A stretch of 64,000 bases of DNA from Obrimoposthia wandeli (Eukaryota): assembly GCA_977020255.1 (NCBI GenBank), contig CDROCS010002422.1:310001-374000 (forward strand), given 5' to 3'. This document shows positions 1 through 64,000 of the stretch, in pieces. The notes beneath the pieces are model-generated. The model had not been told where the DNA came from, made no database searches, and saw only the letters and a program-made list of their open reading frames with translations. A program made the position numbers and the translations under genes. How positions within the stretch are numbered: position 1 is the stretch's first letter; every line of letters begins with the position of its first letter.

Positions 1-33
1 TTACGCGACTTACTAAATACCCAAATTTCTATC

Positions 34-196
34 TAGTTCTCATCCAGAAACGGGGCCGTAACGAGGGCGACTCAATGGTTCAAGATGTGTGCTACTAGAT
101 ATGGGCGTTTGGTCATTCCAAATAACTATATCTAGTGGTGCTCAGATTGATCCAGTGAGCCGGTCGCAGTAGGCATCTGTTTCCGGATGGGAACTA
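34..196 (+). repeat. 163-nt long imperfect hairpin repeat, copy 1 (ERIC/MITE-like or structured RNA)
   Basis: Aligns without gaps to 7825-7987 (31 differences in 163 nt by hand count). Ends TAGTTCTCATCCAGAAACGG / CTGTTTCCGGATGGGAACTA pair with each other, with TA at both termini. Confidence 0.85.
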
Positions 197-216
197 TCTA
201 TAGATTGCGCTAAATA

Positions 217-1194
217 TTACTTATTATAGTTGGTAATTATTTTAGCGGCTGCGTCCCCTGCTGACTTTTTCCACTCATCCGCCATTGTTTTGCCAATGTC
301 TTGCAAATCAGTTAATAGCTGGCCTTGTGCGGCTTGTGTTTTCATACCGTTAGCGGCTAATTGGCTAATGTACCAATCAGATAACTGCTGAGCTTTTGAA
401 GTACCCGCTTGCTCTGCTAGCATTGCCATACCTTTTACGATGCTCTGAGTGCTTTTATCTAGCGACTCCCATGTATCTTTGTTAACAAAGATATAATTTC
501 TCGGAAGCCATGCGTTTACATCATAGAAATGTGTTAGTTGCTCCCATACTTTTTTATCGTAGCCCGTTGATCCTGACGAAATCATTGACTCAACAACACC
601 TGTTGCGAGTGCTTGAGATAACTCTGCCGCTTCAACTTGTACCGGCTGCATGCCCATCAACTCTGAAAGACGAGCTGTGGCTGCGTTATAAGAACGAAAC
701 TTAACGCCTTTAGTGTCCGCTTTGCCTGTTACTGGCTTTTTGAAATACAAACCTTGACCCGGCCAAGGGACTGAATAAAGCAGTACTAAGTTATCATCAG
801 ATAGCACTTTTTCTAGTTCGGGGCGCGCTGCATTCCAAAGTTTAACTGAACTATCAAAAGAAGAGGCGAGGAAAGGAACTGAGTCAAATCCGTATACGGC
901 ATTTTCATTGGCATGAGCCGATAGTAAACGCTCACCTATTTGTGCTTGTCCTGTTTGTACAGCGCGTTTAATTTCCTTGCCGCCAAACAGAGATCCACCA
1001 CCGTGAACCACGATATCTAGCTTCCCCTGGGTGGCAACTTTCACCGCTTCGGCAAACAACTTGGCGTTTTGAGTGTGGTAGTTAGTGTTAGAATAAGCCA
1101 TCGGCATATCCCATTTCTCAGCATTAGCTAGTGGAGAAATAAGGCAAGTTGTGACAGCAGTGACTGTGAGAAAATTTTGCAGTTTACGAAACAT
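217..1194 (-). CDS. dctP: TRAP transporter substrate-binding protein (DctP family)
   Basis: ORF 217..1221; likely start MFRKL at 1194 with a signal peptide ending ANA. DctP motifs: VHGGGSL, KGVKFRSY, AELSQALATGVV. Confidence 0.9.
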   Translation of the reverse strand: MFRKLQNFLTVTAVTTCLISPLANAEKWDMPMAYSNTNYHTQNAKLFAEAVKVATQGKLDIVVHGGGSLFGGKEIKRAVQTGQAQIGERLLSAHANENAVYGFDSVPFLASSFDSSVKLWNAARPELEKVLSDDNLVLLYSVPWPGQGLYFKKPVTGKADTKGVKFRSYNAATARLSELMGMQPVQVEAAELSQALATGVVESMISSGSTGYDKKVWEQLTHFYDVNAWLPRNYIFVNKDTWESLDKSTQSIVKGMAMLAEQAGTSKAQQLSDWYISQLAANGMKTQAAQGQLLTDLQDIGKTMADEWKKSAGDAAAKIITNYNK

Positions 1195-1322
1195 ATTTAG
1201 TCCTTTTATTAGAATTATCATTCAACCTTAAATCAATATAAGATACTTTGAATCGCATAGCAATACCTTGTATTAGTATTCCTTGCTGTCATACTACTCA
1301 CTTATTAATAAGAAACTCTATT

Positions 1323-2087
1323 ATGACGGAACCTAAAAAAGATCCTCTCTATGTACAAAGCGTTGAAAAAGCATTCAAAGTATTAGCTGTTTTTAATGCC
1401 CAACAAAGCGCTTTATCACTAACAGATGTAACAAAATTAACGGGATACAGTAAAAGTAGCGCACAACGCTTTTGCCACACGCTGCTGCAATTAGGCTATT
1501 TAAGACGCAGTTTTAATAATAGTGATTTTGAATTAACTGCAAAAACCACCGAAATCGGTGCCCGTTTTATCGAATCAAATAATTTAGTACGCCGCGCTCG
1601 CCCTTATCTACATAGTTTGAGTTCCAAAACAGAAGGTGCAACTACCCTCTCTATTTTAGATGGCAATGAAGTAATTTTTGTTTCTAGGTTTTTAGGCAAA
1701 GATGTATTAGATACCACAGTAACAGTAGGCAGCCGCTTACCTATTTATTGTACCGCTTCAGGTCGCGCCGCTGCATCATTACTCAACGATGACCAGCTAG
1801 ACAGAATCTTAGCAGCCCAAACATGGGAAAAGCGCACTGCGCAAACTGAAGTTGATCCTCAACAAGTAAAGCAACGTATCATCACCTGTCGTGAGCAAGG
1901 GTATGCTTTTGTCAAAAACCAATATGTGATGGCTGATTTATCGTTAGCAGTGCCTATTTATGATCGCCAAAGTGACCTGCGCGGCTCGATCAACTTAGCG
2001 GTTACCTCTGCTAATTTTAACGAAGAGCAACTCTTTGATCAGTATTTAGCATTGTTACAAAGTACCGCTCGCGCTATTAATAGCTAG
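1323..2087 (+). CDS. IclR-family transcriptional regulator
   Basis: ORF 1248..2087, likely start at ATG 1323. YVQSVEKAFKVL...LSLTDV HTH and VGSRLPIYCTASGRA effector domain; divergent from dctP. Confidence 0.9.
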   Translation: MTEPKKDPLYVQSVEKAFKVLAVFNAQQSALSLTDVTKLTGYSKSSAQRFCHTLLQLGYLRRSFNNSDFELTAKTTEIGARFIESNNLVRRARPYLHSLSSKTEGATTLSILDGNEVIFVSRFLGKDVLDTTVTVGSRLPIYCTASGRAAASLLNDDQLDRILAAQTWEKRTAQTEVDPQQVKQRIITCREQGYAFVKNQYVMADLSLAVPIYDRQSDLRGSINLAVTSANFNEEQLFDQYLALLQSTARAINS

Positions 2088-2121
2088 TTTTTATCCTGAA
2101 ACGGGATCAGGGACAGGACTA
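2085..2121 (+). repeat. 37-nt miniature derivative of the 163-nt hairpin repeat
   Basis: TAGTTTTTATCCTGAAA is identical to the first 17 nt of copy 2 (7825). It folds back on TCAGGGACAGGACTA. Confidence 0.6.
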
Positions 2122-2201
2122 AGAAAAAAGTTGTGGCCGAGTCATATAATTTTATACTGGATGAGAGTTGTTCATGCTTATAAGTGCCTGCACAGTGCAC
2201 A

Positions 2202-2348
2202 GGCTGTGTGAAAACTCCCAAAAGTATGCAAATTACACCTTTCTTATGTATGTTTTAAATTACCGGATTAACAAAATCAATAACTTAGATTGCACCTGTT
2301 TTCTTAGAAACGGGAAATTAACAGTTTGATCTGAGTTTTCACACAGTC
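2202..2348. mobile_element. 147-bp MITE with 16-bp terminal inverted repeats and 8-bp flanking direct repeat
   Basis: GGCTGTGTGAAAACTC (2202-2217) / GAGTTTTCACACAGTC (2333-2348), 15/16 match. AGTGCACA lies at 2194-2201 and 2349-2356. No ORF inside. Confidence 0.75.
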
Positions 2349-2412
2349 AGTGCACAAAGCGGACGTTTTTACTCTGAGCTATTCATAAAGGACAGTGAAT
2401 CACTGTGCCTAT

Positions 2413-2451
2413 AAAAAACCACGCTTTCATCGCCATTATAATGAAAGCGTG
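2413..2451 (-). terminator. Probable intrinsic terminator (minus strand)
   Basis: 11-bp stem CACGCTTTCAT/ATGAAAGCGTG preceded by an A6 run on the + strand. Confidence 0.45.
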
Positions 2452-2956
2452 TGAGCTGCTATATGCTAAAACTTAGGTTCCTGAAAAAACAAACATCTTA
2501 GCCAAATAAAAAGCACACGCTATTAGCTTCTATCGAACAGCCATCATATTCGCTCATTTATCTGAGCTATTCACGCGTTTCAGTAACTCAATTCAAACCT
2601 TTATTTTCGACTTTGCACATTACTGTCATTGACGTGATCTTTTTGGAGAGCTCTAGTCTATGAATATAGAGAAAATACTCTCTATACTTTCCACAAAACA
2701 ATCACAATTCGTAATGCTTCATGAGAAAATAAATGCGGTTTTTTTATTCAAACGAACACTGCTGAATGAGTTATATTTACAGGGATGAACACTTTGGGTT
2801 GTTTCGTTCACTACTCAAAAGTAGCCGCATCTCTATACCCTAAACTGTTTCATGCTAAGCAGTAATTGCTCAGAATAAATACTTAAAACCCCGTTTTCGC
2901 AAGGAATCGGGGTCATTTTTGTTATTGTGTGAAACAAAACTAATAGGATTTGTTTC

Positions 2957-3594
2957 ATGCCACGAATAGTCGAAGTAGCACCTGAAATGCGGCTTTATTC
3001 TGCTACAGGCGAACGCCTTTATCTTAATAAAGACGAACGCGCGAAATTCTTGCTCGCGGCTAACGATGAAAGTCCCGTCGACCGTATGTACTGCCAAGTT
3101 CTTCATGATACAGGCTGTCGACCTAGTGAAGCCCTCGCATTGTTTGCAGATCGTGTGACTTTCGACGGTTCAATCACATTCAGAACACTGAAAAAACGTA
3201 CCCATGATGGGCAAGGGCGAGTGAAGTTACCGCAGTATCGTACCGTTCCAGTTTCGCTGCGTCTTATTGAACATCTCGATTTAGTGTTTGGATTGCGCCT
3301 GCTTCATAAACAAAATGACTCGCTAGCAGCGCAGATGCCTTTTTGGTCAATGAGTAGAACCACCGCTTATCGATTGATTAAGCGGGTGATGGCTCGCGTA
3401 GGTATCAAAGGAAAGCAGGCGACTGCTAAAGGTCTGCGTCACGCTTTGGTGTCGCTATGATTACCGCTGCTAAGCCTGTGCCTATTCATTTGTTAGCAAA
3501 GGCTATGGGCCACTCATCAACAAAAACGACCGAGGTTTACTTGTCCGTGATCGGAGAAGAAGAACGAGGTATATTTCTGGGTGCATGGGAATGA
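2957..3594 (+). pseudogene. Small tyrosine recombinase (catalytic domain only, ~212 aa when repaired), 1-nt frameshift
   Basis: ORF 2957..3460 carries TGCRPSEAL and KGLRH. Adding one T to the TTT at 3445-3447 gives LRHAFGVAM...MGHSSTKTTEVYLSVIGEEERGIFLGAWE*, restoring the catalytic His and Tyr. Confidence 0.9.
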
Positions 3595-3675
3595 TAAGAT
3601 AAAAATACATAGTTGATTTAGTGGCTTATGAATTTAATTGATCATCAAATAAAATAACAAGGAGCGATATATAGA

Positions 3676-4103
3676 ATGGAATTATTATTAGGATCTGTAG
3701 TGGGTTCAGTTGTTGGATCACTTATTGGTTATATAGCCTCTCTAATTATTCAAGAGAGGAAATATAAATATGACTTAAGTATGGTTGCAATAGAACGGAA
3801 GCTGGATACCCATTAAAAGCATATACACTTTACTTTGAAATCATTAATTATCCCTCTGGTGATCCCTTAAAAATATATGAAAAGGGTGTGTTTTTCTTAA
3901 GAGAGAATAATTTATATCTAAATGAAAAATCGAGAAAGTCTCTTGAGTTCTGTTTGTCTCAGTTAGAGATATGCGTCAGCTTAAATGATAACCCTGCCCA
4001 ATTGTGTATTGAGTTAAAAAAAATGACAGGTAAAGGGGAAGAAATAAGAGAATCTCTGGGAATACCTGAAATTAAACTATCGTCAATAAATAAAAATTTA
4101 TAG
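3676..4103 (+). pseudogene. Array gene 1: N-terminally membrane-anchored hypothetical protein, frameshifted
   Basis: MELLLGSVVGSVVGSLIGYIASLIIQERK...KLDTH stops at 3814-3816. Another frame continues from 3816 as KAYTLYFEII... into ORF 3888..4103. Confidence 0.65.
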
Positions 4104-4144
4104 TTGTATTCAAATGTGATGAACCAAAGTTAAGGAAGCCATTT

Positions 4145-4420
4145 GTGAATAAAGATGATCTATTTATGTATCTGATATTAACGCCAGCGGCGCTCACTTT
4201 CCCATTAGTATCAATCTATCAAGTTTATACATACTTGAAAAATGGATTTTGGGTTTCAATATCAGCGTTAGATTTTTTAAAATATGTGAACCTACAATGG
4301 GCATCAAATCTGATGAACTGGTAAGGACTTACGGATGTATTGGATGTAGTTCCTATGAGTCTCTCGCCCATTATTTTTATAATTATTCCGTGTCTATTTA
4401 TTGTTTCAATCAATAGGTAG
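4145..4420 (+). pseudogene. Array gene 2: small membrane protein with in-frame stop
   Basis: GTG start after the repeat variant at 4120. MNKDDLFMYLILTP...WASNLMNW*GLTDVLDVVPMSL...INR*, with TAA at 4322-4324 in an otherwise open 91-codon frame. Confidence 0.6.
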
Positions 4421-4455
4421 GCCAAAGTAATGAATCAAAAAAGCAAGGAATTCGT

Positions 4456-4620
4456 ATGTTTCCGTGGAATGAATTATCGATTTTTGAGTTTGGTGTGCAT
4501 CTTATGCTCATTGGCTTATGGGTTACAGGGCTTCTGATATATCAAAAAGTATCTTATTTGGTCCGACTAAAAGAAATAGAGTTCAAAAGCCAAGGGGTTT
4601 TAAGTGACAGTGGCGAATGA
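4456..4620 (+). CDS. Array gene 3: 54-aa membrane protein
   Basis: ATG 6 nt after the repeat variant at 4431-4449. MFPWNELSIFEFGVHLMLIGLWVTGLLIYQKV..., one hydrophobic helix. Below the ORF track cut-off. Confidence 0.55.
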   Translation: MFPWNELSIFEFGVHLMLIGLWVTGLLIYQKVSYLVRLKEIEFKSQGVLSDSGE

Positions 4621-4661
4621 AGAAAAATAAATTACTTTAGTAGATATTAAGGAAAATATAG

Positions 4662-4823
4662 ATGACACATATGCAGCATAGGAATTTTGTTCTAAGTTAC
4701 GTTTGCTTGGGGCTTCTTATTATTATTGTTGCCGAAACTAACAATTGGATTGTTGTTATACCTTTGGTTGCTGGAGTGTATTTTTTAGATTCTGCTTTGC
4801 GTAAACATGTAAAAACTCGCTAA
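4662..4823 (+). CDS. Array gene 4: 53-aa membrane protein
   Basis: Preceded by AGATATTAAGGA. MTHMQHRNFVLSYVCLGLLIIIVAETNNWIVVIPLVAGVYFLDSALRKHVKTR*, two hydrophobic segments. Confidence 0.5.
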   Translation: MTHMQHRNFVLSYVCLGLLIIIVAETNNWIVVIPLVAGVYFLDSALRKHVKTR

Positions 4824-4854
4824 AAATTGAACCAAAATAACAAGGAGCGAATAA

Positions 4855-5391
4855 GTGATAACTGATTTTGAATTGCTAGCAAGTAACAATTTTCTAGTAC
4901 TGGATACTGAAACAACAGGGCTTGAAGGCGACGATCAAGTGATTGAAATAGCAATTATTGATAGTACCGATAAAACATTGATGAATGCTCGTTGTTGTCC
5001 AACCACTTCAATAAATGAATTCGCTCTAAATGTGCATGGTTTATCAATGTCGGTGTTAAAGAATGAACCCCAATTCCCAGCGCTATACGAAAGCTTAAAA
5101 GAAATACTGAAAAATAAAAAAGTGGTTATTTTTAATGCTAATTTTGATGTCCGGTTACTTATCCAAACCTGCAAAGCGTTTGATTTAGATTATGGATTTT
5201 TGGATGAAATTAAGTACATCGATGCAATGTATTTAGCCGCTAATGAATATGGAGCTACCAATAAATACGGTAGCATTTCACTTGAAAACGCTAGAAAAAA
5301 GGCAGGCATTGAATGGCGTGGCACTGCTCATACTGCATTAGCTGATTGTAAGTGTACGTTAGACGTTACTAATAAGATCGCAGGCTTGTGA
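4855..5391 (+). CDS. Array gene 5: DEDDh 3'-5' exonuclease (DnaQ-like)
   Basis: ExoI LDTETTG, ExoII FNANFD, ExoIII HTALAD. Confidence 0.9.
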   Translation: MITDFELLASNNFLVLDTETTGLEGDDQVIEIAIIDSTDKTLMNARCCPTTSINEFALNVHGLSMSVLKNEPQFPALYESLKEILKNKKVVIFNANFDVRLLIQTCKAFDLDYGFLDEIKYIDAMYLAANEYGATNKYGSISLENARKKAGIEWRGTAHTALADCKCTLDVTNKIAGL

Positions 5392-5439
5392 TCTACAAAG
5401 GCCAACAGTGAAACAAAATAACAAGGAAGCTTATTCATT

Positions 5440-5769
5440 ATGTTTAAATCATTTTTAATTCTAATTGTGTTCTTCAATTTTTCGATTACCAATATCAGTG
5501 CTAATGAAAATAAAACAGATAGTGGCGGGGCTGAAAATATAGGTTTAACACTATTAGCGACTGGAAAGCTTACTGGTGCTTGCGGAATTATGAAGCTACA
5601 ACTTGAATTCCAAGAAAATACTAAGCTTGATAATGGATACAAATTCATAGCCAGATTTTGGACAGCAGAAGCGGCTAGATTAGGGAAAACCCTAGAAAAG
5701 TATGCTGCTGACTGCGCTGTTACAGTGAATAATTATGATGACTTTTACACTAGGTTAGAGGCTCAATAA
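5440..5769 (+). CDS. Array gene 6: exported hypothetical protein
   Basis: Signal-peptide-like N-terminus ending ISA; follows the repeat at 5409-5427. Confidence 0.7.
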   Translation: MFKSFLILIVFFNFSITNISANENKTDSGGAENIGLTLLATGKLTGACGIMKLQLEFQENTKLDNGYKFIARFWTAEAARLGKTLEKYAADCAVTVNNYDDFYTRLEAQ

Positions 5770-5811
5770 ACTAATTTTTGCAACAAAATAACAAGGAGTG
5801 CGGCTCTAGGC

Positions 5812-5912
5812 TGTTTCGTTCACCGTTTTTAACGATGCCAAGACCTTGAAGCCTCTAACGATAACGTTTGAGGTTTTTCTTTGGCTTATATTACGTCATA
5901 GTGAACGAAACA
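5812..5912. mobile_element. 101-bp mini-element with 12-bp terminal inverted repeats
   Basis: TGTTTCGTTCAC (5812-5823) / GTGAACGAAACA (5901-5912); the same motif occurs at 2800. Confidence 0.55.
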
Positions 5913-6008
5913 CATCTTCCGTTCGCTATTCCACCCCTAACTTTACACAAAGTAATTAAAGCGTGTAAAGTTTAGTCAATTTTTTGTCAGTTTAGATCAA
6001 CCTAGCCA

Positions 6009-6443
6009 TTAGGTGATACTAAATAGAAAATCAGGTCTAATCTTGAAGCGGATACATAGCTTTTCTATCGCAGGCTTGGTCAATGGACGTACATTATTCA
6101 ACACACGGCTTACCATCGTCTTATCACCAATTTCTGGTAAGTCACTGCGGGTAAGGTTGTATTGACTCATCAGCACATTCAAAGTAGCTATATGAGCAGG
6201 AATGCCGTTAGCTTTGCTGATAAAATTCATTAAATCAATATCCCTTTCCTCATACCTATCTATGGAAGAAGCGATGATATCAATTAATGGATTTAAAGGT
6301 GCATTCTCCTCGTCTTCACTGGCATCAATAAGCTCACCTATAAATATTTGAGCTTTCTCATAATCATTTTCATTAGTAATGTTGATCAAAGATGAAAGCG
6401 GGCTAATAAAAACTTCGAATGCTTTAATTTCAGATTGATACAT
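6009..6443 (-). CDS. higA: HigA-type antitoxin (C-terminal HTH)
   Basis: NPLIDIIASSIDRYE and LTRSDLPEIGDKTMVSRVLNNVRPLT HTH; downstream of a higB-like gene. Confidence 0.85.
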   Translation of the reverse strand: MYQSEIKAFEVFISPLSSLINITNENDYEKAQIFIGELIDASEDEENAPLNPLIDIIASSIDRYEERDIDLMNFISKANGIPAHIATLNVLMSQYNLTRSDLPEIGDKTMVSRVLNNVRPLTKPAIEKLCIRFKIRPDFLFSIT

Positions 6444-6469
6444 TTTATTCCCCTTACAATACCTTTCGA

Positions 6470-6757
6470 TTATTTTCTATGTTTCGCGGTGAATTTATCA
6501 TAGTCAGCATGGGAGCCGACAAACTTAATATGCATAAGGCCATGAACGAATTGGATTGCGGCGACCATTCTTAAATTGTTACCGCCGACATCAACCACCC
6601 ACCATTTATCTTTATACTTAAAATTATCTAGACTTGGGAGCACTACTTTGAGTTCATCAGGGGTTCTAAATTTCTGTTTGTTCAATACAGAATAAAGGTT
6701 CTCTAAAGCTTTAGCGTCGTTGGGATATTTCTTTGCCGCATCATTGAACGGCGCGAA
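6470..6757 (-). pseudogene. higB: HigB-type toxin, 5' end damaged
   Basis: Frame is open from 6757 (FAPFNDAAKKYPND...WWVVDVGGNNLRMVAAIQF...HADYDK), but in-frame TAA at 6758-6760 leaves no ATG/GTG before TTG 6685. Confidence 0.75.
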
Positions 6758-6877
6758 TTATACCATTCTTAAATTGTTATCGCCAATATTATTCTGCTAC
6801 CACCCAAATCAGTCTACATATCAATGCTCAATCTGCCTAATGCCTTCCTGCTACTATGCCTCTAGCTGAAAACAACA

Positions 6878-7576
6878 TTAGCCGCGCGCAGCTGCCAACC
6901 AGTGAATAGCATCTACTAAATCAAATACAGGAAGCTGGAAGTGCTCACGCAGTGCCGCTTTATAAGGCGATAAATTAGTGCATTCTAATAACAAGCAACG
7001 TGGCTGATGCTGCATAAGCTGCTCAACCGCTTGAATAACATCACGCTGTGCAAGGTTTAAATCTAAATCAGCACGCCCTTCTTTTATAACGTGATGTAAT
7101 TCCTGACCATTTTCAATACCGGCTATTTTCAAGTTGCTATCAAAATGCCCATTAAAATGCGCTTCGTTTAATACTCTACTATCAAAAGTAACTACGCCAA
7201 TGGTGCATAACGGGCCAAACGCTTGGCGCAAAAATGGCAGCAACCCAAGTGAACTGGCAATAAAAGGAAGATCAATACTTTGCTGCACTTGTGCTTGTAC
7301 TTTGGCTAAAAAACCGCAGCTTGTAGTGATGATATTGGCCCCAGCTGCTTTTAAACTTAAACCACCTTCTATCACCTCCTGGATTAACTGCGGCGCAAGA
7401 TCTGCACAAACCACATTCGCTACATTCGCTTTACGCAATTTAAAAATCTGCGCAGGATATTGATAACTCGCCACATTGCCAATATCGCCTACTGGCCTAG
7501 CGAATTCGGTGTTAAGCATGATGATACCGATATGCGGCGCATTGTTTTGAGTTTCTGATGGCTGTGATGAGGGCAT
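6878..7576 (-). CDS. Aspartate/glutamate racemase-family protein
   Basis: Paired catalytic Cys motifs TSCGF and ECTNL; N-terminal FARPVGDIGN. Confidence 0.75.
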   Translation of the reverse strand: MPSSQPSETQNNAPHIGIIMLNTEFARPVGDIGNVASYQYPAQIFKLRKANVANVVCADLAPQLIQEVIEGGLSLKAAGANIITTSCGFLAKVQAQVQQSIDLPFIASSLGLLPFLRQAFGPLCTIGVVTFDSRVLNEAHFNGHFDSNLKIAGIENGQELHHVIKEGRADLDLNLAQRDVIQAVEQLMQHQPRCLLLECTNLSPYKAALREHFQLPVFDLVDAIHWLAAARG

Positions 7577-7824
7577 GCTCTGAAAATCCTAATGAGAGGT
7601 AAATAGCAATGGGGTTAGCGCAAGAGTTTAAGCTTTCTATGCAGAATTTAGCAAGCGCGTTCTATCATTACATCCTCTAGTTTTCTTAATAAATAAGCAG
7701 TAAAAACACTTAATGGCGCCACTGATTTTAAAGCTTTGCTAATCATCTACTTTTTAGCACAACGGTGCTCTATTTGTTTAATCTCAAGCATAGCTTAATG
7801 CAGCCTTCTTAGGTTAGAATTAGT

Positions 7825-7987
7825 TAGTTTTTATCCTGAAATGGAACCGTAGCGAGAACGACTCAATGGTTCTAGATGCGTGCTAATAAATAGGGGCGTT
7901 TGGTTATTCCAAATAACGCTATTTAGAAGTGTGCAGATAGATCCAGTGAGCCATTCGCAGTAGGTGCCCGTTTCTGGATGGAAACTA
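7825..7987 (+). repeat. 163-nt long imperfect hairpin repeat, copy 2
   Basis: Ungapped match to 34-196 with compensatory changes; ends 34 nt upstream of the bmt ATG. Confidence 0.85.
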
Positions 7988-8021
7988 ATTATCTTTTTTA
8001 TCCATTTTACGGCCACTGACT

Positions 8022-9077
8022 ATGTCTAATCTCTTTACTCGCCTGCTTAACGAACGCCCTTATTTAATCACTGACGGTGCCTTGGGCACTAACCTATTTA
8101 TGATGGGTTTACAGACAGGTGATGCACCTGAACTTTGGAATATAGATCATCCTGAGCGCATTGCTGATTTGGCACAACGCTTTATCGATGCGGGCTCAGA
8201 TATTTTACTGACTAATAGCTTTGGTGGTACTCACTATCGATTAAAGCTACACAATGCCCAAGATAGAGTTGAAGAGTTAAACGTTGCCGCTGCAAACATT
8301 TTAAAGCAGCTCGCCGATAAAGCTGAGCATGATGTTGTGGTCGCAGGCTCTATGGGGCCAACGGGAGAGATCTTAGAACCTGCCGGCACTTTAACTTATG
8401 AGTTAGCCTATCAAGCATTTAAAGATCAAGCAGAAGCGCTTAAAAAAGGCGGCGTTGATGTTTTATGGATAGAAACTATCTCTGATGCAAGTGAAGCTAA
8501 AGCGGCATATGAAGCAGCTGCAACCACAGGGTTACCCGTTGTATATACCATGAGTATCGATACCAATGGTCGTACTATGATGGGTGTTACGCCTTCTGAA
8601 TTAATCGCTTTAGATTCCCAGTTAAGCAAGCACTCTAGCGCTTGTGGCACTAACTGCGGCATCGGTGCATCAGAAGTTGTGGCGGCTATTTTGAATATGA
8701 AGCTTGCAGCCAAGCAGCAACAAACCGACCCCATCTTAATAGCCAAAGCAAACTGTGGTATCCCGCAATACGTTGAAGGCGAGATTGTTTACTCAGGCAC
8801 ACCTGAATTAATGGCCGATTATGCCCGCTTAGTATTAGATGCTGGCGCCCGCATCATTGGTGGTTGCTGTGGCACTACTCCTGATCATATTGCAGTGATG
8901 CGCGATGCACTTAAAAACCATGAAGTATCTAGTGCGCCCGATATGGAAACTATCGAGCAAGTACTTGGCCCTGTGACGACCGGCGCTAAAGCACAATTTA
9001 AAGGTGACTTAAGTGTTGCTGGAGGTTCTTTAAGTGGCGGCGCTAGAGAGCGACGTAATAGACGCCCACGTAGCTAA
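8022..9077 (+). CDS. bmt: Betaine-homocysteine S-methyltransferase-like protein (stand-alone homocysteine-binding domain)
   Basis: DGALGTNL, TNSFG, and Zn ligands GTNCGIG and IGGCCGT; no pterin or B12 domains. Confidence 0.85.
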   Translation: MSNLFTRLLNERPYLITDGALGTNLFMMGLQTGDAPELWNIDHPERIADLAQRFIDAGSDILLTNSFGGTHYRLKLHNAQDRVEELNVAAANILKQLADKAEHDVVVAGSMGPTGEILEPAGTLTYELAYQAFKDQAEALKKGGVDVLWIETISDASEAKAAYEAAATTGLPVVYTMSIDTNGRTMMGVTPSELIALDSQLSKHSSACGTNCGIGASEVVAAILNMKLAAKQQQTDPILIAKANCGIPQYVEGEIVYSGTPELMADYARLVLDAGARIIGGCCGTTPDHIAVMRDALKNHEVSSAPDMETIEQVLGPVTTGAKAQFKGDLSVAGGSLSGGARERRNRRPRS

Positions 9078-9138
9078 TTTACAGAATAAATCAGGGTGAT
9101 GTTGTGACAGCAAAACAACGTGGGCAGTGTAAAAAATC

Positions 9139-9465
9139 ATGAAATACTTTTTTATACTAACATTCACCCTCTTCCTAGCAGGTTGCGATACCGTATATCA
9201 ACCTTTAGGCTGGGATGGTGGTTATGAAGATAAAACACTGGCCAGTGATAGGTATTGGATAAAGTACCAAGGCAATGCCACAACACCTTTAATTTGGGTA
9301 ACGCAAAGCTGGCACAAAAGAGCAGCCCAACTTTGTGATAATAGCTATGAAGTGCAGGTGATGGGCAAAAACGCCACTAGAGAAGCCCCTAAGGAGCTTA
9401 TCGATATACCGCTAAATATTGACAACCCTAGCGTTGAAGGCGAAATACGTTGTTTGTTAAAATGA
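9139..9465 (+). CDS. Small lipoprotein
   Basis: Lipobox FLAG-C; YQPLGWDGGY motif. Confidence 0.75.
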   Translation: MKYFFILTFTLFLAGCDTVYQPLGWDGGYEDKTLASDRYWIKYQGNATTPLIWVTQSWHKRAAQLCDNSYEVQVMGKNATREAPKELIDIPLNIDNPSVEGEIRCLLK

Positions 9466-9487
9466 TATGCAGCCGCATATCAAATAA

Positions 9488-10447
9488 CTACACCTTAGCT
9501 GCTTTAACATTTTGAAACTGTTGATTAAGTGCCAGCACTTGCTCAGTTAATATCTGACTAAAAGCAGAAGTTAACAGCGATGCTGGACGATGTGCGGGCT
9601 GTAAAATTGATACTAACAACGGTACTGTTGGCGTAAAGACTCTAAAGGTTAATGCTCCGTCATGCTGTTGATAATTAAAGTAGTTAGCAGCAGAAATAGG
9701 ATCACAAATACAATAACACAACCCTTCTTCAACTAGCGTCAACGCCGGTTGGAAATTGCGTAATTCAAAGCGCTGATTGATAGTCGCACCTACTGCATTA
9801 AAAGCATCAAAAGTGGCTATTTGATGTGGGTGCCCTTCTTGTAACGTCGCTATTGGCTTCCCTGATAAATCTTCAGGGCTAAGGCTAGCTTTTTGCGCTA
9901 AAGTATCATCACTGCGCAACACGCATACACAACTGAGCGCAAAGTCTTGTTGGCTAATCGCTCTATTCGGCGGTGGTGTTTCGGCTAAACCAATATCGTA
10001 TTGCTGTGAGGCTATCCACTCCTCAATCACACTCGATGCCCGCATCATTAGTGATACTTTTACCTTAGGTTTATCTCTAACAAACCCGGCCACCAGCTTG
10101 GGCATTACAAATAGCGATGATGAAGGCATGCATGCTATACGCAATTTTCCTTCTTTTAAATCCCCTACTTCTTGCATAGTGCGCGCCGAGCGCGCTAAGC
10201 GATCTAAAATAGCTTCTGTTTCTTCGTAAAAATACTGTGCTTCGGGCTTGCGAATTAAGCGCCCACGCTGGCGCTCAAACAACAGCAATCCCAATTCAGC
10301 TTCTAAGGTAGAAATCATCGAACTTACCGCAGGTTGCGTACGATTTAATGCGCGCGCCGCCTCTGAAATAGACCCTGTACGCATCACTTCACGAAACGCC
10401 TGCAATTGGCGAATATTCAAATTCATAGCAGTCATCCTAAAAATCAT
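9488..10447 (-). CDS. LysR-family regulator
   Basis: LNIRQLQAFREVMRTGSISEAARALNRTQPAVS HTH; divergent from the TRAP operon; true start may be ATG 10426. Confidence 0.95.
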   Translation of the reverse strand: MIFRMTAMNLNIRQLQAFREVMRTGSISEAARALNRTQPAVSSMISTLEAELGLLLFERQRGRLIRKPEAQYFYEETEAILDRLARSARTMQEVGDLKEGKLRIACMPSSSLFVMPKLVAGFVRDKPKVKVSLMMRASSVIEEWIASQQYDIGLAETPPPNRAISQQDFALSCVCVLRSDDTLAQKASLSPEDLSGKPIATLQEGHPHQIATFDAFNAVGATINQRFELRNFQPALTLVEEGLCYCICDPISAANYFNYQQHDGALTFRVFTPTVPLLVSILQPAHRPASLLTSAFSQILTEQVLALNQQFQNVKAAKV

Positions 10448-10469
10448 AATGCAGATATTCTAATCAAGG

Positions 10470-10488
10470 GTATAAGAAAAATCTATAC
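10470..10488. promoter_or_regulatory. Candidate LysR recognition site
   Basis: GTATA-N9-TATAC dyad containing T-N11-A, in the lysR/dctQ divergent gap. Confidence 0.5.
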
Positions 10489-10579
10489 TTCCATCAATAT
10501 TATCGCTTTGATTCTATAACTCAACTTTGCCATTATTTGTTAATCCGCAAATAAATATAACAAGTCACATTCACTGTGA

Positions 10580-11071
10580 TTGAGGAACGATGTTATGAAT
10601 CGCTTTGTCAGTATCCTGCTGACCACAATGATCTGCCTAGTCGCGCTAGGTCAATTCGTACAAGTTATCACCCGCTACGTTTTGGAAATTCCAGTCATGG
10701 GTCTAGAAGAAAGCTTGCTCTATCCTACACTGTGGCTTTATATGCTGGGCGCGATGAATGCGTCTCGTGAAAATACTCACATCAAGGCGAATGTATTAGA
10801 AATATTCCTTAAAACGCCTCGTCAACATGCCATTTTGGCGGTGATTGCTGAAGCTTGCTCACTAGTGATTGCTGGCTGGCTTACTTATTGGGCTTGGGAT
10901 TTTATGCGCTATTCACTACGCGTTGGCAAAGAGAGCCCAACGTTGTATATCCCAACCATCTTTGTTGATGCAGCACTATTAATCGGTATGGCCGTGATGA
11001 TGCTCTACACCATTATGCACTTAGTTAAGCACATTAAAGCCGCTATGAATCCTGTGGAGATCACATCATGA
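10580..11071 (+). CDS. dctQ: TRAP small permease
   Basis: Four hydrophobic segments, GLEES and HIKANV motifs; overlaps the dctM start; ATG 10595 is a likely start. Confidence 0.9.
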   Translation: MRNDVMNRFVSILLTTMICLVALGQFVQVITRYVLEIPVMGLEESLLYPTLWLYMLGAMNASRENTHIKANVLEIFLKTPRQHAILAVIAEACSLVIAGWLTYWAWDFMRYSLRVGKESPTLYIPTIFVDAALLIGMAVMMLYTIMHLVKHIKAAMNPVEITS

Positions 11072-12369
11072 TAGAAGTTGCACTACTGGCAGTCGTTGTA
11101 CTGGTTATATTATTGACCTTAGGCGTGCCCCTACCTTACTGCTTTGGTGGCGGTTTAATGGTGATGTACTTCGCTGGCGATGTATTTATGAAAGGTAATA
11201 TGTTGTGGGGATTTCAGCAGTTAGGAAACCCTGTGCTATTAGCTATCCCACTGTTTGTATTAGCAGGCACCATAATGAGTGTCAGCGGGATTGCCGCGAG
11301 TTTACTGAACTTCGTGAACATCTTTGTAGGTCATTTACGCGGTGGTTTAGGCGTTGTTGCTACCATTAGCTGTGCATTGATCGGTGCTATCTCTGGTTCT
11401 GGTTTAACCGGTGTTGCCGCGATTGGCCCACTGCTGATTCCTGAAATGGAAAAACAAGGCTACCCTCGCGCTTACGCAACCGCCCTTATTGCTAACGCAT
11501 CATTACTTGGTTTGCTGATTCCACCGAGTGTCACCATGATCGTTTACGGCTGGGTAACAGATACTTCAATCCTCGCTTGTTTCTTAGCCACGTTAGGCCC
11601 AGGTCTACTGATTATGACCAGCTTCTCTTCGGTTAACTTATGGCTAGCACGTAAATTCCCATTGATTTTAGCCCCACGTCTTGAAGGTGCTGAGTTTAAA
11701 GCTGAAGTTAAGAGTCGCGGTATTAAAGCAACACCTGCACTACTGATGCCAGTGATCATCCTCGGTGGTATTTATGGGGGCATTATGACCCCGACAGAAG
11801 CTGCTGCAGTGGCGGTTATTTACGCTATCCCGGTTGGCTTTTTGATCTACAAAGGTCTTGATTTTAAAACGTTCATTGGCGCAGGCAAAGAAGCCTCTAC
11901 CTCTGTCGGCACCATTATGTTGATGATTTTATTCAGCATGATTTTATCGCAAATGTTCGTACTTGAAAGCATTCCACAGGCAATCGTTGAATCGATCTTC
12001 TCTGTTACCGATAACAAAGTACTGCTGTTAATTCTGATTAACATCCTACTGTTCTTAGTCGGCATGATCGTTAACGACGTCACCGCAATTATCTTAATCG
12101 CACCCTTACTATTACCGTTGATGGAAGCGATTGGTATCAGCCCGATTCAGTTCGCTGCCATCATGGGGGTTAATACTGCGATGGGTGGTGTTACACCGCC
12201 ATATGCTTCAATTCTTTATTTAGGGGCGCGTATCGGTAAGGTACCTGTCACACAAGTAATCCGCCCTGCAATGCTGTTGATCGTTACAGGTTACTTACCC
12301 GTAGTGTTTCTAACTTCATTCTGGGGAGACCTATCCTTGTTCTTACCGCGTTTCTTCGGCTACGCATAA
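11068..12369 (+). CDS. dctM: TRAP large permease
   Basis: LLAIPLFVLAG, AISGSG, LIPPS, TPTEAA and TPP motifs. Confidence 0.95.
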   Translation: MIEVALLAVVVLVILLTLGVPLPYCFGGGLMVMYFAGDVFMKGNMLWGFQQLGNPVLLAIPLFVLAGTIMSVSGIAASLLNFVNIFVGHLRGGLGVVATISCALIGAISGSGLTGVAAIGPLLIPEMEKQGYPRAYATALIANASLLGLLIPPSVTMIVYGWVTDTSILACFLATLGPGLLIMTSFSSVNLWLARKFPLILAPRLEGAEFKAEVKSRGIKATPALLMPVIILGGIYGGIMTPTEAAAVAVIYAIPVGFLIYKGLDFKTFIGAGKEASTSVGTIMLMILFSMILSQMFVLESIPQAIVESIFSVTDNKVLLLILINILLFLVGMIVNDVTAIILIAPLLLPLMEAIGISPIQFAAIMGVNTAMGGVTPPYASILYLGARIGKVPVTQVIRPAMLLIVTGYLPVVFLTSFWGDLSLFLPRFFGYA

Positions 12370-12421
12370 GGAGCCCGTCCGACAATAGCTCTCGCAACAT
12401 CGCTATTCTCGGACAGGCTCC
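12370..12421 (+). other. Intercistronic stem-loop between dctM and dctP
   Basis: Three 6-bp helices (GGAGCC/GGCTCC, GTCCGA/TCGGAC, AATAGC/GCTATT); no U-tract. Confidence 0.6.
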
Positions 12422-12480
12422 TAGCAAGTGCAATTCGTACAAAAACCCAAAATCACTATAAAAACAGAAAAGGAAATAAC

Positions 12481-13482
12481 ATGAAACTTAAGCCAATGAG
12501 CCAAATGATTAGTGCAGTAGTAATAGCTAGCGCACTAAGCTTGACTACAGTTGCACAAGCAGCAACGTTGAAAATCAGCCACATTCGTCCACAAGGTGCG
12601 ACGATTGATAACGAACTAAAAGCATTCTCAACAGACGTTGCAGCTAAAACCGGTGGCGATGTAAAAATCAAAATCTTCGCAGCCAGTGCACTAGGTGATT
12701 ACACGACTGTACAAGAACGCATTTCAATTGGCGCAATCGACATGGCTGTACAGCCTGCTGCGACAGCAGCTTCTCGTAAAATGCAAATCAGTGCATTCCC
12801 GTACGTTGCTGAAAACTGGGCTAAGGCACGTGAAATTTACGGACCTGCAGGCGCTATCTATGACGTAATGAAAGGTTTATACGCTAAGCAAGATATCACT
12901 ATGCTAGCGGCATACCCGGTATATTTCGGTGGTGTTGCACTGAACCGTGATGCAGTTAAGCCTGGCGATGCATATGCAGAAAAAGGTATTAAAGTACGTG
13001 TTCCTGGGATCAAAAGCTTCCAGTTAACCTCTGACGCACTAGGTTACATCAGCTCTCCAATTCCTTTCTCTGAAGCTTTCACCGCAGTACAAACGGGTGT
13101 TGTAGATGGCGTTATCGGATCTGGCGCTGAAGGTTACTATGCATCATTTCGTGATGTAACTAAGACTTATGTACCTGTTAACACTCACTTTGAAGTTTGG
13201 TACATGATCGTAAACACAGAGAAGTTCAACTCTCTAGATGCTAAAGATCAAGCTACGCTACAAACTGCGGCAGCTGATTTTGAAGCACTTCGCTGGACTA
13301 ATGCAGAAACAGACCAAGGTGCTTTTGAGCAAAAACTAGCGGATAACGGCACGACTATCGTCAAGCTAACTAACGAAGAGTTAGCCGCTGCTGCGAAAAA
13401 AGTACGTGCTGAAGTTTGGCCACAAATCATGGAAGACGTTGGCGTTGAATGGGCACAAGAGATCCTCAACAAAATTAAGTAA
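12481..13482 (+). CDS. dctP: TRAP substrate-binding protein
   Basis: Signal peptide ending AQA; KGIKVRVP; PIPFSEAFTAVQTGVVDG. Confidence 0.95.
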   Translation: MKLKPMSQMISAVVIASALSLTTVAQAATLKISHIRPQGATIDNELKAFSTDVAAKTGGDVKIKIFAASALGDYTTVQERISIGAIDMAVQPAATAASRKMQISAFPYVAENWAKAREIYGPAGAIYDVMKGLYAKQDITMLAAYPVYFGGVALNRDAVKPGDAYAEKGIKVRVPGIKSFQLTSDALGYISSPIPFSEAFTAVQTGVVDGVIGSGAEGYYASFRDVTKTYVPVNTHFEVWYMIVNTEKFNSLDAKDQATLQTAAADFEALRWTNAETDQGAFEQKLADNGTTIVKLTNEELAAAAKKVRAEVWPQIMEDVGVEWAQEILNKIK

Positions 13483-13488
13483 GTTCAA

Positions 13489-13523
13489 CTCGCTTCATTC
13501 TTAAGTGAAGCGAGCTGTTTTTT
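13489..13523 (+). terminator. Intrinsic terminator after dctP
   Basis: CTCGCTTCA...TGAAGCGAG stem followed by CTGTTTTTT. Confidence 0.75.
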
Positions 13524-13654
13524 AAATCAGCGAAATTATCCCTCTACCCGTATTAACGGCTTTTCTTTAAAGCGACAAACTCCTTCAACCTAGAAAACTT
13601 CTCAAGCTAGTCACTAAGTCGCTAAGCACACAAACAGATAATAATAGGCAAAGC

Positions 13655-14044
13655 ATGTTCCGCTCACTACGTAAAACCGACTGTGAACAAGTCGAAATAA
13701 ATATAAACGGTAACTTATTCCAAGTGCCCGCAGGTAGCTCAGTTTGGGCTGCACTAGCATTGGCTAAAGATACAATTACGCGTATGGCACCCGTATCTGA
13801 ACAACCCCGCTCAGCCTATTGCGCAATGGGCGTATGTTTTGAATGCCTAGTAGAAATTGACGGGCAACCTAATCGCCAAGCCTGCTTAACTCTAGTGAGT
13901 GCAGGTATGCATATCGTTAAACAAAACATCGTACAAAGCAGCCAAGCAGAAGTAGCCATGTACCATCCTCTTTACGAAGGCAATAGTGAAGAAAGTAGCG
14001 GCGCAAATAGTAAAGGAAATAGCGAAGGAAAAGCTCATGACTAA
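13655..14044 (+). CDS. 2Fe-2S subunit of a heterotrimeric amine/opine-type dehydrogenase (HcnA/SoxA-N-like)
   Basis: YCAMGVCFECLVEIDG...ACLT cysteine pattern. Confidence 0.85.
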   Translation: MFRSLRKTDCEQVEININGNLFQVPAGSSVWAALALAKDTITRMAPVSEQPRSAYCAMGVCFECLVEIDGQPNRQACLTLVSAGMHIVKQNIVQSSQAEVAMYHPLYEGNSEESSGANSKGNSEGKAHD

Positions 14045-15527
14045 TTCCATGCAAGCGTTGAGCGAACACGCTATCACCAGTTTTGATATTGCGATTATCG
14101 GCGCAGGACCAGCCGGCATGATGGCTGCCATAACCGCCAGTGCAACAAGTGCGAAAATCGTCGTACTTAACGATAAGCCAAGTGTCGGCGGGCAAATTTA
14201 CCGCAATGTCGATCGCTCCCCTTTAGTTGACAGCTCAGTGCTGGGCAAAGATTATTTAGCAGGTGCGGATTTGGTCGCACAATTTAATCAATGCATTAAC
14301 GCTGAAAATAACAACCTACAAATATTTAACAATGCTAACGTTTGGCACATAGGTGATGACGGCGAACTACTGTTTTCATATGACGGCCAAAGTAATAGCA
14401 TTCAAGCCAAACAAGTGATCGTTGCAACCGGGGCGATGGAGCGTCCATTCCCTATTCCCGGTTGGCATTTACCTGGCGTTATGTCAGCAGGTAGTGCGCA
14501 AGTAATGCTTAAATCTGATGCGCTAGTCACTGATGATGCTGTTTTTGTTGGTAGCGGCCCGTTACTTTATCTTATTGTTGCGCAATATTTACGATTAGGC
14601 GTCACCGTAAAAGCGTTAATTGACACCACGCCTAAAGCTAATTACGTAAACGCAATGGGCAAAGCGCTCAACGCCTTTTCGCAACCCTCTATGCTGATAA
14701 AAGGCGTTGGATTACTCAATGAAATTCGCCGCAGCGGCACGCCCGTTTATCGTTTTGTCAGCGAGTTAAAAATTAGCGAAAGCGCACAAAAAGCAGACAG
14801 CATCCAATTTATCTGCAAAGGCAAGCAAGTAACCCTCCACAGCGATCAGTTCTTTCTACACCAAGGGGTTATCCCTAACTTAAATGCCACCCGCGCATTA
14901 GGCATAAAGCATCATTGGAACAAACAACAACTGTGCTGGCAGCCAACCCTTGATCAATGGGGCTGCAGCGATGTAGAACACATCAGTGTTGCAGGTGATA
15001 GCAGTGGTATTGTGGGCGCTGATGGCGCACGTTTAATGGGCCTAGTTGCAGCGCTAAACTGCCTACACAAATTAGCGCTAATCTCACAAGCTGAACGTAA
15101 CAACCAAGCGGCAAATTCACTGCGCCAACTCGCACAGCTAAATCGCTTTCGCTCCTTTATTGACCGCTTATATCAACCCCAAGCTGAGCATCGTATTCCA
15201 CGTGATGAAGTAACCGTTGTTTGTCGTTGTGAAGAGCAAAATGTACGACAGCTAAAATATGAGTTTGATCGTGGAGCAAAAGGCCCGAACGAACTTAAAA
15301 GTATGACACGTTGTGGCATGGGCCCTTGCCAAGGCCGCATGTGCGGTACTACCGTGAGTGAATTACTGGCTGATTGGCGCGAAGAGCCAGTTGGCGATGT
15401 AGGTTATTATCGCTTGCGCTCACCTATGCGCCTGTTGAGCTTAGTGGAATTAAGTAAATTTAATACATTAAGTGCACCGCCACCGCCATCTGAGGTAGTA
15501 CAAATTCACACAGGAAGCGAGCAATGA
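14037..15527 (+). CDS. FAD/NAD(P)-dependent oxidoreductase subunit with C-terminal BFD-like 2Fe-2S site (OoxA/HcnB-like)
   Basis: IIGAGPAG, VATGAMERP...PGW, VCRCEE and TRCGMGPCQGRMC. ORF track start is 13986; ATG 14037 overlaps the upstream gene end. Confidence 0.9.
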   Translation: MTNSMQALSEHAITSFDIAIIGAGPAGMMAAITASATSAKIVVLNDKPSVGGQIYRNVDRSPLVDSSVLGKDYLAGADLVAQFNQCINAENNNLQIFNNANVWHIGDDGELLFSYDGQSNSIQAKQVIVATGAMERPFPIPGWHLPGVMSAGSAQVMLKSDALVTDDAVFVGSGPLLYLIVAQYLRLGVTVKALIDTTPKANYVNAMGKALNAFSQPSMLIKGVGLLNEIRRSGTPVYRFVSELKISESAQKADSIQFICKGKQVTLHSDQFFLHQGVIPNLNATRALGIKHHWNKQQLCWQPTLDQWGCSDVEHISVAGDSSGIVGADGARLMGLVAALNCLHKLALISQAERNNQAANSLRQLAQLNRFRSFIDRLYQPQAEHRIPRDEVTVVCRCEEQNVRQLKYEFDRGAKGPNELKSMTRCGMGPCQGRMCGTTVSELLADWREEPVGDVGYYRLRSPMRLLSLVELSKFNTLSAPPPPSEVVQIHTGSEQ

Positions 15528-16639
15528 ACACTGATGTAGTCATTATTGGTGGCGGCATACAAGGCTGCGCCAGTGCATATTATTTAGCAAAATCCGGCGT
15601 AACGGTCACTGTATTGGAAAAAGACTGGGTCTCTCGCCACGCATCTGGTGTTAACGCCGGTGGAGTACGCTCGCTTGGTCGTCATATTAACGAAGTACCT
15701 TTAAGCTTAGCCTCTATCGAATTATGGCAAACGTTAAGTGATGAACTTAACACTGACACCGGTTTTCGTCGTAAAACACTGATCAACATTGCCGCGGATG
15801 AAGCAGATATGCAGACCCTGCGCGCACGCGAGCGAGAAATGCATGCACTCGGTTATCATCACGAACACATTTTAGATGAAAGAACACTACGCAAACACTT
15901 ACCGCACGTAGCCGGCCACTGTGTTGGCGGCGTATTATCCTACACAGATGGCTATGCCATACCGTATCAAACCACCACCGCATATAAGCGTGCAGCTGCA
16001 GCATTGGGCGTAAAATTCGTTGAAGGTGAAGCTGTGCAACAAATTCGTAAAGTGGGTAACACTTGGCTAATCGCCAGCGATAAGCATAAGTATCAAAGCC
16101 GCCACATTGTTAACTGCGCGGGTGCTTGGGCTGATAAAATCGCCGTGATGATTGGCGATAACGTACCTATGTCATACAGTGCACCGATGTTAATGATTAC
16201 TACCCGCTTACCGCATTTTGTAACCCCAGTAGTCGGCGCGGTTAGTAGGCCATTATCCATGAAGCAATTTGAAAACGGTACCGTCTTAATTGGTGGTGGC
16301 GCTAAAGGTTTTGCAGATCGTGAACAAAACCGTAGCCGCTTAGATTATAAAAAACTCTCTGTTGGTGCAGGTACCGCCGCTGAGTTTTTCCCGATGATGG
16401 CCAAAGCATCAGTTAATCGTATGTGGGCAGGTTTAGAAGCCTATATGCCTGATAACCTACCAGTTATTGGCCCAAGCCTAGCGGATGAAAGCGCCTTTCA
16501 CGCTTTTGGCTTTTCTGCACACGGCTTCCAAATGGGGCCGATAGTTGGAAAGATCATTAGCCAGCTAATTAGCGAGGGTAGCTCGACTTTTGATTTATCA
16601 CCCTTTAGAGTGGACCGCTTTGATCGCAAGGTGCTTTAA
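15524..16639 (+). CDS. FAD-dependent D-amino-acid-oxidase-family subunit (OoxB/HcnC-like)
   Basis: IIGGGIQG, ASGVNAGG, WAGLEAYMPDNLPVIG, GFSAHGFQMGP. Confidence 0.9.
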   Translation: MNTDVVIIGGGIQGCASAYYLAKSGVTVTVLEKDWVSRHASGVNAGGVRSLGRHINEVPLSLASIELWQTLSDELNTDTGFRRKTLINIAADEADMQTLRAREREMHALGYHHEHILDERTLRKHLPHVAGHCVGGVLSYTDGYAIPYQTTTAYKRAAAALGVKFVEGEAVQQIRKVGNTWLIASDKHKYQSRHIVNCAGAWADKIAVMIGDNVPMSYSAPMLMITTRLPHFVTPVVGAVSRPLSMKQFENGTVLIGGGAKGFADREQNRSRLDYKKLSVGAGTAAEFFPMMAKASVNRMWAGLEAYMPDNLPVIGPSLADESAFHAFGFSAHGFQMGPIVGKIISQLISEGSSTFDLSPFRVDRFDRKVL

Positions 16640-16642
16640 TTA

Positions 16643-16803
16643 AATTCATTGGTGTGCGGTTTAATTTTTGTTGCTCTCTAACTCATTGATTTTACGTTAT
16701 CGAAAAGTATCATTTCGTGCAAGAGTATCGATTTGAGCATAATAGAAAACCACAAATCAATGAGTTAGAGGGCTTACATTTTTTAACCGGACAGCAATGA
16801 ATT
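16643..16803. repeat. 161-bp imperfect palindromic intergenic repeat (second family)
   Basis: Perfect 17-bp arms CTCTAACTCATTGATTT (16676-16692) / AAATCAATGAGTTAGAG (16754-16770) plus outer arms; 55/57 identical (inverted) to 63924-63980. Confidence 0.8.
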
Positions 16804-16906
16804 GAAGAGTTAATAAAGAGCTAAAACTTACACAGCTGCAAGGCACATCTCTTATGCTGTGTAACTATTTCAAAAAATACTAACATTGACTAACAGAGGA
16901 TTTAAA

Positions 16907-17254
16907 ATGAGCATCGAACGCATCGGTTCTACAGAGCGCATGAGCAGAATAGTAAAACACAACAATACTGTTTATTTATGTGGCCAAACCGCTTGTGACC
17001 CTGCCTGGGATATCACAGAGCAAACTCAGCGTTGCCTAGTTAAAGTTGAAGAGTTACTAGCAGAAGCCGGTAGCAGTAAAGAGCAGATGTTAACGGTCAC
17101 TATTTACGTGCGTGATATCAAAGATTTTGCAGCAATGAACACGGTATGGGATGCATGGGTAGCTGATTGCCCTAAGCCTGCACGCGCTTGTGTTGAAGCA
17201 CATATGGCTCGCCCTGATTTGCTAGTAGAATTCTCTGTGGTAGCCGCTTATTAA
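16907..17254 (+). CDS. RidA/YjgF/UK114-family protein
   Basis: [30 protein letters not shown] track start is 16886; ATG at 16907. Confidence 0.9.
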
Positions 17255-17279
17255 ACCAAGCTAGTCTAGAGCATATAAT

Positions 17280-17302
17280 AGGCGCTTTTTAGCGCCTTTT
17301 TT
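17280..17302 (+). terminator. Intrinsic terminator
   Basis: AGGCGC-loop-GCGCCT followed by a T run. Confidence 0.7.
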
Positions 17303-17618
17303 AACACCTATTAATATGTTTTTAAAATTTTTTTTAATGCCCCCTGCTACTATTTCTAACTTTAATATATAGCTAGCGCGCTACTGCTTTAGTCTTTTCA
17401 ATGTAAAAAATTCTAAAATAAATCCTACCAAACAAATCACTACCTTTTCCCAAAAACACCTCATAAAAAATTATTCATATTCTAATGATTTCACATTCAC
17501 TTCCCAGAACAATTATCACCTTTAGAAGAAGTTAGCTTGTTTTAGGCGATTTAACTGCAAATAAACTACTGAAACGCTCACGATACTTTTTTATTCATAA
17601 CGCTTTTTTTTCAATAAA

Positions 17619-17652
17619 ATGTCATCAAACTGTCACTAATAGAGCTTATTAT
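17619..17652 (+). promoter_or_regulatory. Pho box with a -10 element 10 bp downstream
   Basis: ATGTCAT-CAAA-CTGTCAC (17619-17636) against the PhoB consensus CTGTCAT-N4-CTGT(C/A)A(C/T); TATTAT at 17647-17652. Confidence 0.75.
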
Positions 17653-17658
17653 TGATGC

Positions 17659-17674
17659 TTGCACACGCGTGCAA
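17659..17674. promoter_or_regulatory. LacI-family operator
   Basis: TTGCAC-A-CG-C-GTGCAA dyad with central CG; a LacI gene lies in the same cluster. Confidence 0.75.
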
Positions 17675-17748
17675 CACATGATAATTTAGTTCAGTACTTC
17701 ATTCAGTGACAACTGAGCTCTCAAAAAAAACAATCATCGGAGAAGCAA

Positions 17749-19122
17749 ATGACGGTTACAAAAACACTGCGCCATGGGCTAAAAGCCGCAGCGCTAACAT
17801 CAGCAGTTACCATGGCACTTAGTGCCGCTCCTAGCTTTGCTAAAGACGTTACTATTAGCGTATGGGCAGGTGGATCCAATCAAAGCGATTCTTACCGCGC
17901 AGAAGCCATCGAAATGGCCGCTGATATACTCGAACGTGAAGCAAAAATTCGCGGTGAAGATTTAGACATTACTGTCGAGAAAAAACTTTTTAACGATGGC
18001 TGGGAAAACTTTAAACAAGCAGTCACCCTTGCGGCAGAATCTAAAACTGCACCGAATATCATCGTTACCTCTCATGCCGATATCGCCCCTTGGTCGCAAT
18101 CAGGTTTAATTCGCCCAATCGGCGATTACATCGATCAAGATGCTTGGCCTGTTAACCAAATTTATGGCAACTTGTTAGATATTGCTTCTTACAATGGCCA
18201 GTTATGGGGTTTACCGCAGGATGCTGAATCTCGCCCATTCTTCTTTTGGAAGCCACATTTAGCCGCTATTGGTTACAGTGAAGAGCAAATTGAAGCGCTA
18301 CCTGCAAAAGTAAAATCAGGTGAATACACTTTATACAGCATGCTAGATGATGCCAAAAAGATGCAAGATAAAGGCCTTGTTGAAAAGGGCAAAGGGTTTT
18401 CACCGCGCGTTTCAAATGGCCCGGATTACTGGCAGTTCTACCAAAGCTTTGGCGGCGAAATGAAAGATGTAGCTTCTGGCAAGCTAATCTTTGATAAGCA
18501 GGCAATGACCGAAATGTACCAATTCTTTGTTGATGCAACTGAAATGGGTGTTACCTCTAAAACTCACTTAGGTGGTGATTGGAATCAGTGGTACTCAGGC
18601 GTTGCCAACGGCAAAATGGGTACTTGGCATGGCGGCACTTGGCACTACAACCGCTACACTGGCAAAGAAGGGCTAGATGATTTCTTTGGTAAAATTCAGT
18701 TCTCACTTATCCCAACTGGTAACAAGCGCGGGCGTGCAAACACCATCACTCACCCGTTAGTTTATTTAGTATCAAACACAGGTACTGATGATGATGCATC
18801 TATCGCTGCACAGCTAATTGCCATTGCTTCTGAGCCAAGATTAAACTCGCTACACGCGATAAAATCAGCGCACTTAGGCATAGGTAAAGAGCAAGCGAAA
18901 GTTGGTTTATATTCTGATAACCAATGGGCTTCTGAAGCGACTGAGCGTTTATTAGTTCATGCTAATGCCATGCCAAACCACACTGAGTTTGGTCAATATT
19001 GGCAGATCATGTTCAAAGGCTTAGAAAGCGCTTGGACAGGACAAAAAAGCGTTGCTGATGCCGTTGCCAATGTTGAAGCTGAGTTAAAAACCACGCTAGG
19101 CGACAACATCTTAATTAAGTAA
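17749..19122 (+). CDS. Carbohydrate (CUT1) ABC substrate-binding protein
   Basis: Signal peptide ending SFA; YNGQLWGLPQDAE motif; first gene of a CUT1 operon. Confidence 0.9.
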   Translation: MTVTKTLRHGLKAAALTSAVTMALSAAPSFAKDVTISVWAGGSNQSDSYRAEAIEMAADILEREAKIRGEDLDITVEKKLFNDGWENFKQAVTLAAESKTAPNIIVTSHADIAPWSQSGLIRPIGDYIDQDAWPVNQIYGNLLDIASYNGQLWGLPQDAESRPFFFWKPHLAAIGYSEEQIEALPAKVKSGEYTLYSMLDDAKKMQDKGLVEKGKGFSPRVSNGPDYWQFYQSFGGEMKDVASGKLIFDKQAMTEMYQFFVDATEMGVTSKTHLGGDWNQWYSGVANGKMGTWHGGTWHYNRYTGKEGLDDFFGKIQFSLIPTGNKRGRANTITHPLVYLVSNTGTDDDASIAAQLIAIASEPRLNSLHAIKSAHLGIGKEQAKVGLYSDNQWASEATERLLVHANAMPNHTEFGQYWQIMFKGLESAWTGQKSVADAVANVEAELKTTLGDNILIK

Positions 19123-19140
19123 ATAGCCCAAAATAGTAAT

Positions 19141-19243
19141 GCAAGGTAGCGACTGTTACCTTGCTCTTACTCTTACTTTCGCCTTGTTCTTACGCTGCGA
19201 AACCTGTTTGCAAAATCTCGTTTAAAAACCAGCTTGCAAACAG
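19141..19243 (+). other. Two intercistronic hairpins after the SBP gene
   Basis: GCAAGGTA/TACCTTGC (19141-19164) and CTGTTTGCAA/TTGCAAACAG (19204-19243). Confidence 0.55.
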
Positions 19244-19307
19244 TCTTCGCTTCCATCTGCCGCCATATAGGCCGGCACTTATTACCTCTGATAGGAATTG
19301 ACTGACG

Positions 19308-20621
19308 ATGCGTCAACGAATCGGTTTACTGGGCCTTGGATTCATGGCCCCTGCACTGATCATGGTGGTAGTGTTCTTTTTGATCCCTGTCATCATGACT
19401 GCTTTCTTCGCCTTTACCAACATGGGAACGGCTACGGGTGTCTCAGGTGGAGAATATCTGCTAACACCCAAAATAATAAAACAATTTGAAGCGGGCCAAA
19501 CACTCGATAAAAAAGTGATAACGGCGCTGGCTTCTAGCAACTACGTTGTCAATGATGCGAATTTAGCTACCGCTAAAGAGGCGGGCTTAAAAAGCAAATT
19601 CTTAGGTGAAATTGATAAAAAACTCCAGGGAAAAACCTTTGCTAGTCGTCGTGACTTTGAGCGCGCGCTAAAAAAGCTAAAATCGCGACCGCGTAATACC
19701 CGAGCACTGATCAAATCTACCGCACATTTTAGCAACAGTATCCTCAATACCCGCTATGAAACTTTGGGCGAGTTTAAAACGGCACTGTCTAATAGCGGCG
19801 CTGCACTGGCTGAACCACAATTAGAGACAGTGACAAAAGCCAGCTACACCGGCTGGATTTGGACCACTGATAACTTCACCACCATGTTCAGCAAACCTGA
19901 TACTTGGTTTGTGGCCGCCAATACTTTGGTATATGTGGTTTTAGTATTAGCCTTTAACATCTTTTTTGGCTTGTTCTTATCGCTGACCACCTTTTATCTA
20001 CCTTCGGGGCAATCTGCTTTCTTCCGCGCTATTTGGTTGCTGCCAAGAATTTCGCCACCGGTGCTATATGTATTGTTGTGGAAGTGGCTAACTTGGGATA
20101 CTGGCTTTGTCTCCACTGTTTTAGGCTGGTTCGGTATGGAGCCCTACAACTTTATGTTAGGGTCGGTAGAAAGTGCCTGGACGGTGGTTATCTTAATCAA
20201 CGGCTTTGTCGGCGCATCGCTGGGAATGATCTTATTTTCCAGTGCTATTCAAGCCATTCCCAGTTCAATTTTGTATGCCAGTGAAGTAGATGGTGCCAAT
20301 CGCTGGCAGCAAGTGCGCTACATTATCTTGCCACAGCTGCGCTGGCCGATTCTCTTCACCACCAGCTATACCACTTTGTCGCTGCTCACTTCTTTTGAGT
20401 ACATCTTACTCTCCACCAGAGGTGGACCCGGTGGCACAACCAATGTCTGGGCACTCGAAGCGTACTTTACCGCATTGAATAACTATTCTGGCAACCTACA
20501 ATACGGCTACGGTGCAGCAATGGCATTAGTATTAGTGACGATAGGTATCAGTGTCTCGCTACTGTATCTGCGTCTGTTTAAATTCGACGATTTAGTTTCG
20601 CGTCCGCGCATTGAATCTTAA
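19308..20621 (+). CDS. CUT1 ABC permease with large soluble insert
   Basis: EAA-type loop ASEVDGANRWQQVRYIILPQL. Confidence 0.9.
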   Translation: MRQRIGLLGLGFMAPALIMVVVFFLIPVIMTAFFAFTNMGTATGVSGGEYLLTPKIIKQFEAGQTLDKKVITALASSNYVVNDANLATAKEAGLKSKFLGEIDKKLQGKTFASRRDFERALKKLKSRPRNTRALIKSTAHFSNSILNTRYETLGEFKTALSNSGAALAEPQLETVTKASYTGWIWTTDNFTTMFSKPDTWFVAANTLVYVVLVLAFNIFFGLFLSLTTFYLPSGQSAFFRAIWLLPRISPPVLYVLLWKWLTWDTGFVSTVLGWFGMEPYNFMLGSVESAWTVVILINGFVGASLGMILFSSAIQAIPSSILYASEVDGANRWQQVRYIILPQLRWPILFTTSYTTLSLLTSFEYILLSTRGGPGGTTNVWALEAYFTALNNYSGNLQYGYGAAMALVLVTIGISVSLLYLRLFKFDDLVSRPRIES

Positions 20622-20632
20622 GGAATACTGCT

Positions 20633-21469
20633 ATGTCGAATGAAAATTCAAGAAACTTTAAAAGCTGGCCAGTGACGATTATTCTGACGCTTTTTTCGCT
20701 GCCAATATTTGTGATGTATCTGTATTTAGTTATTGATACTTTCACTAATACTGAAGCCGGTTCGTTGATCCCCAACGAGTTCACTTTTGAACACTGGCGT
20801 TTCCTCTGGGAAACTGAGCCTGGAAGGGTGAGCATCTGGACAGCAACCCTCAATACCTTGATCTTCGCCAGTGTGATGACCGCAGTGATACTGTCCGTTT
20901 CACTGACTGCTGGCTACGCGCTATCGCGTTTAAACATGCCCTTTCGCCGCTTCTTTCTCGGTGGTGTATTGACGCTACACGCTTTTCCAACGGTGACTTT
21001 GGTGATCGCGCTGTTTATCGTGCTACAAATGGTGGGCCTTTATAACACCTTGATTGGGGTTATCTTTATCAAAGCGGCACTGATGTTGCCCTTTGGTATT
21101 TGGGTGATGAAAGGCTTTTACGATACCGTGCCTTGGGAAATTGAAATGGCCGGTGTGCAGGACGGAGCCAGCCGTTTTATGGTATGGCACAAACTGGTAT
21201 TGCCACAGATTAAACCGGGCTTAATTGCGCTGGGCGTGTTCTCTTTTCTGGAGGGTTGGAGCGAGTATGTACTACCGCAAATTTTCACCCCTGATGCAGA
21301 TGTACAAGTGCTCTCGGTATACCTAGCATCGTTGATCGCCGACGATCAAAATTTTGACTTTAATCTTTTCAAATCGATCGGCCTTTTTTACATCATGCCG
21401 GTGATCGTTTTATACCTACTTTTTCAAAATAAGCTGATGAATATCTACGGTGGAGGCTCGAAGGGCTAA
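20633..21469 (+). CDS. CUT1 ABC permease
   Basis: EAA loop EIEMAGVQDGASRF...VLPQIKPG. Confidence 0.92.
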   Translation: MSNENSRNFKSWPVTIILTLFSLPIFVMYLYLVIDTFTNTEAGSLIPNEFTFEHWRFLWETEPGRVSIWTATLNTLIFASVMTAVILSVSLTAGYALSRLNMPFRRFFLGGVLTLHAFPTVTLVIALFIVLQMVGLYNTLIGVIFIKAALMLPFGIWVMKGFYDTVPWEIEMAGVQDGASRFMVWHKLVLPQIKPGLIALGVFSFLEGWSEYVLPQIFTPDADVQVLSVYLASLIADDQNFDFNLFKSIGLFYIMPVIVLYLLFQNKLMNIYGGGSKG

Positions 21470-22530
21470 TGCGCATTTTACTCGACAAATTTACAAAAAA
21501 GTTTGATGACACGGTTGTCATCAACGACATGGATTTAGAAATAAAAGACGGTGAATTAATGGCGCTACTGGGCCCATCAGGCTGCGGTAAATCAACCACG
21601 CTCTTTTCAATTTGCGGTATTTACCAATGTAGCGGCGGTCGTATTTTGTTTGGCGATCGCGATGTATCTAAAGTGAGTTCACAAGAGCGCAACGTAGGCG
21701 TGGTGTTTCAAAACTATGCTCTCTACCCGCATATGTCTATTTATGACAACATCGCCTTCCCACTAATGGTGAAGAAGATGTCTGCTGCACAGATCAAAAA
21801 AGAAGTGCACGCCATCGCTGAGTTAGTGCATATAGGTGATTTATTACACCGCAAACCGGCGCAGTTATCAGGAGGCCAGCAACAACGAGTTGCCTTAAGC
21901 CGCGCGTTAGTACGCAAACCAGATGTGTTGTTACTTGATGAACCACTAGCCAATTTAGATGCTAAATTGCGCCTAGAAATGCGCTCAGAAATACGCCGCA
22001 TTCAACAAGAAACCGGTATTACTGCCATTTTAGTTACCCATGATCAAGTTGAAGCGATGTCTATGTGTGATCGCATTGCACTGATGGATGAAGGCAGAGT
22101 TTTACAAGTCACTACCCCGAATGACATGTACCACAATCCACAAACAGATTTTGTGGCAAGCTTCTTAGGTAACCCACCTATTGCCTTTCTTGAAGGAGAA
22201 GTCACGGGGAATCAAGTACTGTTAAATGGCTCACAAACTAAAGTAGCGCTGCCCTCTAGTGTCAAACAACCGCAAGCTGGCACCAAAGTTCGCCTTGGCG
22301 TACGCCCTGAATACGTCGGCACTGATAGAGGAAACCCTGTGGCAGGTCATATCAGTTTCATTGAAACGCAGGGGCGTGAAAACCTGTATGACTTGACCCT
22401 TGATAACGGTTCAGTGCTGCGTTCAATACAACCTGTGCGCCATGATATTAGCATGGGCCAAGCTGCTAACTGGAATATCAATACTGAACAAATTTTAGTG
22501 TTTGATGAAAATGGACAGCGCTTACTCTAA
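21469..22530 (+). CDS. CUT1 ABC ATPase (MalK/UgpC-like)
   Basis: GPSGCGKS, LSGGQQQRVAL, LLLDEP, VTHDQ. Confidence 0.95.
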   Translation: MRILLDKFTKKFDDTVVINDMDLEIKDGELMALLGPSGCGKSTTLFSICGIYQCSGGRILFGDRDVSKVSSQERNVGVVFQNYALYPHMSIYDNIAFPLMVKKMSAAQIKKEVHAIAELVHIGDLLHRKPAQLSGGQQQRVALSRALVRKPDVLLLDEPLANLDAKLRLEMRSEIRRIQQETGITAILVTHDQVEAMSMCDRIALMDEGRVLQVTTPNDMYHNPQTDFVASFLGNPPIAFLEGEVTGNQVLLNGSQTKVALPSSVKQPQAGTKVRLGVRPEYVGTDRGNPVAGHISFIETQGRENLYDLTLDNGSVLRSIQPVRHDISMGQAANWNINTEQILVFDENGQRLL

Positions 22531-22772
22531 TTTTTAGTCTAAATTTAGATATAGATTTTAATTTATATCTAACCCGGATGTCGCATGCAATGCCGTGATG
22601 ATTGCACTGTTAGTTGTTTTTACAGGATTTTTTTCGATTGAGTGCCGTACCGGTGTGTCCGGTTGATTGAGAAAGAAAAGCCTGTAGAAACAAGGAGCAA
22701 GCAAGCGCACGAGCAGTTGGGTGCAATATTCGGGCTAAGCGCTTATTTTTTAAATTTCTGTACGGAAACAGT

Positions 22773-24320
22773 ATGACTGATCACATAACAACAACAGCAC
22801 AAGCGTTGCAACAATGGCCTGCAAGTCGTTTTGGCGGCCCCAAAATTATCGGCCATCGTGGCGCTTGTCATCATGCGCTAGAAAATACTCTTGATTCTTT
22901 TGCTATGGCGACAATGCTCGGAGCTGATATGTGGGAGCTAGATGCTAGAGTCACCATCGATGGTGTTTGTGTGATTAGCCACGATGATGACTTGGCCGCC
23001 ATGTATGGAATGAATGGAGTGCATGGAAAAATCAGCGAGCTAACCTATGCACAGCTTTGCCAACGCGCGCAATTACCAACGTTAGCGCAAGCAATCACTT
23101 TGGCGCAAAAGAGTAATACTGGGCTATATATTGAATTGAAAGATGAGGCATCAGGCGCTGCTGCACTTGCACAGCTGCGTACTCATCAATTTAGCTATGC
23201 AGTGCTTGGCTCGTTTAACGTCAACTGGGTTGCGCAACTGCAAAACTTCAATTGCGAATACCCAACCGCTGTATTAGTACCGGTTGGCGCAGAACCTTTT
23301 GCAATGGCCACTGCCGCACAAGCAAGCATTGTGCATTTATGCTGGGAGCGCGCCAGCGAAACCCCTCAGCATTTAGTGACCCCGAATTTGCTCGCAAAAG
23401 CCGCGCAATTATCATTACAACTCGTGCTATGGCATGAAGAACGCCCCAGCGTCATTAAAGCTTTGATGCAATTACCAGTATTGGGCGTCTGCACAGACAG
23501 ACCTGAACTGATGGTGCCTTACCCAGGTTCAGCTGCGCGCAATAGTATTGGCGATAGCAAACCACAAATTGTCTGTCATCGCGGCGCTGAACATATCGCT
23601 CCTGAGAATACTTTAGCGGCTATCACCCGCGTGTTCGAGCAAGGTTTAGGCTGGGCTGAAATCGACATTCAACAAACTGCTGATGATCAATTAATTGTAT
23701 TGCACGACAACACCTTACAGCGCACCACCAACGGTTCGGGCGATGTGGCTGATTTCACTTATCAGCAATTAAGCGAGTTAGATGCCGGCAGTTTTTTTAA
23801 CCCTTATTATAAAGGGGAAAAAATTCCACTTTTATCAGAAGTGATCAGCCTTGCAAAAAAGTTTAATAAATCTCTCTATATCGAAATCAAACACGCTTGC
23901 AGCGCTAAAGTATTGGCACAAGTTAAAGCCCAACACTTTTTAGCTGACTGTTTCTTCTGGAGCTTTAATAGCGACAAACTCACTGAGCTGCGCGCTTTAG
24001 ATAGCACCGCGAATATTATGGTACGCAGCCAAGATTTCCCCAGCGTCGAGTTAGCCTGTAAGAACGTGAAGGCGAATGTCGTCGAAATTCAAATGAGCGC
24101 TACCGACATTCCCACTAACATTGCCACCAGTATTACCGCTGATATAGCAGCAGCAAGAGCGCAAGGCTGCTTAGTAATGCTCTGTTATCAAGGTCAAGAT
24201 GTTGCCGTATTTGAAAGCATGTTAACCTTGCGCCCTGATTTGATAAACCTTAGCCGCCCCGATATCTGGAAGGAAGTTTTTTATCATTTTAACACTCCCA
24301 ATACCGCACAAAAATCGTAG
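22773..24320 (+). CDS. Glycerophosphodiester phosphodiesterase with two tandem GDPD domains
   Basis: HRGA..ENT..ELD and HRGA..PENT..EID..HD motifs, each once per half. Confidence 0.9.
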   Translation: MTDHITTTAQALQQWPASRFGGPKIIGHRGACHHALENTLDSFAMATMLGADMWELDARVTIDGVCVISHDDDLAAMYGMNGVHGKISELTYAQLCQRAQLPTLAQAITLAQKSNTGLYIELKDEASGAAALAQLRTHQFSYAVLGSFNVNWVAQLQNFNCEYPTAVLVPVGAEPFAMATAAQASIVHLCWERASETPQHLVTPNLLAKAAQLSLQLVLWHEERPSVIKALMQLPVLGVCTDRPELMVPYPGSAARNSIGDSKPQIVCHRGAEHIAPENTLAAITRVFEQGLGWAEIDIQQTADDQLIVLHDNTLQRTTNGSGDVADFTYQQLSELDAGSFFNPYYKGEKIPLLSEVISLAKKFNKSLYIEIKHACSAKVLAQVKAQHFLADCFFWSFNSDKLTELRALDSTANIMVRSQDFPSVELACKNVKANVVEIQMSATDIPTNIATSITADIAAARAQGCLVMLCYQGQDVAVFESMLTLRPDLINLSRPDIWKEVFYHFNTPNTAQKS

Positions 24321-24356
24321 CGCTTGAGGCTTAGTATCACCATATGAAATATTTAT

Positions 24357-25376
24357 ATGACCAAGGATAAAGAAAACGGATTTAGAAAAGTAACCTCAGT
24401 TGACGTTGCAAAACACGCTGGTGTTTCACGTTCAGCTGTTTCAAGAACCTTTACGCCCAATGCTAGCGTTTCAGCTGACACGCGCGAAAAGGTACTAAAA
24501 TCAGCAGCGCAGTTAGGTTATAGAGTCAACAAACTGGCCAGCAGCCTAACCAACAACCGCTCTGATTTAGTCGGCATTGTTGCCTCCAATATTGATAATC
24601 CCTTTCGAGTCAGCCAAATTGAAGCGCTATCTAGGGAGTTAATGAAGCACAACCTCAAGCCTATTTTACTAGTAGTGGAAGGTAGTGAAGACCCTTCACA
24701 TATTATTGGCATGCTACTGGAATACAACGTAAGCGGCGTGATTGTCACATCAGATACACCGCCACAAAGTATTTGTGAAGAGTGTGTAGCGCTTGGCGTT
24801 CCCATGGTGTTGGTTAACAAAGCGCAAAGCAGCACCGCGGTTGACAGAGTGCTGCTCAATAACAAGAAATCAGGCGAATTGGCCGCACAAGAACTGTATG
24901 ACACCGGTTGCAGAACAATGGCGGTAGTAACCATCGAACAGCCCTCTTACTCACTGCGAGTACGCATTGAATCTTTTGTTAACCACTGCCAAACATTAGG
25001 CATCGAAAAGGTCGCTTTTTTTCGAGGAGAAAAACAAGATTACCAAGGTGGCCAACGCGCCGCAATGCAACTGCATAGCTCTACACAGACGATACAAGGC
25101 GTGTTTTGCGTCAGCGATTATTTAGCATTAGGTTTCATGGATTATTTACGTTTGGAGCCAGGCGCACCTAGCTTACCTGATCTAAAAATAGTGAGCTGCG
25201 ATGACATTGCACAGGCAAGCTGGCCGATCTACAACTTGAGCACCATTCGCCAAGACACCGCTATTTTGGCGCAAAATGTTGTACGGGTATTGCAGCAACG
25301 CATCGCAAAACCAAACATAGAAGCTGCAGTAACCATTTTAGATGTAACCCTAGTGCAACGTGGCACAACACGCTAA
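24357..25376 (+). CDS. LacI-family regulator
   Basis: VTSVDVAKHAGVSRSAVSR HTH plus sugar-binding domain. Confidence 0.95.
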   Translation: MTKDKENGFRKVTSVDVAKHAGVSRSAVSRTFTPNASVSADTREKVLKSAAQLGYRVNKLASSLTNNRSDLVGIVASNIDNPFRVSQIEALSRELMKHNLKPILLVVEGSEDPSHIIGMLLEYNVSGVIVTSDTPPQSICEECVALGVPMVLVNKAQSSTAVDRVLLNNKKSGELAAQELYDTGCRTMAVVTIEQPSYSLRVRIESFVNHCQTLGIEKVAFFRGEKQDYQGGQRAAMQLHSSTQTIQGVFCVSDYLALGFMDYLRLEPGAPSLPDLKIVSCDDIAQASWPIYNLSTIRQDTAILAQNVVRVLQQRIAKPNIEAAVTILDVTLVQRGTTR

Positions 25377-25414
25377 AACAGCCATTAAAGATTAACTGCT
25401 ATAGAGAGAAGTAA

Positions 25415-26203
25415 ATGTTAGCTAGATACCAATTAGCCAAAACAGTGGCCGCCACTGCAGGAAAGCTCGCCTTATCTTATCAAGAACAAGCGTTAACCAT
25501 TGAAGCGAAAGGTATTCAAGACTTTGTCACACAAGCCGACCAGCAAGTTGAAAAACAAATTAGGCAAGCACTGCAAACTGCTTATCCGCAAGATGGTTTT
25601 TTTGGTGAAGAAACAGCAAGCGATGTCCAACCAGGCCAAGCGTTTTGGGCGGTTGATCCGATTGACGGCACATCTAACTATATGCGAAAAGTAGATCAAT
25701 GGTGTATTTCTATTGCCTATGTGGTCGATGGCATCATTCAAATCGCTGTCATCTACGACCCAGTAAGAGATTTGCTATATCACGCTAGTCGCGGTGACGG
25801 CGCTTTTTGTAATGATCAACAACAGTATTTGAATACCGAGACACCCATCGATCCCACGTTAATTTTAGGCCACTCGCGACGCGCTGACCTCCGCGTTTAC
25901 CTCGATGTTTTACAACATCTTTATCAAAATAATGTAGAGCATCGTAAATTCGGGTCCGCCGCATTAGGCCTAGCACAAGTAATCACCGGGCAGTGCGATG
26001 GCTACTTTGAAGCCGATCTCAACCCATGGGATTGCCTAGCAGGATTACTGTTAATAGAAGAAGCTGGAGGCGTAATAATTAGCGGTAATGATATGGCAGA
26101 AACATTAACAAATGGCCCTATCGCTGCGGGAATTATTAGCCAAGGTGCTGTTTTGCAGCAGCTGCTGGAAATCGCAGCTACTCCCGCTATAAATAAAAAC
26201 TAG
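25415..26203 (+). CDS. Inositol monophosphatase-family protein
   Basis: GEE, WAVDPIDGTSNY and WDCLAG motifs. Confidence 0.92.
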   Translation: MLARYQLAKTVAATAGKLALSYQEQALTIEAKGIQDFVTQADQQVEKQIRQALQTAYPQDGFFGEETASDVQPGQAFWAVDPIDGTSNYMRKVDQWCISIAYVVDGIIQIAVIYDPVRDLLYHASRGDGAFCNDQQQYLNTETPIDPTLILGHSRRADLRVYLDVLQHLYQNNVEHRKFGSAALGLAQVITGQCDGYFEADLNPWDCLAGLLLIEEAGGVIISGNDMAETLTNGPIAAGIISQGAVLQQLLEIAATPAINKN

Positions 26204-26211
26204 CGCAGCTT

Positions 26212-26826
26212 TTGATAAAGGAAGTTTACATGCTCAAAGGAAACAACATCTCGATTCGGCCAATAAAAGAAACGGATCTTGAAGCTCTATATGACTTATT
26301 GAACGACATCCAAAGCCAAGGTGAATTCCTACCAGCAGCCTTAACCTCTGAGATAGAGCTCAAATCCCAGTATCTGGAAAACGGATTTATCTCAGATGGC
26401 TCGCAGCGCTACCTCATCACTAATAAATCAAATGACATTATAGGATCAATCTGGGCTTTCAAATCCGTCCCCTATTTTGATGCAATTGAAGTCGGCTACC
26501 AAATTTTTGATCTAGCCAGCCGAGGCAAAGGATATGCGACTGAGGCACTTAAAATATTTCATCAATACATATTTGAAACCAAACAAGTTAATCGAATAGA
26601 GCTACGCATAGCCACCCAAAATAAGTCATCGCAACAAGTTGCCCTTAAGATGGGGTTCAAGCTAGAAGGTACTAATAAAGAAGCAGCTTACTCAAAAGGC
26701 AAGCTGCATGATATGCATATTTACGCAATGCTACGCCGTGAGTATTTGCTCCCAGCTAACACTAAGTACTTGCGTGCCGATAACCTAAAAATAAATACCC
26801 CACTTGGAAAAAGCAAACTGAACTAG
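26212..26826 (+). CDS. GNAT acetyltransferase (RimJ/RimL-like)
   Basis: EVGY...RGKGYATEAL; NKSSQQVALKMGF. Confidence 0.85.
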   Translation: MIKEVYMLKGNNISIRPIKETDLEALYDLLNDIQSQGEFLPAALTSEIELKSQYLENGFISDGSQRYLITNKSNDIIGSIWAFKSVPYFDAIEVGYQIFDLASRGKGYATEALKIFHQYIFETKQVNRIELRIATQNKSSQQVALKMGFKLEGTNKEAAYSKGKLHDMHIYAMLRREYLLPANTKYLRADNLKINTPLGKSKLN

Positions 26827-26827
26827 C

Positions 26828-27919
26828 CTATTTTAAATTAGCGATAGGTGTGAGCATCGAAAAGTCAAACGGCGTGATTGCAGCTGCGCATTTTACTAAG
26901 TTTGGCCAGTCCTGATTAGACAGCGCAATTCTACCAAGCGATACAATATCTGCCTGCTCACTTTCTAGTACATTGACCGCCAATTCAGGCTCAGTAACAC
27001 CGCCATTGGCAATAACAGGTAATTTGCTATACTTTTTAGCTAAAGCTGCAAGCGAAGCGCTTTGTCCAAAGGCAGGCTTATCTAATTCAGGTTCTGTGGT
27101 GTGAATATAATCAACTTTGCATTCTCTCATCATTGAAAATATTTGCTGAGCAGCCATTTCACCTTCAGGCCAGAGATACTGAGTATCATTGACTTTCTTC
27201 TGCGAAAATCGCACTCCAATAATAAAATCATTACCAACATGGCTGCGTATTGATTGAATAATCTCACTATAAATACGTAAACGGTTTTCAAGTTTACCGC
27301 CATACTCATCTGTCCTTTGATTAGTGTAGTCTGTTAGAAACTGGTCTAGTAAATAGCCATTAGCACCGTGTATTTCTATTCCATCAAAACCTGCTGTCTG
27401 TGCCAAAACAGCGGCATTGGTAAACCCTAGGATAGCATCCTCAATATCTCTTTTAGCCATCGCTTGAGGCATTAAATAGTCACCAGCCCCGTGATAAAAA
27501 GGCATCTGCTTTCCCAACGGCTTTACCATTGATGGAGCAATGGAGTTTTCTTTAAACCGATTGTATTGCGATAACGCCCCAGCGTGCATCAACTGGGCAA
27601 TAACTTTAGCGCCTTCACGATGAATTCCTTGAACAGCCCCCTCCCAACTCTTTGCTTGCTGCTGTGTCGCCATTCCCGGCTGATCTAGATAACATTGACT
27701 ATAAAGCGTATCAGTGTAGAGGCCTTCTGTGATAATTAAACCAAACCCGCCTTGGGCAAAGTTTTCATAATAGCCTTGCATTAATGGCCCTACCGTCCCA
27801 TCTGCTTGCGCACTGACACGTGTCATAGGTGCCACTGCTAGCCTATTGTTCAAGGTTATCTTGCTTATTTTTGCTGCTTTAAATAACTGCGTGTTGTTTC
27901 TATTCATGGTTAATTCCAA
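26828..27919 (-). CDS. NADH:flavin oxidoreductase (old yellow enzyme family)
   Basis: VAPMTR, QLMHAG, GFDGIEIHGANGYLLDQF, YGGKLENR. Confidence 0.92.
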   Translation of the reverse strand: MELTMNRNNTQLFKAAKISKITLNNRLAVAPMTRVSAQADGTVGPLMQGYYENFAQGGFGLIITEGLYTDTLYSQCYLDQPGMATQQQAKSWEGAVQGIHREGAKVIAQLMHAGALSQYNRFKENSIAPSMVKPLGKQMPFYHGAGDYLMPQAMAKRDIEDAILGFTNAAVLAQTAGFDGIEIHGANGYLLDQFLTDYTNQRTDEYGGKLENRLRIYSEIIQSIRSHVGNDFIIGVRFSQKKVNDTQYLWPEGEMAAQQIFSMMRECKVDYIHTTEPELDKPAFGQSASLAALAKKYSKLPVIANGGVTEPELAVNVLESEQADIVSLGRIALSNQDWPNLVKCAAAITPFDFSMLTPIANLK

Positions 27920-28003
27920 GGAGTAGCTGAATGTTTATGCATTTTGACATTCAACTTAAATCATGTGAATATCGTTATTAATTGAATAATTATTAACTTT
28001 AAG

Positions 28004-28900
28004 TTGAGTATGACTAAAATAAACCAATTAGAAAGCTTAAAAGTCCTAAAAGCAGTAGTGGAATGCGGTAGCTTTACAGCCGCATCTCAGCGGCTAAAAA
28101 TCTCGGTGGCAAGGGTTTCAAAATCAATAGAGCTGTTAGAAAAAGAACTAGGAACAGTACTATTCAACCGCAGTACCAGGCAAATGCAAGTTACTGCTAG
28201 CGGAGAGCATAGTTACGCCAGTGCTTTAAATTTAATTAATCAGTGGCAGGATTTGAAGGAGCAATTAATTGCCACGCAGGCAAACCCCAAAGGTAAAATA
28301 CGCATCAGTGCTCCTATGACTTGGGGGCTATCCAAACTCTCCCCTTTGCTCGATGACTTCATGCTAAAATTTCCGCTGATTAATCTCGATATTCAACTGA
28401 ATGATCAGCAAGTTAATGTACTCGCTGAGGAGTTTGATATCGTGCTGCGTTTAGCATATCAACTCACAGATAGCTCTTTGATATGTAAAAAGATAACAGA
28501 TTATCGGCTCATTGCCTGCGCCTCCCCGATGTATCTTCAAAAATACGGAGCCCCCAAACATCCTTTAGATCTAAAAAGTCACTCCTGTTTAATGTATAGC
28601 GCTAAACAAACCAACCGCAAATGGCAGTTTATCAGCGAGAATAAATCAGTAGATGTATTTGTTGAACCGAGGCTGCTTTCTAACAACAGTAAACTACTGC
28701 ATTCAGCGTTACTCAACGGCCAAGGGGTTGCTCTAATCCCCGACTTTATCGTTGCAGAGGATATTGCAGCGCGGCGTTTAATTCCAATACTTGGGCACTT
28801 TACAACACAGCAATTAAATTTATACGCACTACGGCCAAGTAACCATTTAGCTTCACATAGAGTCATGGTTTTACACGATTATTTGTGTGAGAATTTATAG
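28004..28900 (+). CDS. LysR-family regulator (CrgA-like)
   Basis: GSFTAAS..LFNRSTR HTH; divergent from the OYE gene. Confidence 0.95.
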   Translation: MSMTKINQLESLKVLKAVVECGSFTAASQRLKISVARVSKSIELLEKELGTVLFNRSTRQMQVTASGEHSYASALNLINQWQDLKEQLIATQANPKGKIRISAPMTWGLSKLSPLLDDFMLKFPLINLDIQLNDQQVNVLAEEFDIVLRLAYQLTDSSLICKKITDYRLIACASPMYLQKYGAPKHPLDLKSHSCLMYSAKQTNRKWQFISENKSVDVFVEPRLLSNNSKLLHSALLNGQGVALIPDFIVAEDIAARRLIPILGHFTTQQLNLYALRPSNHLASHRVMVLHDYLCENL

Positions 28901-29006
28901 CAACATGAGTTTAGAGCCACAAGCGTAAATATTTCTGCTCTGTGATGAATTATTTTCACACAGTTTTGCTCGCAAAACTGCGTATTAAACCCTTATTGAG
29001 ATAAAT

Positions 29007-29375
29007 ATGAATATTAAGCAATTTTCTGAGTTTGTGGGTGTTTCAGCCTATACTCTTCGATATTATGAAAAAATTGGTTTATTAAAAGATATAAATCGCA
29101 ATTCAAGCGGTCATCGCTACTTCACACCAAAAGACATTGAATGGATTAAGTTTGTTAAACGCCTTAAAGAGACTGGAATGCCCATCAAAACCATTAATGA
29201 CTATGCCGATTTCAGGCATCAAGGCCACAGTACAAGCAGGCAGAGAATGAAACTGCTTGAGGAACACGCAACACTACTAAAAAACAAAATTGCCCTTGAA
29301 ACACTTCACCTCCGGACATTAGAAGATAAAATTGAACATTATAAGATGGTAATTGAGAGTGAAATTGCCACTTGA
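29007..29375 (+). CDS. MerR-family regulator
   Basis: TLRYYEKIGLL...RNSSGHRYF; coiled-coil C-terminus. Confidence 0.95.
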   Translation: MNIKQFSEFVGVSAYTLRYYEKIGLLKDINRNSSGHRYFTPKDIEWIKFVKRLKETGMPIKTINDYADFRHQGHSTSRQRMKLLEEHATLLKNKIALETLHLRTLEDKIEHYKMVIESEIAT

Positions 29376-29402
29376 CTTAGAGTTCACTCTAAGGAGTAAG
29401 GT
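29372..29402 (+). promoter_or_regulatory. MerR-type promoter with 19-bp spacer and operator dyad
   Basis: -35 TTGACT (29372-29377), -10 TAAGGT (29397-29402), dyad CTTAGAGT-TC-ACTCTAAG (29376-29393). Confidence 0.85.
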
Positions 29403-29439
29403 TACTTTGTAAACCAAACAACCTACACAAGGAACCTTT

Positions 29440-29826
29440 ATGAATAACCAACGCTTTGAATCAGGACTGAAGCAACTAGAAAAAATCGATGGCGAAGCAG
29501 GCCAAAAAGTTATTGATAGTTTGGCCACTATTTCGCCTGATTTAGCTAACATGATTATTGAATTTGGCTTTGGAGAAATATATCAGCGCCCAGGGCTTGA
29601 TTTAAAGAGCAGAGAGCTAGCAACTGTAGCTGCATTAACGGCGCTCGGCAGTTGCCAGCCACAATTGAATGTCCATATTAACGGTGCTTTAAATGTTGGC
29701 TGCCAACCCAAGGAAGTTACTGAAACCATTATACAGATAGCCCTTTATGCTGGGTTTCCTGCATGCCTAAACGCAATGTTTGTAGCTAAAGAAGTCTTTA
29801 TTGAGCGCAACATTATTAAAGCCTGA
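29440..29826 (+). CDS. Carboxymuconolactone decarboxylase/AhpD-family protein
   Basis: FGFGEIYQRPGLDLKSRELATVAAL...HINGALNVG...YAGFP. Confidence 0.9.
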   Translation: MNNQRFESGLKQLEKIDGEAGQKVIDSLATISPDLANMIIEFGFGEIYQRPGLDLKSRELATVAALTALGSCQPQLNVHINGALNVGCQPKEVTETIIQIALYAGFPACLNAMFVAKEVFIERNIIKA

Positions 29827-30257
29827 CACTGCATCACAATGATCTATTACGTTGTGTTTTTTTCAAAACGTAAAACGCGTTAAACACACTTCGCCGGTGA
29901 GTCCGGCGTGAGTGCTTACGAGGAAACACACAAAGGCTAAACTTCGCCGCCTTTGTTAAGCCCCTACTCCACCGTTTCTACTCGATATCTAAACTAAAGC
30001 GATAGAGCGTCAGTCGCTGATTGTAATAAATTTAATAACAATGTGGGTTTACTTAAAAACTGCACTGCTGAGAAGTATAGTGCAACAAATATGACATATA
30101 CGGTAACAAGCGTTTAGGAAAATGCCTCTCAGTATAAATAAATAGATAGTTTAGCTATTAAAAACAATACATTACTTAATTTACTGGTTTATCAAAAAGT
30201 TATCATATACCCTTCAATCCATGTTTAATTAAATTACAAGTTATTGAGCTCTATACT

Positions 30258-31082
30258 ATGATTTTAAGTGGTAATCTATTATTTCACCGTTTTATTAAAA
30301 AATGGTTCGCACGTTCGATGTTAATTATAGGCTCTGTCTTTCCGTTAAGCAGCCTAGCAGTCATTAATATTCAAATTGTGAGTGAACAATTTCCACCGTT
30401 GCAATACATTAATGAAAAAGTTAATTCTGGTTATGTTCATCAGTATATTCAAGAAACAATACGGCGGGTAAATTTGAAACAGGACGTAAAGGTATCAAGT
30501 TATAAGTTTCTCCCTTGGAAGCGAGCTTTACTCAAAGCACAATCAGCACCTAATGTGCTCTTATTCTCTCTTTCGCGAACAGCTAAAAGAGAAAATAAAT
30601 ATCAGTGGCTAGGAGAAGTATCTGTTTATCAACAATCTTTTCATCGCTTAAAGAGCAACCCTGTTAAAGCAACGAACCTTGCCCAAGTTAAAAAACTTGG
30701 CTACTTATTATCGCTACAAAAAGGTTCTGCTGCTGCAGATTATTTAAAGAGCTTAGGGTTTGAATACAATACTGATTTTTATTACTATTTTAACTACCAA
30801 CAAGGCATAAAGCAGCTATTTAATAAAAGAGTTGATTTAATTGCTTTAAATGATACAACGGCTCGACATGCTGCATGTATGGAAGGTTTCGATGGTAATC
30901 AGCTTGTTCCTCATATACCCATAACCACTCTAGCAAAACCCCTTTGGGCGGTATTTAGTAAAGGGACTTCACCTGATTTAGTAGAACTATTTAGCAAGAC
31001 AATGGCAGAGATAAAAAATGAAGGGCTTTATGATGCGTACTACAATGAACATATGCAGCGATGGAATAGCCTACCTTGTTAG
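30258..31082 (+). CDS. Family-3 substrate-binding-domain protein (stand-alone)
   Basis: EQFPPLQY, LPWKRAL, RTAKRENKYQW; no permease nearby. Confidence 0.8.
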   Translation: MILSGNLLFHRFIKKWFARSMLIIGSVFPLSSLAVINIQIVSEQFPPLQYINEKVNSGYVHQYIQETIRRVNLKQDVKVSSYKFLPWKRALLKAQSAPNVLLFSLSRTAKRENKYQWLGEVSVYQQSFHRLKSNPVKATNLAQVKKLGYLLSLQKGSAAADYLKSLGFEYNTDFYYYFNYQQGIKQLFNKRVDLIALNDTTARHAACMEGFDGNQLVPHIPITTLAKPLWAVFSKGTSPDLVELFSKTMAEIKNEGLYDAYYNEHMQRWNSLPC

Positions 31083-31713
31083 AGAGTTAACAACTGTGTT
31101 TCCTATATTCAATAGTAGCTACTGTAAACCAGCGATATAAATATATAAAACCTCCAAAAAACAGCGATTGTGTCTGTTTATGTATATCAATAAACTCTGC
31201 TATTTCGCCGATTTTTTCCTCGTTTTATTATCCTTCGTTTTGCTGATAGTTCTATAAACAACCAACCTTAGTGAGCAACCGTGAATTAAACAGTAAACGT
31301 AGTTAATCACTAATCGTTTAAATACCTTTCAAAATCTGTTTCACTGAAAGGATAGCTCATAAAGTACCCATACATCGAATCACACTCAGTGTCTACTACA
31401 AAGCTGTGTTGCGCTATTCCAAACGACTTCCATGAAATTATGGAAGATCCATCGCTCATTTTATAAGCTTGTAATTGTTGCGCTATCAATAATAGCGCAA
31501 CATTCCCTTGTTTTTTGCGCAACAGGGAGCTTTACCCGCCTTGATCGGCACACGAGTGATCTTTGGATTCATTATCAATTTCCATCCATCAATACCTACT
31601 GTATACCTACTAAACGAATTCATATCTCTCAACAATGGCAAGCACTGCCCTGTAAACATCCAACTTGAAAATAAAACGTTGATTGTAGCCCACCGTTTTA
31701 TCCTATTACCCTA

Positions 31714-32457
31714 TTACATTAAGCCGTTTTCTTTCAAAATAGCATCGTAAACACCGTTTTCCTTAATGACAGCTAATCCTTTATTAAAGTCAGATATTAT
31801 TTTTTGATTATTGGGGTTTTTTAAACCACTCGTAATATGCAGTGTGTTACTCGATAGAGCATTCGTTGAGAAGGCAATTTTGTCCTTGAGCTTGGGCGCT
31901 TTTTTTGCGATCAGCGCACGAGCGACTATTTCATCTTCCAAGGTTAAATCTATGCGCCCGCCAGCCAATTTTTTCAGGTTTTTTATGAAGTCATTGGTCT
32001 CTCGTTTTTTGAAGTTAGTCGCTGCCATAAACTCATCACCGTACCCGTAATCTCGCACTGTGCCGACTGTCTTGCCGTTTAGACTCGTAATTGTATCAAA
32101 TTCAAACGAATCCCCAGCTTGTTTTATGAACTTTATATTATTAACTAAGTACTCGTCACTGTAGTTTAAAAACGTAGTTCGCTCTTTCGTTATCCACGTT
32201 CCGACAAGGATATCAACCTTCCCGTCCTTCACACTACCAATAGCCCTCGCCCATGGTGCGAATTTCATTTCCACTTCATGCCCTTGAACTTTTAAGGCCG
32301 CTCTTACAATTTCCAGTGCAATGCCCTGATTAGGTAGCTCTGGTGATAGAAACGGTGGCCATGGATCACCTATTGCGGTTATTTTGTCAGCATGGCTAAT
32401 TCCAGGTAGAACAAGTAATAGTGTGATAGCTGTAGCTAGTAAGCGTCTCATATGCAA
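31714..32457 (-). CDS. Family-3 substrate-binding-domain protein (stand-alone)
   Basis: Signal peptide ending SHA; DPWPPF, PWARA, GRIDL. Confidence 0.85.
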   Translation of the reverse strand: MHMRRLLATAITLLLVLPGISHADKITAIGDPWPPFLSPELPNQGIALEIVRAALKVQGHEVEMKFAPWARAIGSVKDGKVDILVGTWITKERTTFLNYSDEYLVNNIKFIKQAGDSFEFDTITSLNGKTVGTVRDYGYGDEFMAATNFKKRETNDFIKNLKKLAGGRIDLTLEDEIVARALIAKKAPKLKDKIAFSTNALSSNTLHITSGLKNPNNQKIISDFNKGLAVIKENGVYDAILKENGLM

Positions 32458-32689
32458 ATCTCCAGTATTGTCTTAGTTATATTGGTTGAATCGGTGTTTT
32501 TAGCATTACCTTGCTTATGCTAATTTTTATTACTCACAAAAATGAAGGGCCTCTAATAAATTGAGTTGATAATATTCTTAGAATCGTGTGTTACAAACAG
32601 GTCGTTGTTCATAAATCATACACCCGTATCGTTTCAGTTTATTTATATTTGCGACAACCATGATATAAATCACGACAATAAAATTTTCC

Positions 32690-33339
32690 GGCACTGTAGT
32701 TGAACTTGAAAGATGGATGCCGAAAATAGCCATTTATCCCCCCTAATTTATGGAAGGTTGATAGCACCTATTTCAATAACAATCCCCACAGAGGGTGCAC
32801 AACCAAGAGGCTGTTAAAATTATAAGAAAACATTCAAAGCACTTAAAACCCCGACAGTTCAAATGTCGCTACAATACAGTGGAAGCTGATGATGCAAAGC
32901 TGAAACGGCTTATCAAGCCCCTTAGAGAAATTCAATCAATGCGAACCCTCGTTTCCCCCAACAATCGACACACTTGGCAATAGATTCTATAGCCCGCTGC
33001 GCGTAGCTTAAATAGTACCAAGCAACAGAGGTTGTCATCTTACATATTGATTAATTTCTTATTTTTCATATCACGCCTGAGCAGATAGTGAGACGAATGA
33101 AGATAGTCGTGTTATCAGCAACTTAAGGGGCTGAGGCGGGTATATATTCGATGTAGGATCGTATTGATTGATGAGCGAGTAAGTATTTGTAACAGAATTT
33201 GAAAAATTCAATTTTTTGGCAAACGAGCAAGTTACCTTATGAGAAAGCGTCTGATTAAACATTAGCTGCTCGGTTATTAATAAAAAATAAGGCTGCATCG
33301 CGAAAATTAGTTTCTCTTGAATATTTGCAACGCAGCGCT
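32690..33339. mobile_element. Decayed IS6-family element
   Basis: GGCACTGT at 32690 and an inverted GCGCTGCGTTGCAAATA-like end at 33321-33339 resemble IS6-type ends (GGCACTGTTGCAAA) and bracket the transposase fragment. Confidence 0.4.
32852..32947 (+). pseudogene. IS6-family transposase fragment
   Basis: RQFKCRYNTVEADDAKLKRLIKPLREIQSMRT resembles the IS26-type C-terminal segment RQIKYRNNVIECDHGKLKRII..GFKSMKT. Confidence 0.65.
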
Positions 33340-33354
33340 AGATTAGCGTAATAC

Positions 33355-35232
33355 TTAAACCTTGAATTGTTGCAGTATTTTACTTTGCTCCTCGGTCAAC
33401 TCAGTCATCGTTGACGATAATTCTAATTGGCCTTGTGCTTGCCCTACAACTTCCTGGCTAATATCTCTGATAGTGACAGTATTGTGATTAATCTCTTCAC
33501 TTGTAGCGCTTTGCTGTTGTGCTGCGGTTGCTATTTGCGTCGTTATATCAGTTATCTCTGACACTGAGGTACGTATGTTATTGAGAACAGCGTCCGCCTT
33601 AGCGGCCTCCTCGCTGGTAGTATTAGCAAAAACTCTACTTTTTTCGATATTATCAACGGCAGACTGAACCCCTTCTTGTAATTGCTGAATGATGACTGTT
33701 GTTTCATCTGTAGATAGCTGGGTTCTACCTGCTAGGGCCCTTACTTCATCGGCAACAACTGCAAAACCTCTGCCTGAATCACCCGCTCTAGCCGCTTCTA
33801 TTGCCGCGTTGAGTGCTAGTAAGTTTGTCTGTTGTGCGATGGCTTTGATAGAGGTCAGTACCGACTCAATTTCATCACTATATTTTTCAAGTAAGTTTAC
33901 TATTGCAACCGTTTCATCCATATCTCTAACTAATGCAGAAATAGACTCTGATGTTTGAGTAACAATAGCAGCCCCTTCGGCAGCTGCACTGTCTGCTAAC
34001 TGGGCAGCACTCGCAGCTCTTTTAGCATTCTCAGCGACATCTTGAGCCGAATAAGACATCTCTGTTATTGCCGTTGACAGCGAGTCTAACTCTTTAAGTT
34101 GCTTATTTAAATCATGAGCAGTTTTGGTAGCTGAAGTAAAATTCTCGCTGGTACTATTATTTATTTGATTTGACATTTTTTTAACGTCAATAATAATATT
34201 CTGTAAATGTTGAATAAACCCATTAAACTCATTCGAAACGTGGCCAAACTCATTTTTTGATGCGATATCGAGCCGCTGGGTTAAATCACCATTACCGCTA
34301 TTAATTTCTACTAATGAAGACTGTAAATTATTCAGAGGTCTAAAAAGGGATTTAATAGTTAGAAACAGTGCTATCGCTGTTAATGCGATACTTAAAGCAG
34401 CTCCAATAATAGCGGCTAATCCGAAATCACTGGCCTCTTGCAATACTTTCTTTTTATTTAAAACAACCCCAATAGACCAATCAGAGCCTCTTAATGATTC
34501 AAGTTTATAGAAAGCCGTTAGTACTTTTAACCCTGCGACACTATTCTCTTGAAGCCCAGCTGATTTTGAAACCGTTTGTTCAAACAAATCAGAGGTATTC
34601 TTACCATTGAACTCAAGTTCAGGGTGAGAAATTATTTTACCATTATTATTAATTAAAAATGCATATCCAGTGTTACTAAAATTTACCTTATTAATAGCGT
34701 CTGAAATGCTTTTTAAACTCAAGTCACCACCAAAAGCACCTTTAAATTCGCCTTTTTCTTGGATGCGTGCCACAGCAGATATTAAAATTATATTATCAGT
34801 TGAGCTTACATATGGCTCAGTTAAAACTGCAACTTCACTTGATTTGGCTACGTTGTACCACGGCCTTTTTCTGGCATCCCAATCACTTAGCTGCAAACTC
34901 GGATCATTGGATATTAACGAGCCATTCGTATCTAAACCTCCAAATATTAGGATAAAACCATCACCGAGTACTGGATTATCAAATGCAGCCTGGATTTGCT
35001 GAGGGCCATAGTTTCTATCAATACTTTTGGCTGTCATTTCTATTAGATCAAGTCGACCATTTAGCCAACCACTAATTTGATCTGCAATTACTTGTGACGT
35101 TTCCGCTACATTATCAGAAGCTCTTTCATACAAAGTTTCCCTAACAGAGCTATATTGAAGCCAAGAAAATAATGAAAATGTAATTAATATTATTACTGAA
35201 GAAACAAGAACTATTTGATTGGGCGCTTTCAT
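33355..35232 (-). CDS. Methyl-accepting chemotaxis protein (dCache-HAMP-MA)
   Basis: WDARKRPWY...TEPY Cache motif; [17 protein letters not shown] signalling hairpin. Confidence 0.95.
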
Positions 35233-35647
35233 GTTTATATCCTATTCATATGCATTTATTCTATCCAAAAACAATCATTTGATTAAATCAGGCTAACAAT
35301 TCTCCAATGAAGTTACAATCAATTAATGTCAAACAAACCAATAGCTTGAGGCAAAAAAAACACAACCCAAATGATGCCTCTTGAATTTGATACGATGACC
35401 AAATAAGCATCGATAAACTCTTGCCAGCTTAGATCCCTTTCAATCACTTCACACCGATAATTTAACCCTTACTTATTTATTCCTCGCGTTACTCAATCCA
35501 GTTTTCTGAATCTCACAAACCGAATCGAATTCGACGCAGCCATCCCCTATAGCTTCACCATTCGATTAAAACACGCTCTTACATACTCTTTGCTCGCTTA
35601 ATCCATTTCACCAATCAATCTAAATGTATGCTTTTTTACCAACCTAT

Positions 35648-35673
35648 ATATCAAATCTTTAAAGATTTGATAT
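35648..35673. promoter_or_regulatory. 26-bp perfect palindrome upstream of the MscS-like gene
   Basis: ATATCAAATCTTTAAAGATTTGATAT is its own reverse complement. Confidence 0.6.
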
Positions 35674-35698
35674 CATGAATTTTATTCCCTATTGATTA

Positions 35699-37930
35699 TT
35701 GGTTAGTGATATGTTGAAGCTCATTTGCACCACTTTTTTCTCTTTACTGTTATTACTTAGTAGTGCTAACAATGTTTACGCAACGCACGCTGATTCTTTT
35801 ACTAAAGGCAAGCATAGTACTAAGCAAGAATACAGTTACGACGGCTCTGATATGGCAAGATTTGTCATCCTCAACCAGGCAAAGGAGCGTAAAGATGAAC
35901 TGATGGATAGTATTGAGCACTGGCCTGAGCAAAAAGAGCGCCTAATTCACAACTTAACCAATGATCGAGATTTTGACCAAATCCTATCTTTATTGGCTAT
36001 TTTCTGCCTAATGCTGCTGGTCGCTTTTATTGCCGAACGCATCATTATCTATAAAATGAATAGCATTTATCACCGTTTAACTGAGAAGAACAAAGGAAAT
36101 TGGGGAAATAGCCTTAAGCTATTATTGTTTAACGCATCGTTACATTTTTTTGGATTGGCAATATTTGCAGTTATCGCCGGTGCGATCGCTGCATATAACT
36201 ATGGTGAAGGCGATTCCTTTAGGATCCTGAGTTTGCACGCACTTGGGTTAGTATTAAAAATTCGCATCCTATCTATAGTGCTAAAACTTGTGCTAGCGCC
36301 CTATTCAGCTGGCATCAGGCTATTAAAAATGGAGTGTGAAGACGCCAAACGCCTCTTTTATTCAATTCTGGCCTTCCTTTCTTTATACTTAGTCATTACC
36401 ACTTTTTGGCGCATGTTAGCACTTTTCTCTCTCGACCCAATTATGTTTGCCTTACTCGTTCCTCTAACAGGGTTCGTATTAAACATTTGCTCTATCGCCC
36501 TCGTTTGGTTTAATCGGGACGTGATGACCCGTATGTTTACCAAAAGCGTAGTACGCAGTTCAAATTTCACACAAATATTAAGCCAAATATGGCCTACCGT
36601 CATTACTTTCTGGCTGTTAGTTATTTGGTCTATTTGGGCCGTAAATGAATTCCTAGGTAACTATGAAGAAGCGGCAAGAATATCGGCGGCATGGTGGCTC
36701 ACTTTTAGTTTTCCTATTTTAGATAGAATTATCTTTGTACTACTGTCACAGCTAAAAAAAATTGCATGGCTACAGAGCCACTCCTATGAAAAGCGCTGTG
36801 ATATTTTTATTCACCGCGTCATTATTGCGATTAGAGTGATAGTGTTAGTAGTTGTGATCAACTTAACTGACAGCAGTTTTGGCTATAACGCTTGGGAGAT
36901 GCTCGCCGATAATCTAGGCGGTTTTATTAAAATGTCTGTCGATGTTGTTATCGTTTTAATTTTCGCCTACGCGGTATGGGAAGTTATTCAATCGGCAATC
37001 GAAAGGCATTTGCCTCATAGCGTAAACGCAGAGAAAGAAGATGACGGACTGTCCTCTTTAGAAGGTGAAGGAGGCGGTTCCGGTGCCTCTCGCTCTGAAA
37101 CGTTACTGCCGTTAGTACGCTCCTTTTTATTAGTGTTCTTAATGGTCAGTGTTATTTTAACTGTTTTGAGCATCATTGGAGTCGAGATCGCTCCGTTATT
37201 AGCCGGTGCGGGTATTATCGGTATTGCGGTCGGTTTTGGTGCGCAAAAATTAGTTCAAGATGTAATTTCAGGTATATTCTTTCTACTTGATGATGCTTTT
37301 CGCAGAGGCGAATACATAGAAGCTGCAGGACTTCGCGGTACTGTTGAACGTATTTCAGTACGCTCTATTCGCTTACGTCATCACTTAGGGGCTGTGCAAA
37401 CCATTCCATTTAGTGAAATAGCCACTGTACGTAACTTGTCTCGTGATTGGATCACCATGAAGCTAGAGTTCCGCTTGGATTATCGTACCGATGTTGAAGT
37501 GGTGCGCAAGCTCATTAAGAAGGTGGGCCTCAAGATGCTAGAGCACCCTGAATACGGCAAGTTCTTTTTGCTACCGCTTAAATCACAAGGGGTGATTCGC
37601 GTCGAAGAATCTGCATTGATATTTCGGATGAAATTCACTTGCGTCCCAGGCGAGCAGTGGATTATTCGCCGTGAGGCTTTCACTAAAGTGAAAGATTCAC
37701 TGAAGAAAAATGGTATTGAATTTGCTCACAGATCTGTGCATGTGCTAATGCATGATAAGGTCGAAGACACAACGCTTGAAGCAGCACCTGGAGTATCCAT
37801 TAAAAAACAGGAACTAAAAGACGCTATTGAGCAAAATGATGCTTTAAAAGGTCCTATAGCTGGCGCAGCTGCATCCGCAGTCACAAATGAAATGAGAAGG
37901 CAGGACAAAATTGACCAAGACTTCGATTGA
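35699..37930 (+). CDS. Large MscS-family mechanosensitive channel
   Basis: Multi-TM N-terminus; LLAGAGIIGIAVGFGAQKLVQDVISG...GTVERISVRS MscS core. Confidence 0.92.
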   Translation: MVSDMLKLICTTFFSLLLLLSSANNVYATHADSFTKGKHSTKQEYSYDGSDMARFVILNQAKERKDELMDSIEHWPEQKERLIHNLTNDRDFDQILSLLAIFCLMLLVAFIAERIIIYKMNSIYHRLTEKNKGNWGNSLKLLLFNASLHFFGLAIFAVIAGAIAAYNYGEGDSFRILSLHALGLVLKIRILSIVLKLVLAPYSAGIRLLKMECEDAKRLFYSILAFLSLYLVITTFWRMLALFSLDPIMFALLVPLTGFVLNICSIALVWFNRDVMTRMFTKSVVRSSNFTQILSQIWPTVITFWLLVIWSIWAVNEFLGNYEEAARISAAWWLTFSFPILDRIIFVLLSQLKKIAWLQSHSYEKRCDIFIHRVIIAIRVIVLVVVINLTDSSFGYNAWEMLADNLGGFIKMSVDVVIVLIFAYAVWEVIQSAIERHLPHSVNAEKEDDGLSSLEGEGGGSGASRSETLLPLVRSFLLVFLMVSVILTVLSIIGVEIAPLLAGAGIIGIAVGFGAQKLVQDVISGIFFLLDDAFRRGEYIEAAGLRGTVERISVRSIRLRHHLGAVQTIPFSEIATVRNLSRDWITMKLEFRLDYRTDVEVVRKLIKKVGLKMLEHPEYGKFFLLPLKSQGVIRVEESALIFRMKFTCVPGEQWIIRREAFTKVKDSLKKNGIEFAHRSVHVLMHDKVEDTTLEAAPGVSIKKQELKDAIEQNDALKGPIAGAAASAVTNEMRRQDKIDQDFD

Positions 37931-38068
37931 TGCTCTCTTAACGAAGTTAAAATAAGGGTATATTAAGCGGCTGGTTTTTAATTCTAACCTTAATGATTCT
38001 TTTAAATCAGCTAGTAACTATCTTAGCTGAAATATTTTTGGTAACCTTGGCCCAAATAAAAATCCGAT

Positions 38069-39277
38069 GTGAAGAGAGAGTGCGTGCGTAGTAAGTTAAA
38101 TAATAGCCGTGTACTGATTTATAGCCACGATTCTTTTGGTTTGGGCCACTTGCGCCGCTGCCGCACAATTGCACACGCCCTTGTTGATAGATATAAAGGC
38201 TTATCTGTGCTGATTATGACAGGTTCGCCAATTATTGGTCGCTTTGATTTTAAAGCGCGTGTCGATTTTATTCGCATCCCTGGTGTTATCAAACTACACA
38301 ACGGTGAATACACCTCCCTCGGCTTACATATAGATTTAGCAGACACTTTAGCGATGCGTGAATCTATTATTTTAAACACTTCAAAAATGTTTCAACCAGA
38401 TATTTTTCTAGTCGATAAAGAACCTGGCGGCTTACAAGGAGAAGTCATTAGCACTTTGGAATATTTCAAAGACACTGACACACAATGTATTTTGGGTTTG
38501 CGCGACATCATGGATTCCCCAGAGTTATTAAAAGCAGAATGGCAGCAGAAAAATGTGTTACCGCTGCTCAAAAACTATTACGACGAATTATGGGTTTACG
38601 GCCCCCAAGAAATGGGTGATCCACTTCAAGGTCTGGATATTCACCAGCAAGTAAAAGATAAAACGCTATACACAGGTTACCTTCCAAGACAGCTACCTGA
38701 GCAAACAGACACCGACACCATCAATTTCCCCGATAAACCTTACATTTTAGTGACCCCTGGCGGCGGCGGCGATGGCATTGAAATGGTCGATTGGGTGTTG
38801 CGCGCTTATGAAGCTGACCTTCATTTAATGCCAGCACTGTTTGTTATCGGCCCGTTTATGCCCGCAACTGAACGCAACTTATTCTTGCAGCGCGCCGAAC
38901 ATTTACCACATGTCAGTGCCATCACTTTTAGCAACCATTTAGAGCATCTAATGGTTAGCGCTGATGCCGTTATTGCCATGGGTGGTTACAATACTTTTTG
39001 CGAAATTCTCTCCTTTGATAAAGCAGCACTGATACTCCCTAGAAGTACACCGCGGCAAGAACAATTAATACGTGCGCGAAATGCCGCAGCGATCGGCTTA
39101 TTATCTATGCTAGATCTAGCGGGTGAACGCAGTACAGTTGATATGATACAAGCGATTGAACGTCTACAGTTACAACCTAAGCCAAGTACACAGCCGATTG
39201 AGAAGTTGCTCAACGGCTTAGACTTTGTCGCGAAGCGATTTGGCGAGCTAGTAGAAGAATCGTTGCCAAGCGAATAG
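38069..39277 (+). CDS. Predicted GT-B glycosyltransferase (COG4671-like)
   Basis: YSHDSFGLGHLRR; TPGGGGDG; MGGYNTFCE. Confidence 0.8.
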   Translation: MKRECVRSKLNNSRVLIYSHDSFGLGHLRRCRTIAHALVDRYKGLSVLIMTGSPIIGRFDFKARVDFIRIPGVIKLHNGEYTSLGLHIDLADTLAMRESIILNTSKMFQPDIFLVDKEPGGLQGEVISTLEYFKDTDTQCILGLRDIMDSPELLKAEWQQKNVLPLLKNYYDELWVYGPQEMGDPLQGLDIHQQVKDKTLYTGYLPRQLPEQTDTDTINFPDKPYILVTPGGGGDGIEMVDWVLRAYEADLHLMPALFVIGPFMPATERNLFLQRAEHLPHVSAITFSNHLEHLMVSADAVIAMGGYNTFCEILSFDKAALILPRSTPRQEQLIRARNAAAIGLLSMLDLAGERSTVDMIQAIERLQLQPKPSTQPIEKLLNGLDFVAKRFGELVEESLPSE

Positions 39278-39419
39278 CAACAAGCAAATTGGGCCGATTG
39301 TTAAACAGCATATTTAAGTGCTATCGTTCTGCAATGTCCCCTGAACTAGTATTCAAGCTCAAGGTCAACAACCCAAAGCAGCTGCTTTCAATCAACTCAA
39401 TCAACTAGGCCTAATTTTT

Positions 39420-40589
39420 ATGTCTACCCCACGCATCATGTTTTATGTGCAATATCTATTAGGAATAGGGCACGTGCGCCGCTCATCACTCATTGTTCAA
39501 GCGCTTTGCAGGCAAGGAGCGCAAGTTGATGTGATTTTTGGTGGAATGCCAGTGCCTAGTATGTCCTTTGGTAGCGCCAACATGCATTTTTTAGAACCGA
39601 TTAAAAGTGCTGATGCCGCATTTTCTGGATTACAAAAAGCCGACGGATCTGAATTTACTAAAGAAGATAAACACCATCGCTCTCAAGCATTATTGCAACT
39701 GTGCGAACAACTACAGCCTGATTTAATCGTTACTGAAACTTACCCTTTTGGGCGCAGGCAAATGCGCTTTGAACTACTGCCATTATTAGATTGGGTAAAG
39801 TCACAGGCGAAACCGCCTGTTTTAGTCGCTTCCATAAGAGATATTTTACAAAGACGCAGCCCTGTGCGTGAACAAGAATGTATCGATTTAATCAATGACC
39901 ATTATCAACATGTACTAGTACATGGCGATCCACAGTTTTACCCGCTGCAACAGAGCTTTCCCCCTGCTGTACAGATCCAAGATAAGGTTAGCTACTCGGG
40001 TTATGTTTGCCCAACGTTTGAAAGCTCACAAGCTACGCAAAGCAAAACTAACACAGCAAGTGATACCGCCAAAATTGTCGTCTCTATTGGTGGCGGTAGT
40101 GTCGGCAAAGAAATTTTGCAAGCGGCGCTCATGCTTTACCAAAGCGGTTACGCTTCACAAAGGCAATGGCTGTTAGTGACCGGCCCGAATATGAGCCTCG
40201 CTGATAAGCAGTATTTTTACGCGCAGCAAACTGATAGTTTACAAGTAGTCGAGCTTGCTGATAACTTTTTAGCCACACTAAAAGATGCTTATGTCTCGAT
40301 CTCTATGGCAGGTTATAATACCGTAATGGATTTATTACTCACCCAAACACCGGCTGTTGTTATCCCCTTTGAAGGTGATGGAGAAACAGAGCAACTAGCA
40401 CGCAGTAAAGTTTTAGCAGCGGACGGTGTATTACAATTATTAGAGAACAGCGCATTAACCCCCTACAGCTTACAGCAGGCAATAGAGAAGGCCGTTACCA
40501 GCCCCATAAACACTATTGCAATAGCCAACCAAGGGGCGCAACGAAGCGCGCTGCTATTAACAAACTGGGCAATGACTGCTCATGTGTGA
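39420..40589 (+). CDS. Predicted GT-B glycosyltransferase (GT28 C-terminal-like), paralog of the upstream gene
   Basis: YVQYLLGIGHVRR; SIGGGSVG; MAGYNTVMD; EQLAR. Confidence 0.8.
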   Translation: MSTPRIMFYVQYLLGIGHVRRSSLIVQALCRQGAQVDVIFGGMPVPSMSFGSANMHFLEPIKSADAAFSGLQKADGSEFTKEDKHHRSQALLQLCEQLQPDLIVTETYPFGRRQMRFELLPLLDWVKSQAKPPVLVASIRDILQRRSPVREQECIDLINDHYQHVLVHGDPQFYPLQQSFPPAVQIQDKVSYSGYVCPTFESSQATQSKTNTASDTAKIVVSIGGGSVGKEILQAALMLYQSGYASQRQWLLVTGPNMSLADKQYFYAQQTDSLQVVELADNFLATLKDAYVSISMAGYNTVMDLLLTQTPAVVIPFEGDGETEQLARSKVLAADGVLQLLENSALTPYSLQQAIEKAVTSPINTIAIANQGAQRSALLLTNWAMTAHV

Positions 40590-40637
40590 ACCCCATCACA
40601 AATTAGTGGTATCTCAATTGAGAGGAAATAGACTCTA

Positions 40638-41384
40638 ATGTCTAGCTGGCAAGTTTTAGCCCAAGAAATACAGCAGTGGCAAAGCCCAATTCCATTTTGG
40701 TGGCGCGATGACGATGCGGTTGCCGATACTGATGCATTGCAAAAAATGTTATCGATCGCCAATAAGTTTTCAATACCTGTGCATTTAGCGGTTATCCCCG
40801 ATGCTTTAGAAGATAGCTTACAAAGCATTACTTTGGCCGCCCAAAAACCGAACTGCTATGTATTACAGCATGGCTTTGAACACCGCAGTTTTGCCTTAGA
40901 AGGGCAGCGTAAAATTGAGTTAGGCGGGTCGCAGGAAATTGGTGTCATACAAAGCAAATTAAGTGATGGGCGCAAGTGTTTACAATCAGCTTTTGCTGAT
41001 CAATATTTAGATATTTTAGTGCCTCCGTGGAATCGTATCAGCGATAAAATAGCGGCCAAGTTACCGGACATCGGCTATCAAAAGCTGTCTATTTTAGGTG
41101 GCCCTAAAGTTGAGGAAAATGAGTTTTTACTCAACGTTCACATTGATATCATCAATTGGAAGCAGCGCTCGTTTGCCGGTGAAGCGCTCATTTTGGCCAA
41201 GATAACAGCGCATTTGCGTGAACTGCGCCTCAAGCCACAGACGCCGCTTAAACCTTGTGGTTTAATGACACATCATTTAGATCATGATTTGCTTTGCTGG
41301 CAATTTATAGAACAATTTTTTTGCTTTTGCCAAGATCATCCACAAATCAAGTGGATTAGTGGCGATGCTTTATATACTTATTAA
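40638..41384 (+). CDS. Polysaccharide deacetylase-like protein
   Basis: WWRDDD, AVIP, QHGFEH, VPPWNRI NodB-like motifs. Confidence 0.75.
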   Translation: MSSWQVLAQEIQQWQSPIPFWWRDDDAVADTDALQKMLSIANKFSIPVHLAVIPDALEDSLQSITLAAQKPNCYVLQHGFEHRSFALEGQRKIELGGSQEIGVIQSKLSDGRKCLQSAFADQYLDILVPPWNRISDKIAAKLPDIGYQKLSILGGPKVEENEFLLNVHIDIINWKQRSFAGEALILAKITAHLRELRLKPQTPLKPCGLMTHHLDHDLLCWQFIEQFFCFCQDHPQIKWISGDALYTY

Positions 41385-41417
41385 TTAGCACAACATATAT
41401 ACAATTAGGGAACGGCT

Positions 41418-42650
41418 TTGAAGAAAATAGCATTAGTACTTAAAGGCTACCCACGCCTTTCAGAGACCTTTATAGCGCAAGAAATAAGAGCTTTAGAACT
41501 ACGTGGCTACGACATTACACTCGTTTCTTTGCGCCATCCAACAGATACCAGCACTCACCCTATCCACCAGCAGATCAACGCTAGAGTTTTGTATTTGCCT
41601 GAATACTTACACGCTGAACCTTTAAGAGTGTGTAAGGCGCTTTACAAAGTCATCACTAAATTTTCTATCACTAAAGTATTGAAGCAGCTATTTAAAGATT
41701 TTAAACGCGATCGCAGCCGCGGCCGTTTACGCCGCTTTGGTCAAAGCTTAGTGCTAGTCGCTGAAATGCCCGTGGGTATCGAGCAAATGTACGCCCACTT
41801 TTTACATACCCCTGCATCCGTTACACGTTACGCAGCACTAATCAATCGGCTACCTTGGTCTTGCTCTGCTCACGCCAAAGATATTTGGACTTCTGCAGAA
41901 TGGGATTTAAGCGAAAAACTGCAAGAGCTTCAATGGCTAGCGACTTGTACCGGCGCTAACCATCAATATTTACAATCTATCGCCGCTGATCCCAGCAAAG
42001 TGCATTTGGTGTATCACGGTTTAGATTTCACCCGCTTTGATACGATAGAGCGCGAGCCGCGTGCAACTATTGATGGCTCAAGCGCGCAGCGTTGCGTGAA
42101 AATCATCAGTGTTGGCAGAGCTGTTCCTAAAAAAGGCTACGATGATTTACTTAAAGCTTTTGCGCTACTACCCGACAGCTTACATTGGCACTTTACCCAT
42201 ATTGGTGGCGGTGAAATTTTAGCGGATTTGCAAAAACAAGCGCAAGATTTGAATATCGCGCAGCACATTAACTGGCTGGGAGCACAACCCCAGCTAGAAG
42301 TACTAGCAGCGTATCGTGAGAGTGATTTATTTGTACTTGCCAGTAAAATAGTTGCCGATGGCGATCGCGACGGTATGCCCAATGTTCTAATGGAAGCACA
42401 AAGCCAGGCTGTATGCTGTTTAGCCACTGATATTTCAGGGATTCCTGAACTAATAGATTCCCATGAAAACGGTGTATTAGTACCTTCAAATGATCCACAA
42501 CAGCTAGCAAATGCTTTATTAAACCTTATTCAAAACTCCGAGCAACGCGAGCAATATGGCCTAGAAGGGCAACGCCAACTGCATCATCGCTTTGATGTAA
42601 AAATAGGCATTGATCAATTACAAACATTGTTTGATAATCCAGATGCATAA
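41418..42650 (+). CDS. GT4 glycosyltransferase
   Basis: KGYPRLSETFI; SVGRAVPKKG; DRDGMPNVLMEA. Confidence 0.9.
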   Translation: MKKIALVLKGYPRLSETFIAQEIRALELRGYDITLVSLRHPTDTSTHPIHQQINARVLYLPEYLHAEPLRVCKALYKVITKFSITKVLKQLFKDFKRDRSRGRLRRFGQSLVLVAEMPVGIEQMYAHFLHTPASVTRYAALINRLPWSCSAHAKDIWTSAEWDLSEKLQELQWLATCTGANHQYLQSIAADPSKVHLVYHGLDFTRFDTIEREPRATIDGSSAQRCVKIISVGRAVPKKGYDDLLKAFALLPDSLHWHFTHIGGGEILADLQKQAQDLNIAQHINWLGAQPQLEVLAAYRESDLFVLASKIVADGDRDGMPNVLMEAQSQAVCCLATDISGIPELIDSHENGVLVPSNDPQQLANALLNLIQNSEQREQYGLEGQRQLHHRFDVKIGIDQLQTLFDNPDA

Positions 42651-42662
42651 GAGGTAAGTTAA

Positions 42663-43805
42663 TTGCAAGCGAGCGCCTTAGATATTGCTTTTTATGCACC
42701 TTTAAAATCACCGCTTCATCCCACCCCTTCTGGGGATAGAAAGATTGCGAGGCTGTTCATGGCCGCTTTGCAAGATGCGGGTTTTACAGTGCAGCTTGCC
42801 AGCCAATTACGCAGTTTTGATAAACACGGCAACAGCCATCGCCAGCAGCGCATGGTTAACTTAGCCAAACATGAAGCGCAGCGGATTATGCGGCGCTGGC
42901 AAAAACACAATTTTCAGCCTAAAGCATGGTTTAGCTACCACTTATATTACAAAGCGCCTGATTTAATTGGCCCGATTATTTGCCGTGCACTCAATATCCC
43001 CTACCTTGTGGCAGAAGCTTCTTGGGCGACTAAACGCGCACAAGGCCCTTGGTCTTTGTATCATCAACATATTGATAGCGCCTTACAGCAAGCAGCTAAA
43101 GTGATCTGTATCAACCCTGTTGATAAAATAGCGTTAACTGCCTATTACGCCAATGAAGCAATAAATAGAATTGAGTCTTTAGCCGCGTTTATTGATGATC
43201 GCCCGCAATCTAACCCTAATATTAAGCGCCAACAACTAGCTGATGAGTTCACATTAGACATTGATAAACCGTGGCTCATTAGCATTGCAATGATGCGCAG
43301 CGGTGATAAATTTGCATCATACCAATTACTAAGCAAAGTTATGCACAAGCTACAACTACCGTTTCAGTTGTTAATTGTTGGTGATGGTGAAATGCGCCCG
43401 CAAATAAACACCCTATTTGCAACACAAAGCCAAGTGAAGTTCGCTAATGCACTACCCAATGAGCGCATATTAGAACTGTTAACTCATTTTGAAATACTGG
43501 TTTGGCCTGCTATTAATGAAGCACTAGGCATTATTTTTTTAGAGGCACAACAAGCAGCTGTCACTATTGTGGCAGGTAACCAAGGCGGCGTTAGCTCTAT
43601 TGTTAAAGATAAATACAGTGGTTTATTATTCGATGCCTTAGATACAACAGCCATGGCTGATGCAATAACAGCGTTGCTATCAAACCCACAGCAATTACAG
43701 CGTTTACAACAACAAGCGCAAACATACATAGCCCAGCAACATTCAATTGGTGCCAGTTCATTACAGTTACAGCGAATTATTCACAGTGTTTGTGAACAAC
43801 TTTAA
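42663..43805 (+). CDS. GT4 glycosyltransferase
   Basis: FYAPLKSPLHPTPSGDR; EALGIIFLEAQ. Confidence 0.85.
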   Translation: MQASALDIAFYAPLKSPLHPTPSGDRKIARLFMAALQDAGFTVQLASQLRSFDKHGNSHRQQRMVNLAKHEAQRIMRRWQKHNFQPKAWFSYHLYYKAPDLIGPIICRALNIPYLVAEASWATKRAQGPWSLYHQHIDSALQQAAKVICINPVDKIALTAYYANEAINRIESLAAFIDDRPQSNPNIKRQQLADEFTLDIDKPWLISIAMMRSGDKFASYQLLSKVMHKLQLPFQLLIVGDGEMRPQINTLFATQSQVKFANALPNERILELLTHFEILVWPAINEALGIIFLEAQQAAVTIVAGNQGGVSSIVKDKYSGLLFDALDTTAMADAITALLSNPQQLQRLQQQAQTYIAQQHSIGASSLQLQRIIHSVCEQL

Positions 43806-43813
43806 GGAAATTT

Positions 43814-44398
43814 ATGCTTAATTTTTATTTTATCCGCCACGGCCAAACACAGTGGAATAGTGAAAAAAAACTGCAAGGGCGCACCAACATCCCCCTAAAC
43901 GAGCAAGGTATAGCACAAATTGAAGCCTATAATTTACCTGAAAAACTACAATCACTGCAATGGTACAGTAGCCCTCTATTAAGAGCGCGCGAAACCGCTG
44001 CACTGTTAGGTGTCAATGCCATCAGCGAAAATCACTTAATAGAAATGAACTGGGGTGATTGGGAGGGAAAAACCCTACAGCAAGTTCAGGCAAACGATCC
44101 AATTAACTTCACGCAGCAAGAAGCTAAGGGCCTTGATTTACTTCCTTTCCAAGGCGAATCTCCACGCATGGTGGGTGAGCGTATGACGCAGTGGGCTGAG
44201 CAGCTCATTGATATGGGTGTTGATCAACACATTGGCTGTGTAAGCCATAAAGGGGTTATTCGTGCTGTGTATGCGCTTGCTGCACAGTGGCCTATGCTGC
44301 AGAAAGCGCCGCACAAGCTCGATTTTCACTGTGCACAACACTTTTGCTTTAGCCAAGGAAAGTGGCAATTAGGTGAATTAAATATTTCTTTGAAGTAG
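43814..44398 (+). CDS. Histidine phosphatase (phosphoglycerate mutase family)
   Basis: IRHGQT, SSPLLRARETA, VSHKG. Confidence 0.92.
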   Translation: MLNFYFIRHGQTQWNSEKKLQGRTNIPLNEQGIAQIEAYNLPEKLQSLQWYSSPLLRARETAALLGVNAISENHLIEMNWGDWEGKTLQQVQANDPINFTQQEAKGLDLLPFQGESPRMVGERMTQWAEQLIDMGVDQHIGCVSHKGVIRAVYALAAQWPMLQKAPHKLDFHCAQHFCFSQGKWQLGELNISLK

Positions 44399-44522
44399 CC
44401 TTACCCCCAAAGTAACTTTACCCCTTTAGCGAAAAATTAAATAGGTACTTCTGTAGTCCTTATATTTAAAAAAAGCAATAAAAACAATATATTGAATACT
44501 ACTTAGTAACAGTACTAAAAAA

Positions 44523-45200
44523 CTATGACAATCCGCTATATATAAAAACAGCTAAATAGAATGATATCCATCCTAGGCAAGCTTGAATTAAAAAAGCGCA
44601 AAAGGAGCGCATTTTTGACAGTTGATTTAATTCACGATAAGCACCCCAACACACCCAACCAAAAGCAATGATCAGCAGCCCTGCTACACTGTCAATAACC
44701 TCAAATAACAACAGCGCTTCGCTGTTTTGAACAGCAGCTAGCGATGTTTGATCTAGTTTTGACGCGGCAATGGCTTCATAAAGTTCCAAATCAATTGTTT
44801 TAAAAGCACCTACTTTTATTATCTCTATCAATAATCCCAAGATGAAAAATACGCCACCAAAATATGCGTAAGTTACAAAGAAACTTTTAATACTGGCTTT
44901 ACCGCCAACTATGTGCCAAGCGAAACGTAAAATAACAGAATACGCAGACACAGCAACCAAAACGGTTACGCCATGCAAACTTAGCTGCTGCCAAATATCT
45001 GTAGAATCATTTAATGAAGGAATCCGTAAGATAACGCTTAGAGCGATGGATATACCTAAAAATAACAACGCATCATTAAAGTAGCTATCAGGCTGGGTAT
45101 TTTTGGTGGCGACAAACGTTTTAGGGCCGCTAATTATGGCGCCAAAATCAGTTAGATATTGGGGTAAATAAACTAATACCTTCTCAATTAACGCCTTCAT
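44523..45200 (-). CDS. Yip1-like integral membrane hypothetical protein
   Basis: Five or so hydrophobic segments, N-terminal FGAIISGPKTF pattern. Confidence 0.65.
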   Translation of the reverse strand: MKALIEKVLVYLPQYLTDFGAIISGPKTFVATKNTQPDSYFNDALLFLGISIALSVILRIPSLNDSTDIWQQLSLHGVTVLVAVSAYSVILRFAWHIVGGKASIKSFFVTYAYFGGVFFILGLLIEIIKVGAFKTIDLELYEAIAASKLDQTSLAAVQNSEALLLFEVIDSVAGLLIIAFGWVCWGAYRELNQLSKMRSFCAFLIQACLGWISFYLAVFIYSGLS

Positions 45201-45310
45201 TATAAGCAGCCATTATCCACACATATTAAAATAGAGCTGCTATATAAATTACTTTTCTCTCATTTATTCTAGTAGCTCATTTATTGTAGTAGCTAAATTT
45301 TTATAGTCAT

Positions 45311-46312
45311 TCATTTCTTGTAGTAAGTACGATACCAATCCACAAAATGCTGCATGCCTTGCTCTATACTCATATCCGGTTTAAAGCCTGTTAACGCAGT
45401 TAACTTGTCAATATCTGCATATGTTCTTGGAACGTCTCCCGCTTGCATAGGCAGCATAATTTTTTCAGCTTCTTTACCCGCTGCGCTTTCAATTGCTGCT
45501 ATGAATGTGGCTAATTTTACCGGCTCGTTGTTGCCAATATTTAGTACTCTAAAGGGCGCTCGTGCGGTAGCTGGGCTATCGAGCTTATCTTGCTCATTAG
45601 CACTTGGGATTTTATCTTGAACGCGCAATATACCCTCGACAATATCATCAATATAGGTGAAGTCGCGTAGCATATTACCTTGGTTGAACACTTTGATAGG
45701 CCGATCATTGACAATGGCATCAGTGAATAAAAACGGTGCCATATCGGGTCTTCCCCATGGGCCATACACAGTAAAGAAACGCAACCCCGTCACAGGGATT
45801 TGATATAGATGAGAATAGCTATGCGCCATCAATTCATTTGATTTTTTAGTCGCCGCGTATAGAGACACAGGATGATCCACAGCATCGTCTTCTGCAAAGG
45901 GGATTTTTTCGTTCATGCCATACACTGAACTTGATGAGGCATACACTAAATGCGCTACTTTTTGCTGACGACACCCTTCTAAAATAGTGGCCATACCGAC
46001 TAAATTGGAATCGACATAAGCCATAGGATTCTCAATAGAGTATCGAACACCTGCCTGTGCAGCTAAATGAATCACACGATCAAACTGTTCCTTTGCAAAC
46101 AGCGCGGCGATAGCGCTTCGATCCGATATATCGAGTTGTTTAAAGACAAAATTTGGCTGCTCTTGGACACGCGCCAAACGATCTAACTTTAATTGCGGAT
46201 CATAATAATCATTTAAATTATCAATGCCAACCACCTGATGGCCCGCAGCACATAACTCAATAGCTGTGGCGCTTCCAATAAAGCCCGCTGCACCTGTGAC
46301 TAAAAATTTCAT
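45311..46312 (-). CDS. NAD-dependent epimerase (UDP-glucuronate 4-epimerase-like)
   Basis: TGAAGFIG, HLAAQAGVRYS, YAATKK, YGPWGRPDMA. Confidence 0.9.
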   Translation of the reverse strand: MKFLVTGAAGFIGSATAIELCAAGHQVVGIDNLNDYYDPQLKLDRLARVQEQPNFVFKQLDISDRSAIAALFAKEQFDRVIHLAAQAGVRYSIENPMAYVDSNLVGMATILEGCRQQKVAHLVYASSSSVYGMNEKIPFAEDDAVDHPVSLYAATKKSNELMAHSYSHLYQIPVTGLRFFTVYGPWGRPDMAPFLFTDAIVNDRPIKVFNQGNMLRDFTYIDDIVEGILRVQDKIPSANEQDKLDSPATARAPFRVLNIGNNEPVKLATFIAAIESAAGKEAEKIMLPMQAGDVPRTYADIDKLTALTGFKPDMSIEQGMQHFVDWYRTYYKK

Positions 46313-46664
46313 ATATCAAGTTACCTTTTCATGAACGACTTATGCAATGTTAGATTCAATGATTGAATCCAAGTTTAAAACATCTACTTATAAAAATTAA
46401 TCATAACGCAATGATTTTGCTTATGCATTAGTGTTAATCTGGATTGCTAAGCTATTCTTTAGTTTCATCATTTTTATAAATTTAAAACAATACTAATCAA
46501 AAATCTTAATTTTTGCTTTGCCAACAGCACCTAGGACTGTCATTATTCTGATAAAAATCAATGAAGGTTAAACAAAGTCTGCTTTGTGACTAAGACTGCT
46601 GTATAACATTAAGTACTCCTATTATATTTAAAAAAACAACAATAAAACGGCTTTTCAATCTCAT

Positions 46665-48548
46665 GTGCTAGGCCTTGAGCTGGAATTTTTAATGAAAGAG
46701 ATCAATACACCTTTAATTAATATCAAGAATTTAGCAATTGAGTTTCTAGTTAACGACTCTCCTGTCACTGTCGTAAAAGATGTTAGCTTTTGTATCCCGG
46801 CCGGAAAAACGGTCGCTATTGTGGGTGAATCAGGCTCGGGGAAATCCGTTACGGCTCAAGCTATTTTAGGCATTTTACCTTCCAATGGCCGCATTAGCGG
46901 TGGACAGATAAATTACTTAAAAGACCAACAAATTATAGATATTGCGCAACTAGAACCGCGCAGTAAGCAAATGCAGAATTTACGCGGCAACGAAATAAGC
47001 ATTATTTTCCAAGAGCCAATGGTTTCACTCTCTCCTGTCCATACTCTATTGGATCAAATCGGTGAAGCGCTCATTTTGCATCACAAAACCAACAAGGCTG
47101 ATGTACGCGAAAAAGTGCTACATATGCTGAGTAAAACCGGCTTCCCTGATCCAGAACACGCTTTAAATCAATATCCTTTTGAACTCTCTGGGGGTCTTCG
47201 CCAACGCGCCATGATCTCTATGGCGTTAATTTGCCAACCTTCATTATTAATTGCAGATGAGCCAACCACCGCATTAGATGTCACGATACAAGCGCAAATT
47301 TTACATTTAATCAAGTCACTGCAAGTTGAGTTTGGCATGTCAGTGTTACTAATCACCCATGATTTAGGCGTTGTTGCCAATATGGCTGATGATGTTGTGG
47401 TGATGTTTCGCGGTGAGGTGGTTGAGCGGGGCCCCATTAAAACTTTGTTCGACAACCCCCAGCATCCTTATCTACAAGCTTTATTTGCCGCAGTACCCCA
47501 TTTTAATATGGGCCCAGATGAACGTTTAATATCATTGCGACCCGTTACGCTCAAAGACAGTGATATTGCTGATAACAAACTCCCCTGGACGGATCAGCAA
47601 CGTAATGTGGGGCCACATTTAAAAATTGAAAATTTGTGCCGTGAATACACGACTCGACATGGCAACTGGCAAAAACAGAGCAAAACAACCACAGCAGTTC
47701 ACGATTTTAATTTAGAAATAGCCGTCGGTGAATCTTTTGGTTTAGTCGGTGAAAGCGGTTGTGGTAAAACCACTTTAGGAAAACTGCTGATGCAAGCATT
47801 GCAACCTACTAGTGGAAATATCAGCTACAACGATCGTGGCGACATGATCAACCTGTGTAATAGAAGTGAGCAGCAGCTACGTATTTTCAGATCTAAAATG
47901 CAGTTTGTATTTCAAGACCCTTTCAGCTCATTAAGCCCACGTATGACCATACTCGACATATTGCGCGAACCTTTTGTTATTCACAACATTGGCGATGAGA
48001 GATTTCAAACAGAACGCGCCTGTGAATTAATGCGCATGGTTGGTTTAGACGATAGGTTGCTGAGCCGCTACCCGCATAGTTTTTCCGGCGGCCAGCGCCA
48101 GCGTATCAGTATCGCCAGAGCTTTAGCATTAGAGCCTGATTTACTCATTTTAGATGAACCTGTTTCAGCACTAGATGTATCAGTACAGGCACAAATACTT
48201 AACCTGTTGAAAGATTTGCAACAAAAGCTCGGTTTAACTTACTTGTTTATCAGCCATAATTTAGCGGTCGTAGATTATATAGCCGATCGAATTGGTGTTA
48301 TGTGCCGCGGCCAATTAGTTGAAGTGGCCCCAAGAGAAGTATTGTTTAAGCAGGCAAAGCATCCCTACACTCATGCATTATTAGCCGCCATTCCCTTTGC
48401 CGACATGAATAAATTATTAGATCACTCCCAATTAGATAGAAGCCATATGCAACCTGAGTATTGGCCAGCACCTTATCGTTTAGAGCAAGGTAATCAAGGT
48501 GTTCTAAAAGCGATTGGCAAGCAGCATTTTGTCAGGGAGAGTCACTAA
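46665..48548 (+). CDS. Fused dual ABC ATPase (DppD/DppF-type)
   Basis: Two Walker A motifs, GESGSGKS and GESGCGKT; ATG 46692 is a likely start. Confidence 0.95.
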   Translation: MLGLELEFLMKEINTPLINIKNLAIEFLVNDSPVTVVKDVSFCIPAGKTVAIVGESGSGKSVTAQAILGILPSNGRISGGQINYLKDQQIIDIAQLEPRSKQMQNLRGNEISIIFQEPMVSLSPVHTLLDQIGEALILHHKTNKADVREKVLHMLSKTGFPDPEHALNQYPFELSGGLRQRAMISMALICQPSLLIADEPTTALDVTIQAQILHLIKSLQVEFGMSVLLITHDLGVVANMADDVVVMFRGEVVERGPIKTLFDNPQHPYLQALFAAVPHFNMGPDERLISLRPVTLKDSDIADNKLPWTDQQRNVGPHLKIENLCREYTTRHGNWQKQSKTTTAVHDFNLEIAVGESFGLVGESGCGKTTLGKLLMQALQPTSGNISYNDRGDMINLCNRSEQQLRIFRSKMQFVFQDPFSSLSPRMTILDILREPFVIHNIGDERFQTERACELMRMVGLDDRLLSRYPHSFSGGQRQRISIARALALEPDLLILDEPVSALDVSVQAQILNLLKDLQQKLGLTYLFISHNLAVVDYIADRIGVMCRGQLVEVAPREVLFKQAKHPYTHALLAAIPFADMNKLLDHSQLDRSHMQPEYWPAPYRLEQGNQGVLKAIGKQHFVRESH

Positions 48549-50443
48549 TGAAAAAATATAAGCTATCCACACTGCCTTTAATGGTACTTGTCAGCTTGTT
48601 TTCACTACAGGCACAAGCAATCACAGAAGTCCCTTATTTGGCTGATAAAGTCGACCGTGGTGAACTGCCACCCATTGAGCAACGTTTACCTAATGTCCCT
48701 GCTACACCTTCATTTGAAGGCAAGGAATTGGGGGAATATGGCGGGCAACTTCGGATGTTAATGGGTAAGTCTAAAGATATTCGTATGATGGTGGTCTACG
48801 GCTACTCTAGATTAGTTGGTTACGACGACAAACTCAGTTTAAAAGCCGATATTTTAGAAAAAATAGAGGTAGAAGAAGGACGAATTTTTACGCTACATAT
48901 TCGCCCAGGTCATCGCTGGTCAGATGGAGCAGAGTTCACTGCTGAAGATTTTCGCTTTTACTGGCAAGATAAAGCCACCCATTCAGTGTTAGCGCCTTAT
49001 GGACCGCCAAAGGCAATGATGCGCTCAAAACAGCCACCTGCCTTTGAAGTGATTGATAAATACACGGTACGTTACACTTGGCAGGTACCTAATCCTTATT
49101 TTTTACCCGCTTTAGCAGGCCCTAGCCCACTCTATATTTATATGCCTGCGCACTATATGAAGCGCTTTCATGCGGATTATTTAACAAAAGAGCAGCTTAA
49201 GGAAAAAGTAACAGCCGCCAAAAAGCGTAACTGGCGCGGCTTGTTTGTCAATAAGGGGCGCCAATATAAGCTCTCCAACCCCGAACTACCAACATTGCAG
49301 CCTTGGATGAATACCACTACGCCACCTTCAGAGCGTTTTGTGTTCAAACGTAACCCATATTTTCATCGAGTTGATCCCACAGGCAAGCAACTGCCTTACA
49401 TAGACGAAGTAGTGATCAATATTTCTTCAAGCGGTTTAGTGCCTGCTAAAACGGGCTCTGGTGAATCAGATTTACAGGCGCGTTATTTGCGTTTAGATAA
49501 TTTCACCTTTCTTAAAGAAGGCGAAAAGAAAAATAATTTTAATGTCAATATATGGGGAACAGGGCGAGGTGCCCATATTGCTCTATACCCAAACATGACA
49601 GCGAAAGACCCTAAATGGCGCAAACTGATGCAAAACGCGGACTTTCGTCGCGCTATGTCATTATCAGTTAACCGTGAGGAAATTAACCAGGTTATCTATT
49701 TTGGCTTAGCAACGCCTATGTCTAACACTGTACTTCCGCAAAGCCCACTATATAAAAGTAAGTATGCTCAATCCTATGCGCAGTACGACCCAAGATCCGC
49801 TCGTTTATTGTTGGATACCATTGGCTTACACAAAAAAGATGCCCGCGGCATTCGCCTTTTCCCCGATGGCAGTCCAGTTGAAATTTTGGTCCAAACTGCC
49901 GGTGAAAGCACTGAGGAAACCGATGTACTCTCACTAGTAAAAGATAGTTGGCGCAGAGTGGGGATTCAAATGTACATCAAACCAATACAGCGCCAAGTGT
50001 TGCGTGACCGCGTGTTCTCTGGGGATGCTGTCATGACGACTTGGTTTGGATTACCTAATGGCTTACCGGTCGCGCAGATGAGTCCTGAGCAGTTAGCACC
50101 CACCAAACAAGATCAGTACCAATGGTCTCAATGGGGACGCTATTTCGAAACTCATGAAGGCGAGGATCCGACGTTGCCAAAAGTACAGGAGCTAGTAAAG
50201 TTAAATAAAGCCTGGTCATCAGCCTCAACTGAGTTAGAGCAAAGTCTTATCTGGCATAAAATGCTCGCAATCCATGCCAGCGAAGTATACTCAATCGGTT
50301 TAATCAGCGCTGTTTTACAACCAGTAGTCGTGAATAAAGATTTGCACAATGTTCCTAAGAAAGCTTTTTATAACTGGGATCCCGGCGCCTTTTTTGGCAT
50401 CTATAATATGCCTAGCTTTTGGTTTCAAAAGGAGGCGCCATAA
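48548..50443 (+). CDS. Class-5 (peptide/opine/nickel) ABC substrate-binding protein
   Basis: GELPPIEQRLP; IRPGHRWSDG; NPYFHRVD...LPYID. Confidence 0.9.
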   Translation: MKKYKLSTLPLMVLVSLFSLQAQAITEVPYLADKVDRGELPPIEQRLPNVPATPSFEGKELGEYGGQLRMLMGKSKDIRMMVVYGYSRLVGYDDKLSLKADILEKIEVEEGRIFTLHIRPGHRWSDGAEFTAEDFRFYWQDKATHSVLAPYGPPKAMMRSKQPPAFEVIDKYTVRYTWQVPNPYFLPALAGPSPLYIYMPAHYMKRFHADYLTKEQLKEKVTAAKKRNWRGLFVNKGRQYKLSNPELPTLQPWMNTTTPPSERFVFKRNPYFHRVDPTGKQLPYIDEVVINISSSGLVPAKTGSGESDLQARYLRLDNFTFLKEGEKKNNFNVNIWGTGRGAHIALYPNMTAKDPKWRKLMQNADFRRAMSLSVNREEINQVIYFGLATPMSNTVLPQSPLYKSKYAQSYAQYDPRSARLLLDTIGLHKKDARGIRLFPDGSPVEILVQTAGESTEETDVLSLVKDSWRRVGIQMYIKPIQRQVLRDRVFSGDAVMTTWFGLPNGLPVAQMSPEQLAPTKQDQYQWSQWGRYFETHEGEDPTLPKVQELVKLNKAWSSASTELEQSLIWHKMLAIHASEVYSIGLISAVLQPVVVNKDLHNVPKKAFYNWDPGAFFGIYNMPSFWFQKEAP

Positions 50444-51441
50444 TGCCTAGTTATATCATTAAACGCATTTTAACCATGATTCCAACACTGATTATTATCA
50501 GCATATTAGTCTTTATCATTATTCAGCTGCCCCCTGGTGATTATTTAGAAAGCCATATCGCTGAATTACAAAGCCAAGGTGAAAGTGTAGATCCACAAAA
50601 AATCGAGTTTTTACGTCATGAGTATGGTTTAGACAAACCTATCTGGGAACAGTATTTTGTGTGGGTAACCGGTTTTGTTCAAGGTGATTTAGGCTTCTCT
50701 TTTGAATACAATTTACCGGTGGCTGATGTCATCGGCGACAAAATGTGGCTAACAATTTTAGTTTCAATGTTCACCATCATACTCACCTGGTTAATTGCCT
50801 TTCCTATCGGCATGTACTCTGCCACCCACCCTTATAGTTGGAGTGATTACGGGCTAACCTTTTTAGGGTTTTTAGGTCTAGCAACCCCTAATTTTCTTTT
50901 AGCATTAGTGATGCTTTATTTAGCAAATCAATACTTTGGCACTTCTATTGGCGGTTTAATGGATAGCGAATATATCGATCAGCCTTGGAGTTTCGATAAA
51001 CTCAAATCAGTTATCGCTCATTTATGGATCCCTGTTATCGTGATAGGCACATCGGGAACGGCGGGGATGATCCGCCGCTTACGCGCTAACTTGTTAGATG
51101 AATTGCGCAAACCTTATGTCGTTACCGCAAGGGCTAAAGGCCTAGGCGAATTTAAACTATTAACCAAGTACCCACTGCGCCTTTCTCTTAACTTTTTTAT
51201 CTCTGATATTGGCAGCTTATTACCGAGTGTCATATCCGGTGCTGAAGTGGTTGCCGTAGTGTTATCGCTACCCACCACAGGTCCAATATTGCTGGCAGCA
51301 TTACAAAGCCAAGATATGTACTTAGCAGGATCGTTCTTAATGTTTTTAGCCATGTTAACCGTTGTAGGGGTATTAGTTTCAGACATTGCCTTAGCGATGC
51401 TAGACCCCCGAATTCGCTTACAAGGGGGAATGAAAAAATGA
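50443..51441 (+). CDS. DppB-type ABC permease
   Basis: YGLDKP, GDLGFSF, YVVTARAKGL. ORF track start is 50419; ATG at 50443. Confidence 0.92.
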   Translation: MPSYIIKRILTMIPTLIIISILVFIIIQLPPGDYLESHIAELQSQGESVDPQKIEFLRHEYGLDKPIWEQYFVWVTGFVQGDLGFSFEYNLPVADVIGDKMWLTILVSMFTIILTWLIAFPIGMYSATHPYSWSDYGLTFLGFLGLATPNFLLALVMLYLANQYFGTSIGGLMDSEYIDQPWSFDKLKSVIAHLWIPVIVIGTSGTAGMIRRLRANLLDELRKPYVVTARAKGLGEFKLLTKYPLRLSLNFFISDIGSLLPSVISGAEVVAVVLSLPTTGPILLAALQSQDMYLAGSFLMFLAMLTVVGVLVSDIALAMLDPRIRLQGGMKK

Positions 51442-52586
51442 ATAAGCATTGGGTCAGTGACAAACCTTTCAACCCTTACGCAACGGATGAGTTAACCCCG
51501 GCGCAAGAAAAATATTTTCTAGCTTCACAGTGGACGCTCATTTGGTGGAAGTTTAAAAAACACAAAATCGCAATGTTCTCAGGTATTTTATTAATAGTAA
51601 TTTACACCATCGCTTTTTTTGCGGAGTTTTTTGCCCCGTATGCACTTGAAACTCGTCACACTCAGAAAATTTACTCGCCTGCACAGCAAGTACACTTTTT
51701 TGATGAAGGAAAGCTGAGTGCACCTTTTGTTTACGGCTGGTCTTATAAACTCAATTTAGAAAAGCTAATACGTGAGTATGAAGAAGATAAAAGCCAAAAA
51801 TACCCGGTCAAGTTTTTCTGTGAGGGGGATAAATATGTACTGTGGGGGATGCTGAAGGCCTCTTCTCATCTTGTGTGTACTGACAGCCCTGGCACTTTAT
51901 TTTTGCTCGGTACTGACCGTTTAGGTCATGATATGCTATCGCGCATCATATATGGTGCACGTATCTCTCTAACCATTGGTCTTTTAGGTATCCTGCTTAG
52001 TTTTTCACTGGGTATTACATTAGGAGGTTTGGCGGGCTTTTACGGTGGCTGGATAGATAGCACCGTGCAAAGAACCACAGAAATCATTCGCTCGTTTCCT
52101 GAACTTCCGTTGTGGATGGCGCTTTCTGCACTGCTACCTCTTAGCTGGAGCCCTCTATGGATATTCTTTGGTATCACTCTTATTTTAGCCATGATGGACT
52201 GGACGGGGTTAGCGCGCGCTGTACGTGCCAAAATTTTATCGTTGCGCGAAGAAGACTACACTTCAGCCGCTATGCTGATGGGCGCAACGCCTGCTCGTGT
52301 CATTAAAAAGCATATGCTACCTAGTTTCTTCAGTCATCTAATTGCCTCTGCTTCACTGTCAATTCCGGCGATGATTTTAGGCGAAACTGCGCTGTCATTT
52401 TTAGGTTTAGGCCTGCGCCCTCCCATCACGAGTTGGGGAGTATTGCTTAATGAAGCACAAAATATTAATAACGTGGCCGTCTATCCTTGGCTAATGCTAC
52501 CGGTAGTACCCGTTATTCTGGTTATACTAGCTTTCAATTTCTTAGGTGATGGATTGCGTGATGCTGCCGACCCCTATAATCACTAA
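51438..52586 (+). CDS. DppC-type ABC permease
   Basis: LGTDRLGHDMLSR; ETALSFLGLG; FNFLGDGLRDA. Confidence 0.92.
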   Translation: MNKHWVSDKPFNPYATDELTPAQEKYFLASQWTLIWWKFKKHKIAMFSGILLIVIYTIAFFAEFFAPYALETRHTQKIYSPAQQVHFFDEGKLSAPFVYGWSYKLNLEKLIREYEEDKSQKYPVKFFCEGDKYVLWGMLKASSHLVCTDSPGTLFLLGTDRLGHDMLSRIIYGARISLTIGLLGILLSFSLGITLGGLAGFYGGWIDSTVQRTTEIIRSFPELPLWMALSALLPLSWSPLWIFFGITLILAMMDWTGLARAVRAKILSLREEDYTSAAMLMGATPARVIKKHMLPSFFSHLIASASLSIPAMILGETALSFLGLGLRPPITSWGVLLNEAQNINNVAVYPWLMLPVVPVILVILAFNFLGDGLRDAADPYNH

Positions 52587-52637
52587 TTGTGACATCGAGT
52601 AGTATTTAAGATAATTAATTGAGTTGAGAGAATAAAA

Positions 52638-53273
52638 ATGAATACTGAAACCTGGATTCTTTTCACTTTAACACTTTACGCTGTATCAATTATACCTGGC
52701 CCAAGCATGATGATTGCACTCACTCATGGCATGCGTTATGGAGCGAAAGCAACTCTCGCAACCGTGATAGGAAATACCTTAGCGTGCGCTTTGCAGACCA
52801 TTATCTCTATCGCGGGTTTAGGAGTGATCATTGCTACTTCGGGCAGCATCTTTCTTGCTATTAAGTATGCAGGGGCATTGTATTTAATTTATCTTGGGAT
52901 AAAGCTTTGGCGCAGCCCCTCTTGGGATATTCAGCCTCAAAACGCGCAACAACAAGCTGATGCGCCGCTAGGAAGTATGTTCAAACAAGGCTTTATTATT
53001 GCCGCTGGAAATCCTAAAGCGATTGTGTTTTTTAGCGCATTATTTCCACAGTTTATAAACCCTGAAACGATGACAAATGACTACAGCCAATATGCACTAG
53101 TTGTATTGACAACCTGTAGTAGTGCATTCTTTTGTGCATTGCTCTATGCAATCGGTGGTAATCAACTAGGCGTCATTTTCAAACGTCACAACTTTAGTAA
53201 AATACTCAATAAATTAACGGGCGGTTTTTTTGTAAACAGCGGTTTAGGTTTATTACTTTCAAGCCGTAGCTGA
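52638..53273 (+). CDS. LysE/RhtB-family exporter
   Basis: SIIPGPS; KYAGALYLIYLG; GNPKAIVFF. Confidence 0.9.
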   Translation: MNTETWILFTLTLYAVSIIPGPSMMIALTHGMRYGAKATLATVIGNTLACALQTIISIAGLGVIIATSGSIFLAIKYAGALYLIYLGIKLWRSPSWDIQPQNAQQQADAPLGSMFKQGFIIAAGNPKAIVFFSALFPQFINPETMTNDYSQYALVVLTTCSSAFFCALLYAIGGNQLGVIFKRHNFSKILNKLTGGFFVNSGLGLLLSSRS

Positions 53274-53351
53274 ATACTACACACCACGTAAACGAAACTA
53301 GAAATAATGAAACCGGTGAGTAAGCTGAATATTATGTAAACTATCCAGGTT

Positions 53352-54401
53352 TTAAGGAGGTGGACTTAGCATACTGCAGTTACGTCCACTGCTTTTCGCT
53401 TTTAATAGCGCTATATCTGCACGGTCAATACAGTCCATAATAGTATCACCTCCAAGATATTCAGCAATTCCCACACTAATAGTAACGTTTTGCTGATCAA
53501 ATCCTTTTTGCACAGCACTACGATAGCTTTCTGCCAAAATTAAGGCTTGCTTTACATTCGTTTCAGCCAGTAATACCACAAACTCTTCACCGCCATATCT
53601 TGCACACAGATCTGAAGCGCGTGTACGTAGCTTCAAACTATTAGCGACGTCGATTAACACCTTATCACCAGCAGAATGCCCATATTTATCATTAACTCGC
53701 TTAAAGTTATCGATATCTATCATTAATATCGAGAAGTGACCGTCATGACGCTGCGCTCTGCTTAATTCAATTTCACAGCTAGAGAGGAAAGCACGGCGAT
53801 TATATAAGCCGGTGAGATGATCAGTAATTGATAAGTTTCGCAAACGTTGTTCGCTCGCTTTTACAAAAAGTAAATTACTTCTCAATTTTAATAAGCTCAT
53901 CACTTGCCTAGCTAATGCTTGCAAATTGTTAATTTGCTCTAAACTAAGTGCGGTATGCGGTTTTGTATCAATCGCACACAAAGTACCGATTGCATGTCCC
54001 TCTTCATCTAGAAGAGGCACTCCAGCATAAAAACGTACATGAGGAGGGCTAGTTACCATACCAATATCAGCAACTAAAGGCTCTAAATGAGTATCTGGAA
54101 TAATAAGCGGTTCACTGCTCATGATTGCGCGTGAACAAATAGCAAAATTACGGGGCACTTCAATTAACTTAATATTGTAACGCGCTTTATGCCACTTTCT
54201 CTTACCATCAATAAAGGACACCATCGCTTTATCAACTCCGCACACAAATGCAGCCAACATGGCAATGTCATCGTATTCGCGCTCAGGTAAGGTGTCCATT
54301 ATGCGATAGGCATCTAAAGCTATTAAACGAGATTCTTCGTTCGCGGGTATCGGCATGTCACTCATAAAAACCTTCACGTGTATATTGGGCAAATTAGGCA
54401 A
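53352..54401 (-). CDS. GAF-GGDEF diguanylate cyclase
   Basis: N-terminal GAF (RFYAGVPL...GTLCAID); RYGGEEF active site with RxxD I-site; ATG 54365 is a likely start. Confidence 0.93.
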   Translation of the reverse strand: MPNLPNIHVKVFMSDMPIPANEESRLIALDAYRIMDTLPEREYDDIAMLAAFVCGVDKAMVSFIDGKRKWHKARYNIKLIEVPRNFAICSRAIMSSEPLIIPDTHLEPLVADIGMVTSPPHVRFYAGVPLLDEEGHAIGTLCAIDTKPHTALSLEQINNLQALARQVMSLLKLRSNLLFVKASEQRLRNLSITDHLTGLYNRRAFLSSCEIELSRAQRHDGHFSILMIDIDNFKRVNDKYGHSAGDKVLIDVANSLKLRTRASDLCARYGGEEFVVLLAETNVKQALILAESYRSAVQKGFDQQNVTISVGIAEYLGGDTIMDCIDRADIALLKAKSSGRNCSMLSPPP

Positions 54402-55001
54402 ACCAGCCCGAATTTGAAATTCTAATTTAAAGAAATAGCTCCCAAATATTTCGAATGCGTGCGCTTATAATGGAATGACTATCATATTTTTTGTCAATCC
54501 AGAATATCACTTAAATCATTGTCATGCTTGGAGAAAAAAGTCTACTTAGCAAGAGTATTATATTAAAATTTTTCCTTTAATAATTAAAACGAAAGTCACT
54601 GACTTTAAAACAGCTTCCTAATTCTATCATTAGCTTTCATCTAATTCCTCGGGATAAAGTAATACATTTCCAATTTAAAATAACTAAATTGTACATTTAG
54701 CATTTTTACTACTGACAGCAAACTAGTGAAATTACCTGCTATGACTATAGGTCCAGCTATGATTCTATCTGGCTTCAAGCTCAAAATGCACTTGCATTTA
54801 AGGCTTAAAAAAGTTTCAATGCGATGAATATTTTTAAAAATATTTTATACTTAAAATACTTTTAGTGTAATATGTCAGTTCTATCAGAACTGGTCGTGTA
54901 TTGAAGCGGTTAAACTTTCAATGCACTAAAGCTTCTTACTCTATGATATCTATAATAAAAAGGTTCAATCTCCGAGTTTTCTCAATATATCCTTACCAAG
55001 G

Positions 55002-55844
55002 ATGAATATTGCAATGAAAGAGATGTTCCACATAGGAGATTATTCCTTGATTAAGGTCGATGCTATTTCCAAGCATTTTGGCGGTGTACGAGCTATCGAT
55101 AATGTGAGTTTTGAAATCAAAAAAGGCTCTATTACTGGTTTGATTGGCCCTAACGGTGCCGGTAAAACGACGATGTTCAACACCATTGCTGGTCTACACA
55201 AACCCACCCACGGTCGCATTTTACTTGATGGCCAAGATATGGAAGGTTTAAGCCCTCACCAACTATTTGGTAAAGGCTTACTAAGAACTTTTCAATTAGC
55301 CCATGAATTCTCCACGATGACAGTGATAGAGAACCTTATGATGGTTCCCCCTAACCAATTGGGAGAGAGCTTGGCGAACACTTGGTTTCGCCGCAGTGCG
55401 ATCAAAGTGCAAGAGCGTGAAATACGCCAAAAGGCTGAAGAGGTCATTGAATTTCTTAAGATTAGCCATGTTGCACACGAATTAGCTGGCAACCTATCTG
55501 GCGGCCAAAAAAAGCTACTTGAGCTGGGCCGTACTATGATGGTTGATGCGAAAATCGTCTTGCTCGATGAAGTGGGTGCAGGTGTTAACCGTACTTTGCT
55601 TGGAGAAATTGGCGATGCCATTATCAAACTCAACAAAGAACGCGGTTATACCTTTTGCATGATTGAACACGATATGGATTTTATATCACGCCTTTGTGAC
55701 CCTGTTATAGTAATGGCTGACGGTAAAATACTAGCTCAAGGTACTGCAGCAGAAGTGACCAGTAGCGAAACAGTTATTGAAGCGTATCTTGGTACTGGCT
55801 TGAAGAATAAAGATTTGAATAAAACAACGGGAGGCCAAGTATGA
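55002..55844 (+). CDS. livG: Branched-chain amino acid-type ABC ATPase
   Basis: GPNGAGKT, LSGGQKK, IEHDM. Confidence 0.88.
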   Translation: MNIAMKEMFHIGDYSLIKVDAISKHFGGVRAIDNVSFEIKKGSITGLIGPNGAGKTTMFNTIAGLHKPTHGRILLDGQDMEGLSPHQLFGKGLLRTFQLAHEFSTMTVIENLMMVPPNQLGESLANTWFRRSAIKVQEREIRQKAEEVIEFLKISHVAHELAGNLSGGQKKLLELGRTMMVDAKIVLLDEVGAGVNRTLLGEIGDAIIKLNKERGYTFCMIEHDMDFISRLCDPVIVMADGKILAQGTAAEVTSSETVIEAYLGTGLKNKDLNKTTGGQV

Positions 55845-56545
55845 GTTTCTTAGTTGGTAAAAATTTATCGGGCGGTTACGGTGGCCCCGATATTTTAAAA
55901 GGCTGCAACATCGAAGTTGATAAAGGCGAAGTGGCGGTTATTGTTGGCCCTAACGGCGCTGGCAAATCAACGGCAATGAAGGCATTCCTAGGGATGCTTA
56001 ATATGACAGGCGGTACAATCACCTTAGGTGATACTGATATTATCAAGATGTCGCCACAAGAACGTGTAAAGCAAGGCATTGGCTTTGTTCCACAAACCCA
56101 TAACGTCTTTACCAGCATGACCGTTGAAGAGAACTTGGAGATGGGTGCTTTTATTCGTGACGACGACATCTGTGGCACTATCGAAGAAATTTATGAGCTA
56201 TTCCCAATTCTCAAGCAAAAGCGTTTACAAGCTGCAGGAGAGCTCTCAGGTGGCCAGCGCCAGCAAGTAGCCGTCGGTCGCGCAATGATGACCCGCCCTT
56301 CTGTACTAATGCTTGATGAACCTACTGCCGGTGTATCTCCCATTGTTATGGATGAGTTATTTGATCGCATTTTAGAAGTAAAATCTAAAGGTGTTGCGGT
56401 ATTAATGGTTGAGCAAAATGCCCGTCAAGCGTTAGAAATAGCAGATAAAGGCTATGTTTTGGTAATGGGCGAAAACCGCTATACCGGTACCGGTGCTGAA
56501 CTATTAGCAGATGCTGAAGTTCGTAAATCATTCCTAGGGGGATAG
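55841..56545 (+). CDS. livF: Branched-chain amino acid-type ABC ATPase
   Basis: GPNGAGKS, LSGGQRQ, VEQNA. Confidence 0.88.
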   Translation: MSFLVGKNLSGGYGGPDILKGCNIEVDKGEVAVIVGPNGAGKSTAMKAFLGMLNMTGGTITLGDTDIIKMSPQERVKQGIGFVPQTHNVFTSMTVEENLEMGAFIRDDDICGTIEEIYELFPILKQKRLQAAGELSGGQRQQVAVGRAMMTRPSVLMLDEPTAGVSPIVMDELFDRILEVKSKGVAVLMVEQNARQALEIADKGYVLVMGENRYTGTGAELLADAEVRKSFLGG

Positions 56546-56548
56546 ACA

Positions 56549-57571
56549 ATGCCTGAATATATCGACATTTTAAATGCCCTAGTACTGATGACTAACTACG
56601 TCATCTTACCGGCGTTAACATATGGATCGCAGCTCGCACTAGGCGCCCTTGGGGTAACTTTAGTGTTTGGCATTTTGCGTTTTTCTAACTTTGCACACGG
56701 CGATACCATGGCCTTTGGCGCGATGGTAACCATCCTCGTGACTTGGTTCATGCAATCGATTGGCATTTCTTTCGGTCCGCTGCCAACCGCGTTATTGGCA
56801 CTACCTTTTGGTATTGCCGCCACTGCTGGTTTCGTGTTGCTAACCGATAAAGTGGTTTATAAACACTATCGCGGTATCGGCGCAAAACCTATTACTTTTG
56901 TGATGGTTTCTGTCGGCGTAATGTTCATCATGAACGGTTTAGTGCGCTTTGTGATTGGCCCAGGTGATCAGCGCTTTGCCGACGGAGCACGCTTTATTTT
57001 TAAAGCGCGTGAATTTAAAGACTGGAGTGGTTTAGATCAAGGGCTTGCCTTGCGTAGCTCTCAGGTCATCACTATTGTCATCGCTATCTTACTAGTGACT
57101 GCGCTTTTTTGGTTTTTACAAAAGACCAAAACAGGTAAAGCGATGCGCGCGTTTTCTGATAACGAAAACTTAGCATTGCTCTCTGGTATTGACCCTGACA
57201 AAATCGTGCGTATCACTTGGATTTTAGCAGCGGTACTGGCCACTGTTGCCGGTGTCCTTTACGGATTGGATAAGAGCTTCAAGCCTTTCGTCTACTTTCA
57301 ATTGCTACTGCCTATTTTCGCTGCGGCTATTGTTGGTGGTTTAGGTAAGCCGATCGGTGCTATCGCCGGTGGTTTCATCATCGCTTTCTCTGAAGTGGCC
57401 GTAACATACGTTTATAAGAAGTTTTTAATCTATCTCTTACCTGAGAGTATGGAGCCCGAAAGTTTAATGCAGCTACTGGCAACTGAGTACAAATTTGCAG
57501 TGTCGTTTGTCATCCTGGTACTAGTGTTACTCGTTAAACCCACCGGCTTATTTAAGGGGAAAGTAGTATGA
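56549..57571 (+). CDS. livH: Branched-chain amino acid-type ABC permease
   Basis: FSNFAHG; GKAMRAFSDN...LSGID. Confidence 0.88.
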   Translation: MPEYIDILNALVLMTNYVILPALTYGSQLALGALGVTLVFGILRFSNFAHGDTMAFGAMVTILVTWFMQSIGISFGPLPTALLALPFGIAATAGFVLLTDKVVYKHYRGIGAKPITFVMVSVGVMFIMNGLVRFVIGPGDQRFADGARFIFKAREFKDWSGLDQGLALRSSQVITIVIAILLVTALFWFLQKTKTGKAMRAFSDNENLALLSGIDPDKIVRITWILAAVLATVAGVLYGLDKSFKPFVYFQLLLPIFAAAIVGGLGKPIGAIAGGFIIAFSEVAVTYVYKKFLIYLLPESMEPESLMQLLATEYKFAVSFVILVLVLLVKPTGLFKGKVV

Positions 57572-58947
57572 GTATGTTCAACAACCTTACCTTACGCCCT
57601 TATCTAGTGTTCGGCATTATGGCGGCTTTGCTGACCTTCGTTGGGTTAACGCAATCTTGGGGTGTTTCTTTAACCATTTTTAATATGTGTATTATCTCGG
57701 CGATTATGACCTTAGGTGTCAACATTCAGTGGGGATACGCAGGTCTTTTCAACGTTGGCATCATGGGCTTTTGCGCCTTAGGTGGTGCCGCGGCTGTGCT
57801 GGTTTCTAAAGCGCCTGTTGGCGAGGCTTGGAGTGTTGGCGGTAGTGGCATGGCACTGGCTTTACTTAGCTTAGTTGGCGGTATTTGCTTCGTTTACATG
57901 CTGCACAAGCTCTGGGGCAAACGCCCTCTGCGCAACACAGTGACGTTCTTTGCAGCGTTAGGTGTGTATTTCTTGGCTCGTCATTTCTACGACCCAGCCA
58001 GCGCGGCGATCGAAGCGGTAAACCCTGCAAAAACAGGTTATTTAGGTGGCATGGGCTTACCTATTATTTTCTCATGGCTGGTAGGTGGTTTATTCGCCGC
58101 TGGCGCCGCTTGGTTTATCGGCAAAATCACTTTAGGTTTGCGCACGGATTATTTAGCCATCGCCACTTTAGGTATAGCTGAGATTGTGGTCGCTTTGTTA
58201 AAGAACGAAGATTGGTTAACAAGGGGCGCTAAGAACGTTACCGGCTTACCACGCCCAGTGCCTTTTGAACTAGACTTGCAACAAACTAGCTGGTTTGTCG
58301 ATCTTGTTAGCCGTTTAAATGCAGACGCTTTAGCCGCACTAGCCGGCGATGAGCGCACTGCTATGCTGAAAACATTAGTGATGGATTTCTCTGGCATCTT
58401 TGTAAAACTGTGTTATGCCGGATTGTTTAGCATGGTTTTGATTGTGCTATTCATGTTGTGTCAGCTCGCTTTAAATTCTCCTTGGGGACGCATGGTTCGC
58501 GCAATTCGTGATAACGAAACCGCAGCCGCCGCTATGGGTAAAGACATTAAAGCGCGCCATTTACAAATTTTTGTGCTTGGATCAGCAGTCGTCGGTATTG
58601 CCGGTGCCATGATGACTACCTTAGATGGCCAGTTTACGCCTGGAACCTACAACCCACTGCGCTACACTTTCTTAATTTGGGTAATGGTTATTGTCGGTGG
58701 ATCAGGTAATAACTTAGGTTCAATACTGGGCGGTTTCTTAGTTTGGTTTATTTGGATCGAAGCTGAACCGATGGGCACATGGTTGATGAGCGTGATTACC
58801 TCAGGATTAGATCCTGCGAGCGACATAAGAGCACATTTATTGGGAAGTGCACAATACATGCGCTTAATGGTGATGGGCACGGTGTTGATCTTAGTCATGC
58901 GCTATACCCCCGGTGGAGTATTGCCTGAGAAATCAGGCCATAACTGA
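57568..58947 (+). CDS. livM: Branched-chain amino acid-type ABC permease
   Basis: WGYAGLFNVG; LRTDYLAIATLG; SPWGRMVRAIRDN. Confidence 0.88.
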   Translation: MSMFNNLTLRPYLVFGIMAALLTFVGLTQSWGVSLTIFNMCIISAIMTLGVNIQWGYAGLFNVGIMGFCALGGAAAVLVSKAPVGEAWSVGGSGMALALLSLVGGICFVYMLHKLWGKRPLRNTVTFFAALGVYFLARHFYDPASAAIEAVNPAKTGYLGGMGLPIIFSWLVGGLFAAGAAWFIGKITLGLRTDYLAIATLGIAEIVVALLKNEDWLTRGAKNVTGLPRPVPFELDLQQTSWFVDLVSRLNADALAALAGDERTAMLKTLVMDFSGIFVKLCYAGLFSMVLIVLFMLCQLALNSPWGRMVRAIRDNETAAAAMGKDIKARHLQIFVLGSAVVGIAGAMMTTLDGQFTPGTYNPLRYTFLIWVMVIVGGSGNNLGSILGGFLVWFIWIEAEPMGTWLMSVITSGLDPASDIRAHLLGSAQYMRLMVMGTVLILVMRYTPGGVLPEKSGHN

Positions 58948-59226
58948 TTTTAATCTATCAGATTCTAGCCACTTGTAGTAATTAAGACTTTGTGTGTTTT
59001 GCAATCGGTTCTCAATCGCCGTTTGCAACACTCATTTACCAAGAATTAAAAACGAGAATATAAAAAACAGGCCACTTTAATAATATAAGTGGCGCTTGTT
59101 ACCTTTAACCTCTGTTTTTTAATTGCAGTCTATGTAAAACTCCATGACTGTATAATAAAACTAAAAATCGATGATTATCTATAGCGTGAATTACAGATAA
59201 TACATTGTTAAATTTGGAGATTACTA

Positions 59227-60420
59227 ATGAAAAAGCATCTTTTAGCTGTAGCACTTACAGCAGCAATGGCGACAACTGGCTTCGCAAATGCAGGCGAGAC
59301 CATCAAAGTAGGCGTTATTTTAGGTTTCACAGGCCCAATTGAATCTTTAACACCCGATATGGGCGCTTCTGCAGAGCTAGCTTTTAAAGAAGCATCTGAT
59401 TCTGGCATGTTATTAAGCGGCAGCACTATTGTTCCTGTTCGTGCTGACTCTACTTGTGTTGATGCATCAGCCGCGACTGCTGCTGCAGAGCGTTTAATCA
59501 CGTCAGACAAAGTAGTAGCTATCATGGGCGCAGATTGCTCAGGTGTTACCACTGCCATCGCAAACTCTGTTGCAATACCAAAAGGTGTTGTGATGGTATC
59601 TCCATCAGCCACCACTCCAGCGCTAACTTCAATTGAAGATAAAGGCTTTTTCTTTCGCACAGCACCTTCGGATGCTCGCCAAGGTCAAGTATTAGCTGAT
59701 GCTGTCATTGAAGGTGGAATTAAAAACATCGCTGTCACTTACACTAACAATGATTACGGTAAAGGTTTATCAGATTCTTTTGTTGCCGCTTTTAAAGCAC
59801 ATGGCGGAAAAGTATCAATTGTAGCGGCACATGAAGATGGCAAAGCAGATTACTCTGCTGAAGTTGCTGCATTAGCGGCATCAGGCGCTGAACAACTAGC
59901 GGTACTTGGTTACTTAGATCAAGGTGGTAAAGGTATCATTCAAGCATCTATCGATACTGGTGCTTTTGAAACTTTTGCGCTAGGCGATGGCATGATTGGT
60001 CAATCTCTAGTTGATGCTTTTGGTAAAGACATGGTAAACACCATTGGTACTTCACCAGGCGGCGCTAGCGATGCTGGCGATAAGTTCGTTAAGATAGCTA
60101 AAGCTAACAAAATTGGCGGTGAAGGCCCATATGATGGAACTTCTTACGATGCTGGCGCACTTATCGCTCTAGCAATCCAAGCAGGAAACTCTGCTGATCG
60201 CGCTTCAATCCAAGCAAATATGATGGCTGTTGCCAATGCACCAGGTACTAAAATTTATCCTGGTGAAATCAAGAAAGCACTGGAAATTTTAGCTAAAGGC
60301 GGCGAAGTAGATTACGTTGGCGCAACTAACATCGAGTTCAACGATGTGGGCGAAGTATTTGGTACTTACAAGCAATTAGAAATTAAAGACAACAAGTTCT
60401 CTCTTGTAAAAGTTCGTTAA
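59227..60420 (+). CDS. LivK/LivJ-type ABC substrate-binding protein
   Basis: Signal peptide ending ANA; SPSAT; FFRTAPSD; NNDYG. Confidence 0.92.
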   Translation: MKKHLLAVALTAAMATTGFANAGETIKVGVILGFTGPIESLTPDMGASAELAFKEASDSGMLLSGSTIVPVRADSTCVDASAATAAAERLITSDKVVAIMGADCSGVTTAIANSVAIPKGVVMVSPSATTPALTSIEDKGFFFRTAPSDARQGQVLADAVIEGGIKNIAVTYTNNDYGKGLSDSFVAAFKAHGGKVSIVAAHEDGKADYSAEVAALAASGAEQLAVLGYLDQGGKGIIQASIDTGAFETFALGDGMIGQSLVDAFGKDMVNTIGTSPGGASDAGDKFVKIAKANKIGGEGPYDGTSYDAGALIALAIQAGNSADRASIQANMMAVANAPGTKIYPGEIKKALEILAKGGEVDYVGATNIEFNDVGEVFGTYKQLEIKDNKFSLVKVR

Positions 60421-60460
60421 TATTGCTTTAGCTACACTTTAACCCTTTATAGGTTAATCA

Positions 60461-60492
60461 AAAAAAGCCAGTATTTTGATACTGGCTTTTTT
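60461..60492. terminator. Bidirectional intrinsic terminator
   Basis: AAAAAAGCCAGTAT-TTTG-ATACTGGCTTTTTT. Confidence 0.85.
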
Positions 60493-60537
60493 GTTCGTGC
60501 TACTTAATTTTTTGTAAGCAAAACCGAGGAGAGACAC

Positions 60538-61434
60538 TTGAATCGTGTTGATAATTTTAAAGCTGCGTTAATCATGATGCTATCCATGGCTTTGTTTACG
60601 ATAGGTGATGCGCTAATTAAATTCCTGAGTGATGACTTAGCCGTTGGTCAAATTTTATTTTTAAGAGGCGCGCTAGTTTGCATACTCTTTACCTTATTAC
60701 TGAAGTTCAAAAAACAGCAAATATTTCCTCGAGAAGGCTGGAACCGCTGGAATTTGCTGCGTGCATTTTTTGAACTATCTGTAGCATGCTTCTATTTAAC
60801 AGGTCTTATCTTACTCCCTTTAGCGACCGCTGTTATCTTAGTCTTTTCTGGGCCTATTATGCTCACTATCTTAGCCGCTGTTATTTTAAAAGAAAAAGTA
60901 GGTTGGAGACGCTGGAGCGCTGTAATCATTGGCTTTGTCGGTGTCATTTTTGTAGCCGATTTACAACAGGCATCGCTGTCTTCTTGGGCGGTATTGCTAC
61001 CATTATTTGCAGCGTTTTTAACGGCACTGCGCGATATTTTTATGCGCAATATTCCCAATGTACTCTCTTCAACCCAAGTAGCTTTTACCACCGCATGGGT
61101 CGTAACACTTGGCGGTTTAGCAACACTGCCCTTTGGCTGGAAAACGGTCACGGCTGAACACTTAGGTTGGTTATCACTTGCCAGTATTTTTATTATGGCC
61201 GCCTATCTTACTTATATTATTACTACACGAATTGGCGAGTTATCCTTTATAGCCCCTTTTAAATACACTTCTATCCCACTCGCTATGTTGATGGGCTATC
61301 TAGTTTGGGGCGATGTTCCATCCCTCAACTCTTATATAGGCACCGCTATTATTGTTATTTCAGGAATGTTTATTTTAGTGCGCAGTGGTAAGAAGAAGAA
61401 ACCGAAAAATGAAGATTTAGCGCAAGACGTATAA
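60538..61434 (+). CDS. DMT/EamA-family transporter
   Basis: Ten hydrophobic segments; LKEKVGWRRW; APFKY. Confidence 0.9.
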   Translation: MNRVDNFKAALIMMLSMALFTIGDALIKFLSDDLAVGQILFLRGALVCILFTLLLKFKKQQIFPREGWNRWNLLRAFFELSVACFYLTGLILLPLATAVILVFSGPIMLTILAAVILKEKVGWRRWSAVIIGFVGVIFVADLQQASLSSWAVLLPLFAAFLTALRDIFMRNIPNVLSSTQVAFTTAWVVTLGGLATLPFGWKTVTAEHLGWLSLASIFIMAAYLTYIITTRIGELSFIAPFKYTSIPLAMLMGYLVWGDVPSLNSYIGTAIIVISGMFILVRSGKKKKPKNEDLAQDV

Positions 61435-61454
61435 CGCTACTGTTTTAGAAATGG

Positions 61455-61492
61455 CTTGAACTTTAAGTTAATACAATTACTTAAAGTTCAAG
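61455..61492. terminator. 14-bp hairpin between convergent genes
   Basis: CTTGAACTTTAAGT / ACTTAAAGTTCAAG with a 10-nt loop. Confidence 0.55.
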
Positions 61493-61529
61493 TTCTTAGA
61501 TTTACGCTGTCTTTTTACAGTTAGTGCTT

Positions 61530-62966
61530 TCAATATTTTTGCTGCTTAAGTATCTCATCGCCTACTCTGGTGCAATGCGCTAACATTGTTTCTATATCAG
61601 TAATGTTACATGCACTATTGGCTAAGATTAATCTAATACCCGTACGCCCCTTAAACTGCGCGTAATCTATGTAGGTTCCCTCTGCTTTTAGGGCTGTGCA
61701 AATGGCAATGTTTAAACGGCGCAATTCTGTTTCATCTAGCTCTTGTGCAGCTAAACCGGCAGCAGGCTGATAACGAAACAGCACATTAAGGTAGCCAGCA
61801 GGTGCTAGCATCTCCAAGTGAGCGTGCTCTTCAATCATTGCAACACAATGTGATTTACAGGCAAAAAGGTGATCAATTTTATCACTGAAGCCTTTATTGC
61901 CCATAGCTTTCCAGCTCATCCACACTTTAAGTGCATCTGCGCGGCGTCCACATTGTATTGACCTCTCGCCTAAATTAAAGGCCGAATTTTCGTCACTATG
62001 AAATAAGTACTCACCGCCACCACCTGAGCAAACTTCCTTTAAAAAGCCAGCTTGTTTCACTAAAATAACGGCCGCTGTAATCGGCACATTCATTAATTTA
62101 TGCGCATCCCAAGCCACAGAATCAGCTAGTTCAGATCCCTTCAATAAATGCTTATGTTTTTCACTAAACAGTACCGGCGCTCCCCATGCACCATCAATAT
62201 GCAGCCAAATGTCGTAGCGCTTAGCTATTTGTGAACACTGCGTCACATCATCGTATGCACCTATTACAGTAGTACCTGCGGTTAATCCAATAAAGAACGG
62301 CGTGTGTCCTTTTTCAATAGCACGCTTTATTTCGATCTCTAGTTGTTCAGGGTCTATCTTGCCATCGCTATCACTTTTAACCGCGATTAAATTATCGCTG
62401 CCAATACCTAATACATTCACCGCTTTCAGACTTGAGTAATGTGCTTGATCTGAAACAAAAGCAACCAGCGTTTTACCACCTAGCCCTTGGGTTTTAGCTT
62501 GTGGTGCTGCTTTGTGTCTGGCAAGTAACATGCCGATAAGGTTCGCTTGGCTACCCCCGCTAACCATCACGCCATCGCTTTGTTCAGGATCAAATCCAAC
62601 TAATTGATTCCATTGTTTAATTAGCTCAAGCTCCATCAAGGTAGCGACAGGCCCTACCTGATAAGTATGCATAGTGGCATTAGAGAGGCTTGTCACCCAA
62701 TCTCCAAGCACTGCAGGCGCATTTAAGCCGGAATAAAGCAGCTTAAAGAAATTTGTTTGTGATACTTCAGGATTGTAATGTAAGTAAGCCTGTGCGCTTT
62801 CAAGTAGCTGTTCAGCGCTCGCGCCTTCATCAGTTAAGCCAACATCTAACAATTGTTGTAACGCTTGAGCGTTAGGTGCTTGAGACACAGGACGATCTTT
62901 AGGGAGCTGCTCAATTAGAGTTGTTAGCAGCTCTAAGCTATTTTGTAATGAAATAGGACTGGCCAT
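61530..62966 (-). CDS. Group II PLP-dependent decarboxylase (GAD/CSAD/PanP-like)
   Basis: SGGSQAN, AHYS, TAGTT, HIDGAWG, DAHK (K290). Confidence 0.92.
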   Translation of the reverse strand: MASPISLQNSLELLTTLIEQLPKDRPVSQAPNAQALQQLLDVGLTDEGASAEQLLESAQAYLHYNPEVSQTNFFKLLYSGLNAPAVLGDWVTSLSNATMHTYQVGPVATLMELELIKQWNQLVGFDPEQSDGVMVSGGSQANLIGMLLARHKAAPQAKTQGLGGKTLVAFVSDQAHYSSLKAVNVLGIGSDNLIAVKSDSDGKIDPEQLEIEIKRAIEKGHTPFFIGLTAGTTVIGAYDDVTQCSQIAKRYDIWLHIDGAWGAPVLFSEKHKHLLKGSELADSVAWDAHKLMNVPITAAVILVKQAGFLKEVCSGGGGEYLFHSDENSAFNLGERSIQCGRRADALKVWMSWKAMGNKGFSDKIDHLFACKSHCVAMIEEHAHLEMLAPAGYLNVLFRYQPAAGLAAQELDETELRRLNIAICTALKAEGTYIDYAQFKGRTGIRLILANSACNITDIETMLAHCTRVGDEILKQQKY

Positions 62967-63258
62967 TTATATTTCCTAGGTGCTTAGTTTATAACGGTGA
63001 AGTTTTTGCATTAAACTGGCATTGGTGAAAAATCGCAATCACCATTAATATAGATCTGTGCATTAGCTTCACTTGTGTGGTTATGTCAGCACAAGTGCAG
63101 TAATAGTTCAATTTAGTGCAAGATTTAATAGTATAATTTTTTATTGATTCATTGTGCCAATGCTAAATTTGTTAACCGTAGTTACTTTCTGTAATAAAGA
63201 AGGCTTGGTTTAAATTAGCATTGCTTAATAAGCATTATTAAGTCATTATCACTTATAT

Positions 63259-63274
63259 CAGAATGATCGTTCTG
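63259..63274. promoter_or_regulatory. Candidate repressor operator (TetR-like dyad) upstream of the GST-like gene
   Basis: CAGAATGATCGTTCTG, 14/16 self-complementary, ending 22 nt before the ATG. Confidence 0.4.
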
Positions 63275-63296
63275 CAACTAATTTAAAAGGCCAAAC

Positions 63297-63857
63297 ATGA
63301 AATTATACGCAAGTTATACCTCTCCCTTTGCTCGCCACTGTCGTATCGCCCTGTTACAAGGAAACGTTGAATGTGAGTTCATCGATACTGATTACGCACA
63401 AAGTGCGGCAAACTCAGCAACGCAAAAAGTTCCTTTTTTAGAAGATGGAGAATTAAAACTTACTGACTCTAGCTCAATTTTGTTCCACATAGCACAAAAA
63501 TCAGGTGGCACTTTCATTAAAGATACCCAAGAACAAGAGTTATTCAGTATGACGAATACTTGCTTAGATGCCACTATCAACCTGTTTTTATTGGAGAATG
63601 ATGGCATTAAAGCAGAAGCTAGCGGTTATTTACAGCGCCAGCAAAACCGTATTGTCTCTGCACTTAAAGAATTAAACGATAAAGTTGAAAACTTAAGTGG
63701 CCCGTTAAATACAGCACAAATGCGTTTAGCTTGTTATGTGGATTGGGCGCTTTTCAGAAAGCGTATTAGCATTGATGGATTAGATAACCTACAAGCATTA
63801 CTTGAAAATGCGCGTACGGATGCTAGTTTCAATGAAACCGCTATTCCAGGTTCTTAA
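63297..63857 (+). CDS. Glutathione S-transferase-family protein
   Basis: MKLYASYTSPFAR; KVPFL...DSSSI GST N-domain. Confidence 0.85.
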   Translation: MKLYASYTSPFARHCRIALLQGNVECEFIDTDYAQSAANSATQKVPFLEDGELKLTDSSSILFHIAQKSGGTFIKDTQEQELFSMTNTCLDATINLFLLENDGIKAEASGYLQRQQNRIVSALKELNDKVENLSGPLNTAQMRLACYVDWALFRKRISIDGLDNLQALLENARTDASFNETAIPGS

Positions 63858-63923
63858 TATCTTGAAATAGCTACTTCAGGATTCAAACACATCAGTTTAC
63901 ATCCTGAATTAGCTATCCAATAG

Positions 63924-63980
63924 CATTGCTGTCCGGTTAAAAAGTGTAAGCCCTCTAACTCGTTGATTTGTGGTTTTCTA
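63924..63980. repeat. Arm of the second palindromic repeat family
   Basis: 55/57 identical to the reverse complement of 16743-16799; may continue past the window end. Confidence 0.8.
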
Positions 63981-64000
63981 GCATCGTAAATTGGATTTTT

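What the first reader, a model, noticed from the sequence alone, without database searches (positions are those of the whole stretch)
2930..5800. Integron-like gene array without attC: minimal tyrosine recombinase plus small genes each headed by a ~19-nt repeat
Seen: directly downstream of a ~212-aa tyrosine recombinase lie six same-strand, tightly packed, AT-rich genes (membrane peptides, a DEDDh exonuclease, an exported protein). The 13-mer AAAATAACAAGGA occurs exactly four times (3651, 4834, 5415, 5785), and I did not notice it elsewhere in the 64 kb. Variants precede genes 2 and 3 (4120, 4431), with a weaker one before gene 4. The consensus is about TGAA(C/A)CAAAATAACAAGGA(G/A), always between a stop codon and the next start; the last copy has no gene after it. 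Established: integrons use palindromic attC sites and a larger IntI that is normally divergent from the array. Neither holds here: no RYYYAAC...GTTRRRY hairpins, and a co-directional, catalytic-domain-only enzyme. Inference: a cassette-capture system in which a short asymmetric site doubles as the ribosome-binding site, so each captured ORF is expressed. Caveat: the motif contains a Shine-Dalgarno and an A-rich enhancer, so shared translation signals from one donor could explain part of it.
Basis: partly seen in the sequence, partly recalled or inferred. Interest (0 to 1): 0.85.

Follow-up and report, generated by a model that had tools for sequence, protein, structure and literature searches.

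The report
Integron-like cassette array using half-sites
A small (about 210 aa) tyrosine recombinase gene, broken here, is followed by a row of small genes that each start behind half of the recombinase's own DNA site, and related metagenome contigs show genes swapped in and out exactly at that half-site, which looks like a second, apparently undescribed kind of integron-like gene-capture system.

Summary
The 13-mer occurs 4 times, all in the array. It occurs 0 times in the other 252 kb of this bacterial contig that I read.

The motif is not a generic ribosome-binding site. It equals the left arm (10 nt) plus the 8-nt centre of a 10-8-10 palindrome, TGAAACAAAA-CTAATAGG-ATTTGTTTCA, which overlaps the recombinase start codon. 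That palindrome is conserved at the same place across a large family of catalytic-domain-only tyrosine recombinases.

Contigs from at least three independent marine metagenome studies carry the same cassettes with other neighbours. Every homology breakpoint falls at the end of the 8-nt centre (…AAGG|). This includes a clean 503-nt cassette insertion or deletion, and one contig in which the palindrome's left half is joined to a different gene in place of the recombinase.

Lineage-specific half-site arrays also lie next to family members in Thiodiazotropha, Desulfobulbales and (weaker match) Pseudoalteromonas. In four genomes checked, at least half of all copies sit at the recombinase locus.

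The recombinase here carries a 1-nt frameshift, so this array is probably frozen. Catalysis by this enzyme is inferred, not shown. I found no published description. Confidence is about 0.6 and interest is high.

The parts
2792..2811 (+). Flank repeat, copy 1 (CTTTGGGTTGTTTCGTTCAC). It lies just outside the platform's left end.
   Evidence: D10: 17 of 20 identical to 5804-5823; the 12-mer TGTTTCGTTCAC occurs only 3 times in 64 kb, all at the element's flanks; 0 copies in 191 kb more of the contig.
2826..2852 (+). Site 1: CGCATCT-N13-TGTTTCA, a palindrome-type site with a degenerate left arm. It is the left junction of the platform.
   Evidence: the N13 site lies about 95 nt upstream of site 2 in about 11 family loci. 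It is a perfect palindrome on plasmids. Homology of the window to L094, L096 and L010 starts right after its left arm.
2889..2921 (+). Terminator-like hairpin (CCCCG...CGGGG) plus a T-run, between site 1 and site 2.
   Evidence: Read from the sequence. One search lists the minus-strand version. A hairpin plus T-run stands at this position in nearly all family loci.
2930..2957 (+). Site 2: TGAAACAAAA-CTAATAGG-ATTTGTTTCA, a 10-8-10 palindrome. Its last base is the A of the recombinase ATG.
   Evidence: conserved 27-49 nt before the start codon in about 22 of 35 loci. (X5 record 13): it is broken exactly after CTGATAGG in other contigs.
2957..3594 (+). Tyrosine recombinase pseudogene. It would be 212 aa if intact. 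A 1-nt deletion at about 3443, right after the LRH motif, splits it into frames 2957-3460 and 3457-3594.
   Evidence: PF00589 at 33.3 bits against a cut-off of 27.1. It is 95% identical to the intact P0001. The frameshift is also present in contigs of run X11.
3645..3662 (+). Half-site c1: TCAAATAAAA-TAACAAGG.
   Evidence: Homology to L094 stops at 3663.
3676..4103 (+). Cassette 1: a 46-aa membrane peptide ORF (3676-3816) and a 71-aa ORF (3888-4103). They may be one broken gene.
   Evidence: No Pfam family.
4120..4135 (+). Half-site c2, a variant: TGAACCAAAG-TTAAGG.
4145..4324 (+). Cassette 2: 59-aa ORF.
4431..4448 (+). Half-site c3: TGAATCAAAA-AAGCAAGG.
   Evidence: (D1).
4456..4620 (+). Cassette 3: 54-aa membrane ORF.
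4635..4652 (+). Half-site c4, degenerate: only the centre TATTAAGG is kept.
4662..4823 (+). Cassette 4: 53-aa membrane ORF.
4828..4845 (+). Half-site c5: TGAACCAAAA-TAACAAGG.
   Evidence: It is the left homology breakpoint of the exonuclease cassette in runs X1, X5 and X6 and in L096-L098.
4855..5391 (+). Cassette 5: 178-aa DEDDh 3'-5' exonuclease.
   Evidence: PF00929 at 74 bits. PADLOC DEDDh at 92 bits. A 97% identical protein, P0121, sits in other arrays.
5409..5426 (+). Half-site c6: TGAAACAAAA-TAACAAGG.
   Evidence: It is the right homology breakpoint of the exonuclease cassette, at 5420-5427.
5440..5769 (+). Cassette 6: 109-aa ORF whose N-terminus reads like a signal peptide. It has no family match.
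5779..5796 (+). Terminal half-site c7: TGCAACAAAA-TAACAAGG, with no gene after it. It is the right end of the array.
5804..5912 (+). Flank repeat copy 2 (5804-5823), which runs into a roughly 100-nt imperfect hairpin (5812-5912) whose arms are TGTTTCGTTCAC and GTGAACGAAACA. Its role is unknown.
   Evidence: (D10, I15), and (DNA fold -25.1 kcal/mol, z = -4.0).

Best explanation
Window 2826-5796 is a roughly 3-kb mobile cassette platform. It sits in a variable intergenic region of a marine gammaproteobacterium that is distantly related to Osedax symbiont Rs2, on a bacterial contig inside a eukaryote assembly.

The platform consists of:
- a junction site (site 1);
- a terminator;
- a 10-8-10 palindromic core site (site 2) that overlaps the start of a gene for a roughly 210-aa tyrosine recombinase with a catalytic domain only;
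- six or seven co-directional cassettes.

Each cassette is preceded by a half-site: the left arm (TGAAACAAAA) plus an 8-nt centre (TAACAAGG). There is no conserved right arm.

Inferred mechanism: the recombinase binds the conserved arm and exchanges strands at the boundary between the centre and the variable side. Cassettes, including the recombinase gene itself, are thereby inserted, excised and exchanged between arrays on plasmids and chromosomes. In the gammaproteobacterial lineages the centre ends in AAGG(A/G), so each inserted ORF receives a Shine-Dalgarno sequence. Transcription probably comes from the platform's left end, downstream of the terminator (inferred; the promoter scan does not call a promoter there).

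In this genome the recombinase is frameshifted, so the array is most likely a frozen remnant.

Shown: the anatomy, the relation between the motif and the palindrome, the cassette polymorphism with breakpoints at the site, and the association in other lineages. Inferred: catalysis by this enzyme, circular intermediates, and the promoter.
For: 1. Motif specificity. There are 4 exact and 3 variant copies, all in the array and all on the + strand. There are none in 252 kb of surrounding bacterial DNA.

2. The motif is half of site 2. In a 10-8-10 register every copy aligns as arm, then a centre ending in GG, then variable sequence. Site 2 is conserved just upstream of the start codon across the family.

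3. Breakpoints at the site.
- L094 (recombinase 95% identical): homology runs from 2831 to 3663, then a different gene follows.
- The exonuclease cassette (about 96% identical) occurs in contigs from three other studies with different neighbours. Homology begins at 4828-4845 and ends at 5420-5427.
- L097 has a 503-nt extra cassette relative to L096 and L098. Its junctions are ...TATTAAGG|ATTGGG and ...TTGTAAGG|TGTGAA. The two flanking sites match at only 13 of 17 aligned positions, and the longest shared runs are 5 nt, which is too short for homologous recombination.
- In L096 and in an X5 contig, the arm and centre of site 2 are joined to another gene in place of the recombinase.
- Each variant junction was seen in at least 2 independent runs.

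4. Other lineages.
- In Desulfobulbales (L015, L019) the local arm and centre, TTGAATCAAAAC, flank a HicAB-like cassette that sits at different array positions (94.6% identity).
- Thiodiazotropha (L017, L020) has 5 and about 6 copies of TGAATCA(G/A)ATTAAGGG in front of ORFs.
- Pseudoalteromonas (L025) has 5 copies of a longer motif.

5. Genome-wide counts. 3 of 5, 3 of 6, 6 of 7 and 3 of 5 copies lie at the recombinase locus in genomes of 4.7-6.4 Mb. Reversed-pattern controls give 0-1 per strand.

6. The enzyme. It matches PF00589. The family keeps R55, K79/K80, R161, H162, H186 and Y195. The AlphaFold model (pLDDT 85) is a single catalytic domain whose nearest structures are XerH, XerA and IntI4.
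Against: - No experiment or read-level evidence shows excision or insertion. All the evidence is comparative.
- The recombinase here is a pseudogene.
- Only about 6 of 35 family loci examined show arrays. Many members sit on plasmids with no array, where the two palindromes look like an ordinary resolution or integration site.
- The right-arm position of the cassette sites is not conserved, so how a second monomer binds is unknown.
- In the window lineage the centre of site 2 (CTAATAGG) differs from the array centre (TAACAAGG).
- In Thiodiazotropha the distance from the arm to AAGG is 3 nt shorter than in site 2, and in Pseudoalteromonas the arm matches only partly.
- The motif contains a Shine-Dalgarno sequence, so selection for translation contributes to its conservation in gammaproteobacteria.
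- The arrays were found by looking next to recombinase genes, which is an ascertainment bias. The genome-wide counts offset this only partly.
Confidence: 0.62

Rival explanations
1. The motif is a shared translation-initiation or regulatory element of one mobile gene pool: an extended Shine-Dalgarno sequence, or the binding site of a translational regulator. Genes are then shuffled at it by homologous, microhomology-mediated or other recombination. The adjacent recombinase only integrates or resolves the whole element.
For: The motif contains AAGGAG 7-12 nt before the start codons. Many family members are on plasmids or next to unrelated genes with no array. The recombinase here is dead, yet the array is intact.
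Against: The Desulfobulbales copies lack a Shine-Dalgarno sequence and lie up to 140 nt from the next gene. The conserved part matches the arm and centre of the recombinase's own palindrome, and the A/T difference in the arm (TGAAACA against TGAATCA) follows the lineage. The L097 indel joins two sites that share only 5-nt runs. Site 2 itself is a breakpoint.
Confidence: 0.2
2. The array arose by repeated tandem integration of separate small circular elements at one attachment site, in the manner of IMEX elements or tycheposons. The integrations were carried out by this recombinase or by a host Xer enzyme, and most elements later decayed. On this view there is no ongoing cassette shuffling.
For: All sites are direct repeats. 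Site 1 looks like a recombined attL with a degenerate outer arm. The platform sits in different genomic contexts.
Against: The cassettes are as small as 200-600 nt and have no genes or full sites of their own. The same cassette occurs at different array positions and with different neighbours. This rival overlaps largely with the main explanation and differs mainly in dynamics.
Confidence: 0.08
3. It is an expression switch of the kind seen at the Mycoplasma vpma/Xer1 and vsa/HvsR loci. Recombination between site 2, which would carry a promoter, and a downstream half-site would place a different gene at the expressed position.
For: A recombination site stands in the 5' leader of every gene, with one full site at the head of the array. 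A single contig in the source run joins 2776 to 5939 on opposite strands.
Against: All sites are in direct orientation, so switching would delete DNA, including the recombinase gene. The cassette proteins are unrelated to each other and are not paralogous surface antigens. Array content differs between genomes, not only its order.
Confidence: 0.05
4. The motif copies are chance or a duplication relic: an ordinary operon whose intergenic regions were copied from one another.
For: Short AT-rich motifs recur easily in AT-rich DNA.
Against: 0 of 100 shuffles reach 4 copies. There are 0 copies in 252 kb of the same contig. The same phenomenon occurs in four other lineages.
Confidence: 0.02

Closest known systems
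Integrons (IntI, attI, attC cassette arrays)
   Same: A tyrosine recombinase of the Xer/IntI-like 'simple' group stands next to a one-directional array of small, mostly promoterless, unrelated cassettes. Array content differs between strains, with breakpoints at the recombination site. Cassettes include toxin-antitoxin pairs (L015, L019), and candidate defence genes lie in or beside the L020 array. The platform is found on both plasmids and chromosomes.
   Different: The enzyme has no IntI-specific insertion and no core-binding domain (212 aa; integron-integrase models score 12-15 bits against cut-offs of 265-435). There are no attC hairpins: the sites are 18-nt double-strand-type half-sites, and the spacers between genes are only 30-70 nt. 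The recombinase is co-directional with the array and sits in a cassette position itself. The site supplies the Shine-Dalgarno sequence.
pdif / dif modules of Acinetobacter plasmids (XerC/XerD; PMC6449649, PMC13141974)
   Same: Small gene modules bounded by short core-type recombination sites are shuffled between plasmids and chromosomes.
   Different: pdif sites are complete 11-6-11 sites for the two host Xer proteins and alternate in orientation. Here the sites keep one arm, are all direct, and are associated with an element-encoded single small recombinase.
Rci shufflon of IncI plasmids (asymmetric sfx sites; PMC11852207)
   Same: It is a precedent for a tyrosine recombinase acting on many sites that conserve only one arm plus the spacer.
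   Different: According to PMC11852207 and PMC5430464, Rci is an invertase acting on asymmetric sfx sites, and the shufflon varies the pilV gene. From my own knowledge, Rci is about 384 aa with an extra C-terminal domain and its sites are inverted. Here the sites are direct and flank unrelated whole genes.
Simple plasmid or transposon tyrosine recombinase systems with the site next to the gene (Cre/loxP 13-8-13, TnpI/IRS of Tn4430); from my own knowledge
   Same: A palindromic arm-8-arm core site lies immediately upstream of the recombinase gene. A second set of binding motifs lies about 95 nt away, as in the IRS. Many family members are on plasmids, so resolution or integration is probably the ancestral job.
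   Different: Those systems have no downstream array of half-sites, and their enzymes have a core-binding domain.
Mycoplasma vpma/Xer1 and vsa/HvsR phase-variation loci; from my own knowledge
   Same: A Xer-like recombinase stands next to a gene cluster in which every gene carries the recombination site in its 5' leader.
   Different: Those genes are paralogous lipoproteins in both orientations and are switched by inversion. Here the genes are unrelated, co-directional, and gained or lost.

Membership tests
Tyrosine recombinase (PF00589 Phage_integrase) | Pfam match above the gathering score. | tested here: met
   the N-terminal piece scores 33.3 bits against 27.1. The C-terminal piece matches profile positions 144-167. 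All relatives carry PF00589.
Tyrosine recombinase (PF00589 Phage_integrase) | Catalytic residues R, K, (H/K)xxR, H/W and the Tyr nucleophile. | tested here: met
   R55, K79/K80, K158-x-x-R161-H162, H186 and Y195 are invariant in 28 family members. In the window copy a frameshift right after R-H separates the last His and the Tyr into another frame.
Tyrosine recombinase (PF00589 Phage_integrase) | Catalytic-domain fold. | tested here: met
   the model has pLDDT 85. Foldseek probability is 1.0 to XerH, XerA and IntI4, and to the isolated catalytic domains of HP1, P2 and lambda Int (TM by target 0.61-0.67). Only about 20 residues precede the domain, so there is no core-binding domain.
Integron | IntI-type integrase with the integron-specific extra segment. 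| tested here: not met
   NF011946 scores 14.5 bits (cut-off 435) and TIGR02249 scores 12.6 bits (cut-off 265). The protein is 212 aa, and the alignment shows no insertion.
Integron | attC sites (imperfect 55-140-nt palindromes, R''-L''...L'-R') after each cassette. | tested here: not met
The spacers between genes are 30-70 nt. The repeat finder shows no local inverted repeats in them. IntegronFinder itself was not available.
Integron | Integrase divergent from the array, with attI between them. | tested here: not met
   The recombinase is co-directional with the array and upstream of it.
Integron | A co-directional array of unrelated cassettes whose content varies, with breakpoints at the site. 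| tested here: met
Xer/dif-type modules (pdif) | Complete 11-6-11 sites for host XerC and XerD, in alternating orientation. | tested here: not met
   The sites are 10-8 half-sites, all direct, and unrelated in sequence to dif.
Rci-type shufflon | Sites that conserve one arm plus the spacer. | tested here: met
   the arm and centre are conserved and the third block is variable.
Rci-type shufflon | Inverted sites inside one gene's 3' segments, with inversion only. | tested here: not met
   All copies are on the + strand and lie between whole genes.

The most novel reading that the evidence does not exclude
A widespread family of catalytic-domain-only tyrosine recombinases (at least 322 clusters at 50% identity) drives a second, independent kind of integron. 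In it, cassettes carry an 18-nt double-stranded half-site (one arm plus the crossover region) instead of a folded attC. The recombinase gene is itself a cassette, with the one full site at its start. In gammaproteobacteria the crossover region is also the Shine-Dalgarno sequence, so capture and translation are coupled.
Probability: 0.5. Interest if true: 0.9.

Novelty: new variant of a known kind. Interest (0 to 1): 0.8.

Why it matters
Integrons are so far the only well-established dedicated platform that captures and expresses single promoterless genes. Their mechanism depends on folded single-stranded attC sites and a specialised IntI.

A second platform built from a minimal recombinase and an 18-nt linear half-site would show that gene-cassette capture evolved more than once. 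It would open an unexplored cassette pool in marine symbionts, sulfate reducers and their plasmids. That pool already includes toxin-antitoxin pairs as cassettes, and candidate defence genes lie in or beside one array.

It would also offer a very small recombinase-and-site pair, with a built-in ribosome-binding site, as a possible tool for assembling genes in series. Finally, it raises a mechanistic question: how does a tyrosine recombinase without a core-binding domain recognise and synapse sites that have only one conserved arm?

Tried and rejected
- **Whole-assembly motif count.** It was uninformative. The assembly is a 1.35-Gb eukaryote, and the 324 hits are fewer than the reversed-pattern control. 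Three apparent clusters are host repeats.
- **tRNA and Rfam scans of the window.** Nothing was found, so this is not a tRNA- or tmRNA-targeted island.
- **Repeated k-mers in L014, L016, L019 and L036.** They turned out to be coding TPR or tandem repeats and are unrelated.
- **Metagenome scan with P0001.** It gave only one 1.2-kb locus.
- **Phage collection.** No relative was found.
- **Search of G000 itself.** There is only one copy of the recombinase.
- **Empty-site search.** In Osedax symbiont Rs2 the IclR-type gene and the racemase-like gene are adjacent. So window positions about 2090-6880 are all insert relative to it. The intergenic DNA is unrelated, however, and gives no attachment site.
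- **Search for a second copy of site 1's spacer, as an expected attR.** None was found beyond chance.
- **Multi-copy region of the family in G375.** These are large segmental duplications, not arrays.
- **Cassette look-ups.** The 109-aa product is not on record elsewhere, and the 221-aa product of L096 gave no further contigs.
- **Promoter scan.** It does not call a promoter at site 2. The hexamers I read there (TTGTTA / TAATAG) are weak, so the common promoter remains speculation.
- **Seven full-text literature searches.** I found no description of this family or of such arrays. That is not proof that none exists.

Full report
**Setting.** The window is positions 310001-374000 of a 435-kb contig with 40% GC. 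The contig lies inside a 1.35-Gb assembly of 6912 contigs whose other contigs are AT-rich eukaryotic DNA. The contig is bacterial. Its IclR-type and racemase-like genes are about 70% identical in DNA to those of Osedax symbiont Rs2. In that genome the two genes are adjacent, so window positions about 2090-6880 are an insertion relative to it.

**The observation.** AAAATAACAAGGA occurs four times, at 3651, 4834, 5415 and 5785, all on the + strand. Shuffles give 0.21 expected. It is absent from the other 61 kb of the window and from 191 kb more of the contig, and even 8-mers from it are rare there. Variants lie at 4120 and 4431, and a degenerate one at about 4635. All copies lie between a stop codon and the next start, and the last copy has no gene behind it. 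The genes are small membrane peptides, a DEDDh exonuclease and a 109-aa protein with a signal-peptide-like N-terminus. GC is 31-36% there, against 42-48% in the recombinase and flanks.

**The recombinase.** The gene (2957-3594) matches PF00589. A 1-nt deletion at about 3443 splits it just after the LRH motif. Contigs assembled separately from the likely source run show the same deletion. Intact relatives are 190-215 aa. They keep the catalytic R, K, R-H, H and Y. The model is a single catalytic domain with pLDDT 85, and the nearest structures are XerH, XerA and IntI4. The family is large, with 322 clusters at 50% identity at E <= 1e-30. It occurs in gamma-, delta- and alphaproteobacteria, often on plasmids.

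**What the motif is.** Upstream of the start codon, most family members have a terminator-like hairpin with a T-run, followed by an inverted repeat TGAA(A/T)CA-N14-TG(A/T)TTCA. In the window this repeat is TGAAACAAAA-CTAATAGG-ATTTGTTTCA (2930-2957), a 10-8-10 site whose last base starts the ATG. About 95 nt further upstream lies a second site with N13 spacing. That site is a perfect palindrome on a Shewanella plasmid and a Sedimenticola plasmid. In the window (2826-2852) and in other chromosomal copies its outer arm is degenerate. Written in the same register, every array motif is the left arm, then an 8-nt centre ending in GG, then unrelated sequence.

**Cassette polymorphism.**
- L094 comes from a seawater metagenome and carries a recombinase 95% identical to the window's. 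It is collinear with the window from 2831, just inside site 1, to 3663, the end of the first half-site. After that it continues into a different gene.
- The exonuclease cassette is about 96% identical in contigs from three other studies. Homology starts at 4828-4845 and ends at 5420-5427, which are the two flanking half-sites, and the neighbours differ.
- L097 has a 503-nt extra cassette relative to L096 and L098. Its junctions are ...TATTAAGG|ATTGGG and ...TTGTAAGG|TGTGAA. The two sites share only 5-nt runs, which argues for site-specific rather than homologous exchange.
- L096 and a contig of run X5 carry the platform's left module, including the arm and centre of site 2. A 221-aa gene then follows in place of the recombinase. 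So site 2 is itself a crossover point, and the recombinase gene behaves as a cassette.
- Logan contigs are built from k-mers longer than the repeat (my recollection is k = 31). In any case both variants recur in independent runs, so assembly chimeras are unlikely.

**Other lineages.**
- In two Desulfobulbales genomes the local arm and centre, TTGAATCAAAAC, recur on the + strand around the recombinase. A HicAB-like cassette (94.6% identical) is bounded by them and sits at different positions in the two arrays. These copies have no Shine-Dalgarno sequence.
- Two Thiodiazotropha genomes have 5 and about 6 copies of TGAATCA(G/A)ATTAAGGG directly before ORFs.
- A cultured Pseudoalteromonas has 5 copies of a longer motif.
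- Genome-wide, 3 of 5, 3 of 6, 6 of 7 and 3 of 5 copies lie at the recombinase locus, and reversed-pattern controls give 0-1 per strand.
- The region downstream of the recombinase in L020 includes the PADLOC candidates HEC-01A/B and PDC-S20. Only PDC-S20 stands directly behind a half-site, while HEC-01A has none before it.
- Only about 6 of 35 loci show arrays. Elsewhere the module looks like a plain resolution or integration system.

**Interpretation.** The most economical reading is a recombinase-driven cassette platform that works like an integron but is built differently. What is shown is the anatomy, the identity of the motif with half of the palindrome, the breakpoints, and the association in other lineages. 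Catalysis by this enzyme, circular intermediates and a shared promoter are inferred. The main rival is that the motif is a translation or regulatory signal shuffled by other means. That rival fits the Shine-Dalgarno content. It does not fit the arrays that lack a Shine-Dalgarno sequence, the lineage-matched arms, the 5-nt junction identities, or the break inside site 2.

**Unexplained.**
- TGTTTCGTTCAC occurs three times, only at the platform's flanks. Two of the copies form a 100-nt hairpin just after the array.
- One contig of the source run joins 2776 to 5939 on opposite strands.
- No attR-like partner of site 1 was found.

**Comparison and novelty.** The system fails the defining tests of an integron: there is no IntI insertion, no attC, and no divergent orientation. 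It also fails those of pdif modules, shufflons and Mycoplasma switches, while sharing single features with each. Seven literature searches found no description. I rate it a new variant of a known kind, namely recombinase-driven cassette arrays. Confidence in the mechanism is about 0.6.

Noticed in passing
window 2195-2355: A long imperfect inverted repeat (50-nt arms, 72% complementary, 61 nt apart) lies in the non-coding stretch between the IclR-type gene and the platform. Another first-stage note (s1-200911) describes 163-nt rod-like hairpins in this region.
   Followed up: no
window 2776/2777 and 5939/5940: One contig of the likely source run joins 2776 to 5939 on opposite strands (depth 4.9, 38 nt on the shorter side). 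This may be an inverted variant of the whole 3.16-kb segment. In another metagenome the 36 nt at 2777-2812 also occur alone, in a different context.
   Followed up: partly
window 6009-6685 (- strand): A 144-aa ORF and a 71-aa ORF lie just right of the platform, inside the same insert relative to Osedax symbiont Rs2. By eye their sequences read like a HigA/HigB-type toxin-antitoxin pair. Neither got a Pfam or NCBIfam family match.
   Followed up: no
L010:3400-3700: Three iteron-like repeats of about 40 nt (CTCAATTTTGAG.TTTGCTTTAAAAACAA.AGTT.CA) lie downstream of a recombinase 82% identical to the window's. The surrounding genes carry ArdC-N and pRha domains, which suggests a plasmid or phage-like replicon.
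   Followed up: no
L015:843-1035; L019:12763-13074: Gene-less array segments of about 190 nt are bounded by half-sites and filled with GATACCA / TGGTATC motifs in both orientations. They may be structured elements or sets of accessory binding sites.
   Followed up: no
L020:8725-10681 and 14441-15778: The region downstream of the recombinase in a Thiodiazotropha genome holds the strong PADLOC candidates HEC-01A/B (658 and 315 bits) and PDC-S20, a KAP NTPase (318 bits). Only PDC-S20 has a half-site directly before it.
   Followed up: partly
G000 contigs C180, C288, C436 (L107-L109): The same 13-mer sits inside an interspersed repeat of the eukaryotic host (26-28% GC). This is a coincidence with the bacterial motif.
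   Followed up: yes
G375:C1:2566000-2600000 (L130, L131): One genome of the Thiodiazotropha family has four copies or fragments of the recombinase within large segmental duplications of about 12.6 kb.
   Followed up: partly
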